Shown here: one piece after another, positions 1 to 55,915 of the stretch
Numbering within the stretch: position 1 is the first letter of the stretch
Layout: every line of letters starts with the position of its first letter
From: Candidatus Latescibacter sp.
Lineage (GTDB): Bacteria; Latescibacterota; Latescibacteria; Latescibacterales; Latescibacteraceae
Assembly: GCA_030692375.1 (NCBI GenBank)
Contig: JAUYCD010000054.1
Coordinates: forward strand, 1-55,915
Reading direction: 5' to 3'
DNA length: 55,915 nt
Program-made: the position numbers and the translations under genes
The notes under the pieces: generated by a model
Databases searched by the model: none
The model's input: only the letters and a program-made list of their open reading frames with translations
Told to the model about the DNA's origin: nothing

Positions 1-198
1 CGCATATGCACCCACAGTATTGATGTAGAACCGGTCGTCCATATCTGACCGCCACAGAGAACCTTTCTCACCTCCGGGTTTCTTCGAAATATCTCTTTCG
101 ATAAAATGTATCTCGTATCGCTCCCCTATTCCCAAACAGGTCTCCTTCAGAGTCCTTTCTACTTCCTCTGTACCTTCCACCAATATTTCGCCGGACAT
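1..198 (-). CDS. partial ORF running off the left edge (first 66 codons), function unknown
   Basis: An ATG at 198..196 (minus strand) opens the frame MSGEILVEGTEEVERTLKETCLGIGERYEIHFIERDISKKPGGEKGSLWRSDMDDRFYINTVGAYA. The frame stays open to base 1. It is absent from the ORF track because it is truncated. No family recognised. Confidence 0.3.
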   Translation of the reverse strand, partial: MSGEILVEGTEEVERTLKETCLGIGERYEIHFIERDISKKPGGEKGSLWRSDMDDRFYINTVGAYA

Positions 199-330
199 TC
201 AATGTGATAGAGGAGTATACTCTTATTATGTCTCTTCAGTATGTGTTCGCTCATACCCAAAAGATAACCCCGAAGCAGAGCTTCGAGGAATTCTTTTGAT
301 TAAGGCTTTACGATAAATGCCCTGTATGCG

Positions 331-369
331 TTAGGAAACCGTCTCTCTATCCACCTGAGCTATGGGGGC
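331..369 (-). other. tRNA-like 5' half (acceptor 5' arm, D-arm, 5' anticodon stem and a loop reading UUCCUAA, i.e. Arg-CCU-like) with no matching 3' half
   Basis: The minus strand reads GCCCCCA-TA-GCTC-AGGTGGATA-GAGA-G-ACGGT-TTCCTAA. The following bases (CGCAT...) cannot pair with ACGGT. No T-arm and no TGGGGGC acceptor complement occur anywhere downstream in 1..330. Confidence 0.4.
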
Positions 370-445
370 TGGATTTCCGGTTTCAAAAATAACGTTTTAC
401 ACAGCCAAAGTCAACAGGCGCATGCTTATCAAACTTGCGCCTGAA

Positions 446-955
446 CTATTTTTTCAGGAGCGTATCGATTTTCTTCCAGGAAATTTTACCGCTTTCTGAA
501 ACGGTGTATTCAAATAACTGCTGCCCGATGGCGTTCCCCGAGTCCCAGGTGGCATACACCCATATGGAGTTGAGGACGTACATGCGCACATCCTTGTAAA
601 AGGAAGGCCGGGCGCCGAAAATACCTTTGAAGGGCATGAGATCCTCACGGCTTCCCAGGTCATTGACGAGATCTTCCACCGGATCCTTGAGGCCTTTTTT
701 CTGTAGTTCTTCCCTTTCTTCGGCGGTGAGTCCCGGCTGGCTTTTGATTATATCCTCGATACGAGCCCGGAGAATGACAATTTCACGGTTCATCTTTTCA
801 TTTTCCGCCTGTAAGCGCTCGTTTTCCTGCCAAGCGGCTTTGACCGCCTTTCCGGAACATCCGGCAAGGAACAGGAATAATCCGGCGCTCACCGCCAAAC
901 CCGGAAGTAGTGTAAATAATCGCAGCCATTTCTTTTTTTGAACATGGACATTCAT
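446..955 (-). CDS. hypothetical lipoprotein with a coiled-coil segment
   Basis: 169-aa ORF. It has an N-terminal signal sequence ending in the lipobox LAGC, followed by a heptad-like charged stretch (ENERLQAENEKMNREIVILRARIEDI). Confidence 0.6.
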   Translation of the reverse strand: MNVHVQKKKWLRLFTLLPGLAVSAGLFLFLAGCSGKAVKAAWQENERLQAENEKMNREIVILRARIEDIIKSQPGLTAEEREELQKKGLKDPVEDLVNDLGSREDLMPFKGIFGARPSFYKDVRMYVLNSIWVYATWDSGNAIGQQLFEYTVSESGKISWKKIDTLLKK

Positions 956-985
956 GAATTGTATCCTTATCTTTTGAGTGTTTAT

Positions 986-1092
986 ATCCTGAAACGAGTT
1001 CAGGATGTAGCGGACTCTTCGACAGGCTCAGAGTCCGCTGACCGAGCACTGAGCTTGTCGAAGTGCACGTGTCATGCCGAATTTGTTGCCGC
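986..1092. repeat. family-A modular palindromic repeat, long form (H3 hairpin + long H4 hairpin + H2-like CACGTG palindrome + degenerate H1), reverse orientation
   Basis: CCTGAAACGAGTTCAGG at 988..1004. CTTCGACAGGCTCAG...CTGAGCTTGTCGAAG at 1017..1063. TGCACGTGTCA and TGCCGAATTTGTTGCCGC follow. The same modules recur at 2971, 8842, 10054, 26086, 40864 and 55818. Confidence 0.85.
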
Positions 1093-1179
1093 TTCGCGGG
1101 AACGATGAAACCGTTTCGGCATCTATTTTAAAAAGAAACGCAATAAAATATGTCGTCAGGTTCAAACTCCTTTTGCACC

Positions 1180-2955
1180 CTACCCGAAATGCATCCGGCT
1201 CAGCTTGGCATAGATTCCGTTCAATTTCAAAAGCTCGGCATGGGTTCCAGTCTCACGGATTTTGCCGCGGGCGAGGACATGGATACGGTCCACATTTCTG
1301 ACTGTGGAGAGCCGGTGAGCGATTACAATCGAAGTCCGTCCTTCCATAAGTACCGGCACTGCCTTCTGGAGAAGGCTTTCTGTGAACGTATCCACGCTTG
1401 CGGTAGCTTCGTCTAAAACGAGTATCTCACGGTCTGCGGCAAGGGCGCGGGCAAAGCTGACAAGCTGTCGCTGCCCCTGGGAAAGCCGAGAGCCGCGTTC
1501 CATAACAATAGTATCGAGACCGTCCTCGAGGCCTTCGAAGAAGCGGTCGGAGCCCATACGGGAAAGCACCTGTTGAATACGTTCGCGGGAGACCGCATCC
1601 CCATCTAGGCGTATATTATCGGCCACCGAGCGGTTAAACAGGAACGAATCCTGCCCCACATGCGAAAAAAGCGCGTGAAGCTCTTCGAGCGAGAGACCCC
1701 TAATATCCCTCCCTCCAATGAGAATGCTTCCCTGATTGACATCGTAAAACCGGAGGAGCAGGTTGATGATGCTCGTCTTTCCCGCTCCGGAAGGTCCCAC
1801 GAACGCCACCCGTTCTCCAGCCGCCACACGGAACGAAACATCACGGAGCACCCATTCCACGCCTTCGTAGGCAAACCAGACCCGGTCGAAAACGATGTCA
1901 CGGCTGCCCGAAAGGGGAAGAGGACGGGCAGGCTCGACAACCCGGGCTTTTGTATCGAGGAGGGTGAAAATCCGCTCGCTCGAGGCCAAGGCGGAGAGCA
2001 GCGTGTTGAAATTTTCCGCAAGCTCACGGATCGGCCAGAAAAACATGTCCACAAGACGGATAAACGCTATCAGCACCCCGATCTGGATGGTTCCCTGGAA
2101 GATACGGTGCCCGCCGGAGATGAGAATGAGCGCCAGGCCGAGCATCCCGATGAATTCCAGGAGCGGGAAAAAAATGCCGTAATAAAAGACATTGGATATT
2201 TTCGCCCCCATCAGCCGATCGGAATAAATCGAGAATTTTCCGTAGCTCCAGTCTGTCCTGCGCATGAGCTGAATGAGCCTCATGCCGAGAATGCTTTCCT
2301 GCAAAAATGCATTAAGGCGGGCGGTACCCTTACGGATGATCCGATAAATGATACGTATTTTGTTTGCAAACATCGCCGCAAGAAGGTAAAGGAGCGGAAC
2401 GACAGTCAGAGTGATAACGGCCAGTTTCCAGTCCATGTAAAACATGACTCCGATGATGCCGGCGATGATGCTCAGATTATTGAATGTGCTCACAGCCCCG
2501 GTGGTGTAAAGATCATTCAGCGTGCTGACATCGTCTGTGGTGCGGGTCATGAGCCTTCCCACCTGGTTATGGTCGAAAAAGCTCATTTCCATGGAGAGGA
2601 TGTGCCCGAACACATCCATGCGGAGATCGTGCATGATCTTCTGGCCGAGAACGCCGGTCAGCAAGTTCAGCGCATAATCTACCGCAAACTTGATGAAGTA
2701 AAGCCCGAGGAACACGATCATGAGAAGATCGAATCCCTTGAGATTCCCGGTGGTGATATGGTTGTCCACCGCTATTTTCACCAGGTAAGGCCGGGCGACC
2801 AGAAGCAACGAACTCAGGATGCTGAACACCAGCGCAAAAACAGCCATGCCTGCAAAGGGACGGATGTATCCGGCCAGGCGTTTGAACGCGGTCCATGGGG
2901 TGTATTCCCTGACAGTGTCAGGAGTGATGCCCCTATTGTTGTTCTGATTCTGCAT
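1180..2955 (-). CDS. ABC transporter, fused permease/ATP-binding subunit (MsbA/MdlB-like exporter half-transporter)
   Basis: 591 aa. The N-terminal half has six TM-like segments. Walker A GPSGAGKTS, signature LSQGQRQ, Walker B ILVLDEATAS. It is adjacent to a paralogous half-transporter. Confidence 0.9.
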   Translation of the reverse strand: MQNQNNNRGITPDTVREYTPWTAFKRLAGYIRPFAGMAVFALVFSILSSLLLVARPYLVKIAVDNHITTGNLKGFDLLMIVFLGLYFIKFAVDYALNLLTGVLGQKIMHDLRMDVFGHILSMEMSFFDHNQVGRLMTRTTDDVSTLNDLYTTGAVSTFNNLSIIAGIIGVMFYMDWKLAVITLTVVPLLYLLAAMFANKIRIIYRIIRKGTARLNAFLQESILGMRLIQLMRRTDWSYGKFSIYSDRLMGAKISNVFYYGIFFPLLEFIGMLGLALILISGGHRIFQGTIQIGVLIAFIRLVDMFFWPIRELAENFNTLLSALASSERIFTLLDTKARVVEPARPLPLSGSRDIVFDRVWFAYEGVEWVLRDVSFRVAAGERVAFVGPSGAGKTSIINLLLRFYDVNQGSILIGGRDIRGLSLEELHALFSHVGQDSFLFNRSVADNIRLDGDAVSRERIQQVLSRMGSDRFFEGLEDGLDTIVMERGSRLSQGQRQLVSFARALAADREILVLDEATASVDTFTESLLQKAVPVLMEGRTSIVIAHRLSTVRNVDRIHVLARGKIRETGTHAELLKLNGIYAKLSRMHFG

Positions 2956-2970
2956 GTTTTTTTTCTATTA

Positions 2971-3025
2971 GATGCCGAAACAAGTTCGGCATGACACGTG
3001 TCACCCTGAACTTGTTTCAGGGTCT
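2971..3025. repeat. family-A modular palindromic repeat, short form (H1 GCCGAAACAAGTTCGGC + H2 ATGACACGTGTCA + H3 CCTGAACTTGTTTCAGG)
   Basis: Three consecutive hairpins are read directly. It overlaps the 3' end of CDS 3001..4755 and provides its last codons and its stop. Confidence 0.9.
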
Positions 3026-4755
3026 GCAGGATCCAACGATTCTATAGCTTCCTGTTCGTTGTAGAGCGCCGCATATTCTCCGTTCAGTCGCATGAGGGAT
3101 TCATGTGTTCCGCGTTCAATGATCTTTCCATCGCTCATATAGAGAATCTCGTCAGCATTCCGTATCGCTCCCAGGCGCTGGGTGATTATTATGGCGGTTT
3201 TATTCCGTATCACATCGTGAACATTCCTCAGTATGGTCATTTCCGTAACGGTATCCACACTGGAAAGGCTGTCATCGAGAAACAGGATAGGTGCATCGCT
3301 GATAAACGCCCGGGCTATGGCGATGCGCTGGCGCTGGCCGCCGGACACGGTGATGCCCCTTTCACCTATGACCGTGTAGTATCCCGCCGGATACGCGGCA
3401 ATTTCCTCATCGATGGCGGCGAGCCGGGCTGCATTTTTGATGCTCTCCATGTCCGCCCCTTCCTTGCCGAACGCAATATTTTCCGCCACTGTCTCACTGA
3501 AGAGGAATGTCTCCTGGGGAACATAGGCGATGGATGAGCGCAGGCGGGTGAGCGAAATGTCGTTTATATCCATGCCATCATAAAAAATAATCCCGCGGGG
3601 TATTGAAAAGGTTCCGGTCAATAGATTCAAAAGGGTGCTCTTTCCCGAACCGGTCCTTCCCACGATTGCCAATGTACCTCCCGGCTTCACCTCGAACGAA
3701 ACGCTCTCAATCGCCTCACGGTCTCCGTTATAGGAAAAATGGAGGTTCTGTACGCTGACTGCGCCGTGAAGGGGTGTAGTATCGGGATCGGCGTCCGGGC
3801 GTTCCTGCTCTACATCGAGAATCTCCTGAATACGGCGCGCGGAAGCTGTACCGCGCTGGAAAATAGCCACTACCCATCCAAGGGCGATGGCCGGCCATGC
3901 CAATAATCCGATGTACAGGATGAAGGCTACTATGGTTCCGAGAGAGGTCTGGCCTGAAATCACCTTGTGCGCCCCGATCCAGAGAACAAGAATCAATCCG
4001 AGGCTGGAAAATATATCGAGAAGAGGCCACATTATGGACTGGAGGCGAATGATGTAGCGGTTATTTTTCACATACCCTTCGCTCAGCTCCCTGAGTTTTT
4101 CCAGCTCTTTCTGTTCCAGGACATACGCTTTTACCACCTGAATGCCGTTGAGGTTTTCCTGGATGTGCGCGGAAATGTCGGAGTATGATTCCTGCACCCT
4201 GGTAAATCCGGTATGTATCCTGCGTCCCACGCGGTTTATCAGAAAGGCCAGAAAAGGAAACGGAATGAGGGCATACAGGGTAAGCTGTACATCCTTGGCG
4301 AACATGAAAACCAGCGCAGCGGGGAGAAGGACCAGGGCGTTCATGGTATACATGACCGCCGGGCCGATCATCATCCGCACCGCAGTAAGATCGTTGGTTA
4401 ACCGCGCAATAAGATCGCCTGTACGGGAGCTGTTATAAAACGGCAGGGGGAGCCGTAGCAGATGGTTGAATAGGCGTTTCCGCACATCGTTCTCTGCTTT
4501 CCAGGAAGCTCCGATAATGATGTACCGCATGAAGAAACGGGTTATGCCCTTGACAGTCTGGATGACGAAGATTAAACCTACCACACGGTACAGGTCGCTG
4601 AATGCGAAATGGGAACGAATGATGTCTATGGCTTTTCCGACATAGGAGGGGATAAACACATCGAGAATGTTGGTAACGACCACAAAAACCGAGCCAACGA
4701 GGAAGGCTTTCCAGCGTTTTTCAATAAAAGAACGGATAATGGCAAAATCAGTCAT
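3001..4755 (-). CDS. ABC transporter, fused permease/ATP-binding subunit (partner of 1180..2955)
   Basis: 584 aa. Walker A GRTGSGKST, signature VSGGQRQR, Walker B ILFLDDSLSSVD. The C-terminal DPETSSG-stop is encoded by repeat module H3. Confidence 0.9.
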   Translation of the reverse strand: MTDFAIIRSFIEKRWKAFLVGSVFVVVTNILDVFIPSYVGKAIDIIRSHFAFSDLYRVVGLIFVIQTVKGITRFFMRYIIIGASWKAENDVRKRLFNHLLRLPLPFYNSSRTGDLIARLTNDLTAVRMMIGPAVMYTMNALVLLPAALVFMFAKDVQLTLYALIPFPFLAFLINRVGRRIHTGFTRVQESYSDISAHIQENLNGIQVVKAYVLEQKELEKLRELSEGYVKNNRYIIRLQSIMWPLLDIFSSLGLILVLWIGAHKVISGQTSLGTIVAFILYIGLLAWPAIALGWVVAIFQRGTASARRIQEILDVEQERPDADPDTTPLHGAVSVQNLHFSYNGDREAIESVSFEVKPGGTLAIVGRTGSGKSTLLNLLTGTFSIPRGIIFYDGMDINDISLTRLRSSIAYVPQETFLFSETVAENIAFGKEGADMESIKNAARLAAIDEEIAAYPAGYYTVIGERGITVSGGQRQRIAIARAFISDAPILFLDDSLSSVDTVTEMTILRNVHDVIRNKTAIIITQRLGAIRNADEILYMSDGKIIERGTHESLMRLNGEYAALYNEQEAIESLDPADPETSSG

Positions 4756-4769
4756 AAAAACCTTTTATA

Positions 4770-4849
4770 AGTGACAAAGTGACAAAGCGGCAAAGCGGCA
4801 AAGTTTTTGCACTTACTTTGTCACTCTGTAACTTTGTCACTTTGTCACT
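4770..4849. repeat. inverted array of GTGACAAAG/GCGGCAAAG units forming a long imperfect palindrome
   Basis: AGTGACAAAGTGACAAAGCGGCAAAGCGGCAAAG - TTTTTGCACTT - ACTTTGTCACTCTGTAACTTTGTCACTTTGTCACT. It lies between the rlpA stop and the ABC transporter start. Confidence 0.8.
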
Positions 4850-4852
4850 TCT

Positions 4853-5290
4853 TCAGCGAATCACCGTGATTTCCACTTCCTGTATTCCGGTATTGACCAT
4901 CCCCAGCTCTTTTGCGGCGCCCAGCGAGAGATCGATAATCCGCCCGTCAACAAAAGGACCGCGATCGTTCACCCTGACAATGACAGTTCGGTTGTTGGCC
5001 AGGTTCAGCACCTCCAGCCAGGTGTCGAACGGGAGAATATTCATGGCGCAGGTAAGCCCGTACATATCGAATACCTCGCCATTCGAAGTTTTTTTCCCAT
5101 GATATTTGTCGGCGTAAAAGGAAGCGACCCCACGGAACTTTGTTCCGATCGGCGGTTTTTCCATGAGAACTTTACCGGTCAGGAAAGGCACGGTTGACTT
5201 ACCGCCGGCGCGGATGATCGTATATCTGGGCGAAGGAGCGCAACCCCAGCAAAGGAAGAGCACAATCAGCGCTGCTATAAGATTCCGCAA
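4853..5290 (-). CDS. rlpA: septal ring lytic transglycosylase RlpA-family lipoprotein (DPBB domain)
   Basis: 145 aa. Signal peptide with WGC lipobox. Motifs ASFYADKYHGKKTSNGEVFD and VIVRVNDRGPFVDGRIIDLS are typical of RlpA double-psi beta-barrels. Confidence 0.85.
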   Translation of the reverse strand: MRNLIAALIVLFLCWGCAPSPRYTIIRAGGKSTVPFLTGKVLMEKPPIGTKFRGVASFYADKYHGKKTSNGEVFDMYGLTCAMNILPFDTWLEVLNLANNRTVIVRVNDRGPFVDGRIIDLSLGAAKELGMVNTGIQEVEITVIR

Positions 5291-6217
5291 TCAATCCTCC
5301 GCGATCTGGAGACTTCCTATGATTTCACCAAGTGAGCTAAAACCGGACCGGACAAGATATTCGCGTATGCCCGCTATGACTTCCAGCGGCAAAAGAGGTT
5401 TCACAAACATCCCGCAGCCGATTTGCACGAGCGAAGCTCCTGCGATAATGAATTCAAGAGCATCGCGGGCGCAAAAGATACCTCCCATGCCGATAACCGG
5501 AATGGAAACAGATCGGGCAGCCTCGTAAACCATGCGCACCGCAACCGGCCGGATCGCAGGCCCGGAAAGCCCTCCGGTCACATTCGCCAGCATGGGACGC
5601 CGGGTATGGACATTTATCGCCATACCGGAAATCGTATTGATGAGCGATACGCCGTCCGCGCCGGCCGATTCAACCGCACGGGCAATACCGGCGATGTCGG
5701 CCACCATGGGGGAAAGTTTTGCGATAATGGGCTTTTTGGTCTCTTCACGGAGTCGCTTTACCAGGGAAAACGCCGATTCCGGGCAGGCGCCGAACGTAAT
5801 CCCGCCCTCTTTCACATTTGGGCAGGAAATATTGATCTCGAATGCCCGGACAGCGCTTTCGCGGTCAAGGCCGGCGCACACCTTCCGGTAATCATCCACA
5901 GTGCGTCCTGCGACATTTACCATGACCACCGTGTCCAGCCCTGATATACGGGGAATGACTTTTTTGATGAAGGCATCGAGTCCTTCGTTCTGAAGACCGA
6001 TGGCGTTGAGCATCCCGGAAGGGGTTTCGATAATGCGGGGCGGCGGATTCCCGAGGCGCGCCTCCGGTGTAACAGCTTTGGTTACAAACCCGCCCAGGAG
6101 TGAAACATCGTAGAACTCTGCAAATTCCTCGCCGTTCCCGAAAGTCCCGGAGGCCGCGAGCACGGGATTTTTGAATTCCAGGCCAAAAAGCCTCTGGGAC
6201 AGACTTACCTCATTCAC
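5291..6217 (-). CDS. pyrD: dihydroorotate dehydrogenase, class 1B catalytic subunit
   Basis: 308 aa. Motifs FKNPVLAASGTFG, NISCPNV (class-1 Cys base) and IGMGGI. There is a 4-nt overlap with the upstream pyrK. Confidence 0.93.
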   Translation of the reverse strand: MNEVSLSQRLFGLEFKNPVLAASGTFGNGEEFAEFYDVSLLGGFVTKAVTPEARLGNPPPRIIETPSGMLNAIGLQNEGLDAFIKKVIPRISGLDTVVMVNVAGRTVDDYRKVCAGLDRESAVRAFEINISCPNVKEGGITFGACPESAFSLVKRLREETKKPIIAKLSPMVADIAGIARAVESAGADGVSLINTISGMAINVHTRRPMLANVTGGLSGPAIRPVAVRMVYEAARSVSIPVIGMGGIFCARDALEFIIAGASLVQIGCGMFVKPLLPLEVIAGIREYLVRSGFSSLGEIIGSLQIAED

Positions 6218-6993
6218 CAGGAAACCTCATCCGCATCGAAAACCGGTCCCTCCTTGCATGACCGCACCATGGAACCGTCGGCCATACGCACCGCACAGCC
6301 CAGGCAGACGCCGATACCGCAGGCCATGCGTTCTTCGAGACTTACCTGGCAGGGCACGCCGGACTTTTTGGCGATCTTCGCCACCGCCTTCATCATTGGA
6401 CGGGGGCCGCAGGCATACAGGGCGCCCGGAGAGAGTTCTCCCATACGCTCTTCAAGGAGAAAAGACACCAGGCCGTGATATCCGCGCGAACCGTCATCGG
6501 TGGCTTCCAGAACCGACACACTCTCACATATCAGTCCTTCGATGAGAGAAAGGTGGGTTACAGTTTTTCCGCCCATCAGGAACACTGCCGGCCTTTTCCC
6601 GGACTGCCGTATCGATTCAGCCAAAAAGAGCAGCGGCGCAGCGCCGAATCCCCCGGCGACGAGAACTACGCTTCCGTTTCCGCCAAGGCTTTGATCGAAG
6701 CCATTCCCCAGAGGACCTACCAGGTTCAACATCTCGCCGCGTTTCAGGGAGCAGAGGAGCGCTGTTCCCAAACCGACCACATCGATCATCAGGCTTATGA
6801 TTCCATATTCCGGCCGGCTTCCGCAGATGGAGAACGTCCGCCGGAGGAACGGATCCGTTCCCCGCCCTGCCCGAGCCTGGACAAACTGCCCCGGAACCGC
6901 GTTTTGCGCGATCTCACCGCAGGCGACCTCGATGATATACCCGCCTGGTGTGCGGCGTTCAGTTCGCAAAATACCTGCTTCGTATTCGCGCAT
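6214..6993 (-). CDS. pyrK: dihydroorotate dehydrogenase electron-transfer subunit (FAD/2Fe-2S)
   Basis: 259 aa. FNR-like fold motifs (RRTFSI, GPLGNGF). C-terminal 2Fe-2S cluster motif CGIGVCLGC...C. Confidence 0.9.
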   Translation of the reverse strand: MREYEAGILRTERRTPGGYIIEVACGEIAQNAVPGQFVQARAGRGTDPFLRRTFSICGSRPEYGIISLMIDVVGLGTALLCSLKRGEMLNLVGPLGNGFDQSLGGNGSVVLVAGGFGAAPLLFLAESIRQSGKRPAVFLMGGKTVTHLSLIEGLICESVSVLEATDDGSRGYHGLVSFLLEERMGELSPGALYACGPRPMMKAVAKIAKKSGVPCQVSLEERMACGIGVCLGCAVRMADGSMVRSCKEGPVFDADEVSW

Positions 6994-8818
6994 TTCTCTC
7001 TCTTATCTTTTTCATCTCTGTTAACTCGCTCTCCGCAGCCGAGGCGGGGCCGGAAACCGCAGGCGCCTGCGCCGCTGACGCTGCCCGTGCCTCGTCGGAA
7101 GAATAGTATGCGATACTCTTCTGGATATCCGTGACAATTTTCTTTTCGTCCACGATGAAGGACAGTTTCCTGGCGGACAGTTCTACAAATACTTTATTAT
7201 TCTCGTTCGGCTTTTCCTCGGCAAGTTTTTTATAAAGCTCGAGTGCCTTATTCATGTCACCGGCGTCATGTTCGTAGAAGTAGGCGATGGCAAAACGGGC
7301 CTGGAAGGCGCTCTTGGTCTTTGGGAAGCTGTCCGCCACCGCCTGATAGAGAGGAAGATACACTTTCGGCCCCTTGTTTTCCATGCGGGCAAGCTCGGCA
7401 TCGCGATACAGTTTCAGGTCCGGAGGAACGCTGATCATCCCCAGGTGAACTTTCAATTCCTGAGAGAACTGGCTTTCCGGATACTTATGAATGATTGTTT
7501 GCATAAGAGCTTTTTCCGCTTCCTCCGAATATTTTTTTTCCAGCTTCAACTGAGACAATCCGAGGGAAAAGTCGCTCCGTACCGCATATTCGGATTGGGG
7601 CGCCTCCTTAAGGATCAGATCGTACTGGGTGACTGCTGAATCGGCATGATCGAGGGAATACGTCAAAAGCTCCGCAAGAAGGAAGCGTTTATGAGCCCGT
7701 TCCTCCGGTTTGTCCTTCAGCTTGTCGATATCATTCGTCCATGCATTCAAGCTGTCGATCTGGGCCGATCGGTTCTTGGCGTCCGCAAACCAGTTTTCGG
7801 AAACGCGGACATTTCCCTGGCTGACCTTAACGTAGGCATCTTTGGCTTCGTTCGCCTTGGACAGATCACGGATGGTGATGTTTCCGACATGATACCAGGC
7901 TTCTTTGGCCGCCAGAGAATCGGGGAAATCCCCTGCCATGTTGCGGTAGGTCTCCACTGCTTTTTCGGCGTCCCCTTTCAATTCATAGATCTTTCCGATC
8001 TCAAGTCGGATACCCGGGGCGAAATTTACAAATTCACCCTTGCTCTGCATACTCGTCAGGAAAGCCAGGGCTTCATCATATTTCCCCAGCTTCGCCTTCG
8101 ACTGGGCAATCAATGAATTGGCTCGAAATTTCATCCTCGGTTCGATCTTTTTGGAAGCCAGCTTTTGAAGTTCTTCCGCCGCCTCCTGGTATTTATTCAG
8201 ATTATAAAGCCCCTCTCCCTTGTATAACATCGCCTGGTACAGGATTTTTTTTCCCGGATCGGAACCTGCCACCTTCCGGGCGGCGGCGATGAGATCCTCC
8301 CATTGGCCGTCTTTATAGTTTATCTCCGCCAGGGTGAGCCCTGCCTCACCTTTAATTGCACTCTTTTCCGTTGAGGCCAGATCGTTCAGCTCAATACGGG
8401 CCTCATCGGTGAGGCCGACCTCTATCATGCAGCGTGCTTTATAGTATCGCGCCTTCGGAACGAATTCGCTCGAGGGAAAAGCTTTCCGAAGTTCCTCAAA
8501 CTTGGTGCGGGCGCGGGTATAATCTTTCATGTAATAGTAGGACATGCCGATGATGAACACGCTGTTATCCGCATACCGCGAAGTTTTGTAGTCCTGGAGG
8601 ATCTTATAAGCATTGTCGACGGCGTCTTTATATTTCTTACCAGCTTCGGGGCTGACATTGTTATCTCTATTTCGCAGCCGTTCGGCGTCATTGTAATTCC
8701 GCTGTGCGAGATAAAAGGTATTGAAATATGCGCATCCGGAAAAACCCACTCCCGCGAGGAGCAGGAAAATCAAAAGAAATCCATGAACAATTCGTCTGTT
8801 TATTCTTTTCACCGACAT
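6959..8818 (-). CDS. TPR-repeat lipoprotein
   Basis: 619 aa. Signal peptide with FSGC lipobox. Many 34-residue TPR-like repeats (A..Y..A/G pattern) run throughout. Confidence 0.75.
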   Translation of the reverse strand: MSVKRINRRIVHGFLLIFLLLAGVGFSGCAYFNTFYLAQRNYNDAERLRNRDNNVSPEAGKKYKDAVDNAYKILQDYKTSRYADNSVFIIGMSYYYMKDYTRARTKFEELRKAFPSSEFVPKARYYKARCMIEVGLTDEARIELNDLASTEKSAIKGEAGLTLAEINYKDGQWEDLIAAARKVAGSDPGKKILYQAMLYKGEGLYNLNKYQEAAEELQKLASKKIEPRMKFRANSLIAQSKAKLGKYDEALAFLTSMQSKGEFVNFAPGIRLEIGKIYELKGDAEKAVETYRNMAGDFPDSLAAKEAWYHVGNITIRDLSKANEAKDAYVKVSQGNVRVSENWFADAKNRSAQIDSLNAWTNDIDKLKDKPEERAHKRFLLAELLTYSLDHADSAVTQYDLILKEAPQSEYAVRSDFSLGLSQLKLEKKYSEEAEKALMQTIIHKYPESQFSQELKVHLGMISVPPDLKLYRDAELARMENKGPKVYLPLYQAVADSFPKTKSAFQARFAIAYFYEHDAGDMNKALELYKKLAEEKPNENNKVFVELSARKLSFIVDEKKIVTDIQKSIAYYSSDEARAASAAQAPAVSGPASAAESELTEMKKIRERNARIRSRYFAN

Positions 8819-8841
8819 ATCAGCTCATTTTTTCGGATATA

Positions 8842-8962
8842 GATGCCGAAACAAGTTCGGCATGACACGTGCACTTCGACAAGCTCAGTGCTCTGTCAGC
8901 GGGCTCTGAGCCTGTCGAAGAGTCGCTTCATCCTGAACTCGTTTCAGGATCTAATTGCGCAA
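8842..8962. repeat. family-A modular palindromic repeat, long form (H1 + H2-like + H4 + H3 + GATCTAATTGCGCAA tail)
   Basis: GATGCCGAAACAAGTTCGGCATGACACGTGCA - CTTCGACAAGCTCAG..CTGAGCCTGTCGAAG - ..CATCCTGAACTCGTTTCAGGATCTAATTGCGCAA. The last 34 nt (8929..8962) are identical to 10112..10145. Confidence 0.9.
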
Positions 8963-8964
8963 TC

Positions 8965-10026
8965 TCAATCCTCTTTCAAATATTTCGTTTCTGCGCAGTC
9001 CGTGTCGTGATGAATAATGCCGCGGCAGGCAGAGAGAAGGAGGAATTTCCCCCTTTCCCGCAGTTCCGGTGAAGCGGTGACCAGTGCCATTTTTTCGTTC
9101 GTGATTGTTATTATTCCCTGAAGCTCAGCTTCTTCGGCATCTCCGGGTTCACCTGTCCACTCGAATGTATCTTTTTTAAACTTGTTGAAATGAGGAATGG
9201 TTGCAAGCCTTTTCTTTACAGCCCGGTTATCGAGAACATCGAACAGTGAAGTATACATGATTATCTCGGATATTTCCTCTTCCTCTTCTCTCCCATCTTC
9301 ATGATTCAAAACACGCCTGAACTCGAACCACAATAGCAGGAGAGGAGTTTTCTTTTTCAAAAAGCTCTCCAAGGTCGAATCCGGCGATTGCTTTTGATAT
9401 TCTGCAAACAATTCCCGTATCATTTTTAGGAAGGAATTCTTTTTTATCTCAAATGGGTAAAATCCCAAACCTAAGGTCGGTTTCCCTCCCAATGTAATTA
9501 CACGAGCTAAAACAAGCGACCCATTAAGAAAATCTAACGTTCCTTTAGAATCTATTTCGCATCTGTAATTGAGCAGGAGGTCATCGAAAAACAACTTATT
9601 CCTTGATTTTGACAAATGTACCTGGAACAATGTCACCACTGAATCGTTCATTTTTCGGAGCACGACCATTTCTGCACCGTTTACCTGCTTGGACTTCTCC
9701 ATATAGAATTCGATGCCTGTATAGCCAGACTTCACGATACCGGGGGTATGAATAATCCAATCGTAAAACTGCACCAGAGAGGCTTCATCAAGATCATCAA
9801 TATCCGTTTCAACAACATCAAGCCCATTTACATCTTTAAAAACATCGAACGCCATAGAAACTGAACGCCGATACCGCTTTATCAGGAACTTTGCGACTTT
9901 TTCGAAGAGAATATGATAAAGTTCAAGCTCCGCCGAGAAGGGGAGAACGGCGAATTCTTCTCCATACATTCCGGTATTTCCATCGGGTTTCGATTTTATT
10001 CCGGAAAGGTTCTTTTTAATTTTCAC
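8965..10026 (-). CDS. hypothetical protein, orphan, visibly AT-richer than its neighbours
   Basis: 353-aa uninterrupted ORF with a poly-Glu patch (EDGREEEEEISE). I recognise no family motifs. It is bracketed by repeat copies on both sides. Confidence 0.6.
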   Translation of the reverse strand: MKIKKNLSGIKSKPDGNTGMYGEEFAVLPFSAELELYHILFEKVAKFLIKRYRRSVSMAFDVFKDVNGLDVVETDIDDLDEASLVQFYDWIIHTPGIVKSGYTGIEFYMEKSKQVNGAEMVVLRKMNDSVVTLFQVHLSKSRNKLFFDDLLLNYRCEIDSKGTLDFLNGSLVLARVITLGGKPTLGLGFYPFEIKKNSFLKMIRELFAEYQKQSPDSTLESFLKKKTPLLLLWFEFRRVLNHEDGREEEEEISEIIMYTSLFDVLDNRAVKKRLATIPHFNKFKKDTFEWTGEPGDAEEAELQGIITITNEKMALVTASPELRERGKFLLLSACRGIIHHDTDCAETKYLKED

Positions 10027-10110
10027 ATTATTCCCTTTTGAAGTAAATCCTGCTCTTCGTCAGGCTCAGAGCCCGCTGTCCGAGCGCTGAGCTTGTCGAA
10101 GTGACACGTG

Positions 10111-13374
<3,264 letters not shown>

Positions 13375-13398
13375 ATCTATTCCTGAATAAGTGGCGGC

Positions 13399-13908
13399 TC
13401 AATGAAACAACACAACCCACAGAATGAAACCTGTCAAAGCCAGCAGTGCAATATACCCTGATTGCACGAGAAATGAAAGAAACCTGGCTTTACGAATCCT
13501 TCGTTTCCGGACTAGTGCGCCTTTCTCAAGGTTTCCCTCAAGGACTGTTTCAGCCAGTTTCGAGTCGTATTCATCGATAAGCCTGAGAATGAGACTTTTT
13601 GTGGCGACAACCTGTTCAGCCAGAAGATTATGTGATGATTTATCAGAGGCGGCGGCGCCATTCTGATGTTTTTTAAGAGGATAGGTATCAAGGCTCAACA
13701 AAAGATATGCTTTCAAAATCGCTATCCGGATTTCTGTGACTTTCATATCCCTCCCTTCCTGAACAGATTCACGGAGGATGTTTTCACAGATATCTATAAA
13801 ATTCCGGAGGTTTTGCTGTATTTCCGAATTGCTGAGACTGAGAAGGTAAGATTCCTCGATTACCTCCTCTACCTGCTGCTTGATTCTTTGATCAGTCCAT
13901 TTTCCCAT
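13399..13908 (-). CDS. hypothetical tail-anchored membrane protein
   Basis: 169 aa with a single C-terminal TM segment (FLSFLVQSGYIALLALTGFILWVVLF). AT-richer than its neighbours. No family recognised. Confidence 0.5.
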   Translation of the reverse strand: MGKWTDQRIKQQVEEVIEESYLLSLSNSEIQQNLRNFIDICENILRESVQEGRDMKVTEIRIAILKAYLLLSLDTYPLKKHQNGAAASDKSSHNLLAEQVVATKSLILRLIDEYDSKLAETVLEGNLEKGALVRKRRIRKARFLSFLVQSGYIALLALTGFILWVVLFH

Positions 13909-13967
13909 AGTTTAAAAGTATAAAAACATCTCCCGAAAAGCAAGCAGGACTCGGAACGATTTTCCTT

Positions 13968-15404
13968 TTACTGTATATGATGGATATTCATGAGATTTGT
14001 GGAACCGGAAACACCGATAGGGGTGCCTGAGGTGATCACAATAATATCTCCCGCTCGGGCATACCCGCAATTCTTTGCCGCCGATTCAGCCACACCAACC
14101 ATGCTGTCTGTATCGACCACCTCCTGCACCAGCACCGTATGAATGCCCCAATATAACGCCAGACGGCGCCGAATAGTTTCAGAAGGAGTAATGGCTACAA
14201 TGCTGGTTTTGGGACGATGCTTGGAAAGATGCCTGGCGGTGGAGCCGGACTGTGTATAGGCGACAATGGCGGTGGCGTTCAAAATCTCCGCCGCCCGGCA
14301 GGCCGCGATGGTCACCGCCCCTTGGATGGTTGATTCCTGTTCTCTAGGGTCAAGGATGCACCTGCCCTTTCCGAGGAGAGACGTACCGCGGTACGTCTCT
14401 TCTTTTTCTACATCGTCGATAATCCTGCGCATGGTTTCCACCGCCTTGATCGGGTACTTCCCCACCGCTGTCTCGCCGGAAAGCATCACTGCGTCCGAGC
14501 CATCGATAATAGCATTGGCCACATCCGAAGTTTCCGCGCGAGTCGGGCGGGGATTGTAGGTCATGGATTCGAGCATCTGGGTGGCGGTAATCACCGGCTT
14601 ACCGGCTATGTTGCATTTTTCGATGATTTTCTTCTGGATGAGCGGCACTTCTTCGGAAGGCATCTCCACACCCAAATCGCCCCGCGCCACCATGACTCCA
14701 TCGGCATTTTCCAGGATGGCGTCAAAGGCGTTAACTGCCTCCTGTCTCTCTATCTTGGCGATGACCGGCATATCCGATCCCAGGTTGGACAGAAGCTTTT
14801 TCGCCTTGAACACATCATCCGGGGTCCGCACAAACGAGAGGCCGAGGAAATCCAGCCCGTTTTTGACCGCAAATTCCATGTCTGAAAAATCCTTGGTGCT
14901 GATGGAAGGCGCCGATACCTTCACTCCGGGAAGATTCATCCCCTTGTGCGGCTTGAGATCCCCTCCGATCACCACAACGGTCTTCACTTCTTCCGGGCTG
15001 ACCTCCAAAACCTTCAGCTCCAGGTTGCCGTCATCGATGAGAATACGGTCGCCTTTCTCCACATCGCTGACCAGGTTGGGGTAGGTGGTGCTCACCAGGG
15101 ATGCTGAGCCCATGACCGTGCGGGTGGTAATGGTCAGTTCTTTTCCTGCCTCCAGGAACACACTTCCACCTGCAACATCTCCCACCCGGATTTTCGGACC
15201 GGCCAGATCGCCGAGAATGGCGATGGGAATCCCCTTCTCTGCGGCCACTTTTCGAACCTTGACGATAATCCCGGCAAGCTCCTCGGGGGCGCCATGGGAA
15301 AAATTGATACGGGCGATATTCATTCCGGCTTCAATAAGACCCCGGATGGTTATCTCGTCCTGGCTTGCCGGACCCAGAGTACAGATGATTTTTGCTCGAG
15401 TCAT
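13968..15404 (-). CDS. pyk: pyruvate kinase
   Basis: 478 aa. Motifs KIICTLGPAS, NFSHG, MVARGDLGVE and SGETA. Confidence 0.96.
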   Translation of the reverse strand: MTRAKIICTLGPASQDEITIRGLIEAGMNIARINFSHGAPEELAGIIVKVRKVAAEKGIPIAILGDLAGPKIRVGDVAGGSVFLEAGKELTITTRTVMGSASLVSTTYPNLVSDVEKGDRILIDDGNLELKVLEVSPEEVKTVVVIGGDLKPHKGMNLPGVKVSAPSISTKDFSDMEFAVKNGLDFLGLSFVRTPDDVFKAKKLLSNLGSDMPVIAKIERQEAVNAFDAILENADGVMVARGDLGVEMPSEEVPLIQKKIIEKCNIAGKPVITATQMLESMTYNPRPTRAETSDVANAIIDGSDAVMLSGETAVGKYPIKAVETMRRIIDDVEKEETYRGTSLLGKGRCILDPREQESTIQGAVTIAACRAAEILNATAIVAYTQSGSTARHLSKHRPKTSIVAITPSETIRRRLALYWGIHTVLVQEVVDTDSMVGVAESAAKNCGYARAGDIIVITSGTPIGVSGSTNLMNIHHIQ

Positions 15405-15464
15405 GGGTATTGAAGCCTCCTGTTTATAGAAGACAAAAGAAAAGACAAAAGAATCCTAAAGAAA

Positions 15465-15495
15465 AGATTGTCTGAACCACTAATGCGCGTGATGT
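15465..15495. repeat. family-C short repeat (GATTGTCTGAACCA.TNAT.CGC.TGAT)
   Basis: AAGATTGTCTGAACCACTAATGCGCGTGATG. Related copies lie at 36608..36645 and 55765..55809. Confidence 0.7.
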
Positions 15496-15559
15496 AAATG
15501 ATAAAAGATGATGAAAAGATTACAATCAAAATCCCAAGCACAGAGAGAAAGAAAAGGCT

Positions 15560-15619
15560 CTTTCATCCTTTATCCTTCATCCTTGTCTTTTTTACTTTGT
15601 GCCTTTGTTCTTTTGCGCC
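15560..15619. repeat. family-E repeat (TCATCCTT units followed by a CTTTG(T/G)GCC-type tract)
   Basis: CTTTCATCCTTTATCCTTCATCCTTGTC...TACTTTGTGCCTTTGTTCTTTTGCGCC. The reverse complement of the same motif pair occurs at 36462..36532. Confidence 0.65.
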
Positions 15620-15665
15620 ATTATGCCTTAGAACTTATCCGTAAGGATTTTCACTCGTTTTAAGG

Positions 15666-15784
15666 CAGCCCCCTTCTGGCCTTTCAGGCCACCTTCCCCC
15701 CTTGCGGGGGGCAGGAAAAGCATGTGGCGTCTCAAATTCCCTTGCCCCCATTTATGGGGGAAAGGGATCGAGGGTAAGGGGGCA
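15666..15784. repeat. composite C5/G5 nested-hairpin element (about 119 nt)
   Basis: Outer arms GCCCCCT (15666..) and AGGGGGC (..15784). They enclose the inner hairpins CCCCCC-TTGC-GGGGGG and CCCCC-ATTTAT-GGGGG. The element at 26166..26279 has the same architecture. Confidence 0.8.
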
Positions 15785-15840
15785 TTGAGTAGGTGCAACC
15801 GGCGAATTTCTTATTTACGGACAAGCTCTTAGTTTTTTCT

Positions 15841-17409
15841 TTACAGATCGAATATTGTCTCCGCCTCAATTTCATCGAAAGCCTGAGACAGATTTTCTAA
15901 CACATCTCCGGCCATCACCCCCCGTATACCCATTTCCTCCGAGGCCATCTCTCCGGCCAGACCGTGCACGAAAGCCCCCAGGACAGCGGCGGGGAAAAGG
16001 TCCAGCCCTTGGGCGGCGAGACCGGTGATCGTTCCCGTCAGCACATCCCCGGCTCCGGCTGTTGCCAGGGCCTGGTTTCCGGTCGGATTAAGCCAGACCT
16101 CGCCCGCAGGATTGACAGTCACCGTAGTCGGTCCTTTCAGCAGAACGATTTTCCCCAGTTCAGCGGCTGCCTGTTTCGCTGCGCCGATTGGATCGGTCAT
16201 GATCTCAGCGGCCGGTTTCTCCATCAGCCGCGAAAGCTCTCCGGCATGGGGAGTGAGTACCATATCGCAGGGAGTTTTCGTAAGAGCAGCCCGGTTGTTA
16301 CGGTACGCGTTGATCCCATCCGCATCGAGAATCACTTTGCCCCGGTACTCGTCCAGAAAGCGCCTGACCAGCTCCGAGGTTTCGTAATACGTCCCCAATC
16401 CCGGGCCGACAGCCACCGCATCCATATTTTCCACCGCCTCGCGGATTTTTCCCAGCGCACGGAGGGAAAGGCAGCGTTTTTTTCGGACTTCCGGCAGGGG
16501 GAGATTCATGATTTCGGTTAACTTGACTGCGAGAATATCACTGAGACTCTCGGGGCAGCCCACCCTTACCAGTCCGGCGCCTGACCGCATGGCGGAAGCG
16601 GCGCATAAGGCGGGCGCCCCGGTCATTCCGACCGATCCGGAAAGAATAAAAACCTTTCCGGCTGAATTTTTATGCGCATCGTATGGCCGCACCGGTATGA
16701 GAGCGGCAGCCTCCGACCGTGAAAGTGTATGAGCGAACGGCGCTATCATATCAGACACTTCCAGGGGAAAGCCGATGTCCGCCGCCTGAATGCTTCCGCA
16801 GAAAAAGCGCCCCGGTTTGATTACCATTCCTGCTTTCAGGAACCCGAAGGTCACCGTATAATCGGCCTGCACCGCGGCTTCCGAAACCTGGCCGGTATTC
16901 GAGTTCACACCGGAAGGAATGTCGACCGCCACCACCTCGGCGTGTGCATGATTCACCAACTCCACTACCGCGGCGGCAAGGCCGGTAATCTCTCCCCGGA
17001 GTCCGGTCCCGAAGAGGGCGTCCACAATCACATCGGCGGACTCGATCCGCTCGATGAACAGGCCAAGGTCTTCCTGGCCGTGTATCTCTTCCACTTTCCC
17101 GCCGGTTTTCTCAAGGGCACCGAGACAGGCGAGGGCGTCGCCCCGTACTTCACGCTTTCTTCCGATCAGGAATACATCGGCCGGAATCCCGCTCAACCTC
17201 AGGAGTTCAGCCACCCGGAAACCGTCTCCGCCGTTGTTTCCTTTTCCAGCTAGCACAACCACCCTTTTATCGAATAGATCGGAGTATACTTCAGCCATGA
17301 ATTCACAGACAGCCTTACCCGCCGCCCGCATGAGCTCGATGCCGGGTTTTCCCCACTCGATCGAGCGGCGGTCGATTTCCGCCATCTGTTCGCCGGTGAA
17401 GACTTTCAT
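15841..17409 (-). CDS. nnr: bifunctional NAD(P)H-hydrate repair enzyme (epimerase + ADP-dependent dehydratase)
   Basis: 522 aa. N-terminal YjeF_N motifs (GKGNNGGDG) and C-terminal carbohydrate-kinase motifs (GAGDVLTG). The start overlaps the upstream stop as ATGA. Confidence 0.9.
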   Translation of the reverse strand: MKVFTGEQMAEIDRRSIEWGKPGIELMRAAGKAVCEFMAEVYSDLFDKRVVVLAGKGNNGGDGFRVAELLRLSGIPADVFLIGRKREVRGDALACLGALEKTGGKVEEIHGQEDLGLFIERIESADVIVDALFGTGLRGEITGLAAAVVELVNHAHAEVVAVDIPSGVNSNTGQVSEAAVQADYTVTFGFLKAGMVIKPGRFFCGSIQAADIGFPLEVSDMIAPFAHTLSRSEAAALIPVRPYDAHKNSAGKVFILSGSVGMTGAPALCAASAMRSGAGLVRVGCPESLSDILAVKLTEIMNLPLPEVRKKRCLSLRALGKIREAVENMDAVAVGPGLGTYYETSELVRRFLDEYRGKVILDADGINAYRNNRAALTKTPCDMVLTPHAGELSRLMEKPAAEIMTDPIGAAKQAAAELGKIVLLKGPTTVTVNPAGEVWLNPTGNQALATAGAGDVLTGTITGLAAQGLDLFPAAVLGAFVHGLAGEMASEEMGIRGVMAGDVLENLSQAFDEIEAETIFDL

Positions 17410-18017
17410 AGGGCAACTCCAATTTTTTCGGCAAGGGTGGTAAACAGGCGGTCACAGTGGGGAGCGGCACTACGGACTTTGTTAAGGTCTAATATTTTAA
17501 GAATTTTCGAGGCGTGATGGATTTTATGATATTTCCCTTTATATGAATATCGTGTTGCGGCATTCAATTTAACTCTGATAGTGCCTTTTGTTATGTTCTC
17601 CACACTTGTTGTTCGAGGTAGTTTTTCTTCACGGAAGCCAGTACCGAAAAAGATTTTGAGTGCGTCCCTGTCTGCTAAAAACCATGCTTCCATAATTTGA
17701 ACCATGAGATGACAATGCACATGATGATGGTCCTCAAATAACCATTGATCATGTAATGCGAGATGACTCCACGGGTCAGTAGTCACCCCGATTTCTGAAT
17801 CGACAAGAAGTACATTAAAGGCATCGGGATGGTCTTCCCATGCCGCCATGAAGTCGCGGTATGCATTACCTCTTGTACCACAGGCTACTACAAGTATTTT
17901 CACTTCAGGCATGGTATGCAACTTATTAAAGAAAACGGTGAAACCTTCTCTCATCTGGGCTCTGGATTCCACACTGTCGCCGCCGCCCTCGACATACACC
18001 CTGATTTCTTTCACCAT
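17406..18017 (-). CDS. DUF4276-like protein (possible TOPRIM-like effector partner of the upstream ATPase)
   Basis: 203 aa. N-terminal strand plus an acidic motif IRVYVEGGGD. Central LLVDSE. MEAWFLADRDAL and the C-terminal APHCDRLFTTL match my recollection of DUF4276. There is a 7-nt overlap with the ATPase gene. Confidence 0.65.
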   Translation of the reverse strand: MVKEIRVYVEGGGDSVESRAQMREGFTVFFNKLHTMPEVKILVVACGTRGNAYRDFMAAWEDHPDAFNVLLVDSEIGVTTDPWSHLALHDQWLFEDHHHVHCHLMVQIMEAWFLADRDALKIFFGTGFREEKLPRTTSVENITKGTIRVKLNAATRYSYKGKYHKIHHASKILKILDLNKVRSAAPHCDRLFTTLAEKIGVAL

Positions 18018-19210
18018 CTGTTACCGCCTATCTCGCCCATACGCCACAGTTCACCGAGTGTGTAGTTCTCAAGCCATTTTTTCAGCTTCTTCTGATCAAG
18101 CCTCCTCATATGCGTCCCTTGTTCGTCATGCTCGCAAACCAGTACCGACTCCGGCTGTTCTGAAAGCGCAGAAACGAGAATGTCGGAATGAGTTGTAACA
18201 ATGAGCTGGGTGCGTTTGGATGCTTCTACAAGGAGTTCTGCAACGGTATGGAGAATGTCGGGGTGCAGCCCGACTTCCGGCTCTTCGATACAGATGAGCG
18301 GAGGAGGTGAGGGATGACAGAGAATCAAGAGAAGACAAAGAAATCGCAAAGTACCATCGGACAGACGAGAGGCGGGAATAGGGTCTTTAAGATTTTTCTC
18401 ATTGAAAAGAACTTGGATTATTCCTCCAAATACTTTTGTATGAATCGATTCAAATCTCTCATAAAACGACCGCATCAATTCATTTATTTTTCCAGCGGTT
18501 TCTCGCCTTTCCTTGAGATCATGAGCTATTAGGGCAAAGTTATTTAAACTTTCTAAAAGAAAATCACTAGGCCAATCGGTTTTTTGGGGTTGCTTTATCG
18601 AACTTATTACAACAAAAAGGTCTTTGTATATTTTCGATTCCTGAAGGCTATTTGCAAGTTTTGTTAATTCTGAACCTGAGTGTAGTCCGCCAAACTGGGA
18701 TAATATTGATTTATACAAATGGGGTTCGGGTGCAGGGGATATTCCTGCAAAAAGCTCCGATATACCAAATTCTACTTTCCCATTTTTATTACTGTACAAA
18801 AAATTTCCAATTTCATTCATAACAGTTTCTGTGTCGATATACAGCCTATCAAGTGGGGTTGAGCCGATTCTCAGTGTATAACTAACTATTTTCTTCTCAT
18901 GGGGCTGTATAAAGTCAATGCTCATATTTTCATAGGGTATTATAAAGTCAACACCCATTTCGGCAATTTTTTCACCCTTCCCTTTCCATATCCACTCTCC
19001 TACTCCACCACCCTCTCTCAACGGCATGCTTATATCTCTCGGCGCGGCCTGTAAAATACTTATCGCATTGATGAAATTCGATTTCCCCGAAGCATTTGGG
19101 CCGATGAGAACATTAAGAGGCTTTAAATTTACTGGTTTACTGTCTGGTCCGAATGAGAGAAGATTTTGAATCCATATCGAATTGATAAACCTTGTATCTT
19201 CCATGTTCAT
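18011..19210 (-). CDS. AAA_21/ABC-type (SMC-like) ATPase of the OLD/GajA/PtuA/AriA superfamily
   Basis: 399 aa. Walker A GPNASGKS, signature-like LSDGTLRFL, Walker B/D-loop LICIEEPEVGLHPD, H-loop LIVTTHS. No TM segment and no permease partner. Visibly AT-rich coding sequence. Confidence 0.8.
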   Translation of the reverse strand: MNMEDTRFINSIWIQNLLSFGPDSKPVNLKPLNVLIGPNASGKSNFINAISILQAAPRDISMPLREGGGVGEWIWKGKGEKIAEMGVDFIIPYENMSIDFIQPHEKKIVSYTLRIGSTPLDRLYIDTETVMNEIGNFLYSNKNGKVEFGISELFAGISPAPEPHLYKSILSQFGGLHSGSELTKLANSLQESKIYKDLFVVISSIKQPQKTDWPSDFLLESLNNFALIAHDLKERRETAGKINELMRSFYERFESIHTKVFGGIIQVLFNEKNLKDPIPASRLSDGTLRFLCLLLILCHPSPPPLICIEEPEVGLHPDILHTVAELLVEASKRTQLIVTTHSDILVSALSEQPESVLVCEHDEQGTHMRRLDQKKLKKWLENYTLGELWRMGEIGGNRW

Positions 19211-19914
19211 TCTCCCTTCGTTCCGTTCAGTTCATCGATGATGGCGAGTATCTCCCGGATGTCATCGATCACATACTCCGCGCCTTCTTTCCCCACTGAC
19301 GGGCGGTCGAATACGAAGCCGTAGCGGGCGAATATGGTGTGCATTCCCACTTCGCGCGCCCCGACCAGGTCGCGTTCAGGCCAGTCCCCGACCATGATGG
19401 TATCCTGGGGCTCGCAGTCGATCGTTGTGAGCACCTTGCGGAAAGTGATAGGGTGAGGCTTCTTATACCCCGTATCCTCGAACGTGATAACCGAATCGAA
19501 AACATGCTGCAACTGGAGGTAGCACACCCGCAGCCAGGCCTCACGGCAGGGGGCGTCGGAGAGCACTGCAAGTTTCAATCCCCTTCGGAGAAGCCCGGTC
19601 AGAGTCATGTTTACATGAGGGTAGAGAACGAGTGATGCCTCGCGCGCCCGTCGATATGCCACCACGCCGCTCGACAGAATCTTGAAGTCTATATACCCCA
19701 GGTGCTCCTGGAGAAAGTTGTCGAACACCTTTTGAAACTCGATGCCCTTCTTGTCATAAATGGCATAAAGCTCCCGTTTGGCTTCTTTCGGGTCCATGAC
19801 CAGTCCGGAGTCGATCATTGCGGTGACCGCGGCGGTGATGGCGCTCTCCTTCATGGCCATGAAATCCATGAGCGTGTTATCCAGGTCAAAAACCACTGCC
19901 TTGATCATGCGCAT
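19207..19914 (-). CDS. HAD-superfamily hydrolase (phosphoglycolate-phosphatase-like)
   Basis: 235 aa. Motif I VVFDLDNTL, motif IV-like MVGDWPERD. Confidence 0.8.
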   Translation of the reverse strand: MRMIKAVVFDLDNTLMDFMAMKESAITAAVTAMIDSGLVMDPKEAKRELYAIYDKKGIEFQKVFDNFLQEHLGYIDFKILSSGVVAYRRAREASLVLYPHVNMTLTGLLRRGLKLAVLSDAPCREAWLRVCYLQLQHVFDSVITFEDTGYKKPHPITFRKVLTTIDCEPQDTIMVGDWPERDLVGAREVGMHTIFARYGFVFDRPSVGKEGAEYVIDDIREILAIIDELNGTKGE

Positions 19915-20393
19915 TCCCCGTTTTTTACCAGATAAATCATGGCGATTTCATTGCAGTTTGGAAAATGCACGCAGTTCACACAGTCGCTCCAGATTTTATG
20001 AGGAAGCTCCGATTTGTCGATCACCTTGAAATGCAGGCGCTCAAAGAACTTCTCTTTGTAGGTCAGCACAAAAATACGCTCGATTCCCAGTTCTCCGGCT
20101 TCAGCGAGAAGCAATTCGACGATGGGACGGCCATATCCTTTGCCGATGCAATCTTCACGGAGTGCGAGGCCCCGTATCTCCGCCAGATCCGACCACATGA
20201 CATGCAGCGCCCCGCAGCCGATCATCTCTCCATCGACCTCGGCCACCATGTAATCACGGATGTTATCATATATCCAGGCGAGAGGCCGCGGGAGCATGAG
20301 TCCTTTCTGGGCCTGACAGTTCACAATTTCCGCAATGGCCGGGACATCGACCACCCGCGCTTTTCTCACCACTGCTGCGTTTACTTCTATCAA
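19905..20393 (-). CDS. GNAT N-acetyltransferase, short N-acetylglutamate-synthase-like form
   Basis: 162 aa. Acetyl-CoA motif IGKGYGRPIV and a Cys-rich C-terminal tail KIWSDCVNCVHFPNCNEIAM. Its position directly after argH in an arg cluster supports a NAGS-like role (inference). Confidence 0.65.
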   Translation of the reverse strand: MIEVNAAVVRKARVVDVPAIAEIVNCQAQKGLMLPRPLAWIYDNIRDYMVAEVDGEMIGCGALHVMWSDLAEIRGLALREDCIGKGYGRPIVELLLAEAGELGIERIFVLTYKEKFFERLHFKVIDKSELPHKIWSDCVNCVHFPNCNEIAMIYLVKNGECA

Positions 20394-21803
20394 CTATACA
20401 TCCTCCTTTGCCCGGATTCTCTTTGCTTGCATAATCTGTTTATGCAGCGCATCCATCCCGGCGCCGCCTGTCACTGTGCGGCAGTCGGCGGATACCCGCA
20501 GATCGAATATTTTCCCGATATCGTCTTCAAAAAGTTCGGAATGCTTCTTGTAGACCTCCGTCGGTATCCGGTCCAGGGTCGTTTCGTTCTCCTGCGCCCA
20601 ACGAACCAGCTTCCCGGCGGTCTCATGGGCTTTCCGGAACGGCATTCCTTTCCGGGTAAGATAGTCGGCAAGATCGGTGGCAAACATGCTCCGGTCTATG
20701 GCCGCTTCCATCCGTGCGGTATTGAAAACCATCGTCCGAACCACGCCGTTCAGGATCAGAAGGCAATCTGAAACCGTCTTCAGGGTGTCGAAGAAAGGCT
20801 CCTTGTCCTCCTGCATATCCCGGCAGTAGCTGAACGGCAGCCCTTTCATAACGGTTAGGAGAGCCATGAGATTGCCGTACACGCGCCCCGTTTTGCCCCG
20901 GATAAGCTCCAGGGAGTCAGGATTTTTCTTCTGCGGCATCATGGATGAGCCGGTTGAATACCGATCGGACAATTTCACAAATCCGAATTCGGCGGAAGAC
21001 CAGATTATGAGGTCCTCGCATATCCGGGAAAGGTGCATCATGAGTATCGAAGCGGCGGACAGAGTCTCGACCAAGTAATCCCGGTCGGAGGTCGCATCCA
21101 TGCTGTTCTCGGTCACTCCCGAAAAGCCGAGCTTTTCGGCGATGAATTCACGGTCGACAGCAAATCCGCTTCCGGCAACCGCGCCGGAGCCGAGCGGGCA
21201 CTTGTCGGCGCGCTTCCGGGAGTCGAGGAAGCGCTCCCGGTCACGCTCCAGCATCCAGAACCAGGACATAATATAGTGGCCGAGACGCACCGGCTGCGCC
21301 TGCTGGAGATGAGTGTACGATGGAACTATATCATCCGCATGGTTCTCGGCGCATGCCACGATGCTCTCCTGGAGCATCCGGATGGAATCGCCCAGGCTAT
21401 CCAAAGCGCCGAGAAGGTAGAGCCGCTCATCGAGCGCCACCTGATCGTTCCGCGACCGTCCCGTATGGAGTTTGGCGCCGGTTTCGCCGATAAGCGCGGT
21501 AAGACGAGCCTCCACCGTCATGTGCACATCCTCTGTCGAGCGATCAAAAACATACCCCGGTTTGGCTATATCCGTTTCCATGGACTTTTGAACTTCCTTA
21601 AGGCCGGATACGATTTTTCTCCGCTCTCTGACTGAAAGAATTCCGGCTTTTTCAAGGGCCTCGGCCCAGACAATGCTCCCCAGGATATCCACCCGGAGAA
21701 GCTCGATATCCACATCGATTGATGCTCCAAACTCCACCATGCCCTGTGACGGGTCCTCGCTGAACCGTCCGCCCCAGAGTGGTTTTGGGGTCGTATCCGC
21801 CAT
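20394..21803 (-). CDS. argH: argininosuccinate lyase
   Basis: 469 aa. Fumarate-lyase signature GSSMMPQKKNPD. N-terminal LWGGRF. Confidence 0.96.
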   Translation of the reverse strand: MADTTPKPLWGGRFSEDPSQGMVEFGASIDVDIELLRVDILGSIVWAEALEKAGILSVRERRKIVSGLKEVQKSMETDIAKPGYVFDRSTEDVHMTVEARLTALIGETGAKLHTGRSRNDQVALDERLYLLGALDSLGDSIRMLQESIVACAENHADDIVPSYTHLQQAQPVRLGHYIMSWFWMLERDRERFLDSRKRADKCPLGSGAVAGSGFAVDREFIAEKLGFSGVTENSMDATSDRDYLVETLSAASILMMHLSRICEDLIIWSSAEFGFVKLSDRYSTGSSMMPQKKNPDSLELIRGKTGRVYGNLMALLTVMKGLPFSYCRDMQEDKEPFFDTLKTVSDCLLILNGVVRTMVFNTARMEAAIDRSMFATDLADYLTRKGMPFRKAHETAGKLVRWAQENETTLDRIPTEVYKKHSELFEDDIGKIFDLRVSADCRTVTGGAGMDALHKQIMQAKRIRAKEDV

Positions 21804-21804
21804 G

Positions 21805-23016
21805 TTAATGATCTCCCAAGTTCCGGAACCGGGCGCTCACAGTCTCCGGCAGGCCGAAAAGGTTGATGAATCCCCGTGCATCCGCCTGGTTGTAAACCGC
21901 ATCCCGCGAGAATGTGGCTATATCCTCACGGTAGAGCGAGTACGGACTTTTTACCCCGACCGCGGTACAGTTTCCCTTGTAGAGCTTGACACGCACAGTC
22001 CCTGTTACCCGGCGCTGGGTGCTGGCTACAAAAGCGTCAAGGGCCTCACGGAGCGGGTTGAACCATTTGCCGAAATAGACCAGTTCGGCGTAACGGAGCG
22101 CTGCTCCCTGCTTGTAATGGAGCGTGTCACGGTCGAGAGTCAGCATTTCGAGGGCGCCATGCGCTTCATACAGCACTGTCCCTCCTGGCGTCTCATACAC
22201 TCCGCGTGATTTCATGCCGACCAGGCGGTTTTCCACGATATCGGCGCGTCCCACTCCGTTCCGAGCTGCAACAGTATTCAGCTTCTCAATAATTTCCACC
22301 GGGCCGCACAGGACGCCGTCCAGGGAAACCGGCCGCCCCTGCTCGAACCCGATCTCGATGTATTCAGGCTTGTCCGGGGCCGCTTCCGGGGAAACGGTCA
22401 GAACATAGACATCTTCCGGAGGTTCGTTCCAGGGGTCCTCGAGCTTTCCGCCCTCATGGCTGATATGCCAGAGATTACGGTCGCGGGAGTAAATCTTCTC
22501 TCTCGTCTGGGCAATCGGTATGTTCCGAGCGGCGGCGTATTCGATGGCATCCTCGCGGCTCTTGATATTCCACTCACGCCAGGGCGCGATGATGGCCAGA
22601 TCGGGGGCGAAGGCTTTATAGGCCAGCTCGAACCGCACCTGGTCGTTCCCCTTGCCGGTGGCGCCGTGCGAGACAGCGTCGGCGTTTTCTTTCCGGGCGA
22701 TCTCCACCTGACGGCGGGCGATAAGGGGCCGTGCGAACGAAGTGCCCAGGAGATATTTCCCCTCGTACACCGCCCCGGCCATCATGGTCGGGAAAGCGAA
22801 CTCGGAGGCAAATTCCTCCCGGAGGTCTTCGATGTAAATCTTGGACGCGCCGGATTTGAGCGCCTTCTCCTCCAGGCCGTCCAATTCCTCACCCTGTCCC
22901 ACATCTGCGGCCATGGCGATGACCTCGCAGTGATAATTCTCCCTGAGCCAGGGGATGATGATCGAAGTGTCCAGACCGCCGGAATATGCAAGCACCACCT
23001 TTTTTACATTATTCAT
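21805..23016 (-). CDS. argG: argininosuccinate synthase
   Basis: 403 aa. Motifs AYSGGLDTS and [13 protein letters not shown]. Confidence 0.96.
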
Positions 23017-23025
23017 ACTGTCTCC

Positions 23026-24867
23026 TCAATCCAGTTTGAACAGTATCTTCCATTTGCCTTTGTTCTCTTTGTATTCGAGACGGTTATTCAAAAGATCGGC
23101 CCGCTGCGGGTCAGCCGTATTTTTCAACACGTTGAACAGGCCCCAGAACTTCTCCTGTGTCAGCTTTGCCAGAAAATCCGGATGAAGATTATAGAGAAAG
23201 AGCATGGGATCGTCCTCGGAAAGCGCGAACAAAAGAGAACCGTTGGCAAGCTCTTTCCCGTCCGTCTCACGGTAAGTCCAGCCGGCGGGTACTTCGTAAA
23301 TCTCCACATGTTCACTATCGCCGAGGAGCTTCCATTCCCGGGGAGGCAGGAGCACCCAGGTCCCGAAATCATCATAGGAATGCCGTATCCGGAGGTCGTT
23401 CTGGCCGGTGAAATTGGTACGGTCGAGAATGATGTACGAGCCTCCCAAGTCTGTCGGATTTTTCACCGCCTTGAGGTCACGCAGCATGTCAGAGCGCCTC
23501 CAGGGCATGTCGGCGAAGCGGATATCGGGCAGATACCAGAGCGAAAGCTTGTTCCACCACCACCCGCCTGTCCCGTAGAGGGGAAGGTGCGGGCGGTTCT
23601 TCAGCACTTCCCGATAAGCCCACCGGTACTGGTGCATGTTGTATGCAAGCGAATCTTTCTGGCCCCGGGCCGCTCCGTACGAAGTGAAAAGAAGCCAGGC
23701 CAGGGCCGCAAGCGCAATACCGCCGCCAACCCATCGAATCTTGAAGTCAGAGAGTCTGCGCACCTTCCTGGCTCCCAGACCCAGGGCGTCATTCATCACG
23801 AGACCGCAGGCAATGGCCATCGGGGGGGTAACGGTAAGCAGGAACCTGGGGAGTTTCACCATCATCTGGAACGAGGTGAACGAAACACTGCCAAATTCCA
23901 GGAACAGATACCCGATGAGAAACCACCAGGGAACGATCAGCAATTTCCAGGAACGCCGGCTTATTCCCTTCCAGGCCGCATACCCAACGCAGAGGATGCC
24001 GAAATAAAAGGTGTAGCCGAACAAGCTGCTCAGGAAGGGCAATTTCCCATCCATGCCCTGGAAAAATCCGGGGAACATATATCTCAGGTTGGTGAACCAG
24101 TTCAATGAATTTTTCGGGATATACCCGGACTGAATGAGCGGGTCCCGCTGGTGCTCTGCCAAGTGAATGTTGAACAGGAAATCCCCCGATTTGAACGCAT
24201 AAACCAGATAGAGCAGGAGCACCGGCGCTGCAAATCCCGCTCCCACCAGGTACAGCCCGCGCTTCCATCGCGAAGAGCTGAACGCAAAGGGAAGGAAAAA
24301 AAGCAGGAAATAGTAGGAATTCTCACGGGCGTTGAAAGCCAGAAACACGCTTACCCCCACCAGTAGATACCACCATTTTGCCTTCGATCCCCGGCTTTCT
24401 TCGGCGGTGAGAAAAGCCCAGACTGCGAGTGCGAGGTAAAAGGGCACAATTGTATCGGGGAGGAGCATCGTACCGTAGACCACATCCCCTGGAAATGTGG
24501 CCAGCACAAAAGCGCCGAGCATCCCCGCATACGGCCCGTACAGCTTCCGCCCGATTAGGAATCCCAGCACGATAGTCACGAACGAGAGGAGCATGGGATA
24601 GAGAATAGCGATAAATTCCGACAGTCCGAAAATTCTGAACAGCAGACTGACCGGCAAAAGAAGGGACAACCGGAGCGCCCGGAAATCCATGCTCATATCC
24701 CAGGGCAGGGGCAGCCGGAAAAAAGAATAGCTGTACACTCCATAGGAGAAATCGTCCGCCTGGGTCAGCCCGCAGAAAAAACGCCACTTGAGCAGGGCGT
24801 TGACAAGCAGAATCGCCAGGAGCGCCCAGAGTGTGTAATCAAATGTTTTTTTGGCCTTTTCAGGCAC
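23026..24867 (-). CDS. GT-C fold membrane glycosyltransferase (ArnT/PMT, GT39/GT83-like) with a C-terminal soluble domain
   Basis: 613 aa with at least 10 TM segments. A first-loop acidic motif LTQADDFSYG is typical of GT-C enzymes. A GTG start lies immediately after the argD stop. Confidence 0.7.
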   Translation of the reverse strand: MPEKAKKTFDYTLWALLAILLVNALLKWRFFCGLTQADDFSYGVYSYSFFRLPLPWDMSMDFRALRLSLLLPVSLLFRIFGLSEFIAILYPMLLSFVTIVLGFLIGRKLYGPYAGMLGAFVLATFPGDVVYGTMLLPDTIVPFYLALAVWAFLTAEESRGSKAKWWYLLVGVSVFLAFNARENSYYFLLFFLPFAFSSSRWKRGLYLVGAGFAAPVLLLYLVYAFKSGDFLFNIHLAEHQRDPLIQSGYIPKNSLNWFTNLRYMFPGFFQGMDGKLPFLSSLFGYTFYFGILCVGYAAWKGISRRSWKLLIVPWWFLIGYLFLEFGSVSFTSFQMMVKLPRFLLTVTPPMAIACGLVMNDALGLGARKVRRLSDFKIRWVGGGIALAALAWLLFTSYGAARGQKDSLAYNMHQYRWAYREVLKNRPHLPLYGTGGWWWNKLSLWYLPDIRFADMPWRRSDMLRDLKAVKNPTDLGGSYIILDRTNFTGQNDLRIRHSYDDFGTWVLLPPREWKLLGDSEHVEIYEVPAGWTYRETDGKELANGSLLFALSEDDPMLFLYNLHPDFLAKLTQEKFWGLFNVLKNTADPQRADLLNNRLEYKENKGKWKILFKLD

Positions 24868-26058
24868 TTATGTTCTCCCGGAGAGGAAGCGGTCGAATGT
24901 ATCCAGAACACGGTCTATATCTCCCCTGTCCACTATCAGCGGAGGGATGAAACGCACCACCTGCTGACCTGCGGCGCAGATCAGTATCTTCTCCTTTTCA
25001 AAGAATTCCACCGCTTCGGAGGCGGGAAATTCCACCAGCGTTCCCATGAGAAGGCCTTTCCCCCGGATTTCCTTTATCGAGGGATATTTCTCCGCAAGGC
25101 GCACCAGTCCAGCCCGGAGGTATTCTCCCTTTTCCGCCACCGACCGCACGAATGAGGGATCGCTGAGCAGGTCGAACACTCCGCATGCCACTCCGGTGAC
25201 AAAGTGGTTCCCCCCGAAGGTGGATGCATGTTCGCCGGGTTTTATTTCCGGCCAGACACGCGGTCCTGTCACAACCGCCCCGATGGGCAGCCCGCCGGCG
25301 AGCGGCTTGGCAAGGGTCATGATGTCCGGAGTGACATCGTAATGGGTGTAGGCATGAAGTTTCCCGGTACGGGCCATTCCGCACTGCACCTCGTCAACGA
25401 TGAGGAGCATCTCCCGCTCCCGGCAGAGCGTTTCCAGGGCTTTCATGAATTCCGGCGCGGCAAGGCTCACTCCGCCTTCTCCCTGGAGCGGCTCGATGAT
25501 CACCGCTGCGGTTTCATCGGTAACCGCGTTTTTCACCGAATCGATATCATTGAATACAGCTTCCCGGAAACCGGGCACCAGCGGCTCGAACGCTTTCTGG
25601 TACTTTTCCTGCATGGTGGCGGATAGAGCGCCCATCGTGCGGCCGTGGAAAGAGTTTTTAAAAGCCACGAAACCGATTTTGGGCCTGGTAAATTTTTTCC
25701 CCCATTTCCGAGCGAATTTCAATGCGCCCTCGACAGCCTCAGTCCCGCTGTTGCAGAAAAAAACCCGCTCCCCGAAACAGGTTCCGCAGATTTTTTCCGC
25801 CAGAAGCGCCTGAGAGGGAATGTGGTACAGGTTCGATGTATGGATTACCAGATCCGCCTGCTTTTTAATCAGCGCGGAGACCAGCGGGTGGGCGTACCCC
25901 AGAGCGTTCACCCCCAGTCCGCTTGCAAAATCAAGGTAAAGGCTGCCGCCGGTGTCGCAGAGGGTCACACCCTCCCCCTTCTCGAAAGCGAGCGGCTTAC
26001 GTCCGTAGGTTTTCAGCACAAACTGCTCGGTTTTCCCGATAATATCCTGTGTGGTCAA
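24868..26058 (-). CDS. argD: acetylornithine aminotransferase (class III PLP aminotransferase)
   Basis: 396 aa. Motifs FCNSGTEAVE and DEVQCGMARTGK, plus the PLP-Lys region TLAKPLAGG. Confidence 0.92.
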   Translation of the reverse strand: MTTQDIIGKTEQFVLKTYGRKPLAFEKGEGVTLCDTGGSLYLDFASGLGVNALGYAHPLVSALIKKQADLVIHTSNLYHIPSQALLAEKICGTCFGERVFFCNSGTEAVEGALKFARKWGKKFTRPKIGFVAFKNSFHGRTMGALSATMQEKYQKAFEPLVPGFREAVFNDIDSVKNAVTDETAAVIIEPLQGEGGVSLAAPEFMKALETLCREREMLLIVDEVQCGMARTGKLHAYTHYDVTPDIMTLAKPLAGGLPIGAVVTGPRVWPEIKPGEHASTFGGNHFVTGVACGVFDLLSDPSFVRSVAEKGEYLRAGLVRLAEKYPSIKEIRGKGLLMGTLVEFPASEAVEFFEKEKILICAAGQQVVRFIPPLIVDRGDIDRVLDTFDRFLSGRT

Positions 26059-26085
26059 TGTTCGTTCCTTTTTGTAAAAAATTTA

Positions 26086-26142
26086 GATACCGAAACAAGT
26101 TCGGCATGACACGTGTCACCCGGAACTTGTTTCAGGGTCTAA
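26086..26142. repeat. family-A modular palindromic repeat, short form (H1+H2+H3)
   Basis: GATACCGAAACAAGTTCGGCATGACACGTGTCACCCGGAACTTGTTTCAGGGTCTAA. It is near-identical to 2971..3025. Confidence 0.9.
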
Positions 26143-26165
26143 ATGAAAAAATGATAAGCTCGATA

Positions 26166-26279
26166 CAGCCCCCTAACCCTCTGTCCCTTTCCCCCGAAGG
26201 GGGCAAGGGAAGTCGTTGCTTCACAATATGTTCCTGCCCCCTCCGGGGGAAGGATGTCCAAAGGACAGGAAGGGGGCTG
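26166..26279. repeat. composite C5/G5 nested-hairpin element (about 114 nt)
   Basis: Outer arms CAGCCCCCT and AGGGGGCTG. Sub-arms CTGTCCCTT and AAAGGACAG. Inner hairpins CCCCC-GAA-GGGGG and CCCCC-TCC-GGGGG. Confidence 0.85.
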
Positions 26280-26295
26280 CTTTGCGCCTGCTTTA

Positions 26296-27075
26296 TCAAT
26301 AAATCACCGTTCCCCAATGCACTTCCTGGCGCAGGGAATCCATGATGCTCTCCGGGCCTTTCCAGCCGATGATATGCACCCGGCCCACCCCATTTTTTAC
26401 CGCCGCAGCGGAGCTTCTGAGCTTGGGAATCATGCCCCCGGTGACCTCACCAGTTTCTATCAAATGATCGACTTCCCCGATACCGATTCGCGGCCGCACC
26501 TGCCCGCCGATTTTTATGCCGGGGACATCGGTGATATAAATAAGGTCGTCGGCTTTCCAGACCTCGGCGAGCTTCTGGGCGGCATGATCGGCATTCACAT
26601 TGTATGCCCGGCATTCCGGTCCGATGGAAATGGGTGAAACCACAGGGACAATTCGCTGTGCAAGGAGAACTTCGATAATCTCGGTATTAACATCCACAAT
26701 CATACCCACATACCCGAGGTCGCCGCCTTTCGATGTCAGCTTGGCGGCATGGAACAGCCCCAGGTCGGTGCCGCTGATGCCGGCCGCTCTCACTCCTTCT
26801 CTTTCCAGGGCGCGCACGATCCATTTGTTGACCAGCCCGGAAAGCACCATCTCCACCACATCGATGGTGTCGCCGTCTGTCACCCGGAGCCCATCGATGA
26901 ACTGAAACTGCCTGCCCATGCGGTCGAGCTGACGTCCTATGTCTTTCCCGCCGCCGTGGACTACAACCACATCACGGTCTTGAGGAATCATGGTAAGGGC
27001 TGTGGCAAACTGTTCTAGAATAAACTCGTCATCCAGAGTGGACCCGCCCATTTTTACCACGATTTTTCCGCTCAC
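26296..27075 (-). CDS. argB: acetylglutamate kinase
   Basis: 259 aa. Motifs VVKMGGST, VVVHGGG and NVNADHAA. Confidence 0.95.
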   Translation of the reverse strand: MSGKIVVKMGGSTLDDEFILEQFATALTMIPQDRDVVVVHGGGKDIGRQLDRMGRQFQFIDGLRVTDGDTIDVVEMVLSGLVNKWIVRALEREGVRAAGISGTDLGLFHAAKLTSKGGDLGYVGMIVDVNTEIIEVLLAQRIVPVVSPISIGPECRAYNVNADHAAQKLAEVWKADDLIYITDVPGIKIGGQVRPRIGIGEVDHLIETGEVTGGMIPKLRSSAAAVKNGVGRVHIIGWKGPESIMDSLRQEVHWGTVIY

Positions 27076-28087
27076 AAGAGACTATCCTTCTCATCGAATC
27101 CGAACATGACATTCATATTCTGCACAGCCTGCCCGGAAGCTCCCTTACCTAAATTACAGATGGCGGATATAACGATCAATTTATCGGTCCCCTCGGCAAG
27201 GCTGGTTCCGATATCGCAGAAATTGGTATCGGCCACAAACTTGCTTTCCGGGGTTGAGTCGCTGTGATAGCGCACGAAAAATTCTCCCGCGAAGGTTTCA
27301 CGGTACAGCCGGTCGATTTCATTTTTCGTAAGGGATTTTTTCAAGGTGACCAGCATGGTCGATACAATCCCCGTTTTCATCGGCGCCACATGGGGAGCAA
27401 AGGTGATCATACAGCTTTCCCCGGCGATCTTGGAAAGCTCCTGCTCGATTTCACCTACATGCTTGTGGCTGCGCCCCAGGCTGTAGGGCATAACATTGGA
27501 ATCGGCCTCGTAGAAATGCTTGAACATTTTCAGCGTCCGTCCCGCGCCGCTGATGCCGCTGATGGAATTCACATGGATGGCGTCGCAGACTATCAGCCCG
27601 GCCCGCAGGAGCGGGAACAGCCCCAGGAGCACCGAGGTGGGATAACAGCCCGGATTGGAAACAAACCGCGATTCCCTGATCCGGTGACGGTAGACCTCGG
27701 TGAGACCATAGACAGCCTTGTCGATGTAATCGGGCGACTCGTGCACCTCGCCGTACCAGCAACAGTAAGCCTCGGCGGAGTCCATCCGGTAGTCGCCGGC
27801 CAGATCGACAATGGCGATGCCCCGGTCATAGAATCCGGGAACCACCCGCATGGAGGTCTGGTCCGGGGCGCAGGTGAAAAGGACATCGATATCTATACCC
27901 TTCACATCCTGCGGATCCGAAAACACCAGATCGCACATGCGCCCAAGCGAGCCATACAATTCGGACATACGCTTCCCTTTGTCCTGACGGGAGGTGATGA
28001 AAGCAATCTCCACCTGAGTATGCCGTGAAAGGTAGTACGCCAGCCTCTGCCCCGTATACCCGGAACCGCCGTAGATTCCTGCGCGGA

Positions 28088-28091
<4 letters not shown>
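27072..28091 (-). CDS. argC: N-acetyl-gamma-glutamyl-phosphate reductase
   Basis: 339 aa. N-terminal GGSGYTG and the active-site motif NPGCYPT. It has 4-nt overlaps with both argR and argB. Confidence 0.95.
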
Positions 28092-29035
<944 letters not shown>

Positions 29036-32000
29036 ATGCCTGTAATAAACCAGCGCTTATCGGATATTCTCTCCTCCGGCATCATCGAATTGTCCCGGGG
29101 CGACCCTGGTATTCTCCTCTCCCGCGGAGTTCCGCCGGAAACTATTCGTGAAATTCAAATAATATTGAATATATATTCATCTAAATCCCCTTACGCCGTT
29201 TTTCGTATCATGGCCGCGATCATCCAGTTGCCTTCCCCGAACCGGGGGCTCCTGCGGCTGGAGCGTTTCCTGCGATCGGCTGGGAATAGTCTGGCCGCGC
29301 CGGAAGATTCCCGAGTTTTGTCAGACATACTGGCAATAATTTTCTCCTGGAGCGGAGCATTAACAGGAAGACTTACCGGAGACCCTTCGTTGATTTCTCT
29401 TCTGGCATCCCTGGAAAATCCGCTCACGCCTCAGCTCGACCGGGCATACTACCGGGATGCCATCCGGGTGCTCACCGGAAATCATAGACTCATTTCCGAA
29501 AAGATACGGGCAATTCACCGTATGCATACAGTGCAGCTCATCCGCATCTGCGCACGCAACGCAGATCCTCAAACGGATATTTCCGAGATAAATGCCGAAC
29601 TCTCTCTCCTCGCCGAGTCGGTTATCGAAGCCTGTCTGGATGCGGCTCTGGAAGATCTTCCTGCAAAATGCGGGATAAAGCCTGAGTCTCATTCCCTCAT
29701 CGTCCTCGGCCTGGGCAAGCTCGGCGGAATGGAGTTGAATGTCAGCTCAGACATCGATCTTATCTACCTTTACCGTGAATCGGAAAATCAGGGAAACGAC
29801 GATCGGATTACTTTCCATACTCTTCTTGCCGAGCGCCTGACCCGTTTCCTCTCAGAAGCGACCGATGCGGGGATGCTCTACCGTGTGGATACTCGGCTTC
29901 GGGCCGACGGCTCCTCGGGACCGCTGGTCCGCTCGACCGGGGATTACTTCCGCTACCTGGAAATGCGCGGAGAAGCCTGGGAGCGCCAGATGCTCCTGAA
30001 AGCCCGCCCGGTAGCCGGAGACCGGGAAGCCGCCGGGGAATTTCTCCGTTCCCTTGAACGGTTCATTTTCACCACCACCATCACCCGCAGCCCGAACCGT
30101 GAAATAGTGGCGCTGAAAAACCAGATCGAGGCGCGCATGATCGTGGAAGGAAGCAAGAAAACCCACTTGAAGCTCATGCCCGGCGGCATTCGTGATATCG
30201 AGTTCATCGTGCAGTGCCTGCAGCTTCTCATGGGCGGCATGCATCCCGAAGTGCGCGCTTCCGGAACCATACCTGCGGCGGGCAAACTTCATAAGGCGGG
30301 AGCGTTGAGCAAAGACGAGCACCGCATCCTGTCCGGCGCCTATCGGAGATACCGTCAGACAGAGAACGCTCTTCAATGGAAAGAACTTCTCCCGGCTTTC
30401 ACCCTTCCCGATACCCTTTCCGACCTGAACGAACTGGCGGAATTCATCGGTTATGAGAGCGGGGAAAATCCCCCCTGTCCCCCCGTATTAAGGGGGGAAA
30501 CCGAAGGCAGGGGGGATATCAGGCGCGAGATCGAAGAACTCCGTGAACAGGTGCGGGCCATATACCGGGACATATTCTCACCCGGCAGTCATGATTCATT
30601 TGATGAAATGGCGATCGAGGCGGCCCTGGGTCAGGCCGGTAATGATCAGGAGAAGCGATTCCTGGAAAGTCTGGGGTTCCCAGAACCGGGGGAGAGCGCT
30701 CGGTATCTTTTCCGGCTGGTCACCGGCAATGAACCGGGGGGTGAAGCCGCCATCCACCCTTCTGTCGAACGGTTCGTTCCCATGCTGCTCAGGACCCTTT
30801 CCGATCTGCCGGACCCCGGGGGTGCATTGGAGCGTCTCACCCATATCGTGGATTCCTATTCCGCACGGTACACCCTGTTCGATGTACTTGCCGAAAGCCC
30901 GCGCTTCATGGAACTTCTGGCCGCCATTGCGCACGGCTCGGTATTTCTGACCGATATACTGGTCAAAGACCCCTCGCTCCTTGACTGGCTTGTGGAAGTT
31001 GGCGAGATTCGCAATCCGCCGGATGAAGGTAAAATCCTGAAAGAACTTCGTGCTGTCGATCGCGAGCATGAGTCGAACGAGGAATTCACCAAAGCCTGCC
31101 TCTTGGTTAAAAACCGCGAGGAGCTGCGCATCGGTTCGAGAAGCATAACGGGGCTTGAGGAAACCTGCGAAACTTTCGCCAATCTGGCCGTCCTGGCGGA
31201 ATGTATCGTGAAAACTGTGTATGGCAGGGCTTTCAGTCTTCTCGGCGGTACGGATTTCTCACGCCGCCGTGATTATGCATTTACCGTGCTGGCTGCGGGA
31301 AGGCTGGGCGCCGGGGTGATGGATTTCGGTTCCGACCTTGACCTCATTTTCGTTTACCGGAGCGCTGCCGTGAAAGAGAATGAGGCGGAAATATCCGAAT
31401 ATTCGGTGAAGCTTGCCCGTCTTATCCTCTCCCTTATCACCGGAGGCGGAGGGGTCAACAAAATATACGATGTGGATACCCGGCTTCGGCCGGAAGGAGG
31501 AACCTCGGTTCTTGCGATCTCGCTGGATGAATACAGGAAATACCTGGATACCCGGGCGGTGGAATGGGAGAGGCTGGCCCTGATGCGGGCGAGACCGGTG
31601 GCGGGGAACGACCGGCTGGCCGCAGATATCGAAAAAACCGTCAGCCGCTTCGTCTACAGCGGAAGATTGACCCGCGCGGAAATCAGCCGGATTCTGGACA
31701 TCCGGGCCAAAATGGCGGAAAGCTCGCAGAAACGGTATCCGGGCCAGATCAATGTGAAATCCGGTCCGGGAGGTCTGGCGGATATTGACTTTGCAGTGCA
31801 GGCCCGCACTGTTCATTATGGAAAGGAAAAACCGGAAATACGTCGCCGTCATACGCTGGACATTATTAAAGCGCTCAGCGCCGCCCGTCTCATCGACCGT
31901 CATGACGCCCTGACGCTCACGGAATCATACCGGTTTCTTCAGGATACCGAAAAGGCTCTGAGAATCGGTTCGGGGAGAGCGGTAAACACCCTGCCGCAGC

Positions 32001-32161
32001 CGGGGGTGGACCTGGCCCGTGCGGCCCGGCTCCTGGGGTTCAGGAATGTACGACGATTTCGGAAAAAGCTGGAAGATGTCATTTCCCTGACTCAGGAACA
32101 GTACAGCCGTCTGATGGCCGGGCTCCTCGAAGAGGCCGCAGACGAGAAGCTGCAATCATGA
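29036..32161 (+). CDS. glnE: glutamine synthetase adenylyltransferase/adenylyl-removing enzyme
   Basis: Two nucleotidyltransferase cores: GLGKLGGMELNVSSDIDLIYLY and AAGRLGAGVMDFGSDLDLIFVY. The track ORF begins at 28961, but the ATG at 29036 has an RBS and removes a hydrophobic non-conserved leader. Confidence 0.9.
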   Translation: MPVINQRLSDILSSGIIELSRGDPGILLSRGVPPETIREIQIILNIYSSKSPYAVFRIMAAIIQLPSPNRGLLRLERFLRSAGNSLAAPEDSRVLSDILAIIFSWSGALTGRLTGDPSLISLLASLENPLTPQLDRAYYRDAIRVLTGNHRLISEKIRAIHRMHTVQLIRICARNADPQTDISEINAELSLLAESVIEACLDAALEDLPAKCGIKPESHSLIVLGLGKLGGMELNVSSDIDLIYLYRESENQGNDDRITFHTLLAERLTRFLSEATDAGMLYRVDTRLRADGSSGPLVRSTGDYFRYLEMRGEAWERQMLLKARPVAGDREAAGEFLRSLERFIFTTTITRSPNREIVALKNQIEARMIVEGSKKTHLKLMPGGIRDIEFIVQCLQLLMGGMHPEVRASGTIPAAGKLHKAGALSKDEHRILSGAYRRYRQTENALQWKELLPAFTLPDTLSDLNELAEFIGYESGENPPCPPVLRGETEGRGDIRREIEELREQVRAIYRDIFSPGSHDSFDEMAIEAALGQAGNDQEKRFLESLGFPEPGESARYLFRLVTGNEPGGEAAIHPSVERFVPMLLRTLSDLPDPGGALERLTHIVDSYSARYTLFDVLAESPRFMELLAAIAHGSVFLTDILVKDPSLLDWLVEVGEIRNPPDEGKILKELRAVDREHESNEEFTKACLLVKNREELRIGSRSITGLEETCETFANLAVLAECIVKTVYGRAFSLLGGTDFSRRRDYAFTVLAAGRLGAGVMDFGSDLDLIFVYRSAAVKENEAEISEYSVKLARLILSLITGGGGVNKIYDVDTRLRPEGGTSVLAISLDEYRKYLDTRAVEWERLALMRARPVAGNDRLAADIEKTVSRFVYSGRLTRAEISRILDIRAKMAESSQKRYPGQINVKSGPGGLADIDFAVQARTVHYGKEKPEIRRRHTLDIIKALSAARLIDRHDALTLTESYRFLQDTEKALRIGSGRAVNTLPQPGVDLARAARLLGFRNVRRFRKKLEDVISLTQEQYSRLMAGLLEEAADEKLQS
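30469..30517. repeat. C/G-run palindromic element inserted in-frame inside glnE
   Basis: ATCCCCCCTG-TCCCCCC-GTATTAA-GGGGGGA-AACCGAAGG-CAGGGGGGAT has perfect 10-nt outer arms and an inner 7-bp hairpin. It is translated as NPPCPPVLRGETEGRGD. The core is shared with the intergenic element at 46966..46999. Confidence 0.8.
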
Positions 32162-33062
32162 CACCCCCGATAAAGCTGGGGATGATAAAGGTCAGCACGT
32201 TCTGAGTGAGCGAAGCGCTGAAAGCGGCTCCGGCAGCGATACCGAAGGGCGCGAGCAGTTTGATGGAGGTCATTTCCTTGATCCCCAGGTCGCCGACAGA
32301 GATCGGCAGGAGAACATTCACCAGATAAATGACCGGTATGGTTTTACATGCCGTCTGCCAGGAAAGATCGGTAAAACAGAGGAAGAGGCAGTAATACTGA
32401 ATACTATAGACCAGGTAAAAGATCAGGGAAAGGAATAGCATGATCCCGGTTTTCCCGGCTGTAAGGGCATCAAATGCGGAAAGAGAATTCCTGACTGTGT
32501 CTTCAGTCGAGAACCGCCGCACAATCTTTACCAGATGCGGACGGAGCCGGTCGATATTGAACAGTATGACCATGAGCAGGATTTCAGCAATAATCGGAAG
32601 CGCTTTGAATGGATGAGGGAGCAGAAAAATAAGCGCAATCAACCCGAAACAGTAGATCATGGCCTGGTTCAGCCCCTTTTCCAGCAGGGTGAGCGAAGCG
32701 ATTTTCATCCGGGAGTGCCCTGGTACGAGAAAACCCCTGGCAAATTCCCCCGACCGGGCCGGAGAAACCGCCCCCAGAAAAAAACCGCCGAACAGCGAGA
32801 TGATTACCGACCTGAGCGGCGGTTTTGTGTTCACTGCGCCGAGGATATACCTCCACTTGAATACCTGGAGACACAGACTAAGGGGCAGGAGGAGAAGAGC
32901 CAGAATCAGGTACTGCGGCCTGGCCTGCTTAAAAGCGGCGGTTATCTCCGAGAGCTTCACTACATGAAGCAGCACCGCAAAAAGGGCAATTACCACGATG
33001 AACCGCGCCACACTGTAAAAGCGGCGGAAGCGGACAGAGAGGCTTTTCACCCACTCAGGCAT
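32079..33062 (-). CDS. UPF0104/LPG-synthase-TM family integral membrane protein (TIGR00374-like)
   Basis: 327 aa with about 8 TM segments and conserved-looking FKWRYIL and GEFARG motifs. The 3' end overlaps the convergent glnE by 83 nt. Confidence 0.65.
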   Translation of the reverse strand: MPEWVKSLSVRFRRFYSVARFIVVIALFAVLLHVVKLSEITAAFKQARPQYLILALLLLPLSLCLQVFKWRYILGAVNTKPPLRSVIISLFGGFFLGAVSPARSGEFARGFLVPGHSRMKIASLTLLEKGLNQAMIYCFGLIALIFLLPHPFKALPIIAEILLMVILFNIDRLRPHLVKIVRRFSTEDTVRNSLSAFDALTAGKTGIMLFLSLIFYLVYSIQYYCLFLCFTDLSWQTACKTIPVIYLVNVLLPISVGDLGIKEMTSIKLLAPFGIAAGAAFSASLTQNVLTFIIPSFIGGVMIAASRLRPLRGARPSDGCTVPESGK

Positions 33063-34113
33063 GTATATTCATCCTCCGAAGGCCTTCGGTGCAGTTGCGG
33101 CACATGGGGAGCACCCGTCCCTGCCGGTTTAATACATTTCTGAAAGCCCGGTACCACTCCCCATTCCAGATAGATTCAAATGATTCGCCGAGGAGGTTCC
33201 CCATGGTATATTCGCTGTTCTTGTCGAAACAGCAGGGAACCACATTCCCTTCCCAGTCAACCTGCAGGCTGTAATACAATCTCAGGCAGCGATCCCGGAG
33301 CACCCGTCGGCGGTCGGTTTCAAGCCGTATATCTTTCCCGCGTTTCATCTTCCGGTAACGGGTGAGATTCGGGTCGCCGGGAAGGTAGGAGCTTAATGAT
33401 TCTCCCCCGGAAAGGGAAGAAACCTGGAGAGTTTTGAACACCGTACGGTGCGCACCCAGCGACCGGGCCAGCGTTTTGAATTGCTTGAGGTCCTTTTCAT
33501 TCCGGCTGTTTACCACGCACTGGAGCTCGATTTCCGGGCCGGACCTTTCACGGGCTGCTGCTTCCGATACACCGCGTATCCCCTCCAGAACCTTATGGTA
33601 AAAACCTCCAATCCTATAGGATTCGTAGGTTTCCGGGTCGACTCCATCAAGGGATACAATCAAGGTATGGAGGCCGCTCGCGATAATGTCCCCGGGATTA
33701 TCGAGAAAGTGGCCGTTTGTCGACACGATCGTCCGGAATCCCCGGCCGGATGCCAGGCTCACCATGGGGAGAAAATCAGGGGCGATGAACGGCTCGCCCT
33801 GCCCCCAGAGGTAGAGATCGGTTATTCCGAGGGGAAGATTTCCGATGATATGTTCGAACTGTTCGATGCCCATGATTCCCCGGGAACGCCGGAGGTCGCC
33901 CGAACCGGCGGCGCAGTGCGGGCACCGGAGATTGCAGAGATTGGTCGGCTCGATAAAGCAGCTTACCGGCGCGCCGAATGACCGATCGGAACGGGCGAGG
34001 AATCCCGCGCAGGCATTGAGATAACCGGCCGCTCTTCTTACCCGATTCCTACCATTCCGAGGTTTCATCTTCCAGTCCCAGGTGTTTCCTGAGCAGGGGA
34101 ACCACAAAAACAC
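33055..34113 (-). CDS. radical SAM protein with a C-terminal SPASM/twitch domain
   Basis: CNLRCPHC (CxxxCxxC) sits near the N-terminus. C-terminal motifs are VVPCCFD...GNL...PMCRNC. The start is uncertain: GTG at 34113, or ATG at 34068 (MKPRNG...). Confidence 0.8.
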   Translation of the reverse strand: MFLWFPCSGNTWDWKMKPRNGRNRVRRAAGYLNACAGFLARSDRSFGAPVSCFIEPTNLCNLRCPHCAAGSGDLRRSRGIMGIEQFEHIIGNLPLGITDLYLWGQGEPFIAPDFLPMVSLASGRGFRTIVSTNGHFLDNPGDIIASGLHTLIVSLDGVDPETYESYRIGGFYHKVLEGIRGVSEAAARERSGPEIELQCVVNSRNEKDLKQFKTLARSLGAHRTVFKTLQVSSLSGGESLSSYLPGDPNLTRYRKMKRGKDIRLETDRRRVLRDRCLRLYYSLQVDWEGNVVPCCFDKNSEYTMGNLLGESFESIWNGEWYRAFRNVLNRQGRVLPMCRNCTEGLRRMNIHA

Positions 34114-34312
34114 CCTCCAGGGGTTTGAGGGTTTTCATCTCGCGGACAAAAAGAGAAAGCGTGCCTGGGGGGTCCAAGGTTTTGTCGATAAAGAAAACCC
34201 GCTTCCCTTTCACCATGCAAAGACCGGAAGGCACGTCGACAGCATACCGTATCTCAATGCCGAGCCGCTCCGCCAGTTTTACGAATTCACGGATACAGAC
34301 GGCTTCATCCAT
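34049..34312 (-). CDS. small hypothetical protein (87 aa)
   Basis: Uninterrupted ORF co-directional with, and tightly packed between, the 743-aa protein gene and the radical SAM gene. No motif recognised. It is not RiPP-precursor-like (no leader/core pattern, no Cys-rich tail). Confidence 0.4.
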   Translation of the reverse strand: MDEAVCIREFVKLAERLGIEIRYAVDVPSGLCMVKGKRVFFIDKTLDPPGTLSLFVREMKTLKPLEGVFVVPLLRKHLGLEDETSEW

Positions 34313-34313
34313 T

Positions 34314-36545
34314 TCATAGCTTCCACTGCATCATATAGGTCAGATAAAAATCATACACGAATCCGAGCGTAGCCTTGTCTATCGTATTATCCCGGTAAGA
34401 ATACGTTCTCACATTCAAATCCAGCCCGAACTGCTTATATATTTTGAAGGTCAATTGATTGGTATTGATATGGCTGAACCGGTAATGGTACTGCGGGGTC
34501 GGATCCCAGAAAACATCGGTTGTGGAAGTAAACACCGCCGGATCGGTCAAAAATGACTTGGGGGCAAAGGTTTTTTTAAATTTGAAGGAAGTTTTGGTAC
34601 CCAGGGTGTTCAGGTTGGTGAAATAATTGCGGGATGCGTTCAGCTCGACTGAGGCGGATTCCAGCCATATTTTGGGATACTGACGCTGCAGTCCGGTGCT
34701 GATATCCATTCTTATGGGATGTTTGCCCTTCCCGGAGTAGAGTATGGAATAGGCGGTAACCTTGGCGATCGGCTGCGATGAAAAGAACGATATATTGTAG
34801 AGATAGGTGTTCTTTAGCATCAGATAATCATCTGTTTTTGTATAGATGGTGGTTTTATCCGGTGGTTTATATCCCTGCCTCTTGTAACGCATATCGACCT
34901 GGACAGTTAATATATGACGATCCTTTTTAAGGTTGAACAGATTGTTCTCTGAAGCAAACCGTACATAGCCGAAAAACTGCTCCTTCAAGTCTTTGAATTG
35001 TTGTGTGGTGATGGCGCTTCCATATTTAGGCTTGTTTACATCCACATCGACCCTGTTGAAATTGGAACCAACGGTCAGATTCAAATTGAGCGTCCAAATC
35101 TTCTGTTTCGCAGCGCGGCGCAGCCGCTCATCCTTGTCGACAATATAGCGCTCCACCGCTGCAAGCATGTTTACATTGGTGAATCGTTCATCGGTACCGG
35201 CTTTAAAGCGGCTGTACCCGTTCCCGCCGGAGCGGAGATGGGTGGTGGTAAGAACCTTATAGATACTGTCGTCTATAACCGGGATGGAATCCACCCTGCC
35301 ATCGGCGGTCATTCCGGAAATAAGCAGCCGGAGACTGGGGTCTGACTGGCTTATACTCATCTTTCCGATGGATTTCAGATCCGAGCCTTTCAAGTCATAG
35401 AGCGCCAGTTTCTCAAAAGGCCTGATGACGCTGCGGACATTGAAAATTGTCAGGCTGTCTTTAAGCGGATAGTAGAACAGGCTCTGCCGTTCCAGGAGCA
35501 CCACATCCGCCTTGTACATATCTTTTAGAATGGATGTCACAGCCCCGCCGGTGCGGGTAATCGCTGTTTCTTCAGTATCCTTCTGCTTCAGCTCGTTGAT
35601 GGTACGGTTCATTGAATCGAGAATTTCCTTGTCCGGGGGATACGCGTCCCCGAGTGTGAGGCTCATGAATTCCTTCGATTCGACGCCGCCCTGGTCTTTC
35701 ACACTGAATATGCCGAGCTGATTCCCGGATTCCGGGCCGATAAATACCGGTTTCCCGAAAAAGAAAGCGGTTGTGGAAGTTCCTTTCGGATCGGAAAATC
35801 CTCCCGCCTGGTTATTGGTGATGAAAATATTCACAAAAGGATATTTTACCGCCATGTTCACGATACTCGTACGGTCCATCCGGCCCGCCACAATGACAAT
35901 ATCAGGGTTTTCGCGCGCCATGCTCACCGTGAGATTGTTCAGCGCTTCATCGTAGGAGACGATATCGATTCCTGCGACATTCTCATCTTTCGAATTACGG
36001 ATGATGTTGGTATCGGACAGGGCCACGATACAAATCTTCTGGCCGGCCACATACCACATCGCATAGGGATCGACCATCGGACGGCGGGTTTTCTCGTCAA
36101 CCACATTGGCGGAAATAAAACGGGGAAAGGAATCGCTCTCAGCCATTTTCCGGAGCGCCTCGACACCAAACATGAATTCGGGGGCTGCAGGAATAATGTA
36201 ATCCAGTCCGGCCTGACGGGCAGCTTCCAAAAACTGGGCGCCGTTATCCTGTTTAACAATCAGAGTTGGTCCGAGGAGGGCGCCGAAACTGATGGCAAGA
36301 GAGCGGAAATCCTTGATCTGTTTGAAAGCGGCGGCCTGTTTGGCCAGAAGCTCATGGGAGCCTTCCGTTTTCCATCCGAACAGGATTGAATAACGATTGG
36401 TTGCATTCTGGGCAAATGCAGAATTACTGTACCCTGAAACGAGAAATCCCAGCAAAAGGAAGGAGATAAAGGATGAAAGATGAAGGATGAAAATCGTCTT
36501 TTTCTTTGGGCTTTGGGCTTTGGGCTTTGAGCTGTCTATTTTCAT
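34314..36545 (-). CDS. secreted protein: degenerate 5'-nucleotidase/metallophosphoesterase-like N-terminal half plus a beta-rich C-terminal half
   Basis: 743 aa. Signal peptide ...FISFLLLGFLVSGYSNSAFA/QNA. GLDYIIPAAPEFMFG aligns to the GNHEFD metallophosphoesterase motif but has lost N/H/D. FISANVVD resembles the UshA motif. The C-terminal roughly 300 aa have alternating Y/F/T-rich strands. Confidence 0.5.
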   Translation of the reverse strand: MKIDSSKPKAQSPKKKTIFILHLSSFISFLLLGFLVSGYSNSAFAQNATNRYSILFGWKTEGSHELLAKQAAAFKQIKDFRSLAISFGALLGPTLIVKQDNGAQFLEAARQAGLDYIIPAAPEFMFGVEALRKMAESDSFPRFISANVVDEKTRRPMVDPYAMWYVAGQKICIVALSDTNIIRNSKDENVAGIDIVSYDEALNNLTVSMARENPDIVIVAGRMDRTSIVNMAVKYPFVNIFITNNQAGGFSDPKGTSTTAFFFGKPVFIGPESGNQLGIFSVKDQGGVESKEFMSLTLGDAYPPDKEILDSMNRTINELKQKDTEETAITRTGGAVTSILKDMYKADVVLLERQSLFYYPLKDSLTIFNVRSVIRPFEKLALYDLKGSDLKSIGKMSISQSDPSLRLLISGMTADGRVDSIPVIDDSIYKVLTTTHLRSGGNGYSRFKAGTDERFTNVNMLAAVERYIVDKDERLRRAAKQKIWTLNLNLTVGSNFNRVDVDVNKPKYGSAITTQQFKDLKEQFFGYVRFASENNLFNLKKDRHILTVQVDMRYKRQGYKPPDKTTIYTKTDDYLMLKNTYLYNISFFSSQPIAKVTAYSILYSGKGKHPIRMDISTGLQRQYPKIWLESASVELNASRNYFTNLNTLGTKTSFKFKKTFAPKSFLTDPAVFTSTTDVFWDPTPQYHYRFSHINTNQLTFKIYKQFGLDLNVRTYSYRDNTIDKATLGFVYDFYLTYMMQWKL
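36462..36532. repeat. family-E repeat (GGATGAA units + TTTGGGC x3) lying inside the 5' end of CDS 34314..36545
   Basis: GGAGATAAAGGATGAAAGATGAAGGATGAAAATCG...TTTGGGCTTTGGGCTTTGGGCTTTGAGC. This is the reverse complement of the motif pair at 15560..15619. It is translated as KPKAQSPKKKTIFILHLSSFISF. Confidence 0.7.
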
Positions 36546-36607
36546 TAAACCTCCGGGCCGGTGGATTCATGGATGAATATAGGTTTTTGCCGCCCGGAAA
36601 TCAAGAA

Positions 36608-36645
36608 AAGGATTGTCTGAACCATGATTCGCATGATTTCAAGCT
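36608..36645. repeat. family-C short repeat
   Basis: AAGGATTGTCTGAACCATGATTCGCATGATTTCAAGC. Compare 15465..15495 and 55765..55809. Confidence 0.75.
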
Positions 36646-36647
36646 TT

Positions 36648-39035
36648 TCACTCATTATGCAGGGCATCTGCCGGATTGGCGCGCGCCGCTTTGACTGTCT
36701 GGAAGCTGATGGTGAAGAGAAAGACAGCCAGCGCCATACCTCCTCCGGCTATAAATGTCAAAGGATTCATGCCGGTATGATAGGCAAAGGCGCCGAGCCA
36801 GGAGCGCATGATGAAATAAGCCGCCGGCCAGGCGATTACCTCCGCGACGATCACCAATCTGACCGAATCCTTCGTGAGGAGAAGGATTATGTTTTTATAC
36901 GAGGCCCCGAGTACTTTGCGGATTCCGATTTCCCGTGTGCGCTGCCCGGTGGTGAACCAGGTGAGCCCGAACAATCCGATACAGGCGATGAATACGGAGA
37001 GCATGGCAAAATAACCGAGTATCCGGCCGACCCTTTCATCAGTGCGGTAGAGACTGTTAAAGCTCTCGTCGAGAAAAGAGTATTCGAAAGGACCGCCTGG
37101 AAAGATTTTTTGCCAGGACTCTCTCATGAAGTCCAGTGTGGCGGGGAGCGCATCCGGAAGAATGCGAACGCAAAGATACTGGTACCGGTTCGGCGCCATG
37201 AACAGTACGAGCGGCTCGATGGTTTCATGCAGCGAGAGAAAATTAAAATCCCGCATTATGCCGATGACCGAGCCGCTCCTCGGAATCCCCTGGGAAAGCT
37301 CCCGCCCTATAGATCCAGTATCCCATCCCAGCTTCCGTGCGGCGGCCTCATTGATGAGAAAAGCCCGCTCACGGTCCGATAGACTGTCAGGGGCAAAATT
37401 CCTTCCCGCCAGAAGGGTGATACCGAACGTGTCAATAAAGTCATAATCCGCCATGATGCCGTACATCGCTACCAGCCGGTCCGGGGGCGAACCTTCAGCT
37501 TTGAACTCATACCTTGAAATATCCCGGTCCCCCGGGGCATTCGAGGATGCGGCGGCTTGAATTACATGGGGATTTTTCAGAAGCTCAGTTTTAAATACTT
37601 CGCATTTCTGCCGGGCATCCCGGCTCCTGAGGGGGATAACCACTATGTGTTCCTTCTGAAAACCGAGATCCTTGTGTTTGATGTAGCTCATCTGCTCCCG
37701 GATTATTCCTGCGCTAATGATGAGCACAGTGCACAGGGTAAACTGCATGACAACAAACAACTCCCGCAAAAGAGCGCCCGATCTCCGGTCAGCAAATACC
37801 CCTTTAAAAACCTGAGCCGGAGTGAACCGTGAAAGGAATATTGCCGGATATATCCCCGAAATCAGCCCGACCAGAAGAGCAGCAACAAGAAGAATTCCCA
37901 GGAAGAAAAAATTATGGTAGTAAAGAATACTCATGTCCTTTCCGGTAAGGGTATTGAATACAGGCAGGACAAGCTCCTCAAAAGACAATGCGAACACCAG
38001 AGCGATGAAAGTAATAATAACCGACTCCCCCACGAACTGCAGCACAAGCTGGCTTCGTCCGGCCCCCAGCACCTTGCGGACAGCCACTTCGCGGGAACGG
38101 TCGAGCGAGCGGGCGGTGGAAAGATTCATAAAGTTGATACAGGCGATAAGCAGAATAAAAAAAGCAATGGCGGAAAACGCATAGATCGAGGTGATGTCGC
38201 TGTTGGCCTCTATTTCGCTCTCCAGGCGGGAATGGAGATGGATGGAGGTGAGGGGCTGGAGGAAGAAGCGCATCCTTGAAATATCCTCCACATCAAGGTA
38301 TTTTCGAAGGAGCGCGGGGAATTTTCGTTCCAGCTCCCCGGGGTTATTGTAATTCCCCGGAAGGAGAAGGTAGGTATAAAAACCTGCTCTCTGCCAGTCA
38401 AGGAAAATATGCCCCTGGGTTTCAGCAAGGCTTGAAAGCGATGCGAGAAAATCGAAACGGAAATGCGAATTGCGGGGAACATTCTTGACGATCCCCGTGA
38501 TCCGGTACTCATGCTCTCCCCCGATGTTCACGGTGAGCGTTTTGCCGAGAGGATTCTCTTTCCCGAAATACCTTGAGGCTGCTTCTTCTGTGATAACCAG
38601 GGAAAAAGGCTGCACCAGAGCATGCTCAGGGCTGCCCTGAATCAGGGGAAAAGTAAAAACCGTGAAAACGGCAGGATCGCAGAAAAAGAACCGTTCCTCG
38701 TGAAAACTGCCGCCCGGCCCGCTCACCACGGCGCTTTCATGATAGAACCGGACTGCTTCGATCAATCCGCGGAACTCACCGTTAATTGCGGAGGCCAGCG
38801 GTCCCGGAGTAACCGCTACCTGAACCGACTTCCCCGTGGTATGGTATTCACAGGCGACCCGGAAAATCTCACGGGCGTTTGCGTGATATCTGTCGTAGCT
38901 GAGCTCATCGCAGACATACAGAAAAATAAGGGAACAGCAGGCAATTCCCACCGCCAGCCCGGAAATGGTAATGAAGGAAAAGATTTTATACCGGGACAGA
39001 CTGCGGAGGGTGATTTTCAGGTAATTCCTAACCAT
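36648..39035 (-). CDS. ABC transporter permease, MacB/FtsX family with duplicated FtsX domains
   Basis: About 795 aa counted from ATG 39035 ([13 protein letters not shown]). Two four-TM FtsX-type modules are separated by large periplasmic domains. The start overlaps the ATPase stop by 8 nt. The track start at 39155 would run through the ATPase gene. Confidence 0.85.
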   Translation of the reverse strand: MVRNYLKITLRSLSRYKIFSFITISGLAVGIACCSLIFLYVCDELSYDRYHANAREIFRVACEYHTTGKSVQVAVTPGPLASAINGEFRGLIEAVRFYHESAVVSGPGGSFHEERFFFCDPAVFTVFTFPLIQGSPEHALVQPFSLVITEEAASRYFGKENPLGKTLTVNIGGEHEYRITGIVKNVPRNSHFRFDFLASLSSLAETQGHIFLDWQRAGFYTYLLLPGNYNNPGELERKFPALLRKYLDVEDISRMRFFLQPLTSIHLHSRLESEIEANSDITSIYAFSAIAFFILLIACINFMNLSTARSLDRSREVAVRKVLGAGRSQLVLQFVGESVIITFIALVFALSFEELVLPVFNTLTGKDMSILYYHNFFFLGILLVAALLVGLISGIYPAIFLSRFTPAQVFKGVFADRRSGALLRELFVVMQFTLCTVLIISAGIIREQMSYIKHKDLGFQKEHIVVIPLRSRDARQKCEVFKTELLKNPHVIQAAASSNAPGDRDISRYEFKAEGSPPDRLVAMYGIMADYDFIDTFGITLLAGRNFAPDSLSDRERAFLINEAAARKLGWDTGSIGRELSQGIPRSGSVIGIMRDFNFLSLHETIEPLVLFMAPNRYQYLCVRILPDALPATLDFMRESWQKIFPGGPFEYSFLDESFNSLYRTDERVGRILGYFAMLSVFIACIGLFGLTWFTTGQRTREIGIRKVLGASYKNIILLLTKDSVRLVIVAEVIAWPAAYFIMRSWLGAFAYHTGMNPLTFIAGGGMALAVFLFTISFQTVKAARANPADALHNE

Positions 39036-39717
39036 ACTGTTTTCCCCGGATATTTTCCGAAACAATATGCCCGTCGAAGAGATGAATACGCCTTCGCCCG
39101 TAAATGGCGTATTCCGGGGAGTGGGTGACCATGACGATGGTGACGCCTTCCGCATTCAGTTCGCCGAGCAGTTTCATCACCTCATCGCCGTGCCGGGAGT
39201 CAAGGTTGCCGGTAGGCTCATCGGCAAGAATCAGCCGCGGATGGGTGACCACTGCCCTGGCAACCGCCACACGCTGCTGCTGGCCGCCGGAAAGCTGGCG
39301 GGGAAAATCATTTTGACGCGAGTTGATTTCCAGCCGGTCGAGAACTTCCTGCACCCGTTTTTTCCGTTTGATAGGAGGCATGCCGAGATAAAGGAGGGGG
39401 AGCTCGGCATTTTCATACACAGTCAGCTCTTCGATGAGATTGAAGTTCTGGAATACAAATCCGATGTTCTTTTTCCGCAGGGAGGCGCGCTCACGTTCGA
39501 TAAGCTGCGACACTTCGGTTCCGAGGAAATAATATTCGCCTCCGGTGGGGGTGTCGATCAGGCCAAGCACATTGAGCAGGGTTGATTTCCCGCAGCCGGA
39601 TGGTCCCATGACCGCAACAAATTCACCCTCCTGCACCGCCAGATTCACCGTGCTGAGGGCGACGGTTTTCACCTCTCCGGCAGTATATGTTTTCGTGAGA
39701 TTGTTGGTTCGGATCAT
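39028..39717 (-). CDS. ABC transporter ATP-binding protein (MacB/LolD-type)
   Basis: 229 aa. Walker [10 protein letters not shown], signature LSGGQQQR, Walker [13 protein letters not shown]. Confidence 0.93.
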
Positions 39718-40808
39718 AAACCCTCACCCCCTGCCCCCTCTCCCGCAAACGTCTTCGCGGTTTCAACAAAAGCCCGTATGTTTTCGAGAGGAACTTCCGG
39801 CTCGAGAACATGGGTCGGCGAAAGAATAAGAGCGCCGTCATATCCAAGATCACGCGCCCGTTCCCGAACCACACGGGATACTTCCTCCGGGTTTCCGAAG
39901 GGCATAGTGGTCTGGGTCCCGATGGTCCCGTCCAGAACAAGGCGGTCGCCGTATTCTCTTTTCACCGTTTTGAGGTCGAGACATTCAGGTTGAACCGGAT
40001 TGAGGATGGTCACTCCGATATCGATTAGTTCGGGAATGATGGCTTCGATGTTCCCGTCGCTGTGATACCAGATTTGCATGTCCGGTTTAATGCTTCTCGC
40101 CAGAGAGAAAACCTCCGCCCACCGTGGTTTCATGAATCTTCGCCAGAGCTCCGGTGAAAACATCATGGTTTTCTGGTTCGCCACATCATCCCCGGTCTTG
40201 ATCCAGTCCACCTCGGCATGAGCCGCGGCTCGCGCCATTTCCAGATTCCTTTCTTTCACCCTGTCCAGAATGTAGTCGCACCATTCGGGGCGGTCGATCA
40301 TATCCATGAGAAACTGTTCATACCCCCTGATCTGCCAGGAATCCTCATACATGTGCCCAATCCAGCATCCGGCGACTTTTCCGAGCGCATGGGCTTTATT
40401 CACCTCTCCGGCAAAATTGCGCGAGGAGAATCCCCTGATACCAGGATATGGAAAGGTTTCAATATCCACAAACCGCTGAACATGCCGAAGTGGACTGATA
40501 TAGCTCGTAAAATGGTACATGCTGCCGGGAATCTCAAGAACACCCAGGGGATTGATGAATGCATTTTCCGCTCCATGCATTTCCTCGAAATACACGGAAA
40601 AATCCGGAGGCTCATATCCATCCGGCGGCAGCATCTCAGGCATGACCGGATTGTACATACCGAAAAAGTCCCGTATATCCCCGCAGCCGATGCCGTATTC
40701 CTCTCTTATCCGCTTTTCAAGATGGGGAGTAAAACCAGCATAAAAGAGGAAGCCCTGATGGGCGCGGTGATCAACAGTTGCGTGGAAACATTCAAGCTGA
40801 TTCAACAT
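39714..40808 (-). CDS. uroporphyrinogen decarboxylase (URO-D) family protein, MtaA/CmuA-like
   Basis: Family call by overall resemblance only (HSDGNIEAIIPELIDIGVTILNPVQPE, TIGTQTTMPFG). The track ORF starts at 40895 inside a repeat copy, so the ATG at 40808 (MLNQLECFH) is more plausible. The C-terminal GEGAGGEGL is encoded by a G-run tract. Confidence 0.6.
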   Translation of the reverse strand: MLNQLECFHATVDHRAHQGFLFYAGFTPHLEKRIREEYGIGCGDIRDFFGMYNPVMPEMLPPDGYEPPDFSVYFEEMHGAENAFINPLGVLEIPGSMYHFTSYISPLRHVQRFVDIETFPYPGIRGFSSRNFAGEVNKAHALGKVAGCWIGHMYEDSWQIRGYEQFLMDMIDRPEWCDYILDRVKERNLEMARAAAHAEVDWIKTGDDVANQKTMMFSPELWRRFMKPRWAEVFSLARSIKPDMQIWYHSDGNIEAIIPELIDIGVTILNPVQPECLDLKTVKREYGDRLVLDGTIGTQTTMPFGNPEEVSRVVRERARDLGYDGALILSPTHVLEPEVPLENIRAFVETAKTFAGEGAGGEGL

Positions 40809-40863
40809 GCAGGCAAACCGTTTATATTCAATGTGATCAATTTTTATGAAAGGAAATGGGTTC

Positions 40864-40926
40864 AGATCCTGAAACGAGTTCAGGATGACGCGCACCTATG
40901 TCATGCCGAACTCGTTTCGGCATCTA
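40864..40926. repeat. family-A modular palindromic repeat, short form, reverse orientation
   Basis: AGATCCTGAAACGAGTTCAGGATGACGCGCACCTATGTCATGCCGAACTCGTTTCGGCATCT. The H2 module is degenerate here. Confidence 0.85.
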
Positions 40927-42378
40927 ATCCATCAGATACCCGTTCACCGCTTCGGCGACTTCCCTTCCCTGGTGCATGGCCTGAACCACCGAAGAACCGC
41001 CCAGAACGCAGTCACCGGCGGCAAAAATTCCTTCCGACGAAGTCATGTAATTGTCGTTGATTTTGAGGTTCATCTTCTCGTCGGTAACGAGGGATAGATT
41101 CTGGATGAGGGGCCCCTGCTCCATGTGGACAAAGCCCATCGCAAGGATTACCATATCGGCAGGAATCTCGAATTCGGCGCCGGGAATTTCATGATTATTC
41201 CCGTTTCTTAGGGGTTCAGCATGCTGAACCCCTACATGGGTTAAAATGACCGAACTCACCCGCCCTTTTTTCCCCAGGAATTTTTTAACCTTGACGCCCC
41301 AAAGCCGGTTGCACCCTTCATCGTGGGAACCGGTAGTTTCCGGAATACCGGAAAAGAGAGGCCATGTATGTTGCAGGGGTTCAGCATGCTGAATCCCTGC
41401 GATACCTCCGTTTTCGGGAGGCGCGGACTCGATTTCCGCCTGGGTTATTCCCAAAGCGCCCTGACGGCGGCTGACTCCGATACAGTAGGCGCCGGTGTCT
41501 CCCCCGCCGATAATAACCACCTCCCTGCCCTCCGCAGTGATATTTTTTGCCGGAGGAATAGTGTCGCCGGATAGACGCCGGTTCTGGCAGGCCAGAAAAT
41601 CATATGCAAAATAAATACCGTCGAGCTTGCGGCCCGGAACCTGCAAATCATAGGGTATCCGCGATCCGGTTATAATCACCACGGAGTCGAAGGTGCGTTT
41701 AAGATACCCGATGGAAAGATCAACTCCTACATCGACCCCTGTCTCGAAGATAACCCCTTCCCTGCGCATCTGGTCGATGCGGCGGTCGAGAACCCATTTT
41801 TCCAGCATGAACTCAGGAATGCCGTACCGGAGGATGCCTCCGATGCGGCGGTCGCGATCGAAAACAGTCACACTGTGGCCGTATCGCGCCATCTGCTGGG
41901 CGGCGGTAAGACCGGCCGGGCCGGAGCCGATTATGGCGATCTTTTCCCCGGTTTTGTTCAAAGCAGGCAGGGGTTCTATCCAACCTTCACGCCAGCCGCG
42001 TTCCGCAATCTGAAGCTCGATGTGCTTTATGGTCACCGGCGAGCCGTTGATTGACAACGTGCAGGACGGTTCGCAGGGCGCAGGGCACACCCTCCCGGTT
42101 ATCTCCGGAAAGTTGTCGGTGGAATGGAGCAGCTCAAGGGCCATCCGCCAGTTGTTGCCGCACACCATGCTTATCCAATCGGGGATGCGGTTTCTCAGGG
42201 GACAGCCATACATCTCGCAGAAAGGAACTCCGCAATCCATACATCGCAGGGCCTGGTGTTCAAGACGGCCGGGTGGAAGCATCTGTTCCACCTCATGCCA
42301 ATCGCGGATTCGCTCCTCGACAGGACGGCGGGGCGGATTCTCCCGGGGATATACAATAAAGCTGAAAGGATCAGGCAT
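40924..42378 (-). CDS. gltD: glutamate synthase (NADPH) small subunit
   Basis: 484 aa. N-terminal Fe-S motif RCMDCGVPFC...GCP. Dinucleotide folds IAIIGSGPAGL and VVIIGGGDTG. There is an 8-nt overlap with gltB. Confidence 0.93.
   Translation of the reverse strand: MPDPFSFIVYPRENPPRRPVEERIRDWHEVEQMLPPGRLEHQALRCMDCGVPFCEMYGCPLRNRIPDWISMVCGNNWRMALELLHSTDNFPEITGRVCPAPCEPSCTLSINGSPVTIKHIELQIAERGWREGWIEPLPALNKTGEKIAIIGSGPAGLTAAQQMARYGHSVTVFDRDRRIGGILRYGIPEFMLEKWVLDRRIDQMRREGVIFETGVDVGVDLSIGYLKRTFDSVVIITGSRIPYDLQVPGRKLDGIYFAYDFLACQNRRLSGDTIPPAKNITAEGREVVIIGGGDTGAYCIGVSRRQGALGITQAEIESAPPENGGIAGIQHAEPLQHTWPLFSGIPETTGSHDEGCNRLWGVKVKKFLGKKGRVSSVILTHVGVQHAEPLRNGNNHEIPGAEFEIPADMVILAMGFVHMEQGPLIQNLSLVTDEKMNLKINDNYMTSSEGIFAAGDCVLGGSSVVQAMHQGREVAEAVNGYLMD
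41210..41233. repeat. perfect 24-nt palindrome AGGGGTTCAGCATGCTGAACCCCT inside gltD
   Basis: Read directly; it is its own reverse complement. It is translated in-frame as GVQHAEPL. Confidence 0.9.
41373..41400. repeat. second copy of the GGGTTCAGCATGCTGAA(C/T)CC palindrome inside gltD
   Basis: GCAGGGGTTCAGCATGCTGAATCCCTGC has one arm mismatch. It is translated in the same relative frame as GIQHAEPLQ. Confidence 0.9.
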
Positions 42379-45300
42379 TGTATACCTCCTCGGTCGCCGC
42401 CGGGGTCTCGGTTTCGGAGCGTTCGGACAGCCGCATCCTTTCCAGGGAAAGACGGTAATCGATAGGCATCACCTTTATGAACATCGGGAGGTCGGCTTCC
42501 CAGTTCTCCAGTATCTGGCCGGCCCTTTTGCTGTCGGTCAAAAGGAAGTGGTTTTCCAGAAGGGTATAGAGCCGCGATTTATCCTCCTCCGTCCAGACGC
42601 TCTCAAGGTCCACCATGTCCAGGTTGCACCGTGATTCAAACATCTCCGATTCATTATACACATAGGCAATGCCTCCGCTCATCCCGGCGGCGAAATTGTT
42701 CCCCACAGTTCCCAGAATAACCACCACTCCGCCTGTCATGTATTCGCAGCCGTGATCGCCCACTCCCTCCACCACCGCGGAGGCTCCGCTGTTCCGCACC
42801 GCGAAACGCTCACCGACGATTCCGTATATGTATACTTCGCCGCCGGTTGCGCCATAAAGGGCGGTGTTCCCTGCAATAATATTATCCCAGGGCTTGAAAC
42901 CGGCATAGGTTGAAGGAGCCAGGATAATTCTTCCCCCGGACATTCCCTTGCCGAGATAATCATTGGCGCTCCCCTCGACACGGATGGTTACGCCGGGAGC
43001 AAGGAATGCGCCGAGACTCTGCCCGGCGGTGCCTTTGAAGAAGAAGCGGATGGTGTCCGGCGGCAGGCCTCTGGCCCCGTACCGCCGCACAATCTTCCCG
43101 CTTAAGGCTGATGCGACAGAACGGTTGATATTGTAAATCGGCATGGCAATATGCACCGGCTCTCCCGTATCGAGAGCGGGCTGCGCCATACGCAGCAGGG
43201 TTTCGTCAAACGGAGAGTCCGGGTGAATATCGCGTTTGCGGGTGCACCGGAGCGGAACCGCACCGCCGTTACCCGGAGATGCGAGAATCGCGCTGAAATC
43301 GAGTGAATGCGCCTTGCGATGCCCGTTGGAGGTGGGGTTCGTCCGGAGCATCTCCACATGGCCGATCATCTCGTCGAGCGAACGGAATCCCAACTCCGCC
43401 ATATATTCACGGAGATTCATGGCTATGAAGCGCATCAGGCGTTCCACATATTCCGGCTTTCCGTGAAAATTGGCTGCCAGTCTGGGGTCCTGAGTGGCGA
43501 TTCCCACCGAGCAGGAATTGAGATGGCATTTCCGGAGCATCACGCACCCGATGGCAACGAGGATGATGGTGCCGAATGCGAACTCGTCCGCGCCGAGGAG
43601 CGCCGCAACCGCCAGGTCGCGTCCGGTCTTGAGTTGACCGTCCACCTGGACTGCGATCCGGTCTCGGATACGGTTCCTTATGAGCGCCTGCTGGACTTCT
43701 GCCAGACCGATTTCCCAGGGGATGCCCACATGCATGATGGAGGTGATCGGCGAAGAGCCGGTCCCCCCATCGTGGCCGCAGATGAGAACCATGTCTGCCT
43801 GCGATTTTGCCACTCCGGTCGCGACCGCGCCGACCCCGGCTTCGGCCACCAGTTTCACCGAAATCCGCGCTTTCGGATTGACCGCACGAAGATCATGGAT
43901 TAGCTGGGTCAGGTCCTCGATGGAATAGATATCATGGTGCGGCGGAGGAGAGATCAGAGTGACTCCCGGAGTAGTGTGACGTACACGGGCGATCTCCCCG
44001 CTCACCTTGTTTCCGGGAAGCTGGCCTCCTTCTCCGGGTTTGGCGCCCTGGGCGATCTTTATCTGAAGTTCATCGGCATTTACGATGTATTCCGTAGTGA
44101 CGCCGAATCGGCCGGAAGCGATCTGTTTCACCGCCGAGCGCCGGCTCGATCCGTCGGGGAGCGCCTTGTACCGTGCAGGATCTTCCCCGCCCTCGCCGGT
44201 ATTGGAGCGGCAGCCCAGTCGGTTCATGGCGACAGCTATGGTTTCATGAGCAACCCGGCTGAGAGCGCCGAATGACATGGCCGAGGCGGAAAATCTCGGA
44301 AGGATTTTTTCCACGGGTTCGACATCTTCGAGCGGTATCGGGCTTTCGTTACGGAAGTCGAGGAGGCTTCGCAGGGTTACCGGTTCATCCGCCTGGTTGT
44401 CGATCATCCGGGCATATTCCTTGAAAGCAAGGTAATCATCGTCACGGACGGCTTGCTGGAGTTTGCAGATGGCATCTGGCGAAAGAAGGTGTTTCTCGCC
44501 GCCGTAGCGGTTATGGTATTCTCCCCCCACATCCAGAAGAGGCGAAGGTTTGCCGGACTCCGGATAGGCTTTCCGGTGACGGAGCATGGTTTCGGCGGCG
44601 ATCTCCTCAAGACCGATCCCTCCGACCCGCGAGCAGGTTCCGGTGAAATAGGAGTCGACCAGCTCGCGGTCCAGGCCGATCGCCTCGAACATCTGGGCGC
44701 CGAAATAGCTGCGGACGGTGGAAATGCCCATCCGGCTCATTGTTTTCAGTATCCCCTTCTTGATAGCGGTGATATAGGAATCGGCCGCCTCATCGGGGGT
44801 TACGGATTTCTCGTACATGGTCTCCGCCAGGTCACGCACGGTGGAGTAGGCAACTTTGGGGCAGACAGCATTGGCACCGTAGCCGATAAGAATGGCGAAA
44901 TGCATGGGCTGGCGCGCCTCTCCCGTTTCCACGATGAGCCCGGCGGAAGTACGGAGGCCTTTCCGGATCAGGTAATGGTGCAATCCGGAGGTGGCGAGAA
45001 GCGAGGGGATCGGCGCCATGTCCTCGTCCATGTTTCGGTCGGTCAGAACGATAAAGGTCGCGCCCTCCGAAATGAATACCTCAGCTTTTTGAAATACCTC
45101 CTCGATAGCCGCTTTCAAAGCCTCGCCATCGCCTTCAGCGGGGAAAAGGATATCTATTTCACGGGCGATGATGTCCGGATGGTTCGCTGTCTTGATGCGT
45201 TCGAGGTCTTCCGGGGTAAGAATCGGATGATGCAGTTTCAAAATTCTGAAATGCTCGGGGGTTTCCTCGAGAAGATTTCTCTTCCTTCCGGCGAAACTCA

Positions 45301-46939
45301 TCAGAGACATGACCAGTTCTTCCCTTAGCGGGTCGATGGGAGGGCTGGTCACCTGGGCGAATAGCTGCTTAAAATACGAAAAAAGGAGACGCGGGCGGTT
45401 TGAGAGAACGGCGAGCGGCGTATCGTCCCCCATTGCCCCGATGGCTTCCTGGCCATACACCAGGGGGATGCCGACCATTTTCAATTCTTCGGCGGTATAT
45501 CCGAATGCATGGTGCTTCCGGAGAAGCGCTTCCGGATCTTCAGGCGGAAATTTGGCAGGCGCCAGGAGTCCGCGAAGCTCGATCCGGTTGTCTTTCACCC
45601 AGTGGCGGTAGGGTTTTTGCCGGCAGATCTTGGATTTAATTATGTTATCAGGAACGACGCGGTTCTGCTCCAGGTCGACCAGGAACATTTTCCCGGGCTG
45701 CAAACGACCGTACGAGCGTATCTGATCCCCGGGGAAATCGAGCACACCTGTTTCGGAGGCAAGAATAACAATGCCGTCGCGGGTGATGGTATAGCGCGCA
45801 GAACGGAGACCGTTGCGATCCAGTGTGGCCCCCACATAGCGGCCGTCTGTGAATACCATAACCGCGGGACCGTCCCAGGGCTCCATGATTGCGGAATGAT
45901 ACTCGTAGAAAGCCCGACGGTCATCCCCCATGTAAAACTTGCCGCCCCAGGCCTCGGGGATCATCATCATGATGGCGTGCGGGAGAGAGCGCCCGCCGTG
46001 ACAGAGCATCTCGAGCACATTGTCGAACGCCGAGGAATCGCTGCCTCCCTCGACCACGACCGGTTTGATTTTTTCTATGTCCGGTCCGAAGATGTCCGAT
46101 TTCAGGATCGGTTCACGGATACGCATCTGGTTGACATTTCCGCTCAAGGAATTGAGCTGGCCGTTATGGGCGATCAGTCTCAGAGGCTGCGCCAGATTCC
46201 AGGTAGGGAGGTTATTGGTGCTGTAACGCTGGTGCACGATGGCAAAAGAGCTGGAAAAATCCTTGTTCTGAAGATCGGGAAAGAAGACCTGAAGCTGGCT
46301 TCCGGTGAGAAGTCCCTTATACACCACGGTTTTCCCGGAAAGGCTGGCAATATAAAACTGGCTCGGATCGCAGTCGTTCCACGAAGAAATCTCTTTCTCC
46401 AGCCGCCTCCGAATAATGTACAGCCGCCGCTCGAAGGAGTTGAAATCATCATCGGCGGGTCTGAGAAATACCTGGCAAAACTGCGGCTTGGTCGAGCGGG
46501 CGGTTTCGCTAAGGCAGCTCCATTCAACCGGAACCTTCCGCCACCCCAGAATCTCGCATTTTTCGCTTAGCGATATACGGTCAAACTCCCGCACACATCG
46601 CTCCGCGAGAATTTCATCCGAAGGGAGAAAAACCATGCCGACCGCATAATATCCCTTATCGGGAAGAAACACTCCGATATTCTGGCATTCACTCCTGAAA
46701 AAATCATCCGGTATCTGCATGAGAAGGCCGGCCCCGTCGCCGCTAACCGCGGTGTCATATCCGAGCGGCCCCCGGTGCTCCAGGTTGATAAGCACCTGCA
46801 CCGCGTTTTCTACGATGACATGCGAAGGCCGGGCATCCATGCGGGCCACGAAACCGACCCCGCAGTTGTCATGATCGAACGCCGGATCATAAAGTCCTTC
46901 AGCAAGGGGAAAACCGGCTGCATTACAGTTTTTATTCAT
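42371..46939 (-). CDS. gltB: glutamate synthase large subunit
   Basis: 1522 aa. Ntn-amidotransferase N-terminus (CGVGFVA), central/FMN domain and a C-terminal GXGXG beta-helix domain. Confidence 0.97.
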   Translation of the reverse strand: MNKNCNAAGFPLAEGLYDPAFDHDNCGVGFVARMDARPSHVIVENAVQVLINLEHRGPLGYDTAVSGDGAGLLMQIPDDFFRSECQNIGVFLPDKGYYAVGMVFLPSDEILAERCVREFDRISLSEKCEILGWRKVPVEWSCLSETARSTKPQFCQVFLRPADDDFNSFERRLYIIRRRLEKEISSWNDCDPSQFYIASLSGKTVVYKGLLTGSQLQVFFPDLQNKDFSSSFAIVHQRYSTNNLPTWNLAQPLRLIAHNGQLNSLSGNVNQMRIREPILKSDIFGPDIEKIKPVVVEGGSDSSAFDNVLEMLCHGGRSLPHAIMMMIPEAWGGKFYMGDDRRAFYEYHSAIMEPWDGPAVMVFTDGRYVGATLDRNGLRSARYTITRDGIVILASETGVLDFPGDQIRSYGRLQPGKMFLVDLEQNRVVPDNIIKSKICRQKPYRHWVKDNRIELRGLLAPAKFPPEDPEALLRKHHAFGYTAEELKMVGIPLVYGQEAIGAMGDDTPLAVLSNRPRLLFSYFKQLFAQVTSPPIDPLREELVMSLMSFAGRKRNLLEETPEHFRILKLHHPILTPEDLERIKTANHPDIIAREIDILFPAEGDGEALKAAIEEVFQKAEVFISEGATFIVLTDRNMDEDMAPIPSLLATSGLHHYLIRKGLRTSAGLIVETGEARQPMHFAILIGYGANAVCPKVAYSTVRDLAETMYEKSVTPDEAADSYITAIKKGILKTMSRMGISTVRSYFGAQMFEAIGLDRELVDSYFTGTCSRVGGIGLEEIAAETMLRHRKAYPESGKPSPLLDVGGEYHNRYGGEKHLLSPDAICKLQQAVRDDDYLAFKEYARMIDNQADEPVTLRSLLDFRNESPIPLEDVEPVEKILPRFSASAMSFGALSRVAHETIAVAMNRLGCRSNTGEGGEDPARYKALPDGSSRRSAVKQIASGRFGVTTEYIVNADELQIKIAQGAKPGEGGQLPGNKVSGEIARVRHTTPGVTLISPPPHHDIYSIEDLTQLIHDLRAVNPKARISVKLVAEAGVGAVATGVAKSQADMVLICGHDGGTGSSPITSIMHVGIPWEIGLAEVQQALIRNRIRDRIAVQVDGQLKTGRDLAVAALLGADEFAFGTIILVAIGCVMLRKCHLNSCSVGIATQDPRLAANFHGKPEYVERLMRFIAMNLREYMAELGFRSLDEMIGHVEMLRTNPTSNGHRKAHSLDFSAILASPGNGGAVPLRCTRKRDIHPDSPFDETLLRMAQPALDTGEPVHIAMPIYNINRSVASALSGKIVRRYGARGLPPDTIRFFFKGTAGQSLGAFLAPGVTIRVEGSANDYLGKGMSGGRIILAPSTYAGFKPWDNIIAGNTALYGATGGEVYIYGIVGERFAVRNSGASAVVEGVGDHGCEYMTGGVVVILGTVGNNFAAGMSGGIAYVYNESEMFESRCNLDMVDLESVWTEEDKSRLYTLLENHFLLTDSKRAGQILENWEADLPMFIKVMPIDYRLSLERMRLSERSETETPAATEEVYNA

Positions 46940-46965
46940 TGACTAATAACCTTTTCTGGCGTATT

Positions 46966-46999
46966 GCCCCCCCTGTATCCCCCCTATTAAGGGGGGAAA
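46966..46999. repeat. partial C/G-run palindromic element upstream of gltB
   Basis: GCCCCCCCCTGTATCCCCCCTATTAAGGGGGGAAA shares the CCCCCCTGT..TCCCCCC.TATTAAGGGGGGAAA core with 30469..30517. It lacks the right outer arm. Confidence 0.75.
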
Positions 47000-47014
47000 G
47001 AGCCCAATTCTGAT

Positions 47015-47614
47015 TCACTTTACCCGCAGAAACATCCTGTCCTGTCTCAGCTTGCGTTTGAACTCTTTCAAGGGCACGCCGGGATCGAGGCTCCAGGCGA
47101 CTATCCACGCTTTGCCAATCAGGTTCTTTTTCGGAAGGAAACCCCATACCCGTGAATCGCCGGAAAAATCACGGTTGTCACCCAGGACGAAAATGGTGGA
47201 ATCCGGCACTGTCACCCGGTCCAGGAAATCCCTCTCGCTCGTGTTCCTGGGGAAAATCGAAGGATCAGTATTTTTTCACTTGGGCGGAAGCGGTATCTCA
47301 ACGCCATCCACGAAAAGCTCTTTCGCTCGTATCTGGACAGTCTGTCCTCCTACAGCGACGCATCGTTTTACCATAGTCTCGTTTGGATTCCTGGGATTCC
47401 TGAAAAACAGGATATCGCCCCTTACAGGCTCGCGGCCGCGGAAAATCACATAGTCGCTGAACGGAAACTTAATACCATACCAATATTCCAGAACCACTAG
47501 CCTGTCTCCTGTGAGGAGTGTATCTTCCATGGAACCGGAAGTTACACGAAAGAAACCGACTACCGAAGCCCCCAGAAACAGCACGGAAAATACTATCAAG
47601 ATGTATTTGATCAT
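47015..47614 (-). pseudogene. lepB: signal peptidase I interrupted by a single in-frame TGA (47278..47276)
   Basis: The upstream part has a TM anchor, the catalytic Ser box TSGSMEDTL and the Lys box VKRCVAVGG. The downstream part has box E GDNRDFSGDSRVWGF. The 20 codons between the TGA and the track's second ORF are in the same frame and look conserved (PRNTSERDFLDRVTVPDSTIFVLGDN). The ATG at 47614 is the likely start. Confidence 0.7.
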
Positions 47615-47833
47615 GGCCTGCCCCGCGACCAAGAATTAAAGGGATCATTTCGAACAAAATACATTATTTTATGAAATTACTATACTAATTTTTTTCCACA
47701 GTACTATTCCCGGAATTGACGGGGATTCCCCCGGTTTTAGCTCTCCTTTCCGCAATATCCTTCGTCCTCTTATACTGAAATATATGCAGAAAATGAGCAG
47801 ACGTCAACTGTTATCTCTATATATTACAAGTAT

Positions 47834-48208
47834 TTATGCATTTTTCAGGAAAGCCTCATTTATTACAGTTTTCGATACGTCAACAAGCCAATTATTCAGG
47901 CTTTTTCCGGATTTACTTGCTTCAATACATAACTTATGATGTAATTCGGACGGGATCCGTAAAACAAACTTGCCGGAAAATGGTTTTTCAGGCTTTTCGC
48001 CGCGTTCACAGCAGGATGAGAGATAATCATCGATGGATTCTCGGAAAGCAGCCTCTATCTCATAAACCGTGGTACCGTGGAAAGTGATTACATCTTTCGT
48101 ATCAAGTTCGCCGTGGAATACTTTCGCTTCATCATCATATTCAACACGCCCGGTATAGCCTTTATATTTAAAACGACTTTTGAAAAAGGCTCTGTTGAGA
48201 AGATACAA
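47834..48208 (-). CDS. hicB: HicB-family antitoxin (N-terminal HicB fold + C-terminal RHH-like DNA-binding tail)
   Basis: KYKGYTGRVEYDDEAKVFHGE and GKFVLRIPSELHHKLCIEASKSGKSLNNWL are typical of this family. Only a TTG start is available. I found no HicA ORF upstream. Confidence 0.7.
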   Translation of the reverse strand: MYLLNRAFFKSRFKYKGYTGRVEYDDEAKVFHGELDTKDVITFHGTTVYEIEAAFRESIDDYLSSCCERGEKPEKPFSGKFVLRIPSELHHKLCIEASKSGKSLNNWLVDVSKTVINEAFLKNA

Positions 48209-48311
48209 ACAGAAACCGGGATGGCAACTCTTTTTGCATGTTATTTATATTCAGAAGGTTTTTATCTGATTGAAAATTAAGTCATTGTAGTAAATGCTTC
48301 CGGTTGTTGCT

Positions 48312-49391
48312 TTAATCATATTTCTTTGGCCGGGGTTTGAAAGGGATGACATTATCTCGTCTCCCTTCAGGTTCGTCACCTTCATCTTCCTCATCGAACT
48401 CATCGGGAAAAGGTTCAACATGGCGAATCCCTGCAGCCTCATCTCTATCGTCTTCCTCATTGAATCCCATAGATAGTTCTTCTCGCGGTTCCTGCGCCTC
48501 CCATTCCCTGAGCTTCTTCCTGGCCCGGAAGCGCTTGATGACATAAACCACCAGGAACAGCACCCCAATGAGCACCCAGGTTCCCGGAACCAGAGTAAGG
48601 AGAGTCTTGGGGCCGTAATTCTCCCGGAGATATTTCAGGTACTCCTTTTCGAACTCGCTGGGCCAGAAACCGGTTGCGTCACGGAGCGCCTGGGGAAATT
48701 CCCGGCCTCGGCTCATACCATCAAGGATTGCGGGGAGTACCCTGGGTCCGAAAATGGAAATCAGCCGCTGCACCGCGATCATGGACTGATCATAGGCGAG
48801 GCCGGCGTCCAGGCTCCCGGCGGTGAATACATTCTGGATGTCCTCAAAAGTGAGCAGGTTCCCCCGCGAGACCTTCCAGACCATGTACATTTCGTTCTTT
48901 ATACCCCACTCGCCGGAATAAATCTGCGCGCAGCCCTCATGGAACCACCGCGGTACAAAGCCGTCCCCGGCGCTCTCCTCGATGATGACATGCACAAGCT
49001 CATGGGCCAGAATGCGCTCGATCTCTATCTTGTGCCCGGCAAGGGGGGAAACCACGATCCTTCGCCCGGTCAGCGCAACCGCGGCGCTCCAGTCCGGCAG
49101 CCTACCCTCGGTTAGAGCGTTGAACTGCGCCTGTCTGGCGGTCAGTGTAATTGCCACCTTTCCTCCCGGAGCATGCCCCAGCACCTGGGTTATGCGCGCC
49201 AGGTTCCGTTCACCCGCATCCGCCACATTCCGGGCGTACCTTTCGCTCAAGCCGTCATAGGTGACGGTGAAATGGGGAGTAGTGATGGTTTCCGAGAAAG
49301 ATACAGAAGGGAGATGCAGACAGATAATGGCGGAGAAGAGGAGTAAGAAGCGTATCATAAAATTTTCCGGGGCGACAATCAACGTATTCAA
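48312..49391 (-). CDS. peptidase MA-like zinc metalloprotease with a C-terminal TM segment and an acidic cytoplasmic tail
   Basis: 359 aa. Signal/anchor at the N-terminus. HELVHV (HExxH) plus a downstream WFHEGCAQ. TM segment TLVPGTWVLIGVLFLVVYVI, then an acidic tail (DEFDEEDEGDEPEG). Confidence 0.7.
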   Translation of the reverse strand: MNTLIVAPENFMIRFLLLFSAIICLHLPSVSFSETITTPHFTVTYDGLSERYARNVADAGERNLARITQVLGHAPGGKVAITLTARQAQFNALTEGRLPDWSAAVALTGRRIVVSPLAGHKIEIERILAHELVHVIIEESAGDGFVPRWFHEGCAQIYSGEWGIKNEMYMVWKVSRGNLLTFEDIQNVFTAGSLDAGLAYDQSMIAVQRLISIFGPRVLPAILDGMSRGREFPQALRDATGFWPSEFEKEYLKYLRENYGPKTLLTLVPGTWVLIGVLFLVVYVIKRFRARKKLREWEAQEPREELSMGFNEEDDRDEAAGIRHVEPFPDEFDEEDEGDEPEGRRDNVIPFKPRPKKYD

Positions 49392-49455
49392 CGCCTTAAC
49401 ATAATAAAATTGCCCGGAAATTTCAAATCATACATTTTAAACTCACCCCCTTGAT

Positions 49456-49483
49456 CCCCCTCTCTTACAAGTAACAGAGGGGG
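49456..49483. repeat. C5/G5-type hairpin CCCCCTCT-N12-AGAGGGGG
   Basis: Read directly. It belongs to the same C-run/G-run hairpin style as 15666, 26166, 30469 and 46966. Confidence 0.6.
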
Positions 49484-49558
49484 AAACCCCTGTTTACTTT
49501 ATAAGTAAATTGAGATAATGGAACTTACGGATTAAGTTGAAGAGCTCTTGGTTTTTTT

Positions 49559-49804
49559 TCACCATATCTCTTTCCCCACTGGTGGCCCAAAATCAATTTC
49601 TGGATGAAGGTTTTCCGGAGTGACTCCATCAAGCATGTCCTTAAGAGTCTTTTTCTTTTGGATGGGAGTCAAAACAAGACTGTTTCCTTCGACACTGATA
49701 AGAACCTCTGTGTTTTCTTTCAGATTCAACTGCTCGGAAGTGGTCTTTCGAATTCTAATTCCCAGGCTGTTACCCCATTTCTGGATTTTTAAATGAAATA
49801 TCAT
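49559..49804 (-). CDS. AbrB/MazE/SpoVT-family antitoxin-like protein
   Basis: 81 aa. The IQKWGNSLGIRI swapped-hairpin motif is typical of MazE-type antitoxins. No full-length toxin gene follows. Confidence 0.7.
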   Translation of the reverse strand: MIFHLKIQKWGNSLGIRIRKTTSEQLNLKENTEVLISVEGNSLVLTPIQKKKTLKDMLDGVTPENLHPEIDFGPPVGKEIW

Positions 49805-50003
49805 ACCACCCTCCTATAATATGCATTGTATATACTATTTCAAGGAATCTTTGCAAGTTTTTTTCAGAATAATTTCTCATAAAAAGTGGTACAGGTTGTC
49901 CTATGAAGCCGAGTTGTCTCGGCTATATCTCGACAATATAAGGAAAATATTTAATCTTATTCATCCCCGACGCAAACATCATTGAATTCGATATTTAAGA
50001 ATT

Positions 50004-50720
50004 TCAATCAAAAACACCAGTATATTGGCATCTACAAAAACCTCTTTCATCATCATATTGTTTGTGAGTGCATTCTTTGCATGGGATTGGCATCTTTTCC
50101 AATGCTTCTTCAATTGTAAAAACTTTCCCATTTAATTTTTGACATGCTTCACAAGAATTTGTACCCATGGTATTTATTTTTACTTTTTTTGTTATTCCAC
50201 TTTGTTTTTCATGTAATAAATACATTTCCGCTGCACTCTTTAGCAAATGGAAACAATCTCTTCTTTCTCTATTACAGAATAATGCCATTTGATAATATAT
50301 TATATATAATTCTCCCAATTCATTATTTTTAATTTTTTTCATAATAAGTTCATTAAATAATGACCATATAACATCTCTATCATTTGCTTCCGATGTTAAT
50401 TTTATAGTAAGTTCTTTCTTGCGTTTATCATATTCTTTTTCTGTTATTCCATAATTACCCAATAGTTGCATTATACTTTTTCTATAATTTATCTTATCCC
50501 ATTCCATTTCAATTTTCTTAGCATCATTTTCAGTTACTAATACCTTCTTTTTGTTTGTTGGCAATGTTCTCACATAAATAAAATTGTTACAGAAAGGACA
50601 TTTCTTCTTTCGTGTAGGCTTTTGTTCAAGAATATTTTTGCAATATGGACAAATTGACTTCAAATCAGTTTCATTTTCACTTATCTGATTTGAGAATATC
50701 TTTTTAAAAAAATTTGTCAT
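50004..50720 (-). CDS. hypothetical zinc-ribbon protein, very AT-rich gene
   Basis: ATG at 50720 preceded by AAAGGAGAG. N-terminal CPYC-x15-CPFC ribbon. C-terminal CEACQKLNGKVF-x13-CKEC-x13-FCRCQY resembles the Cys motif at the end of Phage_Mu_F/SPP1-gp7-type domains (resemblance only). Its composition differs strongly from its neighbours. Confidence 0.55.
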   Translation of the reverse strand: MTNFFKKIFSNQISENETDLKSICPYCKNILEQKPTRKKKCPFCNNFIYVRTLPTNKKKVLVTENDAKKIEMEWDKINYRKSIMQLLGNYGITEKEYDKRKKELTIKLTSEANDRDVIWSLFNELIMKKIKNNELGELYIIYYQMALFCNRERRDCFHLLKSAAEMYLLHEKQSGITKKVKINTMGTNSCEACQKLNGKVFTIEEALEKMPIPCKECTHKQYDDERGFCRCQYTGVFD

Positions 50721-50924
50721 AGTTGCTCTCCTTTGGGTTGTTTGAAGACATGTATTTTTCATTTCTTTGGTTGAGGGTAGATAAAATTGCTTTATAATTA
50801 TAAATTTATAAACAATATTTGTCAATGGTTTTTATATATAATCAAAAGAGGCCCGCCCACCTCCAAGCGAGCCTTTCTTTTATCCGCGTCAATCCGCGAA
50901 ATCCGCGGCTAATCTTTTTCCCCC

Positions 50925-52349
50925 TCATACATCCAGAATCTTCCCCGGATTCATGATGTTGTTGGGATCGACCGCGCGCTTGATCTTGCGCATGAACTCA
51001 AGCTCTGCGTCGGTGTTGACAATGTGCATGTATTTCTTGCGCTTGTGGCCGATTCCGTGCTCGCCGGAGATGGTGCCGCCGAGCTTTTTGGCGGCGATGT
51101 AGAGCTCTTCGAGCGCGGGCGGAATGATGCCGTACCACTGCTCCATGGTGTGCGACGGATTCTTGATGAGGGTAGCGTGCAGGTTGCCGTCGCCGGCGTG
51201 TCCGTAGCAGGGTATCTGGATGTCGTACTTTTTGGAGATGCGGGCGATTTCCGGCATCAGGTCGGGAATCTGCGCTGTGGGAACCACGATGTCCTCGAGG
51301 CTCTGATGCGGGCTGACCACTTTGAACGCCTCGGCGATATTGCGCCGGACGCTCCAGAGACGCTCCTGGGTGGTGTAGTTGTCGGCCACATAGACTTCCT
51401 GGGCGCCGTTGTCCATACAGAGGTTGCCGATGGTGTCGTATTCGCCCTCGACCACCTGCTCGTTGGTGCCATCCACCTCGATGAGGAGCATCGCCCCCGC
51501 CTGCTGGTAGGGAATCTTCTCGTTGAGGTAGTTGCAGGAGGTGTGCACCGAAAGTTGGTCCATGAATTCGATTGCGGTCGGGATTATGCCGCCCTGGGTC
51601 ATGATTTTGGGAACCACGCTGATTGCAGTCTGCACATCAGGGAACAACGCCAGAAGATCGACTTTGGCCTTGGGAAGCGGGAGGAGCTTGATGATCACCT
51701 TGGTAATGATGCCGAGAGTCCCCTCGGAGCCGACCATGAGCATACGGATGTTATAGCCGGAAACATCTTTCATGCGCTTGCCGCCGAACGATACTATCTC
51801 GCCTGTGGGAGTGACCATCTCGATTCCCATGATATAGCGCTCGGTGACCCCGTACTTGACCGCTTTGCCGCCGCCAGCGTTCTCGGCAACATTTCCGCCC
51901 ACATAGCAGGTCTCGAGGCTCATGGGGTATCCGGCGAAGAAAAGGCCGAGGTCCTTGATGCGGTTGTTTATCTCGTTGGTCACCACACCGGGCTCGACCA
52001 CCACCATCATATTCCGCTCGTCGATTTCAAGGATACGATTCATCCGTTCCATCGAGAGGAGAATTCCTCCGTACAGAGGAACCGCACCGCCGGATAGGCC
52101 GGAGCCTGCCCCGCGCGGGGTGACCGGAATCCGCTTTTCGTTGGCCAGGCGCACGATGGCGGCGATTTCTTCAGCAGTGCGGGGCTTGACCACCACCTCA
52201 GGCATGTGGGCGTATTCCGCCTCCGCCACCTCGTCGTGGGAATAGGGCTCCATTTTTTCTTCATCGGTGATGACAAACTGCTCCCCGAGAATCAGTCGCA
52301 GCCGTTCCAGCACCTCTCTATCCACTTTTCCGTATTGATATTGGCTCAT
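50925..52349 (-). CDS. FAD-binding oxidoreductase, GlcD/D-lactate dehydrogenase family
   Basis: 474 aa. FAD_binding_4 motifs ([14 protein letters not shown]) and a C-terminal FAD-oxidase domain ([13 protein letters not shown]). Confidence 0.88.
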
Positions 52350-52350
52350 A

Positions 52351-53358
52351 TCACATTCCCTTTTGCGCTTTTCGCTGGTCCAGTTCTTTCATCAGCTCCG
52401 GAACCACCTCGAACAGATCGCCCACAATCCCGAAATCGGCGACATGGAAAATCTGGGCGTCCGGATCGTTGTTGATCGCCACGATGGTCTCGGAGGTCTT
52501 CATCCCTGCCAGGTGCTGGATGGAACCGGATATTCCGACCGCAATGTAGAGCTTCGGAACCACCGTCTTGCCGCTGAGACCGACCTGCTGGGGATATTCC
52601 GCCCAGCCGCGGTCCACCGCATCCCGGCTTGCGCCCACCGCCGCGCCGAGCGTGTGGGCCAGCGCTTGGATCAGTTTGAAATTCTCGCCCTTTTTCATCC
52701 CCCGCCCTCCGCTCACCACGCGGTCGGCTTCCTCGATATTGACATCACCGGTCACAATCGGACGGAAACCGAGTCGTTCCTCACGGCCTTGCAGTAGTTC
52801 TTCGGGTATTGTTACCTCGACAATTTTCCCCTTACGGCCCGGTGTTCGTTTCGGAATCGGAGTCGATTTCGGGCGGACTGTGGCCATCTGGGGACGGTAA
52901 TTCGGAGTTTTGATTGTAGCCATGATGTTGCCGCCGATGGCCGGGCGGGTCTGGAGGAGATTGCCGGTATCCGCCTCAATATCCAGCTCCGTGCAGTCGG
53001 CGGTCAGACCGGTTTTGATCTTCGCGGCCACATAGGGCATAAGTGTCCGTCCCTGGGTGCTCGCCCCTGCAATGAAGATTTCCGGGTCGTATGTTTTAAT
53101 GAGATGAACCAGAACCTTGGAATACTGCTCGTTTACATAGTATTTCAAACGGGGCTCCTCGACCAGGTAGACCTTGTCGGCTCCGCGCTCGAAAAGCTCC
53201 TGTAAGCCTCCACGGTCAATATCCGCTCCGATGAGCACACACGCCAGCTCTGTCCCGCGCTTGTCCGCCAGGGCGCGGCCCCTGGAAAGCAGTTCAAAAG
53301 CCAGCGGCTCCAGGCGCCCTTCGTATTGTTCGGCGAATGTCCACACACCTTTGGCCAA
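52351..53358 (-). CDS. etfA: electron transfer flavoprotein alpha subunit
   Basis: 335 aa. C-terminal FAD-binding signature [19 protein letters not shown]. Confidence 0.93.
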
Positions 53359-53421
53359 AACCGATCCTCCTCATATTTTATCATTCTCATCATGCGAATC
53401 AGTGGTTCAGACAATTTTTCC

Positions 53422-54216
53422 TTATAAAAAATCCTTCTCTGCGAGAAAATCCGCCAATTGCTCCACCGCTTTCTTCACCCCTGTCTTCTTCATGTCCACA
53501 AGAACGCCGTTACGGGTTACCTTGGGCTGCATGATTTTCACCACCCGGGTCGGAGAGCCTTTGAGGCCCAGGTCATCCTCCGCCACAGTCAGGTTGTCCT
53601 TGCCCTTGACCGGAATTGCTTTTTTACGGGCGCTTTGCTTCCCACGGAGTGTAGGAAGACGCGGCGAGCTTATTTCATTTACCACAGTGATCAGGCAGGG
53701 CAGCGGAAGGCGCACCGTCTCATACCCGCCCTCGATGAGCCGCTCGACCGTCACCGTATTTCCTTCGATGCTGAGGATTTTGCTCACAAAAGTCGCCACC
53801 GGAAGGTTCAGCATGGAAGCCATCTCCGGCCCCACCTGGCCCGTGTCACCGTCAGTGGCGCGGACACCTGCCACAATGATATCAAATTCACCGAGATCTT
53901 TTACCGCCTGGGAGAGCACATAGGAGGTTGCCCAGGTATCCGAGCCGGCAAACGCCTTATCGGTCAAAAGGACGCCGTCATCGCACCCCATGGAGAGCGC
54001 CTCGCGTATGGCTTTCTCCGCCTTCGGCGGCCCCATCGAGAGCACCGAAATATTCCCGCCGAACTGTTCCTTGAGCTGCAGGGCGCATTCTATTGCATAA
54101 AGATCGAGCGGGTTTACGATGCTCTCCACTCCTTCACGGATCATCGTGCCCGTTTTCTCATCCATTTTTACATTGCCGGTCTCCGGGACCTGTTTTATCG
54201 GAACGATTATTTTCAT
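53422..54216 (-). CDS. etfB: electron transfer flavoprotein beta subunit
   Basis: 264 aa. MKIIVPIKQVPE N-terminus and VAGVRATDGDTGQVGP. Confidence 0.93.
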   Translation of the reverse strand: MKIIVPIKQVPETGNVKMDEKTGTMIREGVESIVNPLDLYAIECALQLKEQFGGNISVLSMGPPKAEKAIREALSMGCDDGVLLTDKAFAGSDTWATSYVLSQAVKDLGEFDIIVAGVRATDGDTGQVGPEMASMLNLPVATFVSKILSIEGNTVTVERLIEGGYETVRLPLPCLITVVNEISSPRLPTLRGKQSARKKAIPVKGKDNLTVAEDDLGLKGSPTRVVKIMQPKVTRNGVLVDMKKTGVKKAVEQLADFLAEKDFL

Positions 54217-54598
54217 GAACTTCCCCTGATGGTTAAGGTATGCGTTTATGGGTATTGATTAAAATGAAATATTTCTCTTGGAAAATACAGATTCAGATTC
54301 GGCATGACATAGGTTTGTCGCTTATGGGTATTTTTCTATCACAGGGTTTTATGATAGATTTTATAATATATCAGATGGGTAAAAAAAGGACAAGAACGAT
54401 TTGAAAATCAATCAATTGTCCTGAGTTTTAAGCTCAAATTTACTTTTTAACTGAAAAAAACTTGTTTACAGAATCGAAAAGTATTATTACTCAGTATCGA
54501 AAAGATTATTGGTGCAGCTCATCCTTTCATTATTATCCCAGGTATATCGGTTGCCTAAACGTACAATAAATCACTGTTCAATCACAACGGGAGGAAAT

Positions 54599-55747
54599 AT
54601 GGAAACACGGCGTGAATTCTTGCAGAAAACAGCGGCAGCCGGAATTGCCGGAATCGTTGCATCCAGGGTAGCGCCTGCTTTTGCGAAAGAAAGAGTTGCC
54701 AAAAGCGGCATCACTTTGGAAGAGGCCTGGAAAGTGCATAAGAAATGCCTCATCATCGACGGTCACAATGATACCCCGGTCGAACGGGTCGCGCGGAAAG
54801 AGAATCCGATGAACTGGATGCAGAAGGATATGTCCTACCATACCGACATCCCCAGGATGAAGGGAAACGGGCAGCAGTACACAGCATTCATGATCGTTGG
54901 GAACGGCCTTGTGGCCAATGTCTGGGCCACTACCGAACGGGTTATGGACACGATTGATCTCTACCCGAAAGATATCATGCAGGTGCTTACCTCTGCCGAT
55001 GCGGTACGCGCCGGAAAGTCGGGAAAAGTAGGCGTCATCCTCTCCATAGAGGGAGCTGCAAAATGGCTCGAAGGGAGAATCGAAACCCTTCATATATTCT
55101 ATCGTCTTGGGGTGCGTCTTGTGGGCATCACCCACGGGGAAGGCGGGAAAGACCCGAACAACCTCCAGGGTTCCCCAAGTCTTTACCGTCCCTGCACTAT
55201 GGAAGAACGTGAAGCCGACCGAAAGAACGCGATTGGGCTGACTCCGTTCGGCTTTGAGGTTCTGAAGGCGGAAAATGAGCTGGGTATCGTCACCGATACG
55301 GCCCATATCAACGACAAGGCCTTTTATGATGTCATGGAGCATTCCACGAGGCCGCCTATCATGTCCCATACGGCGGTGTTCGCTCTCTGCCAGCACGCGC
55401 GGTGCCTTACGGACGACCAGATCAAGGCGCTCGCCGCAAAAGGCGGGGTCATGGGCATCGCCTTCGCCCCCATGTTCATCGACGCCGATCCCGCAAAGGC
55501 AACTGTCGACCGCGTGGTGGATCATATCCTGTATGCGGCGGACCTGGTTGGTATCGACACGGTAGGAATCGGCACCGATTATGACGGCCTGGGAAGAACG
55601 ATTCCGGTAGTTCCCGAAGTTTCGCAGTTGGTGAATCTCACACGCGCCATGATGGCTCGCGGATTGACCGAAGAAGAAATAAAGAAAGTCTGGGGCGGCA
55701 ATTTCCTGCGGGTATTGCAAAAGACTATCGATAAGCCGAGGAAATGA
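54599..55747 (+). CDS. membrane dipeptidase (peptidase family M19) with a twin-arginine signal peptide
   Basis: ATG at 54599 preceded by GGGAGG. Tat motif TRREFLQ followed by ...APAFA. Zn-ligand motif IIDGHNDTP and VGIGTDYDG. The track start at 54509 adds an unlikely leader. Confidence 0.88.
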   Translation: METRREFLQKTAAAGIAGIVASRVAPAFAKERVAKSGITLEEAWKVHKKCLIIDGHNDTPVERVARKENPMNWMQKDMSYHTDIPRMKGNGQQYTAFMIVGNGLVANVWATTERVMDTIDLYPKDIMQVLTSADAVRAGKSGKVGVILSIEGAAKWLEGRIETLHIFYRLGVRLVGITHGEGGKDPNNLQGSPSLYRPCTMEEREADRKNAIGLTPFGFEVLKAENELGIVTDTAHINDKAFYDVMEHSTRPPIMSHTAVFALCQHARCLTDDQIKALAAKGGVMGIAFAPMFIDADPAKATVDRVVDHILYAADLVGIDTVGIGTDYDGLGRTIPVVPEVSQLVNLTRAMMARGLTEEEIKKVWGGNFLRVLQKTIDKPRK

Positions 55748-55764
55748 GAGGAAAAAAAATATAA

Positions 55765-55809
55765 AAATGTCTGAACCATGATTCACTGGATTAGAGGATT
55801 ACCATGATG
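55765..55809. repeat. family-C short repeat
   Basis: AAATGTCTGAACCATGATTCACTGGATTAGAGGATTACCATGATG. Confidence 0.7.
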
Positions 55810-55817
55810 TAAAAATA

Positions 55818-55877
55818 GATGCCGAAACAAGTTCGGCATGACACGTGTCATCCTGAACTCGTTTCAGGATCTAATTC
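55818..55877. repeat. family-A modular palindromic repeat, short form (H1+H2+H3+GATCTAATT tail)
   Basis: GATGCCGAAACAAGTTCGGCATGACACGTGTCATCCTGAACTCGTTTCAGGATCTAATT. Confidence 0.9.
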
Positions 55878-55915
55878 CAATTATTTTTCAAATTGGCGTA
55901 AAACCTCACCCGCCC

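Follow-up and report, generated by a model that had tools for sequence, protein, structure and literature searches.

A HEC-01-type ABC ATPase/DUF4276 gene pair, a probable conflict module, in a housekeeping operon of Latescibacterota

Within a core metabolic operon of Latescibacterota, two overlapping genes on the minus strand encode an ABC ATPase and a DUF4276 protein, and we consider this pair, with a probability of about 0.62, to be a chromosomal HEC-01-type two-gene conflict module in which the ATPase is coupled to a Toprim-type DUF4276 partner. Judged by its profile matches, the pair is a clear member of HEC-01, which is already catalogued as a candidate anti-phage system. New here are the Latescibacterota clade as a HEC-01 host, the occupancy of the operon slot, the mosaic structure of the alleles and a stable AT-richness. 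The features discussed below all lie in the window, i.e., the whole stretch of 55,915 nucleotides that was analysed:

19207–19914, minus strand: HAD-family hydrolase, host gene outside the module, upstream flank (Pfam HAD_2, 1e-22)
18011–19210, minus strand: HEC-01A-type ABC/SMC-like ATPase (Pfam AAA_21, 5e-37; PADLOC HEC-01A PDLC04177, 2.6e-135)
19079–19102, minus strand: Walker A GPNASGKS, aa 37–44, read from the sequence and kept in all Latescibacterota alleles
18611–18970, minus strand: hypervariable ATPase insert, aa ~81–200, candidate trigger-sensing region (identity 3–43%)
18344–18364, minus strand: ABC signature LSDGTLR, aa 283–289 (R-L-S-D-G invariant in the 52-sequence alignment A2)
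18257–18298, minus strand: Walker B / D-loop LICIEEPEVGLHPD, aa 305–318, read from the sequence (EEPE invariant)
18185–18199, minus strand: H-loop VTTHS, aa 338–342, read from the sequence and conserved
18014–18130, minus strand: ATPase C-terminal tail, aa 361–399, co-varying with the DUF4276 allele group
18011–18017, minus strand: ATGGTGA, 7-nt overlap of the ATPase stop with the DUF4276 start (translational coupling)
17406–18017, minus strand: HEC-01B-type DUF4276 protein, 203 aa, predicted Toprim-fold nuclease effector (Pfam DUF4276, 1.1e-21, full length; PADLOC HEC-01B PDLC04201, 4.3e-72)
17976–17996, minus strand: YVEGGGD, aa 8–14, with Glu10 just past strand 1 at the Toprim catalytic Glu position (E10, G11 and G13 invariant in 54 sequences)
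17793–17810, minus strand: LLVDSE, aa 70–75, with Asp73 and Glu75 just past strand 3, DxE as putative Toprim DxD equivalent (D73 invariant, E75 in at least 90% of sequences)
17670–17693, minus strand: MEAWFLAD, aa 109–116, a further conserved acidic patch (M109/E110 near-invariant; W112 and D116 invariant)
17406–17449, minus strand: last ~45 nt of the DUF4276 gene, holding the nnr ribosome-binding site and the ATGA overlap (recombination breakpoint at about 17449)
15841–17409, minus strand: Nnr, bifunctional NAD(P)H-hydrate repair enzyme, host gene, downstream flank (Pfam YjeF_N and Carb_kinase)

Both open reading frames of the pair are present at these coordinates, flanked by the HAD hydrolase gene on one side and nnr on the other, in the order argG-argH-GNAT-HAD|nnr-pyk-carB; the Nnr homologues carry the name Candidatus Latescibacterota. 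As the sequence-only reading had noticed, the two genes are AT-richer than their surroundings, with a GC content of 0.42 compared to 0.55 in the flanks and a GC3 of 0.39–0.41 compared to 0.61–0.72. Its remark that an integrase or tRNA boundary is missing also held, as an Rfam search of the window gave neither tRNAs nor other families and the annotated window genes showed neither an integrase nor a transposase. Promoter-like or terminator-like sites showed no excess around the pair. Since HAD and nnr lie side by side in relatives devoid of the pair, the latter is an insertion into a housekeeping operon of this clade, without mobility genes.

The ATGA overlap between the DUF4276 gene and nnr is real and also kept in relatives. 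A second ATGA overlap, proposed between HAD and the ATPase gene, depends on the start of the latter, which encodes 399 aa from the ATG at 19210 and 397 aa from the ATG at 19204 (MEDT...). The start at 19204 is more likely, because a GGGAG Shine-Dalgarno sequence 7 nt upstream, the starts of orthologues and a 397-aa database gene call agree on it, and the ATPase gene consequently opens 2 nt past the HAD stop. The tight coupling of both genes is therefore retained, whereas the overlap itself needs the less favoured start at 19210.

The ATPase is predicted to be a stand-alone SMC/Rad50/OLD-type enzyme of the AAA_21 group, with ABC motifs on an ABC fold. Walker A, signature, Walker B and H-loop were all found as previously described, and the AF2 model (pLDDT 90.1) matched SMC heads with E = 1e-14 in Foldseek, besides Rad50, OLD, PtuA and GajA at about 1e-11 to 1e-13 (OLD nuclease 6p74 at 4.7e-12). 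Pfam, PADLOC and Foldseek agree in placing it in the group of ATPases used by OLD, Gabija, Septu and PARIS, as had been suggested.

The suggestion that the 203-aa partner belongs to DUF4276 proved correct, considering the full-length Pfam match and the presence of all three motifs, of which LLVDSE is kept in all Latescibacterota alleles. Its AF2 model (pLDDT 94.3) has a beta-alpha-beta-alpha-beta-alpha-beta core, in which strands at residues 4–9, 40–45, 67–72 and 102–104 alternate with helices. DUF4276 has been published as a Toprim-superfamily domain, and HEC-01B was described to have a Toprim-like structure sharing the OLD-type metal-binding site (Payne et al., bioRxiv 2024, 10.1101/2024.01.29.577857). 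In our own fold search, the top PDB match was again OLD nuclease 6p74, albeit a weak one (E = 0.066, TM 0.40); no PDB entry matched at E ≤ 0.001 and sequence-profile searches with the protein did not find a solved relative, so that the Toprim assignment rests on the motif positions and the published analyses. The TOPRIM-like fold expected by the sequence-only reading is hence favoured by the literature and by the placement of Glu10 and Asp73-x-Glu75, while the fold search was only weakly positive.

PADLOC models file the pair as candidate defence system HEC-01 (Hma-embedded candidate 01; PADLOC-DB v2), with ATPase residues 7–399 aligned to positions 3–393 of 393 in the HEC-01A profile and DUF4276 residues 1–199 aligned to positions 1–200 of 202 in the HEC-01B profile; both genes are adjacent and co-oriented on the same strand. 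HEC-01 features the same two proteins in the same order, and the partner of the DUF4276 protein is likewise an ABC ATPase rather than an AAA+ protein. Its discovery context inside Hma (helicase-methylase-ATPase) is not required by the model and differs from the arginine/nnr/pyk/carB operon found here; HmaC was matched by just one of the 74 neighbours examined downstream of family members. The 7-nt overlap between the two genes, correctly read before, has a counterpart, ATGGTNA, in most members of a set of 80 loci belonging to other phyla. Around family members, housekeeping genes prevail and defence genes are few, and a homologue was found on none of 72,556 plasmids or 50,697 phage genomes, which is unusual for mobile defence genes.

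Contrary to the earlier statement that the ATPase/DUF4276 pairing has no experimentally assigned function, HEC-01 was described and tested, once with a negative and once with a protective outcome. One representative did not confer protection in E. coli against any phage used (Payne et al., bioRxiv 2024, 10.1101/2024.01.29.577857). With another, E. coli B was protected from one or more of the phages T4, T5 and T7, in a brief account which comprises one representative and three phages and discusses only the AAA_21 domain.

Among characterized systems, PARIS, consisting of the ABC ATPase AriA and the DUF4435 Toprim nuclease AriB (PMC11464382), likewise combines an AAA_15/21-family ATPase with a separate small Toprim-superfamily effector, and it is plausible, by analogy, that both share a logic in which an ATPase scaffold senses a trigger and frees a nuclease. 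The generic AriA model PDLC02980 matched the ATPase at 4e-36; AriA as its family was nevertheless rejected, as AriA models (4e-36 and 5e-20) stayed far behind HEC-01A, and the partner matched only DUF4276 and HEC-01B models and no AriB/DUF4435 model. PARIS typically resides on phage satellites and prophages, unlike the HEC-01 family with its lack of matches in the phage and plasmid collections, and neither its tRNA-Lys target nor its Ocr trigger should be assumed for the pair described here. The methylation-associated defence system MADS, as cited in PMC12065111 and PMC11464382, includes the DUF4276 homologue Mad4 and the AAA_21-type ATPase Mad3. The PADLOC mad3 model matched our ATPase at 1.6e-25, but the NCBIfam model MAD3 NF047739 gave 88 bits versus a cut-off of 420, and neither a methyltransferase nor other mad genes were present among the annotated window genes, where the pair stands alone.

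OLD nucleases and Gabija GajA differ in carrying the ABC ATPase and Toprim domains in one protein, here split over two genes, and in a canonical E...DxD instead of an E...DxE motif. Gabija itself was discarded in view of the separate genes and of the lack of a GajB-like (UvrD-like) helicase gene next to the pair. In Menshen, NsnC variants feature DUF4276 C-terminal domains as predicted Toprim nuclease effector alongside the ABC ATPase NsnB (PMC12065111). The NsnB model matched weakly (1.4e-17), and this three-gene system (NsnA/B/C) was rejected as well, with NsnA and NsnC being absent here.

Comparison with relatives revealed a presence/absence polymorphism of the slot. The pair occupies it in the window, in L093, L012, L007, L010/L011, L002 and L003 and on the P0003 contig, giving at least eight relatives with a filled and at least three with an empty slot; in the latter (L008/L009, L174 and the P0165 contig) HAD directly abuts nnr, which is the contiguity that the sequence-only reading had proposed to look for in genomes lacking the pair. 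The empty site of L008/L009 resembles the scar of a deletion that left HAD and nnr intact, and a remnant like the last ~45 nt of the DUF4276 gene is seen in L008. As the slot is also filled in relatives whose nnr is only 58–62% identical, the proposed splicing into the operon stands as an insertion at this position, but not as a simple or recent one. This touches on vertical conservation next to nnr, which had been named, together with a host-like composition, as refuting the conflict-system idea; such a composition, however, was never seen, as the pair is AT-rich in every host (GC3 0.30–0.43 versus 0.42–0.83 in the hosts). Together with the horizontal exchange of alleles, this lets the conflict-system reading survive.

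The alleles themselves point to a mosaic history. In the near-conspecific L012, nnr is 95% identical (dS 0.20) and DUF4276 only 50% (dS 1.39), with sharp breakpoints: DNA identity climbs from 0.45–0.67 to 0.97 at about 17449, and the C-terminus KIGVAL is common to alleles which are otherwise 45–50% identical. Conversely, L003 has an nnr of 61% identity (dS 2.6) and a DUF4276 block of 80–89% identity at the DNA level (dS 0.72). In the DUF4276 tree, all Latescibacterota loci formed one clade in 0 of 200 bootstraps, and group 1 was recovered in 200 of 200. The ATPase insert falls to 3–43% identity between core segments of 60–97%, even towards L007 (nnr 78% identical), to which the DNA identity of the insert drops to 0.39–0.44. 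Moreover, the C-terminal tail is 0.85–0.97 identical to the window in the group-1 DUF4276 loci L002, L003, L093 and P0243 and 0.62–0.79 in L007, L010 and L012; this co-variation with the DUF4276 allele group suggests that the tail either contacts the partner or recombines in one block with its gene. These sequences indicate that the sensor insert and the effector gene undergo mosaic allelic replacement among relatives both close and distant. Homologous recombination is the presumed route, with the ATPase core and the flanks, all of them conserved, as places of exchange. With open reading frames intact at every locus examined, the predicted catalytic motifs kept in all alleles and dN/dS values of 0.09–0.33, the motifs are maintained under purifying selection.

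Under the favoured conflict-module reading, the ATPase would most likely act as a sensor controlling a Toprim nuclease effector, like in PARIS and OLD. By analogy to PARIS AriA/AriB, OLD and retron-Septu PtuA, an ATPase oligomer could hold or regulate the small nuclease, and the hypervariable insert could recognise either a trigger of phage origin or a disturbed state of the cell. By binding or hydrolysing ATP, the ATPase might then license the effector to cut nucleic acid, tRNA or DNA, and phage replication would be blocked or the infection aborted. A more tentative and rather doubtful extension is that the HAD|nnr junction represents a defence hotspot without mobility genes, kept by homologous recombination alone, where crossovers in the ATPase core and the flanking core genes exchange the sensor insert and the Toprim effector as independent cassettes. 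The low GC3 would then be maintained and no mark of recent arrival, e.g., because a toxic effector is selected to be weakly expressed within a strongly expressed operon or because divergent alleles escape GC-biased gene conversion. If true, foreign-looking composition would be a stable trait of some resident immune genes and no clock for horizontal transfer.

A domesticated function in the cell would likewise agree with such prolonged residence in a core operon. RecF-RecR and JetC-JetD are formal analogues of a pair of ABC ATPase and Toprim protein, and an SMC/RecF-like ATPase with its Toprim partner could be expressed with core metabolism as a genome-maintenance module, acting on DNA or RNA of its own cell, in repair or in the surveillance of plasmids or foreign DNA, and not in abortive phage defence. 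The fixed operon position across deep Latescibacterota divergence, the translational coupling to nnr, the purifying selection, the scarcity of defence genes among neighbours and the homologue-free plasmid and phage collections are in line with this option, as is full-length mutS, which accounts for 16–18 of the 74 downstream neighbours, in cyanobacteria. This adjacency, however, stems from one related cyanobacterial group and may reflect a single inherited event. Furthermore, the pair is dispensable, being missing from at least three related genomes, and alleles that differ by 50% between near-conspecifics, an insert of such high variability and a host-incongruent phylogeny are unexpected for a housekeeping pair. 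Considering also that one HEC-01 system protected against phage, we regard this role as unlikely.

An alternative option could be a selfish, toxin-antitoxin-like addiction cassette, whose Toprim toxin is restrained by the ATPase and which is kept since cells that lose or disrupt it would die, while the host draws no net benefit from it. Pfam describes AAA_21 as putative AbiEii toxin of a type IV TA system, the tight gene overlap fixes stoichiometry, and the pair persists at one slot while still compositionally foreign and exchanged horizontally between lineages. The clean losses in L008/L009, L174 and the P0165 contig nevertheless speak against addiction, as does L005/L006, where an IS element splits the two genes and yet both open reading frames persist; the hypervariable surface insert rather suggests that an external ligand is recognised which changes over time. 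We therefore consider pure addiction improbable, although it is not mutually exclusive with abortive defence. The idea that the pair is DNA devoid of a present function, gained recently by horizontal transfer and now decaying or neutral, is effectively refuted, as its agreement with the low GC content is outweighed by the intact genes and motifs, the low dN/dS and a slot filled in hosts at saturated synonymous divergence.

With the pair described here, a phylum without cultured members joins the range of an abundant and barely characterised ABC-ATPase/Toprim system. Such a system can reside for long in a core metabolic operon without hallmarks of mobile elements and would consequently be missed by island-based and guilt-by-association screens. 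Its AT-richness, stable across hosts of very different GC content, calls for caution in taking composition as a sign of recent transfer. Moreover, the natural mosaics mark the independently varying parts, i.e., the ATPase insert on the one hand and the effector with the ATPase C-terminal tail on the other, and thereby suggest concretely where in HEC-01 the sensor surface and the partner interface may lie.

Both minus-strand ORFs of the pair were found where the sequence-only reading had placed them:

17406-18017, minus strand, DUF4276 gene, 203 aa
18011-19210, minus strand, ATPase gene, 399 aa

These genes share 7 nt (ATGGTGA), and the stop codon of the DUF4276 gene overlaps the start of nnr (ATGA), both as described in that reading. 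The further ATGA join it had seen between the HAD gene and the ATPase gene is probably not used, since the true ATPase start is most likely the ATG at 19204 (MEDT...) and not 19210. This codon is preceded by a GGGAG Shine-Dalgarno sequence 7 nt upstream and agrees with the starts of the orthologues, which begin with MED, as well as with the database gene call (397 aa); from here, the ATPase gene would start 2 nt past the HAD stop without overlapping it. A promoter and terminator scan around the pair found no more sites than in shuffled sequence and was uninformative.

By protein sequence, the pair is unambiguously a member of HEC-01, a candidate anti-phage system of PADLOC. In the PADLOC search proposed earlier, the ATPase matched HEC-01A (PDLC04177, 2.6e-135) and the small protein HEC-01B (PDLC04201, 4.3e-72), both end to end. 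No other PADLOC-DB model matched the small protein, and the other ATPase models scored far lower (AriA 4e-36, mad3 1.6e-25, AbiLi, NsnB and Old). All four ATPase motifs quoted before are present, namely Walker A GPNASGKS, signature LSDGTLR, Walker B LICIEEPEVGLHPD and H-loop VTTHS; in Pfam, AAA_21 (5e-37), AAA_15 and SMC_N match. A confident AF2 model of the ATPase (pLDDT 90.1) resembles SMC head domains (E = 1e-14) as well as PtuA of the retron Ec78/Eco7 complexes, OLD nuclease, GajA and Rad50 (~1e-11 to 1e-13), and these matches of the predicted structure confirm an ABC rather than an AAA+ fold.

HEC-01 was defined as an ABC ATPase with a Toprim-like protein which has the metal-binding site of OLD in common, and the representative studied there gave E. 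coli no protection from the phages tried (Payne et al., bioRxiv 10.1101/2024.01.29.577857). In cold-seep microbes, HEC-01 is among the most abundant candidate systems, and one representative protected E. coli B from one or more of the phages T4, T5 and T7 (PMC12881386). DUF4276 was assigned to the Toprim superfamily as a new member, with Mad4 of the MADS system as homologue (PMC12065111), and a structural study of PARIS grouped MADS3-4 with the ABC-ATPase/Toprim systems (PMC11464382). The ATPase/DUF4276 pairing, which the sequence-only reading had taken for one of no known function, is therefore not unknown: it is already catalogued, a fold has been proposed for it, and its two tests gave mixed outcomes. 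Thus, the observation of that reading was confirmed and its identification supported, but the claimed novelty does not hold, as the pair simply adds one more member to HEC-01, a candidate system already catalogued.

Membership in three other systems was rejected. The effector domain of PARIS is DUF4435, which the pair lacks. MADS shares the DUF4276 homologue, but mad genes are missing from the window and the ATPase reaches only 88 bits against NCBIfam MAD3 (cut-off 420). For PD-T4-4, a further candidate for an ATPase/DUF4276 pair, the literature places the nuclease in the PD-(D/E)xK group.

The earlier assignment of the small protein to DUF4276 proved correct (Pfam, full length, 1.1e-21). Its AF2 model is very confident (pLDDT 94.3), with strands 4-9, 40-45, 67-72 and 102-104 alternating with helices. 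In an alignment of 54 sequences, E10 immediately after strand 1 and D73 immediately after strand 3 are invariant and E75, likewise after strand 3, is at least 90% conserved; a second patch comprises M109 and E110 (at least 90%) and the invariant W112 and D116. On the model, this layout is the Toprim pattern with DxE replacing DxD. The fold search against the PDB returned the Thermus OLD nuclease 6p74 as top hit (E = 0.066, TM 0.40) and no match at 0.001. Neither sequence and profile searches against the PDB, nor a relaxed Pfam scan of the 54 family members for a second Toprim-clan family, nor Foldseek against viral structures yielded a significant match. The predicted Toprim membership is consistent with our data and backed by the literature, a grading short of independent proof because the unbiased fold search was weak. 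From the sequences we regard it as established that the pair belongs to the HEC-01 family and is translationally coupled, with an intact site in the ABC ATPase and a Toprim-like acidic site in its partner.

The DUF4276 family comprises 1,712 clusters at 50% identity (E <= 1e-3) and ranges over cyanobacteria, large sulfur bacteria, Desulfobacterota, Chloroflexota, Acidobacteriota, Myxococcota and other groups, with the ATPase-then-DUF4276 order and the 7-nt overlap being near-universal. Neighbours are housekeeping genes for the most part; of the 74 lying downstream, just a handful matched a defence model. Full-length cyanobacterial mutS genes (MutS domains I-V) account for 16-18 of these 74 and lie co-oriented, ~100 nt downstream of the pair, at the following and other loci:

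L015, L016, L018, L026, L037, L038, L041, L042
L047, L049, L052, L058, L064, L084, L087, L089

This adjacency may have been inherited once within a related group of cyanobacteria, or it may point to a functional link with DNA repair; that the pair itself is a domesticated genome-maintenance pair seems unlikely to us. No homologue was found by tblastn in 72,556 plasmids and 50,697 phage genomes. The HEC-01-type pair is a chromosomal, solitary module and not an island or mobile-element passenger, and we would give an addiction cassette a similarly small chance. In a 55%-identical relative (L005:599-3561, and L006), an IS element (DDE_3 transposase plus HTH gene) lies between the ATPase and DUF4276 genes. 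There, the DUF4276 gene and a class I/II aminotransferase gene downstream of it overlap by 4 nt, a further coupling to a housekeeping-type gene.

The 55 kb around the pair are housekeeping genes, with argC, argB, argD, a PMT_2 glycosyltransferase gene, argG, argH, GNAT, HAD, the pair, nnr, pyk and carB, and also glnE and gltB. No Rfam family was matched in the whole window, and therefore no tRNA, and no integrase occurs among the annotated genes, in line with the boundary-free setting noted earlier. The nnr homologues carry the name Candidatus Latescibacterota. Scans of genome contigs with nnr, either as single protein (too strict) or as alignment (too generic), returned no Latescibacterota locus, so that neighbourhoods of relatives were recovered via exact-protein look-ups. 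Occupied longer contigs show the order argG-argH-GNAT-HAD-ATPase-DUF4276-nnr-pyk-hyp-carB with identical gene overlaps; on short contigs the order was seen at least for ATPase-DUF4276-nnr.

Table. Occupancy of the HAD/nnr slot in relatives, with nnr identity to the window
L012: pair present, 95%
L093: pair present, 93%
JGI contig carrying protein P0003: pair present, 83%
L007: pair present, 78%
L010 / L011: pair present, 62%
L003 / L004: pair present, 61%
L002: pair present, 58%
L008 / L009: pair absent, HAD then nnr directly, 76%
L174 (GCA_042572165.1): pair absent, HAD then nnr directly, 59%
447-kb contig carrying protein P0165: pair absent, HAD then nnr directly, 57%

As HAD adjoins nnr where the pair is absent, the synteny comparison gave the outcome expected of an insertion. 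The empty junction of L008 (L008:5545-5610, and L009), which looks like a deletion scar, contains stretches similar to the beginning of the ATPase gene (ATGA..ACATGG) and to the final ~20 nt of DUF4276 (GAAAAA..GAGGTTGCCCC). Since these stretches are short, a secondary deletion is only suggestive. Owing to this scar-like junction, the HAD protein of L008/L009 ends in a somewhat longer, altered C-terminus (...NEKHGQIFEK).

The host-gene tree, (window, (L007, L008)) with deep branches L002, L003 and L010, is contradicted by the DUF4276 identities:

window-L003, 74%
window-L002, 66%
window-L010, 47%
window-L007, 45%
L007-L010, 44%

In neighbour-joining with 200 bootstraps, DUF4276 group 1 (window, L093, L003, P0003, L002) was recovered in 200/200 replicates, a pairing of the L007 and L012 proteins in 169/200 and a clade of all Latescibacterota sequences in 0/200. 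In the decisive comparisons, neighbouring genes served as internal controls. Between window and L012, nnr has a dS of 0.20 (95% aa identity) and DUF4276 a dS of 1.39 (50%); DNA identity is ~0.94 over nnr, falls abruptly at ~17449, is 0.40-0.67 across the DUF4276 body and 0.70-0.90 over the ATPase C-terminal core, and then drops to 0.60 upstream. In the comparison with L003, nnr shows saturation (dS 2.6, ~0.61 nt identity), while the block of DUF4276 and the ATPase C-tail is 0.79-0.89 identical (dS 0.72). Given these clashes, the pair is a recombining, polymorphic cassette, with alleles swapped among near-conspecifics and common to distant lineages. Simple vertical inheritance, our first reading of the common synteny, was dropped in view of the host-incongruent divergence of L007, L012 and L003. 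An import of the L007 and L010 effectors from other phyla was not established, as their nearest match, protein P0106, is in the same Latescibacterota slot.

In every bootstrap, the ATPases of all four Latescibacterota loci fall into one clade, which has 9-13 sequences. They are mosaics, in which aa 1-80 and 281-360 are conserved (0.57-0.97), aa 81-200 are hypervariable (0.03-0.43, L007 included) and the C-tail (aa 361-399) changes together with the allele group of DUF4276. Every allele has retained Walker A and B, the H-loop, E10, DxE and ME(A/S)W, and the dN/dS of the pair is 0.09-0.33, so both genes are functional; non-functional DNA is most improbable. Purifying selection, the accessory, recombining population behaviour and the hypervariable ATPase insert can likewise be considered established at the sequence level.

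The low GC content noted earlier was borne out, with 0.42 for the pair against 0.55 in ~15 kb flanks (GC3 0.39-0.41 against 0.61-0.72). Pair GC3 is 0.30-0.43 in every Latescibacterota locus, whereas relatives with identical gene order spread widely in housekeeping GC3 (~0.42-0.55 in L007 and L008, 0.61-0.72 in the window, 0.75-0.83 in L002). Of 78 loci in other phyla, 70 have a pair with lower GC than its flanks (mean difference over the 78 loci -0.047), and there the GC of the pair mostly follows that of the host, e.g., 0.60-0.65 against flanks of 0.71-0.73 in Corallococcus; the deficit is largest in Latescibacterota (-0.13 in the window, about -0.2 in L002). Part of this deficit is explained by recurrent exchange between lineages. 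Selection for low expression or escape from GC-biased gene conversion are ideas for the lasting AT-richness of the circulating alleles.

Further features of the window are:

13399-13908, minus strand, 169-aa ORF (GC 0.43) between pyk and carB, with hydrophobic C-terminal segment
15405-15840, AT-rich intergenic nnr/pyk gap, 436 nt
47800-50900, second AT-rich accessory islet
47834-48208, 124-aa ORF in the islet
49559-49804, 81-aa ORF in the islet
50004-50825, Cys-rich 273-aa ORF in the islet, without Pfam match

The 169-aa ORF has no Pfam match above threshold and is syntenic in all examined Latescibacterota relatives with contigs reaching that far, at only about 35% identity between window and L002. 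The gap, the sole sizeable non-coding one in the arg-nnr-pyk-carB stretch (13.3-26.4 kb), matched no Rfam family and lacks a convincing promoter or terminator. The 124-aa and 81-aa ORFs may encode HicB-like and AbrB/MazE-like antitoxins, and the kilobase holding the Cys-rich ORF has the lowest GC of the window (0.31).

By analogy to PARIS, OLD and retron-Septu, an ATPase oligomer could restrain or license the small nuclease, the variable ATPase insert could detect a phage cue, and the DUF4276 effector could then cleave tRNA or DNA. We give this ATPase-sensor/nuclease-effector mechanism as a whole a probability of about 0.6. Beyond the catalogued family, the locus adds the host phylum and a fixed core-operon slot without mobility genes, and its natural mosaics mark out candidate sensor and interface regions.
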